DNA of 64,000 bases, taken from NCBI GenBank assembly GCA_051294375.1, contig CM119270.1, positions 19,864,049 to 19,928,048 of the forward strand. The letters run 5' to 3'. The translations under genes were made by a program, and so were the position numbers. Positions 1-64,000 of this stretch are shown in pieces (positions within the stretch are counted from its first letter, which is position 1; each line of letters begins with the position of its first letter). Origin of the DNA: Paraspadella gotoi (lineage: Eukaryota > Animalia > Chaetognatha). The notes beneath the pieces are model-generated. The model was not told the DNA's origin, did not search any database, and saw only the letters and a list, made by a program, of their open reading frames with translations.

Positions 1-990
1 CGGACTCGTTTCCGTATCGAACCGTAGTGTCGTTGTATCTGAAAGAGATTTTCAAACAGTAGTGACAGGTTAAGATGTATTTGTAAGAATTGAAGANNNN
101 NNNNNNNNNNNNNNNNNNNNNNNNNNNNNNNNNNNNNNNNNNNNNNNNNNNNNNNNNNNNNNNNNNNNNNNNNNNNNNNNNNNNNNNNNNNNNNNNNNNN
201 NNNNNNNNNNNNNNNNNNNNNNNNNNNNNNNNNNNNNNNNNNNNNNNNNNNNNNNNNNNNNNNNNNNNNNNNNNNNNNNNNNNNNNNNNNNNNNNNNNNN
301 NNNNNNNNNNNNNNNNNNNNNNNNNNNNNNNNNNNNNNNNNNNNNNNNNNNNNNNNNNNNNNNNNTGGACAGAAGTATGAATTGATAAATGAACAGAAAA
401 ATGAGTAAAACGCATTTGTGGCCACATGAATCCGACCTTGAAGGAGTGTTGTAGTGATAGACCCACATCCCTTTCGGACTTCCGGAGAAGACGGAGTTGA
501 CGACGACGAGTTTGGGGTCGACGCGGGGCATCCGGAGATTGTCCCAACCGATCCATCCGTCGCTCCGTTCTGTAGAGGGTAAGGTCAAAGGGGGTAAGGT
601 CAAAGAGGGTAAGGTCAAAGAGGGTATGAGTTAATCTCGGACGTTAGGNNNNNNNNNNNNNNNNNNNNNNNNNNNNNNNNNNNNNNNNNNNNNNNNNNNN
701 NNNNNNNNNNNNNNNNNNNNNNNNNNNNNNNNNNNNNNNNNNNNNNNNNNNNNNNNNNNNNNNNNNNNNNNNNNNNNNNNNNNNNNNNNNNNNNNNNNNT
801 CTCTCACTCACTTTTAACGGCCGTGGCGCCGATGGCGAACCGGCCCGTGCTTCTCTTTTTCACAGTGATCTCCACAATGATCCGTGAAGACCTCGTGACT
901 TCGGGAAAGTAAATGTATCCCTCGTGAAGTTTGTGAACGACGACTCCAGGGTAATCCATCTCACCCATGTAGATCTTCACTTCTTCGTCT
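1..990 (-). CDS. bark: Continuation of the bark-like gene (three further exons; gene runs off the window's left edge)
   Basis: Exons 812-990 (DEEVKIYMGEMDYPG..FPEVTRSSRIIVEITV), ~415-569 (PKLVVVNSVFSGSPKGMWVYHYN) and 1-38 (YNDTTVRYGNES). All three have AG acceptors; the donor of the middle exon is unclear. Confidence 0.7.
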
Positions 991-1842
991 CTGTGAACGT
1001 TTAGAAGTCGCGGGGTGATCATTCATTCATTCGTTCATCCATAATTTCATTCCTTAATTAATTAATCTATTCATTTATTCAACCATTTATATTTTCATTA
1101 ATCTATATATTAATTCATTCATCAATTCACTAAATCATTAATCCATTCAAGTATTTCATCATTTATTCTTTCAGTTATCCAATCATTTATTCTTTCATTT
1201 ATATATCTATCAATACTGTCATTTCTACATTCATCCATTCATTCATAAATCCATTCATTCATAAATCCATTCGTTCATTCATTAACTCCAGACATTCAGC
1301 TCGCGTCGACGGGTCTGTGCGCGTTCAGTCGTGTGCCCAGCCTACGCATATAAAAATTCTTATAACTCGCCTTATTAGTCGCGGCTCATTTGTTAAGACA
1401 GGAACAAACAAACCTCACAAATCTAAGATGACTTGCTAGTGCGCATCCGTCTATACCCCAATCCCCAATCCACCATCTTCTGAGTTCCCCAAGTCTCCTC
1501 GAATCGCCCTTTTCCCCCGCAATCCCGAAGCTCCCCAATGCACAATCTTCCTATTCTTCCAATTCCCCGTCTGAATCCCCTTTTCCCGCCAATCCCCCTC
1601 ATCCCATCATCTTCCATATTCCCCCAATCTCCTCCAAATCCCCCTATCCCCCAGATCCATCTTCCGGATTCCTATGCACTGCTACAATGCCGCGCTATCC
1701 CCCAATCCCCAAATCACCACTCTTCCTATTCCCCCAATCCCCTCGAATCCCTATTATCCCCCAATTCCCTATCCACATCTTCTTATTCCCCCAATCCCCT
1801 CCGAATCCCCCCAATCCCCCACTAATCCCCTCAATCCACCAG

Positions 1843-2582
1843 CTTCGAAATCGAGCTGGACAAGCCCGAGAATGCAACAAGTGAAAATTCGACGGCGAAA
1901 CTTACTACATCTTCACTCACCCTTTCGTTCCGGCGGCGAACGCGACCGAGACGGTTTCCCGCCTGCAGGATCGCAGTCAAAGATTCTTACCTTCACACGC
2001 TGGGGCTGCAGATATTCGATTTTAACACGGATCTTAGGTAAGGAAGGGAAGGCCGATTTATAGAGTGTAATGAAATGAACGAATGGATTTATGAATGAAT
2101 GGATTTATGAATGAATGGATGAATGTAGAAATGACAGTATTGATAAGATATAAAATGAAAGAAATAAATGATTGGATAACTGAAAGAATAAATGATGAAA
2201 TACTTGAATGGATTAATGATTTAGTGAATAATGTTATGAATGAATTAATATTATTAGATTAATGAAAAATTAACATGGTTGAATAAATGAATAGATTAAT
2301 ATAATGTAAGGAATGAAAAATTATGAGATGAAGACATGAATGAATGATCACCCCGCGACCTTCTAACCGCTTCACAGAGACGAAGAAGTGAAGATCTACA
2401 TGGGTGAGATGGGATTACCCTGGAGTCGTCGTTCACAAACTTCACGAGGGATACATTTACTTTCCCGAAGTCACGAGGTCTTCACGGATCATTGTGGAGA
2501 TCACTGTGAAAAAGAGGAAGCGGGCCGGTTCGCCATCGGCGCCACGGCCGTTAAAAGTGAGTGAGAGAAGAGGAGAGTGAGT

Positions 2583-2646
<64 letters not shown>

Positions 2647-3362
2647 CGAGAGAGAGATGAGAGATTTTATTTACTGCCAAATTACGGTGGACATGAAAAA
2701 CTATAATTGTTCTACCTTGACCCTAACGTCCGAGACTTAACACTTACCCTCTTTGACCTTACCCTTCTTCTTGACCTTACCCTCTAGCAGAACGGAGCCC
2801 GACGGATGTCGGTTGGGACAATCTCCCGGATGCCCCGCGTCGACCCCAAAACTCGTCGTCGTCAACTCCGTCTTCTCCCGGAAGTCCGAAAGGGATGTGG
2901 GTTCTATCACTACAACACTCCTTCAAGGTCGGATTCATGTGGCCACAAATGCGTGTTTACTCATTTTTCTGTTCATTTATCAATTCATACTTCTGTCCAT
3001 TCCTCCATTCTCCTATCTTTTTATCCTTCTGTCCGTCCATCCATCCATCCATCTTTCCTTCCTTCCTTCCTTCCTTCCTTCCTTCCTTCCTTTCCTTCCT
3101 TCCGTTCCTTCCTTCCTTTCCTTCCTTCCTTCCCTTCCTTCCTTTCCCTTTCTTCAACTTCTTACAAGATACATCTTCATTAACTGTCACCTACTGTTTG
3201 AAAATCTCTTTCAGATACAACGGACATACGGGGTTCGATACGGAAACGAGTCCGTAATTCTCAATTCCGTCCACATTCACCGATATCCAAAGACGCTGCG
3301 GCTTTTTCGTCCGAAGTTCCCAGGCGTTCGACCCATTCAGGAATTCGCCCGTCAAACATCAG
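1843..3362 (+). other. Inverted, indel-rich copy of bark-like exons (mirror of 1-1275, plus one exon seen only here)
   Basis: 2070-3250 is the reverse complement of 1-1275 with many single-base indels. The exon at 1843-2037 (FEIELDKPENAT..LGLQIFDFNTDL|gtaag) fits in phase between minus-strand exons 4225-4334 and 812-990. Confidence 0.75.
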
Positions 3363-4224
3363 GTTTGTTAGTTTAAATATATTTAAAATCAAACATAACC
3401 CTCCTATTTAGCAAAAGCAAAAAAAATATTAAAAAGATTGCCCCATCCAAATTTACACGCCCAACTCATCATAGGTCAAATAGCGGCTCCGATGCACCAC
3501 CAGTTACCTTACGCTCCTGCCTCTGCTCGTAGTATTACGTTGGTGCTTCGACTATTACGGCTGTCGCGTCAATGTGCTCCTGATTGCGCTCGCCGACATG
3601 AGGAATGCTCTCTGCTGATACGATCATATGCAAGCCACTCCAGAAGATCTTCCTGAGGCTCACTGACTCCGCAATGGCTGAATTAAAGCTGGAAATCCCG
3701 TGCCCGGGGTTTTTTAACGGCAAAATCCGTTCTTCGATTTTTAAATTATAAATTAACTTTTCACAATTCCACCCTTATTATACACCATTTAGATAACCTC
3801 TCTTAGGAGTTAATGGTTTCGGATATCGTACGTGGATAATAAGTACATATATTTTTATTATTTTATATATCATTGTGCGGTGTATTATATATACCACCGT
3901 TGTTTATTTTTTTAATTTTAGTGTTTATATCTATTAAACTTTATTATATTATTACCTTAGAGTGTTATCTGAGATATATAAATATAAAACTACAGTCCAT
4001 CTTAGTGTTGATATCCAAGTGTCCATACACTGCTCCATTTACCAGAGAAGTACAGTATATAAGTATCCTCATCACTCTCGATCGTGTACGTCTAACGTCT
4101 GATGTAGTATCAGGCGAAGGATGAGAATGTCATCGACGCCGAGGCCACGAGGAAATCTCTCTTCGTNNNNNNNNNNNNNNNNNNNNNNNNNCTAAGAGTA
4201 CATGTCCCCTTCCATCATTCTCAC

Positions 4225-26422
<22,198 letters not shown>

Positions 26423-26925
26423 TCGCCGGCGTCAAATGGAACGAGCCGGCGTCAGATGGTCATCCCGGCGCCGGTTTGTTGTTCTCGCTCTTTGTTTTGA
26501 TGTCGCTGATGTTTTCTTTTGTGGAAATAAAACCGATGAGTAAACGCGGGAAAAGGAAGTCGAATCGTCGAACCGTTGTTTCCCGTTCTAAACTAAAACT
26601 GTTTCCTGTTTTGTTTGTTGTTTCCTGCGAATGGGTTTAGGCTTTTAACTTTTGAGTTTTTTAAAAAATATTTTCCTAAAAACAATTATGAAAAGGAGAA
26701 TTAATCAGTTATGATTTTTAAGTTGATTCTTATCTTTTTTTTCAGAGATAAAAACGATTCAAATTTCAATGTCGATTGATTTCGGTCGTTGAGAGACTTT
26801 GGATTTTTTATCGAGAAAAAAAATTGATATATAAAATGAAATATATTTTAAAAAATAAATGGTTAGCATCCAACCAGAGCTAGCCAGTTAAGTTGTCCAA
26901 TCATACTTTTTTCAAAATAAAAGCG

Positions 26926-26958
<33 letters not shown>

Positions 26959-27027
26959 GTCTCGCTCTTCAACCGTCAAAATCAGGTTTTTGCTTCCTCT
27001 TCTTCTTCCTTTTTCTCTTTCCAACTC

Positions 27028-27160
<133 letters not shown>

Positions 27161-27244
27161 CTCTCTCTTCTTCAGAAAAAAAAAACGCATGCGACGAATA
27201 GCTAGGCAGGAAAGAAAAAGGTAAGTTCAGGTTTTCAGACAGGT

Positions 27245-27382
27245 TAGGATCACGTGACGTCGACGTTTTGACCAATCAGCGCGCTTGTTAACGAATTTCT
27301 TACCGCCTCTTCCTCTTCTTTCGTCCGCTCTTCCTCTTCTTGTCGAAATAACATCGTGAACTCTTCCTATTCGGAGCGACAG
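27245..27382 (+). promoter_or_regulatory. Candidate bidirectional promoter (E-box TCACGTGAC, CCAAT box) and 5' non-coding exon of the acyltransferase gene
   Basis: TCACGTGAC at 27250-27258 and CCAAT at ~27272 lie between head-to-head genes. A donor-like ag|gtgggt at ~27382 is followed by a G-rich tract, and an acceptor ttcttcag at ~29399 lies just before ATG 29441. Confidence 0.35.
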
Positions 27383-27899
27383 GTGGGTAGGGTGAGTCAG
27401 GAGAATGATAGAGCGGAGGTGAAGAAGGGTGAGGATATTCATGGATGGAGGGTGAGGAAAGACGAAGACGATGATAGGGAGATTCCCCCGCGTATTAGTC
27501 AGGGTATTTTATTTTTAAATCGGAAGTCATTCAATTCTTCGCTGAGCGATTTGACTTTAAAGTTAGTAGGATTTCTCGATAGCAATTTCTTGTATTTACT
27601 GTACCTTGGGATAGTAAATAATGTAATTATTATTAATTATAATTCGCGCATATGCTCTAATTAGATACATCACGATTAGTAAGAGAGAATTATATATATG
27701 CGCATTAACAATAACTGAACCAATCTTTTTTTACTTTATTACTTAATTAAAACCTTATTAAGACCCTTCATTTATTGCCAATGTCACTAATGTCAGGAAT
27801 CGACAACCGTGCCTTCTTTAAATTTAGCAGAGAAATCCAATTTTCAAAAAACATTTTTCGTACACCAAGATTATTAACAAATTAATTTTTATGTAATAT

Positions 27900-28790
27900 C
27901 CCCATGTTATGGTTTACAAAAAACCATTGAAAGATTAAACAAGTTTGAGCATACAAAGCGGATTGTATGATTAGCAATGATCCATGAGACGAAAACTCTT
28001 TTATTTTATCTCGTTAACAACAAGGAAGGATCATACAATTGATCTAAAAGTGATATAGAATGAATAACAAAATAGAAAAAACTATCAAGAAAAATTAAGT
28101 AAAAGAAACATTAAAGAAAAAGGGAGCTAAAATTACTTGTTTTCCAAGTTTTCTGTAACTTCATAGATAACGTGGAATGAAACCATTTCACTGCAAAATG
28201 CAAATTAAATTTTAGTAACGATTTTTCAAGTTATCAGCGTCTGATAGTCATTAATTATAAGAATATTATTAGCGACAAAAATAATATTAATATTGTCACA
28301 GTAAATTTTTTAATGTTGAAAATATAACCATAATTTTTTCACCATGTCTGAATCAGTTGATTAAGTGGATTGATATGATTTTCTATCAGTCGATTTATTG
28401 TGGTATGCGTTCTGTATCGTTTTTATGGTTTACAAGAAACCTTACAAAAGTTAAACAAGTTTGAGCATACAATGCGGATTGTATGATTAGCAAAGAATTT
28501 CGAGACGAAAATCTTTTTATTTCTTCTCGTGAACAATATGGAAGAACGATAAAATTAATTTAATAGTGATATAAAATAAACATTAAAGTGTTAAAATTTA
28601 ATAGGAAAAATAAATTAAAAAACAAACATTAACAAAAAAAAATATTAAAATTATTTGTTTTCCTGGTTGAATGTAATTTGTTAAACAAAAGGTGGACTAA
28701 ATTTTGTTTACTGCAATATGCAAATGAGATTTTTCGTAAATTTTTGAACGATCATTGTTGGGGATATCAAATAAAGATAGATATTAGTGG
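27900..28790. repeat. Diverged tandem direct repeat, period ~515 bp
   Basis: ttatggtttacaa..ttaaacaagtttgagcatacaa.gcggattgtatgattagcaa..gagacgaaaa occurs at ~27908 and ~28422, and similarity continues through actgcaa.atgcaaat. Confidence 0.75.
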
Positions 28791-29440
28791 TAGCTGCAAA
28801 AAAATTTATAATAATATTTTTACTAATTAGCTTATAGATATAACTTTAGTAAAGTTATCCGGCTTTAATTAAAAATACTAACGACAAACATTTCAATGTT
28901 TATTAAAAACAACTACACTCAAGGTAGCGTTATGCTGTTTGTAATTAATAAATAAAAAGCTTGTCCAAAGTCAGAGTCAAGGTATATTATTTATCGAATG
29001 GCGGAATAATTTGTGTAGTATTGCTAGCACCAATTTTTTTTTCTTCAAACAACTTTATTCAGTTCTTGTTATTATAATTAACCCCAGGTGAAGGTTGCTT
29101 ATAAAAGTTACACCAAATATCATTTCAATAGTAAATAAAAATTTACCTGGCAACCGTCATTAAGCTGATGAACCTAAACTTAAACAAAATCAAAATATAA
29201 GGGACACAGATATTTTTTTGGTGAACGATTAAAATTCTTAGTTCTCTTCATTTCGATAATTTCTCGTGAAAAATTTAAAATGTCCTTTTTCTATTTTTAT
29301 AACAAAATCCTGAACTAATGTGGACTAATTTTACGGTAGTTAGCGAAGGATAATTTGTCGCGATATACATTTATTATCCTTTAAATTATTATTCTTCAGT
29401 GATTTAAAACCAAGACTGCTTGCCAATATCGAACGAGTAG

Positions 29441-32400
29441 ATGGAGGAAGCCAACCAAGAAGAAATCGAACTGCAATCAACCGGAAACCAAGCGCATCCA
29501 CGGTCACAGCAATCGTTTCCGAGAAATTGCGAAAATGGATGTCATCGTCTCGCGCCTGCGCCGTCGCCGACATCGTCGCGCCCTCTGCTTTCATCTTCGG
29601 CGTCGGCTTCGTCTCATTCTTCGTCATCGTCGCCTCCGACGTCTTCGTCAGTAGTTCCGCCGCAGGAGCTGGAGGAGGAACAGCAGGATCCGCATCCGGA
29701 GCAGCCAATACTTTCGCCTCAACCTTCCCCGCCGCTCCGAGCTGCGCCGTCGCCGCTGCCCGCGCCCGCTCGTCGACCCGATATCGACGCCATACGCGTC
29801 TGCCTCACGTGGGGAATCTTGTTGCATCACGCGGTTTTGATTTACGTTCCGCGGAAATCCTTTCTCGAAGATCCCTTCACTGAATATGAGGGGCGGCAGG
29901 TGAGAAAGTGGGGGGGATAGGAAATTATGGTGGGTAGGAAATTATGGGGGTAGGAAATTATGTGGTGGTAGGAAATTATGGGGGTAAGAAATTATAGGGG
30001 GTAGAAAATTATGGAGGGTAGGGAATTATGGGGGGTAGGAAATTATGGGGGTAGGAAATTATGGGGGTAGAAAATTATGAGGAAGGGAATTATGGGGGTA
30101 TGAAATTATGGGGGTAGGTATTGTAAGGGGTTAAGAATTGTTAGGTTTTGTAATTGTAGTGGGTAGAAATTGTAGTGGGTAGGATTTGTAGTTGGTAGGA
30201 AATGCAGTTGGTAGGAATTGTCGCTGTTAGATTTTAAAACCGTTGCTGATTATTCTAATAGTTTTGACCGCATAGAAGTAATAATTCTGGTACTAAAACT
30301 AATAAGCATAGTTGTATGGAGGAGTAGCGAGAACCTTTCAACCTTTCAAAAAAATCCGACGGAAGGCTCTCTCTCTATCACTCTCTATAATATATCTATA
30401 TATTATATATATTTATATATAATATATTTATATATATATCATCCTGCAATCGGACAGAAGGAAACCAATACTGTAACCTTGACGACCCTCTTTGAAATAT
30501 ACTATCTCTTACTTTCAGTATAAATCTTAAAAGTAGACCTTAGAAGTGGACTCCTCGAAACGACAAGGTCTTACGAATTCATCGAACATCGATACCCTAC
30601 GATAAAGTTAAACTAAGGTAAGCTTCGCTTCTTTAATCCAATGGACGAATCGTCTGATTTCAGCTTCGTCGTCAACAAACAAAGTTAAGAAACCCCGCTA
30701 CAAATTTAGTTTAGCGTTTTCTTCAAAATTAGCCATTCATTTTTTTTTTTTTTTTTTTTGTTACTTTTTTTTTGTTTGAAGTGAAGATGAAGATATCTTG
30801 TCTCTTATTTTTAGTCGGGATTTTCGTCGTCTGTTCTGGTGAGTTGTCTTTTAAGCTTAATTTTATATTAGCCGAATAGGTTTAAGGGGGTTTAGGATTT
30901 GGGTTTGCTTAAGGTTAATCGTAATTAAGGTTAATATTATAATCATTAAGTATTAAGTTTTATTATTTTTTTTCGTCAAATATAAAATTTTACATTTTTT
31001 TTGGTTGTTTCTGATTTAGGGATGCCAAAGATGAAATCTTCTATAAATCCGGATATGAGGGAAAATACTGAGGTAGTTTATTATTGGAAAGGCCGACCGA
31101 CTGAGAAGACTGACCGACCGAAATGACCAATGGAGAGAGCTTTCAAAAATTGTTATAAATTATTTTTTTTTTTTAGGATGGAAATGATTTTAAAAATGAT
31201 GATGTCACAGAAATGGAAATGAATGAGGTAAAATGAAATTGAAAATTAATAAATGTATGAATGAATGAATATTATTATGTAAACCAAAGTCAAAACCTGT
31301 CATCTGGGAATTTAAATATTCCTCTTAATTAGGAAGTCCAAGAAGAGATAGAGAACGGATTCTACAGAGAAGTAAGTTAAACATAATAATATACTTTGTA
31401 TCATTTAAAACCATTTAAATATATAAAAATTGATAAAAAAAGTGTTATTTCAAATTCATTGCGTATATTATTTTTTTGGTTTTCCAGCTGGAAAAGGAAG
31501 AAAAAAACAAAAGACAAGAAGATGGTAAGATTTTTCATTTTTGATTTTAGCCTCGACCGCCCCTTAACCAATTACCCGACCTGATCTCTTTTTCAGAGTT
31601 CATTCGTCCTCCTAAATTTATAGGCAATAGGCAGTTGAACGAGGACGATCACGATCTCGATCACGATCACGATCACGATCACGATGGTAAACTCTTGTCT
31701 GATGAAAATATCGAAGCGATATAGGAGCGAACGTGAGCGATTACCTTTTGAGACATTGTCGAAATAGAACGCGTAAATAAAATGTCAAGAATCTTTGAAA
31801 TTGTGAAATAGAGAAGTTGTACAAGTGTACTATAGAGATAATATAGAGACTCGATATGAAACACTTGTTTTAGTCTTAGATGTTATTTTTACCGGTCGAT
31901 TAGACTAAAAAACTTGTATGGAAATGAATCGGACTTTAGCAAGCAATTATTTCATCAAATAATTTAAATTAACAACGAAGTAAGTAGGCGTTAATAAACA
32001 ATGTATAAGAAAGTATGTTATAAGGAAAAAGTGTCAATTTTGATGCAGCAACGAGTTTATTTATTTATAAACGGACTTGTTTCGGTTCGATTTACGAACC
32101 TTCTTCAGCGCAATTAGAGATACAATACAATGACAGTCCTTATATCCCAAACGCAACGAAAAAGAAAGGAAACTATCACAAAGAAAGTATGTTATACTAA
32201 TAGCCCAAAATGTGACTATCAATTAAGACAGACGTTTTCAATGAGAACGAAAAAGAGCAGGACACTTCTCAGAGATTTTTTTTTCCCTTTTTTCACTTTT
32301 TTTTATCTCGCCAGACGGGCTTAAGCCCGACTTGGGCGAGATGGAGGATTGTTTCTGTTTCTTTATGACCTTTATTATCGTCACAATTTTTTACCATTAG

Positions 32401-35400
32401 AAATTGTAAAAGCGTATAACCATAGGAAGCTAAAATTTTAGATATAGCTTCTAATCAATAAGATCGTTTATATTCACATGTTTATATTATTACAAGCATT
32501 TGTTTGTTTTATTTATAAAACAATTTTTATATATATAAACGAATTTAGCTTTACAGGGTTTGTTCAGCGGCGGTCCAGCTTCTTTCTCTCTTTTAATTAT
32601 AAGTCTTTTTTTGTCGCTGCCTTTTCAGTTATTTTTTTTTTTTATTTCTCTCTTATTCATAAACGTATTTGTTTTATTTACGATGAATGATTATCATCCT
32701 ATCGTATCAATATTTAATTATTATAGTATCAATATTTAGTTATCATTGCATCAATAATTAGTTATCATTATCTTATGGATGGAATAAGTTTTAGAGTAAG
32801 AATGTATTTATTCTTTAACAAATTAATAACGATAACAGGCTTAAAAAATAATTGTGTTGTGGTTGTTTATTCACCGCATTAATAATTAATTATTATTCCA
32901 TTAATAATTAATTAATGTTATAATAATAATCAATTATTATTACATCAATCAATTATTATTATATCCATCAATTACTAATATATTAATTAATTACTATTAT
33001 ATCAATCAATTGTTATTAAATTAATAAATCTTTTTTTTCCGGATTTTTTCAGTAATTTTCTTTGATAATAACGTCTGGCGAGATCACTATCTTTTAAGAT
33101 TTTTTTTGGTATTTCATCTCTGTAATTTTATTTCTTTTTGACCTTTCCTTATTCCTCATCAGCTCAATGATTAATTTTCATTTTATTTTGATTATTTTAA
33201 TCCTTTTTTTCATTCCTCTTTTTCGTCATCTCTCGCCCATCCCCCCTTTCTTCCTCTCCCATCCCACCTCCCATCCCCCCCTCACTCCTCCCCTCCCATC
33301 CGTCAGCCAGCTCTCGTCTTCTATTATTTCATGGAATCCTGGAACATGCCGATGTTCTTTTTTCTCTCCGGAATCAACGCTTTCTCCTCGATGACTAAAC
33401 GGACCAGTCAGGCCTTTTGCCTGGAACGATATCACCGCCTGTTAGTCCCTGCCCTAGTCATCATGGCCTTCACTCAGTTCCCTTTCTCGTTGACCTTTTT
33501 CGCCAGGCTGTCCAAGGCCTGCCAGGAGCACCGGGACGGACGTAACTCCAACGAGACCTGCTACATGTGGGACATTCCTGGGGTTAATCAGTCCTTCATA
33601 GATTATGTGGGAAAGAATTGGGGAAGACCGCCGGAGACGCCGAACGCGCGACAGGGATGGTTCCTCGTGTATCTCTTCTTTTTCTCGCAGGTGGGTAGGT
33701 AAGGTGGGTAAGGGTTAAGTTGGGTAAAGTGGGTAAGGTGGGTAAGGTGGGCCAGGTGGGCCAGTGCTGTAGGGCTGGATCAATTCACCGATTTAGTTTC
33801 GGTTGGTCTGCGGCTGAATTCATGTTTGATTTATGTCACTTATTTAGGAATGTAAACAATTTCAAAAGCGCAGTATAAATTCTCAAATTTACACTCGGCG
33901 AAAATATATTCCACTCCAGCTTCTAGCCTATCCCTTCTATCTCTGGCACCCCTCCTCCGCGGGAGACGTCGAAAGCTGCTGCTACTTCGATACTTCACAC
34001 CGGCGCTGCTGTGCTGGGTTGCACCGCCTCTGTTGCACCGGCTGGCTGCGCCGCTTCTCTCGCCCCTTCGGACGCGCGACGCCGACCCCTCTGACCTTCG
34101 CCGGCGTCGCATTCTGGTTTCTCGGAAGCGGCGTCAAATTGGCGTTGGTTCCCGGCAGCTTTCTCGCCGTCGTTGAGGTGATTTAAAAAAACAGTACAGA
34201 TGAGTGAGATTTTGTGACTTTTAGTGATAACTCGTGGTTTTTTTAATCTAACAAAAAAATTATATTACATTCGATTCTGGTAATTAGAATATTACATGAA
34301 GAAGTAATCAATTTTAACCTAAACGGTACTTTCATAAAAAAAAGAGGGGAAAAAAAAGAAAATTTTTCTATGAATTTTTAGTTAATATTTTTTCCGTTAT
34401 CCACCCTCCCCGAGATTAATTTTTCTCTCGAGGTTAATTTAAATCGTCTTACATATTTCAAATTTTCAATTTGCTTATTACGTAAAATTAGCGCCTTTTC
34501 GTCTAATTATGTGGATTTCTCTTTCTCTTCCCCTATCTCCATATCCTTCTCCTATCTCTCCTTACCCCTCCCCTACTCCCCCGGCCCAACCCATCCTTCA
34601 AGATCTCCCTCCGCAAATTCTTTCCCAACGGACTCTTCAACTTTTTCTCCTTCGCCGTCGACATCGCCAACGACTTCAACTTCTGCTTCGTCTACTTGGT
34701 CGGATTCGCGATCGCTTTGCTCGACGATCGAATTGCGCCGATCCTCCGCCGCTGCGCCTGGCCCTACTTGGCCGTAGGCACCGTCGTCTGTCTCACCTAC
34801 GGCTGTTTCGCGCCCTTCAGGCACGTCTTGGTGCCGGGCATCGTCGGGGAGACGCTCGTTAGAGGGCTGCTGAGGGGATTCGGAGAATGGAGCATCGTGT
34901 TGGGCCTCGTGGGAATGACGAGGAAGTGAGGAAGGGGTTGTGGTAGGGGGGGGGTTAAGGACGGGAATAGGTGTGATTAGGTGTGATATATGAAATATAT
35001 ATGGTTACTCTCATTAGTTATTTCATTGTGTTATATATTGAAGATATTGACATTAATCTTTATGAACATGAGTCATCCAAAGGTCAGAAATACTCCCAAT
35101 TTAAAAATAATAATGATTGACGATTTATGGCCGTTTTTCACGAAGATTTTCAACATTCCCGCTTGACAGATACATCACCACCTACCCGCCATTCCTTGAC
35201 ACCCTCACCAAAGCCTCGATGCCCTTCTACCTCATCCACCTCCAAGTACTCGTCCTCATCGGCGTCTTCACCCTTCAAGTCCCCGTCCTCCGCTACTTCC
35301 CCTTCCTCCTCCTCTTCTCCACCCTCGTATCCGGCCTTCTCGCCCTCTTCCTCTCGCGGTCCGGATCGCTCGGCTACTTCTTCGGGGTGCGCCCGCCACG

Positions 35401-35548
35401 GAACGCTTGGCTGCCGGGCAAGGGATGGCTCGAGTTTGGGCCTGGCTTCTTTCTGGCCGGCGTTTTAATCGTGGAAACGTCCGTGGCGACCGCTTTTAAT
35501 TGGAACTATTCGAAAGAGAATTACAACGAACCACCGAAATTGCTGTAG
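29441..35548 (+). CDS. Acyltransferase-3 family multi-pass membrane protein, OpgC/MdoC (glucans biosynthesis protein C)-like; 5 exons, ~600 aa
   Basis: Exons 29441-29899, 33307-33690, 33920-34177, 34603-34925 and 35170-35548 all have GT-AG borders and join in frame. AT3 motifs: RRPDIDAIRV..LLHH, WNMPMFFFLSG, ERYHRLLVP, GWFLVYLF, ASMPFYLIH. Confidence 0.85.
29913..30217 (+). repeat. G-rich minisatellite, ~16-bp unit (GGAAATTATGGGGGTA)n, at the 5' end of acyltransferase intron 1
   Basis: Tandem units are directly visible immediately after the donor at 29900. Confidence 0.9.
30519..30524 (+). promoter_or_regulatory. Candidate TATA box of the nested gene
   Basis: TATAAA lies upstream of a probable non-coding exon ending at a strong donor aag|gtaagc (30617/30618). 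A long poly-T acceptor ends at 30781, 6 nt before ATG 30787. Confidence 0.5.
30787..31724 (+). CDS. Nested micro-exon gene encoding a 119-aa secreted prepropeptide (novel peptide precursor)
   Basis: Coding exons 30787-30838, 31020-31072, 31177-31227, 31333-31371, 31488-31524 and 31597-31724; all GT-AG with phases 1,0,0,0,1 matching. Translation: MKISCLLFLVGIFVVCSG-MPKMKSSINPDMRENTEDGNDFKNDDVTEMEMNEEVQEEIENGFYRELEKEEKNKR-QEDEFIRPPKFIGNRQLNEDDHDLDHDHDHDHDGKLLSDENIEAI*. AATAAA at 31776-31781. Confidence 0.85.
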
Positions 35549-36997
35549 TAATTCAATAGTTATAAACGTAAGTTTTAAGGATGGAATATTAAATGAAGTT
35601 AAAAGGGATTTTTAAAATATTGAACTGAAATGAAATGTTTTGTAACTTTGTGAAATCCGTTTACCACCCACAATTCTAATACGAAAGTACTCAACCGTTT
35701 TTGATTTTTGTAGCGAGTCAAAAACCCGACCATAATTGATTTGCAAATGAGATTAAGAAAACATTGACCAAGAAAATTGTTCAGTTTATTTTTGTCGGGT
35801 TTTATCTTTGACAATTGTGTTGCTGTTGATAGAAGGCAGTTTTTAGCCGTTTTTCAGCATTTTAAAATCTTGAATATTTTCAACATTTCGAAAATGTTCT
35901 CACTGTGAGTCACAGTCTGACTATCCATTTTCACTTTAATTTTATCTTGAATTTTGAGTTAAAATATTAAAATTAGCGAAAGCTGTAACTTTCAAGTTTC
36001 AACAATATTTTTTTAGTTCAACATTATAGTCTTACTTTTTAATTATGATTTAAAATTAAATCAATATTAAATATTGTCCCTAGCAACGAGGTCTTTTGTT
36101 CCCTGACGATGACGCGGATGAGTCGAGGCGACATCGAAAACAAAGTAGTTCCATTGACTCATCATTTCGAAATAACTCGCGTTTTTAAGTAATGTATATG
36201 TATTTGAAATAGCTATGACAATATTTGTTCGAAAAATTAGTTATTAATTCGATTTTTAATTTATTTTGAATCCGATTTTCTTTACCATTGGCCATCCTGG
36301 ACGATATTTTCACAAAGAAAAGAAGAGAAATAAAATTAAGAGGTCGATGATCAAGAAAGAAAAAAGAAAGAAAAAAAGAAAAAAACCTGCTGACTCGCTG
36401 CAGCTCGCTATTCTCGACAATAATTAAAAAAAAGCAGAAATACTGGTTTCATAATCCATTTCTCGTTTTTCGTATCCTATTTCGGGCGATATATAATGTC
36501 CTACATTCAAAATTAAATCCACTGACTCGGTTTTTCCTTTGTTTTTAATGGAAGTTCCTCTAGTATAGTTCGGTATTATATCCAAGAATGTTCTGTTGTA
36601 AGTAATTAGACTTTATGTAAACGTGGCATTTGAATAACATATTATTTGTAATTTGAATACAATCAGATATCACGATTCGCGAGTCTTTGGATCTAACAGC
36701 TACTTCAATCCGAGTGTCTCTGTTGTTGACGAGGCGACTTAATTTATTCGCTTGAATGCTTCTACTTTAAAGTCATTGTGTAGTCAATTTGGATTTAATT
36801 TTGTTTTCGTTACTTTTTTATCAGAAGTGACTCGTGAAAAGGTGATAAACAAACGATATCTTAACACTAACCCACCTTTAAAAAAAAGACTTTTTCAAGA
36901 CTCGGTTTCGAAGCGTCTTCCCGTTCCAGGGCCAAGGCCTCGTCCGCCCAAACGAAGCCCAAACTTTTATTTAAAAAAAAAAGAAAAAAAAAGAAAA

Positions 36998-39779
36998 ATG
37001 CTGCGAATTCGGATGGAGGAAGATAGGAACGCCTATCGATGCTGTTTCTGCTGTCACGTCACGACGGGGACGATACTGCTGGGGCTGTGGCATTTGGTGA
37101 GTGGTGTGGCTGGGGCTGGTGACTGACCCAAGGTTTTTTTGCGAGTGGCTTTGGGCGTGGGGATTTTTTTCTTAATAAATACTTGACCTCAACCTAATCT
37201 GGTCCCACTGACCAGGTGATCCAAATGACGGTGCTGGTCATGTTCTTCGTGATGGTGATGCATCCCGAACTCGAACTCCCGACGCCCAACACCGGTGGCG
37301 CACTAGGGGGCGCCCTCAGATCGAACGTGGAGAAGGGACGCCCTCTTCCAGTTGCGACCCCAGCGCCAGTGTCGGAGGAGGTGGGTGAAGTAGAAGTGTA
37401 TTTAAATAATTAAAAATCTGTTTGTTACTTAAGAATTTGTTAAAAAACGGACATAATTTGCTTTCCATATTAACCCAAATATTTATTTTAAATAGTTTTT
37501 TTAAAAGTAGCCAAAACCCCACTCGGCGAAAGTAAAATTTTACCTTTCGATATCATTTAATACTAGGCTAGAGATGTTAATTAAGCTAACTCTCTCGTTC
37601 ATCAGACGAAAATGTTCGATTCCATCATGTCTCTCTACCTGGACAACAACAGCGGTGACGACGTAGACGCGGGCGGAGACGTCGTCGTCGGCGTCGTCAA
37701 GCCGGCGCCGGACAAAAAAGCGGCGCCCAAGTCCGCCGCCAAGACGACGGGTAAGTTTTGTTAGTAAGTTGAGTGGATGGGGCCGAAAAGGTAAGGTCAA
37801 AGCCGATGCTAATACTTGTGCTAAAACGCCGGAGTTAATTTCCTTTTATTTATTTGTGTCATAATTATGATTGATTTTGGTTTAATTAAAAGACATTTAT
37901 TCAGTATTTTGCGCTGTGTTAGCAATAAATTTCTTTTCTCTCTCCTTTCTCCGTTTTTTTCCTCTTTCCTTTTCTCTCTCTTTCCTTTCCTCTTTTTCCT
38001 TACTTAATTCTTGCTTTTCCTTCCTTTTTTCTTGTTTTTCCGTTTTCTCTCTTCCGCTTTGTTTCCCCCCCCCGTCTCCCTTCTCTCCCTCTTTTCAGCT
38101 GAAGACAAATGCGTGGGGGCGGCGGTGACGGCCTGTTCCCTTGTCATCACGGTGATGCTGATCTACGGTACGGCGCGGGGCCGACCGGGGTATCTGATGC
38201 CCTTCTTTTGTCTCCAAGCCTTTGACTTCTGCATCTCTTGTCTCACCGTCGTCGGGTATCTCTCTTACATGCCGGACATCAAGGCCTGGATCAAGGAACA
38301 GGTGAGGCGTGAATCATTGCGTGAGGACTGACGTGAGAGATATGAATGTTATCACAAGCAACGGGGATTAAATTTATTATTTTCTAACATTAGATTAATT
38401 CTGGTGTCGTAAAAGGGTCCTTTTGGTATCTTTCCTACTTTTCTGTTATCATTTGCCGAATTAAGTCGATAACTACAACTCAATAACCATCAATTTATCT
38501 CCTACGACTTTTGCCCCCTTCTAACTTACCTTTCCCCAGCCGGACCTACCCTACCGCGAAAAGTTGCTGCAGATGCCGCCGCAGTCGCTGGATCTCCTCG
38601 CGATCAGCTTCTTCTTCCTGGTGGTCGTCGTCAAAGCTTACTTTCTCGGGGTGGTTTGGTCCACCTACAAGTACCTGGCCACAAGGTGGGTAGTTCGATC
38701 GGGTGGTTGAGGCAGTTAAATTGGACCTTTGCCCTTTCGCCGAAAAAGCGTTGGTTTCCCTTATGTCATCGAATCAAAATATTTTCTCACAGATGAATTT
38801 ATCGGTCGAAGTTACGTTTAATACTGTTATTCCGCTGTCCCTTCTGACTTCTGTTTCCTCTGTCTTTCCTGTACCCCTCTCCGTTTTTCGCTCCACTTTT
38901 CCAACTCTTTTGATATTGTAAATCACGTAAATCACCCCCTGAATTTTATTATTTTAAATTTGTTTTTTAAATATTTTTGATATCTTTTAATTAGTATTTT
39001 TTTTCTTTTATTTTATATTATTCTATTTTTTATTTTATGTATTTATCAAAGCATTTTAATCATATATAATATATTGAAACAAAAATAATATTATTTGGAT
39101 TTATAAAATATTTTTGCAAGTAACAAAATGTTATTAGTGCCACGGTAACAGTTAAGTTTAAGCCCTTGAAATTTATTTACATGTATTGGCGCAGCCACTG
39201 GTTATCCTTTCGCTTTAATACCTTCCTTCCTCACTTTAATCCCACATTCCTTTATTTCCCTCTTCCTCTCCTTTTCCTCCCAGTTTCTTCTCTTTCTACC
39301 TCCTTTTCTCTCTTTTTCTTTTCTTTCCTCCGCGTAAACCTCCTTCACTTTTACATGCTCTACTTCTTATTCTCACCCTATAATCCTCACCCTCTTCTAA
39401 TCCTCACCTCCTCTAATCCTCACCCTCTTTTCCGTTTCCCCCCCACCCCTTCCCAGATCGTCGGGTCCAGATTCGCGATCGGAAACGATTCCATCTCCTC
39501 TTTACTTTCCTTTGCTGAGGACGACTCGCGTCAACGACGACGACGACAGCGACGATCTCCCGGATCAGCCGGAGGTGATTTTTAAATATTATTTATTATT
39601 ATTTATTAATTCGTTTATCGTTTATCTAGTCTCATTAAATACTCAATATTAACTCTCAGGGCGCCCCTCTTCTTCCGCCGAAATACGAGGACGCCATCAA
39701 AGCCCCGAAGACCGAGGCGCCTCTGGACTCGGTCCCCCCTCCGCCGCCCTACACCCCTTTCGCCCCCGGCCTCTTCTGA
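36998..39779 (+). CDS. LAPTM4: Lysosomal-associated transmembrane protein 4-like (LAPTM4/Mtp family); 7 exons
   Basis: Exons 36998-37096 (RCCFCCHVTTGTILLGLWHL), 37216-37380, 37606-37750, 38099-38301 (MLIYG..YLMPFFCLQAFDF), 38540-38685 (KAYFLGVVWSTYKYL), 39457-39574 and 39660-39779 (LPPKYEDA..PPPPPY, PY motifs). All join in frame. Confidence 0.92.
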
Positions 39780-40299
39780 AGCCTTCGTTCTTGCAAACAA
39801 AAAGGGGGAGAGGAGCGGGGTCGAATTTAAGCCCATCGGGCATGGGAAATTTGGGTCGGGGACAGTCTTTTTGAATCGGGAGGAAGAGAGAGGAGGTGGA
39901 AGAAGAAATGAAGGAAAGGAGAAAAGGGGGGGGGAGGCCCGTAAAAATAAGGGGAAGCGTTTTTTTTTCCGGTCGGAGAAAAAAAATTGAACTCTTCTGC
40001 TTTTTCGTCAGAAAATGACAAAAAATGACAGAAAATGACAAAAAAGAAGCCAAAATTGCGATTTTCGGGCGGGAAGACAAACAACTTTTTTGGGGGGGTA
40101 AACTCGATCACGAATTTTGAATGATTTTTTTTTTTTGTTTTGTTGAGACGAAATCAAGTTTTCTGGGTTGTTTTTTTTAAATTGAATAATCGGTGATTTT
40201 GAGATGAGAAGAAGGAAAATCTGGAATGAAATATTTAAATCTGGAAAGTGTAGCGACTACAGAAGTCTTCATATTATAAAATATCGGGTTATTTTCTGA

Positions 40300-40850
40300 C
40301 ACGACTCGGTTCCCACCAAACTACCTGATGGAAATTTATGAAATTTTACATATCGAGACAGGAGATTTGGTGGCCCGGAGCGGGACCCCTGGGGGTTAAA
40401 AGAAGTTTAATTTTTTTTAAATTTCTTATAAATTTCTTATTTCTTTGGTCGCATCATGTGCATTGATGTCTTAAAAAATCCATCTTAGAACTTAAGTTGA
40501 TGAATTTTCGCTAATTTATCGGTTTTCTCGATTTATTCCAAATCTGATATGAACGTATGAGGTTCATGAACGTTTAAATTCAGATAAACTATTTTTTGGT
40601 GGTAATCAATGCAGTTTTGTGGAAGAGTAATTGTCTATTCAAAAAAAATTTTGCCGATTTTTGTCCCTCTGGGGTAATCCCCTGGCCCCTGGGGGCCTAT
40701 ATCTCGGCTCAAGGGTCAAACATTGAAATTCGCCTCGATGGTTCTATTTGTCAAATTTGAACGAATTTGGTCGAGCAGCGGGGTCGGAACCGTCAGAAAA
40801 CAACCAGATCATTTTATAATAATATTTTATTATATCATATGTTATTTATA
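40300..40850. mobile_element. Possible short non-autonomous repeat downstream of LAPTM4
   Basis: A repeated gg.cccctggggg motif (40382, 40684) and an aaatttgaacgaatttgg segment resemble the HINE-type repeats elsewhere in the window. Support is weak. Confidence 0.25.
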
Positions 40851-41606
40851 TGAAGCCTTCTTTAGTGAATCTTCGTCGTTCGTGTACAGAGAAAAAAAAA
40901 TATTCACTTCTCATCGTAATTGATTTATTTTTCATGCATTTTTTTATTTTTTTTTTTTGAAAAGGAAAACTATTATTTAATTTTTAGAAAATATTTTATA
41001 TAAAAATTTTTCTCGTTTCTGTTTAATTTCTTTAACGTGGTCAAATTGTTATCGGCTTATTTTCATCAAGACGGTACTAACGATAATATAATGTATATTA
41101 CGTATTAATGTTCAAATTAAATGATTACCAGCGCAGATAAAAAACGTCGGAAATTTAGATTTTCAACTAAGAAAAAAAAATTATCGACGTAGGCTGACTA
41201 TGATGAAGCCGATCGTATTTAATAATCTCCAAAAGAAGTTCAATATTAAAGCTGTGAATTGTTATTTTTGGGACGTTAGAAAAAACATGTTAGAATATAA
41301 GTTCGTAATCAGTAGTCACAATAACTTGATGGTTAAGTGTTGATGTATTTGATAACCGATTGTCGCAAGTAGGTGTGTTAAATGGAGATTGTCTTAAAAT
41401 TTAAATGCAAATTCTGGTGGCAAGAATACAGGGAAGAAAACGGGGAAGAAGAATACAAAGTGTGTCAAAAAATGTGAGCGGAAATAATTTGAGCATCGGT
41501 GATTATAAATGATCTCAAAAAAAGTAAATAGTTTAATGTTTGGCTAAAAAAAGCCCGTCATGGCAAATTCCTTTTTTTCCCCCCGAATTTCTCGTCTTGG
41601 GGATTC

Positions 41607-42915
41607 TCACTGTTCCGGTTGTTGAATGACGATGAGGAGGTAATTTCCATCCGGCGCCACCATAATCTCGTGCTTTTTCGACCTCACCTGGGTAAGAGAA
41701 ACGGTGTAGACGAAATGTAGTCTCGTCATCATTCTGCCATCATTGTGATCATGTGTGATTATTTTTGGTAAACTTAAGTGGCATCAAGTTGACCTTATAT
41801 TTATAAGCGCCGCGCAAGCGGGCGTTAATCATACTTTGGTCCAGAACTTTGGATTTCTATTATATAATGGTATAACCTTGTGTTGTATAGATGCTCCCTC
41901 TATTTCATGAAGACAACACTGACTTAGCCTTCCCAAAATGAGTTTATTAGTTTGAAATAGAAAAACATCGATTTGGGAAACGGTGCTATTTTTATTGAGA
42001 CCATGCATTCAAACCATTTAGCTGGTGCATTATTCAAGGCCAGAGAAATTGTGGTGAGGTAAAAAATAAATATATATATTTTATTTTATTTACAAATAAG
42101 AGAAGGTGAGAGGAAGAGGAGGAGACTCAGAGAGAAAGAGAGAGAGAAACTTTCAACCAAAAAGGGATTAATCCCTCATCCCCCTCCCCCCCCCTGTTTT
42201 TCGTTCGCGTTTATTAGTTATAATGATAAGTAAAAAAAATTTAAGAAAGCAATAAATATATATTTAATGAATATAGGTTAAATAGTAAATTCTTCATAAA
42301 ATAGAAAAATAGAAAATAGTGAAACAAGTAGTTTGCAAATTTTCATATGTACAAAATCACGGTTTAGAATCTTCCCGAAAGTAAAAGTTACCCGTACAAA
42401 AAATCCTTACCCTGAGAAAAGTGAGGTCGTTTTGTGGATCAAGATCGCGGACGCAGCTCTTGGCTTTGAGGCCCAATTGGTGCAGGAGGCCAGAATATTG
42501 GACGGTCGTCGAATTGTCCAGCGTCGTGCGGATGGGGATACCTGGTGAAGTGGGTTGTCGGGGGGGGGGGAAGTTGATGAAGGTAAGCAATAGTCGAGGC
42601 GAGGTCTTGACAGAAGAATAAAATTGTAACATGTTAGAGCGAAACTACATTATATTTTTGAAGGACAACGATCGATAGTCTCATTGATTCTTTCCACATC
42701 AAGAGGAACAAAAGGTAAACATTTAAAAAAAAAAGTATAATTTAAAGACATTTTCCCCTTGACTCCCATTGTGAATCGTCTGACATCAAACTTGCGCTCA
42801 AAACTTTATTCCCACGAACCTATCCAATTTCCTTACCCTCATTGTTGACGACGATGACCCCAATGACCCCTTTATGAGCCTGAATCCTCTTGAGAGTCTC
42901 TTCCACTTCGTTCAT
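41607..42915 (-). CDS. DYNLRB: Dynein light chain roadblock-type (LC7), 96 aa; 3 exons
   Basis: Exons 42837-42915, 42411-42541 and 41607-41687 give [96 protein letters not shown]. Confidence 0.97.
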
Positions 42916-44195
42916 GATTCCAAGATCGATCCTTTCCGTTCGATTGTAGAGAAGAGTACAAATATAATGGTAAAGATTGTAAAAGGAGATAGAGGTACAA
43001 CAGATGATTATAAAGGTTGTATACGAATGATGACGGAGGTGGTACTTGAGCCTAAAAGCTCGATCGCCTTGACAACGACTGTTCTTTTTTTTTTTTTACC
43101 AATGGGAGAATTAGCGCCTCAAGTTCACGCTAGTTGTCAGCACTGAATGTATTTGTCGAGAAAAAAATTTAACAAAAGATATTGGTGGTTCGTTAAGAGG
43201 AAAACATGGTTTTAATTTTAAGTTGTTTTATGAACTACGTCGGGATGTTTTTTTAATTTTAAATTTAAACCGTGAGTTAAGAGTTTTGAGATATGAATCG
43301 AAATCCTCGATTAAAATCGATGTCATTTAATTCCTACAAAAACGGAGTAGGGACCTCATGAACGTCAAACAAAGCTGAGATGCAATTTTAAACTTTAATT
43401 CTTACTATTTGCTAAATAAATTATTATTTTTCTCATCACATAAGGACGATTTACGATGATGACAACGACGACATGATTGACATTAGAACTGAGGACGACG
43501 ACGACGGCGGCGGCGGCGGTAGCGATGCAAGCGGCGGAAGCGGTGGCGGCGGCGGCAGCGGATTATCTTTCCTGTCAACGAAATCAAAAACTCGATGAGA
43601 AACTCGAACGGAATATTCATGAAAAGAGCGTGACTTTTTTTTTTCCGAATTTGAAGCGTGACAAGCGTGACAAGCGTGACAGCCGTGACATACGCGTTGA
43701 AGAATTACAGACGCCTCAGCGATTTCTTTGGTGTCATTCTTTGTCAGTTTCTTTCTTTCATCTTCGCCATAGTCCGGCTCTTTCTTGTCATCGTATGATT
43801 ACGGCAGGTAATGGTACAGTTTAGCCTATTAAGCTCTATGCCTCTTAACAAAATAATTCGAGACCCTGCAAAATTAAAGTGTAGTTTATTAATTATTAGT
43901 TTATTAACCTGGCTTCCCTATTATTCATATACGTATCATTCATTTCTGTTACGAGCGGTCTGCGGATTACACTACCTTTTTTCAGGACAAGCATTCGTAA
44001 TATTCTTTTTATACGAAATTATATCCATCACCGCCATAAAAACCTGAAGACCATAAACTGCATTTCCAATAAAATTAAAATAACTAAAATAACTAAGAAA
44101 AACTAAAAATTTTAAATATTGGTCAAAATTGAATTAAATGAAGAAAAAGTTCCAGATGGGTGATAACTCCTCATCTGATTTGCTGCTTAGCCGCT

Positions 44196-44269
<74 letters not shown>

Positions 44270-44527
44270 TTTTTTGCTTTTATTTCTCTCATTGAAAGCT
44301 GTGACAGCCTGTCAATCATGTCGTTAGTCGTTATCACAAATGATGACGACTTTGATGTAGTTTATGATTATTATGACGATAAAGTTAAAGATGAAAATAA
44401 TGTAAATGATGATGATGATAATGACGATAATGATGTTGAAGATGATGATGAAGACGGCGATGATGTCACGTGATTGACTTCCGATTTTTCGATCACTAAG
44501 TGATAAGAATGACGACTATCACCGGAT

Positions 44528-44583
<56 letters not shown>

Positions 44584-46877
44584 ACATGGTGAGGCGATTC
44601 GTCGGTCGAGGCCAATTCCATCACCAGATTCTCAAATCAAAGGGAGACGACGACGATGATGACTGACGTCTTATACACGTGACCGAATGATGGCCCTTTG
44701 ATGTCGCCGATGTTGACGGTGCCATCGGTGTCGTCGTCGTCTTCCTCGTCGTCGTCGTCGTCCTCATTATCAAATGAATCTACTTTGTTCGAGACGAGAT
44801 TTTCCATTGAATTTTCTTGATGAAAAAAAGTTTTTTTTCAAAAAATTAAAATTCGAATTCGAGCAGAAGACTTATCGGTTAAGTGACCATATTTTGTACA
44901 TATAAAAAATAATAAATAATAAATTGTATTATAAAATAAAAATTGAATTATTTTGCATAATTTATCATAATTCGATGTTCTGTCATGATANNNNNNNNNN
45001 NNNNNNNNNNNNNNNTAAGTGGAATGCCCGACAAGATTGGGGGGTGGGGGACCAGACGGAACCGACAAACGTGAATTATAGAGCCGGAATCTGCTGTGAA
45101 GTAAGATTGCCGGATAAAAATAATTTTTTATAATTTCTTAATATTTTTATATAGTGTCTGAATTTTAAAGTTATAAGTTGAGCGCGCGTTTTTTTTTTTT
45201 GGGCACAGGGGAGTGTATAAAGAACTGTATATTCTAATTAAACTAATTGATTGCGGCTGCTCACATAGCTGGATCACTCCTGGCTGCTGAGCTTCGAGAA
45301 GCCCCTACTAAAAATATGAAAAAAATACGTTTGAAAGTTCATTTGGGGGAAAAAAGGTCCAATAGGCTTGAAGGCACCTCGTTGCTCTTTTTGAATTGAT
45401 ATCTCTGGGCTCTCATTATTAAGGCTTTTATTGCCAGCTCTACTAGGTCTAGCACTCCACATATTGGTTCTACTTTTATCAAATTCTTTTAAAATATGTT
45501 TAATAATTTTTAATCTTTTATTGTTTTTTTATTGTTTTATTTGTCTCTCTCTCTCTCTTCTCTTACTTTATATAAAATATATATATATAAATATTGGTCC
45601 TATATTCGTGTTATGCCTATGAGCAGATGAGGCTAGAGAAGTCGAAATGTATAACATCAGATACTAATCGCGATATCATGATATTTGATGAGTTTTTTCC
45701 GTTCATAATTAAATTATGAATATGGTTAGAGCATAAATGTAGCAGACTTAAAAACCACCTTTTGTATCAAACTGTTGATTTAATGTCGCCTTAAGGAGTG
45801 TCTGTACATTGCAACGGCACATAGAACTTTAATAATCTCTCTTTTCAAATCCAAATCTCTCTCTCCTCTCTCTCTCATCTAATCTCTCATCTAGTCTCTC
45901 TCCTCTCTCTCTCTCTCCTCTCCTCTCGTCTCTCTCTCTCTTTCTCATTTTAGGTAATTTTAAACGAGGCTCAGTTCACCGAACTCTCCGCACACTTTTT
46001 TATCACCTGACACTTCTGCGCCCGAAACGGCAGACGACGTCTTTTGCCAGGATGGAACGATTTTCCTAACAAGCGGAAATTGCCCTACCTAATAATATAG
46101 ACGACGGACGGGACATACGGACGGAAGATGGATAGGTGGATCGACGGGGACAAACTATGGGAGGTGACCGAATCTGCAATCTGCAATCTGTAATCTGCAA
46201 TGACCAGATCAAATGATTTCGACTCAATCTTAACTTCTTTATTATTTTAATTAATTTCATATCGTTTTACACTATATTTGTGAAATTTATGAAATGGGAT
46301 AATACAATATTTAATTTTTTTATAATTTTTTTTTACATGTTGAAACATTTTCTGCCATCACATTTAAAATATTANNNNNNNNNNNNNNNNNNNNNNNNNN
46401 NNNNNNNNNNNNNNNNNNNNNNNNNNNNNNNNNNNNNNNNNNNNNNNNNNNNNNNNNNNNNNNNNNNNNNNNNNNNNNNNNNNNNNNNNNNNNNNNNNNN
46501 NNNNNNNNNNNNNNNNNNNNNNNNNNNNNNNNNNNNNNNNNNNNNNNNNNNNNNNNNNNNNNNNNNNNNNNNNNNNNNNNNNNNNNAAGGTTAATAAGAA
46601 AATGAAGAAAAAGGAGAGGACGAGGAAGGAAAAGAAAAAAGAAAAGATGTTATTTCATTGCAGTACGTGGCGGGTGCCGAAAATATACGGAAATACATTG
46701 GCGCAACACAACATTTTAATTTCGGTTTTTATGCGGAAGAAGAAGTAGAAAATAAACAAAGAAGTAGAAGAGTTAAAGAAGAAACAGAATTAAATGATAA
46801 AATACAAAAATACGTTCGTTGATAAGGCGCTAAGTGGGCTGAAGATTTTGGAATTACAAATCTCTAATTGATAAAAA

Positions 46878-64000: not shown

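What the first reader, a model, noticed from the sequence alone, without database searches (positions are those of the whole stretch)
29441..35548. Bacterial-type (OpgC/MdoC-like) acyltransferase-3 with spliceosomal introns: candidate domesticated horizontal transfer
Seen: an intact 5-exon ORF of ~600 aa with host-like GC3 and intron signals, flanked by clearly animal genes (bark, LAPTM4). Established knowledge: typical animal AT3 proteins are NRF-6/OACYL type with an N-terminal Cys-rich NRF domain. The motif set here (RRxDID.RV..L.H, W.MP.FF..SG, ER..RLL.P, WFL.YL, AS.PFY.IH) and the lack of an NRF domain match my recollection of bacterial osmoregulated-glucan succinyltransferase-like proteins. 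Inference: an old bacterial acquisition that gained introns and a Pro/Ser-rich N-terminal extension.
Basis: partly seen in the sequence, partly recalled or inferred. Interest (0 to 1): 0.75.

Follow-up and report, generated by a model that had tools for sequence, protein, structure and literature searches.

The report
Overlooked animal membrane acyltransferase family
This is a real, spliced gene for a predicted membrane acyltransferase; it belongs to a little-noticed family shared with a comb jelly and many unnamed intron-bearing organisms, so it was likely inherited from an old ancestor that may have had it from a prokaryote, rather than picked up from a bacterium by this animal.

Summary
The gene is real: five exons, 600 aa, all four GT-AG joints in one transcript contig, host-like GC3, gap-free link to LAPTM4 and roadblock genes. 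It is a stand-alone acyltransferase-3 (AT3) with every catalytic motif intact and no NRF domain. The transfer story needs correcting. Its closest relatives are about 500-aa proteins at 28-41% identity, including one from the ctenophore Mnemiopsis; the best prokaryote-type hits reach 24-26%. These proteins form one side of a long branch (SH-aLRT 100) and share additions that prokaryote-type rows lack: a Cys-rich cytosolic loop, a Cys pair in a luminal loop, an extra C-terminal helix. One subgroup appears to share the window's intron 2. The family's nearest outsiders are uncharacterised prokaryote-type AT3s (one is an Asgard archaeon), not E. coli OpgC/MdoC (16 bits against 117-136), so 'succinyltransferase' does not carry over. 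Verdict: an old, patchily sampled eukaryotic AT3 subfamily that I did not find described, probably of prokaryotic origin, with the donor unresolved; not a transfer into this lineage. It likely passes an acyl group from cytosolic acyl-CoA to a luminal hydroxyl acceptor, most likely a glycan. Intron 1 also holds a nested, strongly covered six-exon gene for a small acidic peptide.

The parts
29441..29899 (+). Exon 1 (aa 1-153): Pro/Ser-rich tail and first membrane helix
29441..29770 (+). Low-complexity N-terminal tail (aa 1-110), predicted cytosolic; no Pfam domain, so no NRF domain
   Evidence: shorter tails in relatives
29786..29830 (+). DxxR-x10-H motif (D116, R119, H130)
   Evidence: motif defined in PMC12423673
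29900..33306 (+). Intron 1, 3407 nt, GT..AG, phase 0; holds a nested same-strand gene
30787..31724 (+). Nested six-exon gene for a 119-aa acidic peptide with a hydrophobic N-terminus (separate gene, not part of the acyltransferase)
   Evidence: five GT..AG joints in an X1 contig of depth 6401; reading frame
33307..33690 (+). Exon 2 (aa 154-281): FxxxxG (33355-33372), RxxR (33427-33438), luminal loop with C225/C238 and two N-x-S/T sequons (33496-33657)
33691..33919 (+). Intron 2, 229 nt, phase 0 after Q281; same site at which 24 fragments of the P0003 subgroup break off
33920..34177 (+). Exon 3 (aa 282-367): Cys-rich loop with 6 Cys (33944-34099), family-specific insert
34178..34602 (+). Intron 3, 425 nt, phase 0
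34603..34925 (+). Exon 4 (aa 368-475): membrane helices with invariant G401
34926..35169 (+). Intron 4, 244 nt, phase 2
35170..35548 (+). Exon 5 coding part (aa 475-600): SxxxYxxH (35216-35239) and an extra C-terminal helix (about 35429-35497)
35549..36692 (+). 3' untranslated part covered by the same transcript contig (a contig end is not a transcript end)

Best explanation
This is a spliced host gene for a stand-alone acyltransferase-3 protein, predicted to pass an acyl group from cytosolic acyl-CoA across an ER or Golgi membrane to a hydroxyl acceptor, most likely a glycan, and likely inherited within an old eukaryotic subfamily whose ultimate origin is probably prokaryotic. Shown: gene structure, splicing, family membership, intact motifs, family-specific inserts. 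Inferred from known AT3/HGSNAT enzymes: a ten-helix core forms a channel; D116/R119, R194/R197 and S491/Y495 hold CoA from the cytosolic side; H130 further along helix 1 helps move the acyl group to the acceptor on the far side. Inferred from that topology: the loop after helix 3 is luminal and carries a disulfide (C225-C238) and N-glycans; the Cys-rich loop after helix 4 is cytosolic and could be S-acylated; an eleventh helix puts the C-terminus in the lumen. My odds, given activity: glycan or glycolipid acceptor 0.55, lipid or small molecule 0.3, other 0.15; acetyl is more likely than succinyl. Origin: one entry from the uncharacterised prokaryotic AT3 group into an early animal or pre-animal ancestor, then inheritance with many losses and several expansions.
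For: Splicing. Relatives: full-length hits at 28-41% identity over 420-580 aligned residues against 24-26% for the best prokaryote-type hits; 83 representatives at E up to 1e-30 among 1.84 billion. Named member: Mnemiopsis leidyi KAL5252436.1, 29.5% over 549 aa, E 5e-55. Trees: 25 family rows are one side of a branch 2.46 long, SH-aLRT 100; the same split holds. Shared additions, 33 family against 35 prokaryote-type rows: loop after helix 4 median 44 aa with 4.4 Cys against 7 aa with none; C-terminal part 37 against 14 aa; 17 of 28 full-length relatives have the luminal Cys pair and all 17 a sequon beside it. Introns elsewhere in the family: L011 has GT..AG introns that join to an open frame; 24 of 118 usable fragments break at the site of the window's intron 2. 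Prokaryotic affinity: family plus 16 (SH-aLRT 99) or 12 prokaryote-type rows group apart from other bacterial AT3s; none of the 11 non-family hits over 430 aa in the best 150 has an NRF domain. Fold: the model of the nearest relative P0086 (pLDDT 86.4) matches 8jkv (Z 12.5), HGSNAT (Z 12.0, rmsd 5.1, 293 aligned) and GWT1 (Z 9.0); rank 4 is 4.7. Motifs as defined in PMC12423673 are all present.
Against: Only 1 of 26 family clusters looked up holds a member with an organism name, so 'widespread in animals' is not shown; some members may be protists, and the host's own phylum was not determined. The shared intron is read from truncated proteins, not from DNA, is one of four, and CAG is a favoured splice site; the other break clusters and the introns of L011 do not match the window. 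The prokaryote-type rows were chosen for scoring well on the family profile, most are unnamed, and no NRF-type, AT3-SGNH or fungal AT3 was in any tree. The AU test does not reject an Asgard sister group (p 0.080) or E. coli OpgC as sister (p 0.081); it only narrowly rejects the window standing outside the rest of the family (p 0.038). Sequons also occur in that loop in 13 of 35 prokaryote-type rows. The folded protein is P0086, not the window's. No acceptor or donor evidence exists; neighbours of three bacterial relatives give no common pathway.
Confidence: 0.62

Rival explanations
1. One prokaryote-to-eukaryote entry, then movement of the gene between marine eukaryotes (for example prey to predator), which would explain its presence in a ctenophore and plankton sequences and its rarity among named proteomes.
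For: 25 of 26 family clusters looked up have no member with an organism name, and the sources of the family hits are nearly all environmental or read-assembly collections. Intron positions mostly differ between subgroups.
Against: Subgroups are only 28-41% identical with long inner branches, as expected of old splits; one intron site appears shared; no relative in 2.9 million viral contigs (44 pattern matches, none confirmed). Rarity among named proteomes may reflect sampling and 50-90% clustering that hides members.
Confidence: 0.15
2. The family is a eukaryotic inheritance from the archaeal ancestor (or from the last common ancestor of eukaryotes) and was never transferred.
For: The best-scoring non-family protein of the profile search (P0223, E 6e-39) is from a Promethearchaeota archaeon; the AU test does not reject it as sister (p 0.080).
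Against: No tree joins P0223 to the family; P0226 scores alike (134 against 136 bits) and better against the window; P0223 has a 40% identical relative on a cyanobacterial plasmid, so this group moves among prokaryotes; it would need very many losses across eukaryotes.
Confidence: 0.1
3. One reading: a bacterial OpgC/MdoC-type gene entered this animal's own lineage and gained introns and a tail there.
For: No NRF domain; MdoC is the top NCBIfam model for exon 2 and is hit by 54 of 68 aligned proteins at E up to 0.01; three of four introns have no match among inferred family sites; separate entries from one unsampled donor group cannot be excluded by trees alone.
Against: Alien index about -80 against the ctenophore protein; shared Cys-rich insert, luminal Cys pair and extra helix; nested place in the family; E. 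coli OpgC 16 bits; no full-length close relative in one genome each of 185,579 prokaryote species (6 weak loci from 119 pattern matches; a pattern scan that can miss).
Confidence: 0.07
4. The family is a derived offshoot of the ordinary animal NRF-6/OACYL or AT3-SGNH proteins that lost the extra domain, and its prokaryotic likeness is convergence or long-branch pull.
For: These animal proteins were absent from my trees, and the family stem is long.
Against: Such proteins are in the searched library in principle, yet none of the 11 longer non-family hits in the best 150 carries an NRF or SGNH domain, while prokaryote-type proteins score 110-150 bits.
Confidence: 0.06

Closest known systems
Acyltransferase-3 family (Pfam PF01757), TmAT superfamily
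   Same: Pfam hit, DxxR-x10-H, FxxxxG, RxxR, SxxxY, helix-6 Gly; predicted fold like HGSNAT and GWT1.
   Different: About 500-600 aa instead of 370-400; Cys-rich cytosolic insert, luminal Cys pair with sequons, extra C-terminal helix; weak Pfam scores (21-60 bits for full-length relatives).
E. coli OpgC/MdoC, glucan succinyltransferase (NCBIfam NF003014)
   Same: Stand-alone AT3; best NCBIfam model.
   Different: 16-26 bits against a cut-off of 338; direct BLAST 25% over 110 aa, E 0.004; placed outside the family-plus-prokaryote clade. No periplasm or such glucans in animals (general knowledge).
Uncharacterised prokaryote-type stand-alone AT3 group (P0223 Promethearchaeota, P0226, P0239, P0151)
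   Same: Nearest outsiders: 117-136 bits on the family profile, 24-26% to the window, same core motifs.
   Different: 380-410 aa, none of the inserts, no known function; some are fused to AMP-binding, beta-lactamase-like, ABC or DUF2147 domains.
Animal NRF-6/OACYL/Drop dead and C. elegans AT3-SGNH (OAC) proteins
   Same: AT3 domain in animals; S-Y-H motif present (S491, Y495, H498).
   Different: No NRF or SGNH domain; not among the nearest hits examined.

Membership tests
Acyltransferase-3 (PF01757) | Pfam match at or above the curated cut-off | tested here: met
   Exon 2 alone 31.4 against 31 bits; nearest relatives P0086 37.9 and P0085 47.8.
Acyltransferase-3 (PF01757) | DxxR-x10-H in helix 1 | tested here: met
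   D116, R119, H130; motif from PMC12423673, passages read.
Acyltransferase-3 (PF01757) | FxxxxG (helix 2), RxxR (helix 3), SxxxY (helix 9) | tested here: met
   F170-G175, R194-R197, S491-Y495.
Acyltransferase-3 (PF01757) | Ten-helix TmAT fold | tested here: met
   Met for the nearest relative P0086 (40.5% identical): pLDDT 86.4; HGSNAT Z 12.0, rmsd 5.1, 293 aligned; GWT1 Z 9.0; next unrelated 4.7. The window's own protein was not folded.
Acyltransferase-3 (PF01757) | Acyl-CoA-dependent transfer across a membrane | not testable with these tools
   Needs an enzyme assay.
OpgC/MdoC (NF003014) | Score at or above 338 bits | tested here: not met
   Exon 2 19.3; five full-length relatives 15.7-26.4, one no hit. 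The spliced window protein was not scanned whole.
OpgC/MdoC (NF003014) | Groups with E. coli OpgC | tested here: inconclusive
   Free tree puts OpgC outside a branch of SH-aLRT 98, but the AU test does not reject it as sister (p 0.081).
NRF-6/OACYL | N-terminal NRF domain | tested here: not met
   No Pfam hit in exon 1; in-frame stop before the ATG inside the transcript contig.
AT3-SGNH | C-terminal SGNH domain | tested here: not met
   Protein ends about 20 aa after the last helix; no Pfam hit in exon 5.
Lineage-specific horizontal transfer from bacteria | Best non-self hits are prokaryotic (positive alien index) | tested here: not met
   About -80 against the ctenophore protein, -184 against the best family member.
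Lineage-specific horizontal transfer from bacteria | Integrated in host DNA, spliced, expressed | tested here: met
Ancient transfer at the base of the family | Family nested inside a named prokaryotic clade with support | tested here: inconclusive
   Groups with prokaryote-type rows (SH-aLRT 98-99) but the fork is open, rows are mostly unnamed and preselected, and other eukaryotic AT3s were missing.

The most novel reading that the evidence does not exclude
A third kind of animal AT3 enzyme, taken once from prokaryotes and refitted for the secretory pathway, has since been passed between marine animal phyla (ctenophores, planktonic animals, this host), marking an unrecognised acylation of surface or mucus glycans that model animals lack.
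Probability: 0.13. Interest if true: 0.8.

Novelty: new variant of a known kind. Interest (0 to 1): 0.42.

Why it matters
Characterised animal AT3 proteins carry an NRF or SGNH domain, and their targets are mostly unknown. A stand-alone subfamily with its own inserts, present in a ctenophore and in many plankton-derived sequences, points to an acylation step in marine invertebrates that has not been studied, and offers a test case of whether such patchy genes are old inheritances or transfers. It also warns that 'looks bacterial' calls can come from missing reference animals. One subgroup that includes the ctenophore protein has lost the helix-1 Arg reported essential in OafB, OacB and HGSNAT, a natural variant for mechanism studies. 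As a claim of transfer into this one animal, it does not stand.

Tried and rejected
Whole-genome checks (copy number, paralogues, NRF-type genes of the host): no genome is held. Runs X2 and X3 of other organisms gave only short low-identity pieces; no holder is on record as RNA. PDB sequence search with the family profile: nothing real. Viral contigs: no relative. Prokaryote genomes: 6 weak loci; metagenome contigs: 18 loci, of which L007-L009 and L011 are family members. The protein atlas did not complete and the Foldseek PDB search was never accepted, so taxa of most members stay unknown. Earlier findings of the scan: nothing in five look-ups. In the 123-row tree P0251 was labelled prokaryotic by my length rule but is a family fragment; it was left out of later trees. 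In the intron analysis 23 of 141 fragments were dropped for low identity or no matching run. In one search, 2 of 30 loci gave no usable frame and one more no score. Neighbours of three bacterial relatives showed no shared pathway. I suspected a trans-splicing host from acceptor-like sites before start codons and read passages of PMC12460157; nothing could be tested, so no phylum is claimed. PMC7738191 mentions an AT3 expansion in a mite without linking it to transfer (passages). PMC6005172 lists nine confirmed transfers in Mnemiopsis, none an acyltransferase (passages with Table 3; the one supplementary file held has no 'acyl', 'glucan', 'mdoC' or 'opgC'; its other supplements were not seen and list 37 candidates). 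No description of this subfamily turned up in searches (listings only, open-licence library), which is not proof of absence.

Full report
Observation. The five exons join to a 600-aa frame with four GT..AG introns. A single 2976-nt contig of run X1 lacks all four introns and differs from the window at a few letters; X1 is guessed to be RNA and is one study, but joints at GT..AG make RNA the plain reading. GC3 (0.71) matches neighbouring exons (0.60-0.87). The gene lies in a gap-free 23.8 kb with a LAPTM4-like gene and a roadblock exon, so contamination or a chimeric join is unlikely.

Family. Exon 2 hits Acyl_transf_3. Searches with exon 2, then a full-length hit, then an alignment and a profile scan of 1.84 billion representatives (83 at E up to 1e-30, 1305 up to 1e-10) gave two tiers: proteins of about 500 aa, colinear with the window at 28-41% identity, best P0086 and P0085, and proteins of about 390 aa at 21-28%. 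Of 26 upper-tier clusters looked up, one holds a member with an organism name, Mnemiopsis leidyi KAL5252436.1; its gene model is fused to a metalloprotease but the AT3 part aligns over 549 aa. The other members are eukaryote-like: L011 is genomic DNA with GT..AG introns that join to an open family frame, and many short proteins from contigs break off at fixed sites. Of the lower tier, P0223 is from a Promethearchaeota archaeon, P0149 is named glucan biosynthesis protein C by its source, and most are unnamed; I call them prokaryote-type.

Phylogeny. The upper tier with the window is one side of a long branch in all four trees (SH-like or SH-aLRT 100). The window joins P0085 and P0086 with support 90-96 in three trees and is in an open fork beside them in the fourth. 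With other bacterial AT3s as outgroup, the family and the prokaryote-type tier group together (99, 98) and E. coli OpgC falls outside. On the family profile four prokaryote-type proteins score 117-136 bits, E. coli OpgC 16, and 27 frames from AT3 loci of five bacterial genomes -20 to 39. Limits: that tier was picked by this profile; NRF-type, AT3-SGNH and fungal proteins were not available; AU tests reject neither an Asgard sister (p 0.080) nor OpgC as sister (p 0.081), and only narrowly reject the window outside the rest of the family (p 0.038). The donor is unresolved. The alien index is about -80 against the ctenophore protein.

Shared derived features. Against 35 prokaryote-type rows, 33 family rows have a longer Cys-rich loop after helix 4 (median 44 aa, 4.4 Cys, against 7 aa, none) and a longer C-terminal part (37 against 14 aa). 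17 of 28 full-length relatives, and the window, have two Cys and at least one sequon in the loop after helix 3; sequons are 35 in 1333 residues there against 32 in 11320 elsewhere in the core, though 13 of 35 prokaryote-type rows also show one in that loop. 24 of 118 fragments, all closest to P0003/P0004, break after the conserved SQ and read V next, the same site and phase as intron 2; in an overlapping count, 15 of 23 continue with N, I, K or R, as GTAA/GTGA donors would give. This is inferred without DNA. By my rough count (about eight family sites, four introns, 1350 possible positions) a chance match is 2-3%, several times more given splice-site preference. Together these make a separate bacterial entry into this lineage unlikely.

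Mechanism. PMC12423673 (passages) defines DxxR-x10-H, FxxxxG, RxxR, a helix-6 Gly and SxxxY as the acyl-CoA channel of this superfamily; all are present. The model of P0086 has pLDDT 86.4 and its best matches are 8jkv, HGSNAT and GWT1 at Z 12.5, 12.0 and 9.0, with rank 4 at 4.7 (such Z values in helical bundles are not proof alone). I infer that cytosolic acyl-CoA enters the channel and the acyl group is handed to a luminal hydroxyl, most likely on a glycan, as in the bacterial enzymes reviewed in PMC9558356 (passages); a lipid or small-molecule acceptor is the main alternative, as C. elegans oac mutants affect volatile pheromones (10.1101/2025.08.10.669515, passages). Succinyl transfer cannot be carried over from MdoC. 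The subgroup with the ctenophore protein has I or M in place of the helix-1 Arg in 11 of 25 rows that cover it and mostly lacks the luminal Cys pair; the window keeps both.

Novelty and verdict. A known fold and family, but a stand-alone eukaryotic subfamily that eight paper searches did not show described (listings, open-licence library only), and not among the nine confirmed Mnemiopsis transfers of PMC6005172 (most supplements not seen). What remains open is how wide the family is and why it is rare among named proteomes. Interest 0.42.

Noticed in passing
window 30787-31724 (+), inside intron 1; exons 30787-30838, 31020-31072, 31177-31227, 31333-31371, 31488-31524, 31597-31724: Nested same-strand gene with five GT..AG introns and 37-53 nt inner exons; 119-aa product with a hydrophobic N-terminus, 33 Asp/Glu, a Lys-Arg pair and an Asp-His repeat, like a secreted peptide precursor. 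Contig depth 6401 against 74 for the host gene; GC3 0.41; last exon has no Pfam hit.
   Followed up: partly
window 46875-47983 (+): Intronless, AT-rich XK-related reading frame in two overlapping frames (shift near 47423-47462); GC3 0.28-0.32, far from the 0.6-0.87 of other exons, between N gaps. Possible retrocopy, pseudogene or misjoined piece.
   Followed up: partly
window 36670-36957: The acyltransferase transcript contig ends at 36692 and overlaps a deeper contig that runs towards the LAPTM4 start, so RNA cover is continuous between the two same-strand genes. Contigs cannot show one transcript.
   Followed up: no
proteins P0012, P0017-P0019, P0022, P0045, P0080-P0084, P0184: A subgroup that includes the Mnemiopsis cluster has many divergent copies, I or M for the helix-1 Arg, and (except P0012) no luminal Cys pair.
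   Followed up: partly
protein P0223: Best-scoring non-family protein is from a Promethearchaeota archaeon and has a 40% identical relative on a Calothrix plasmid.
   Followed up: yes
window 19191-19596 and 18722-19102 (-): One exon of the upstream SRCR gene appears twice, either side of a 10-N gap at 19146-19155; a long stretch at 63702-63983 also repeats 63070-63240 region text. Likely assembly duplications.
   Followed up: no
window 55067-55285 (-): APCDD1-like exon (PF14921, E 9e-21), a further sign of an animal host.
   Followed up: no
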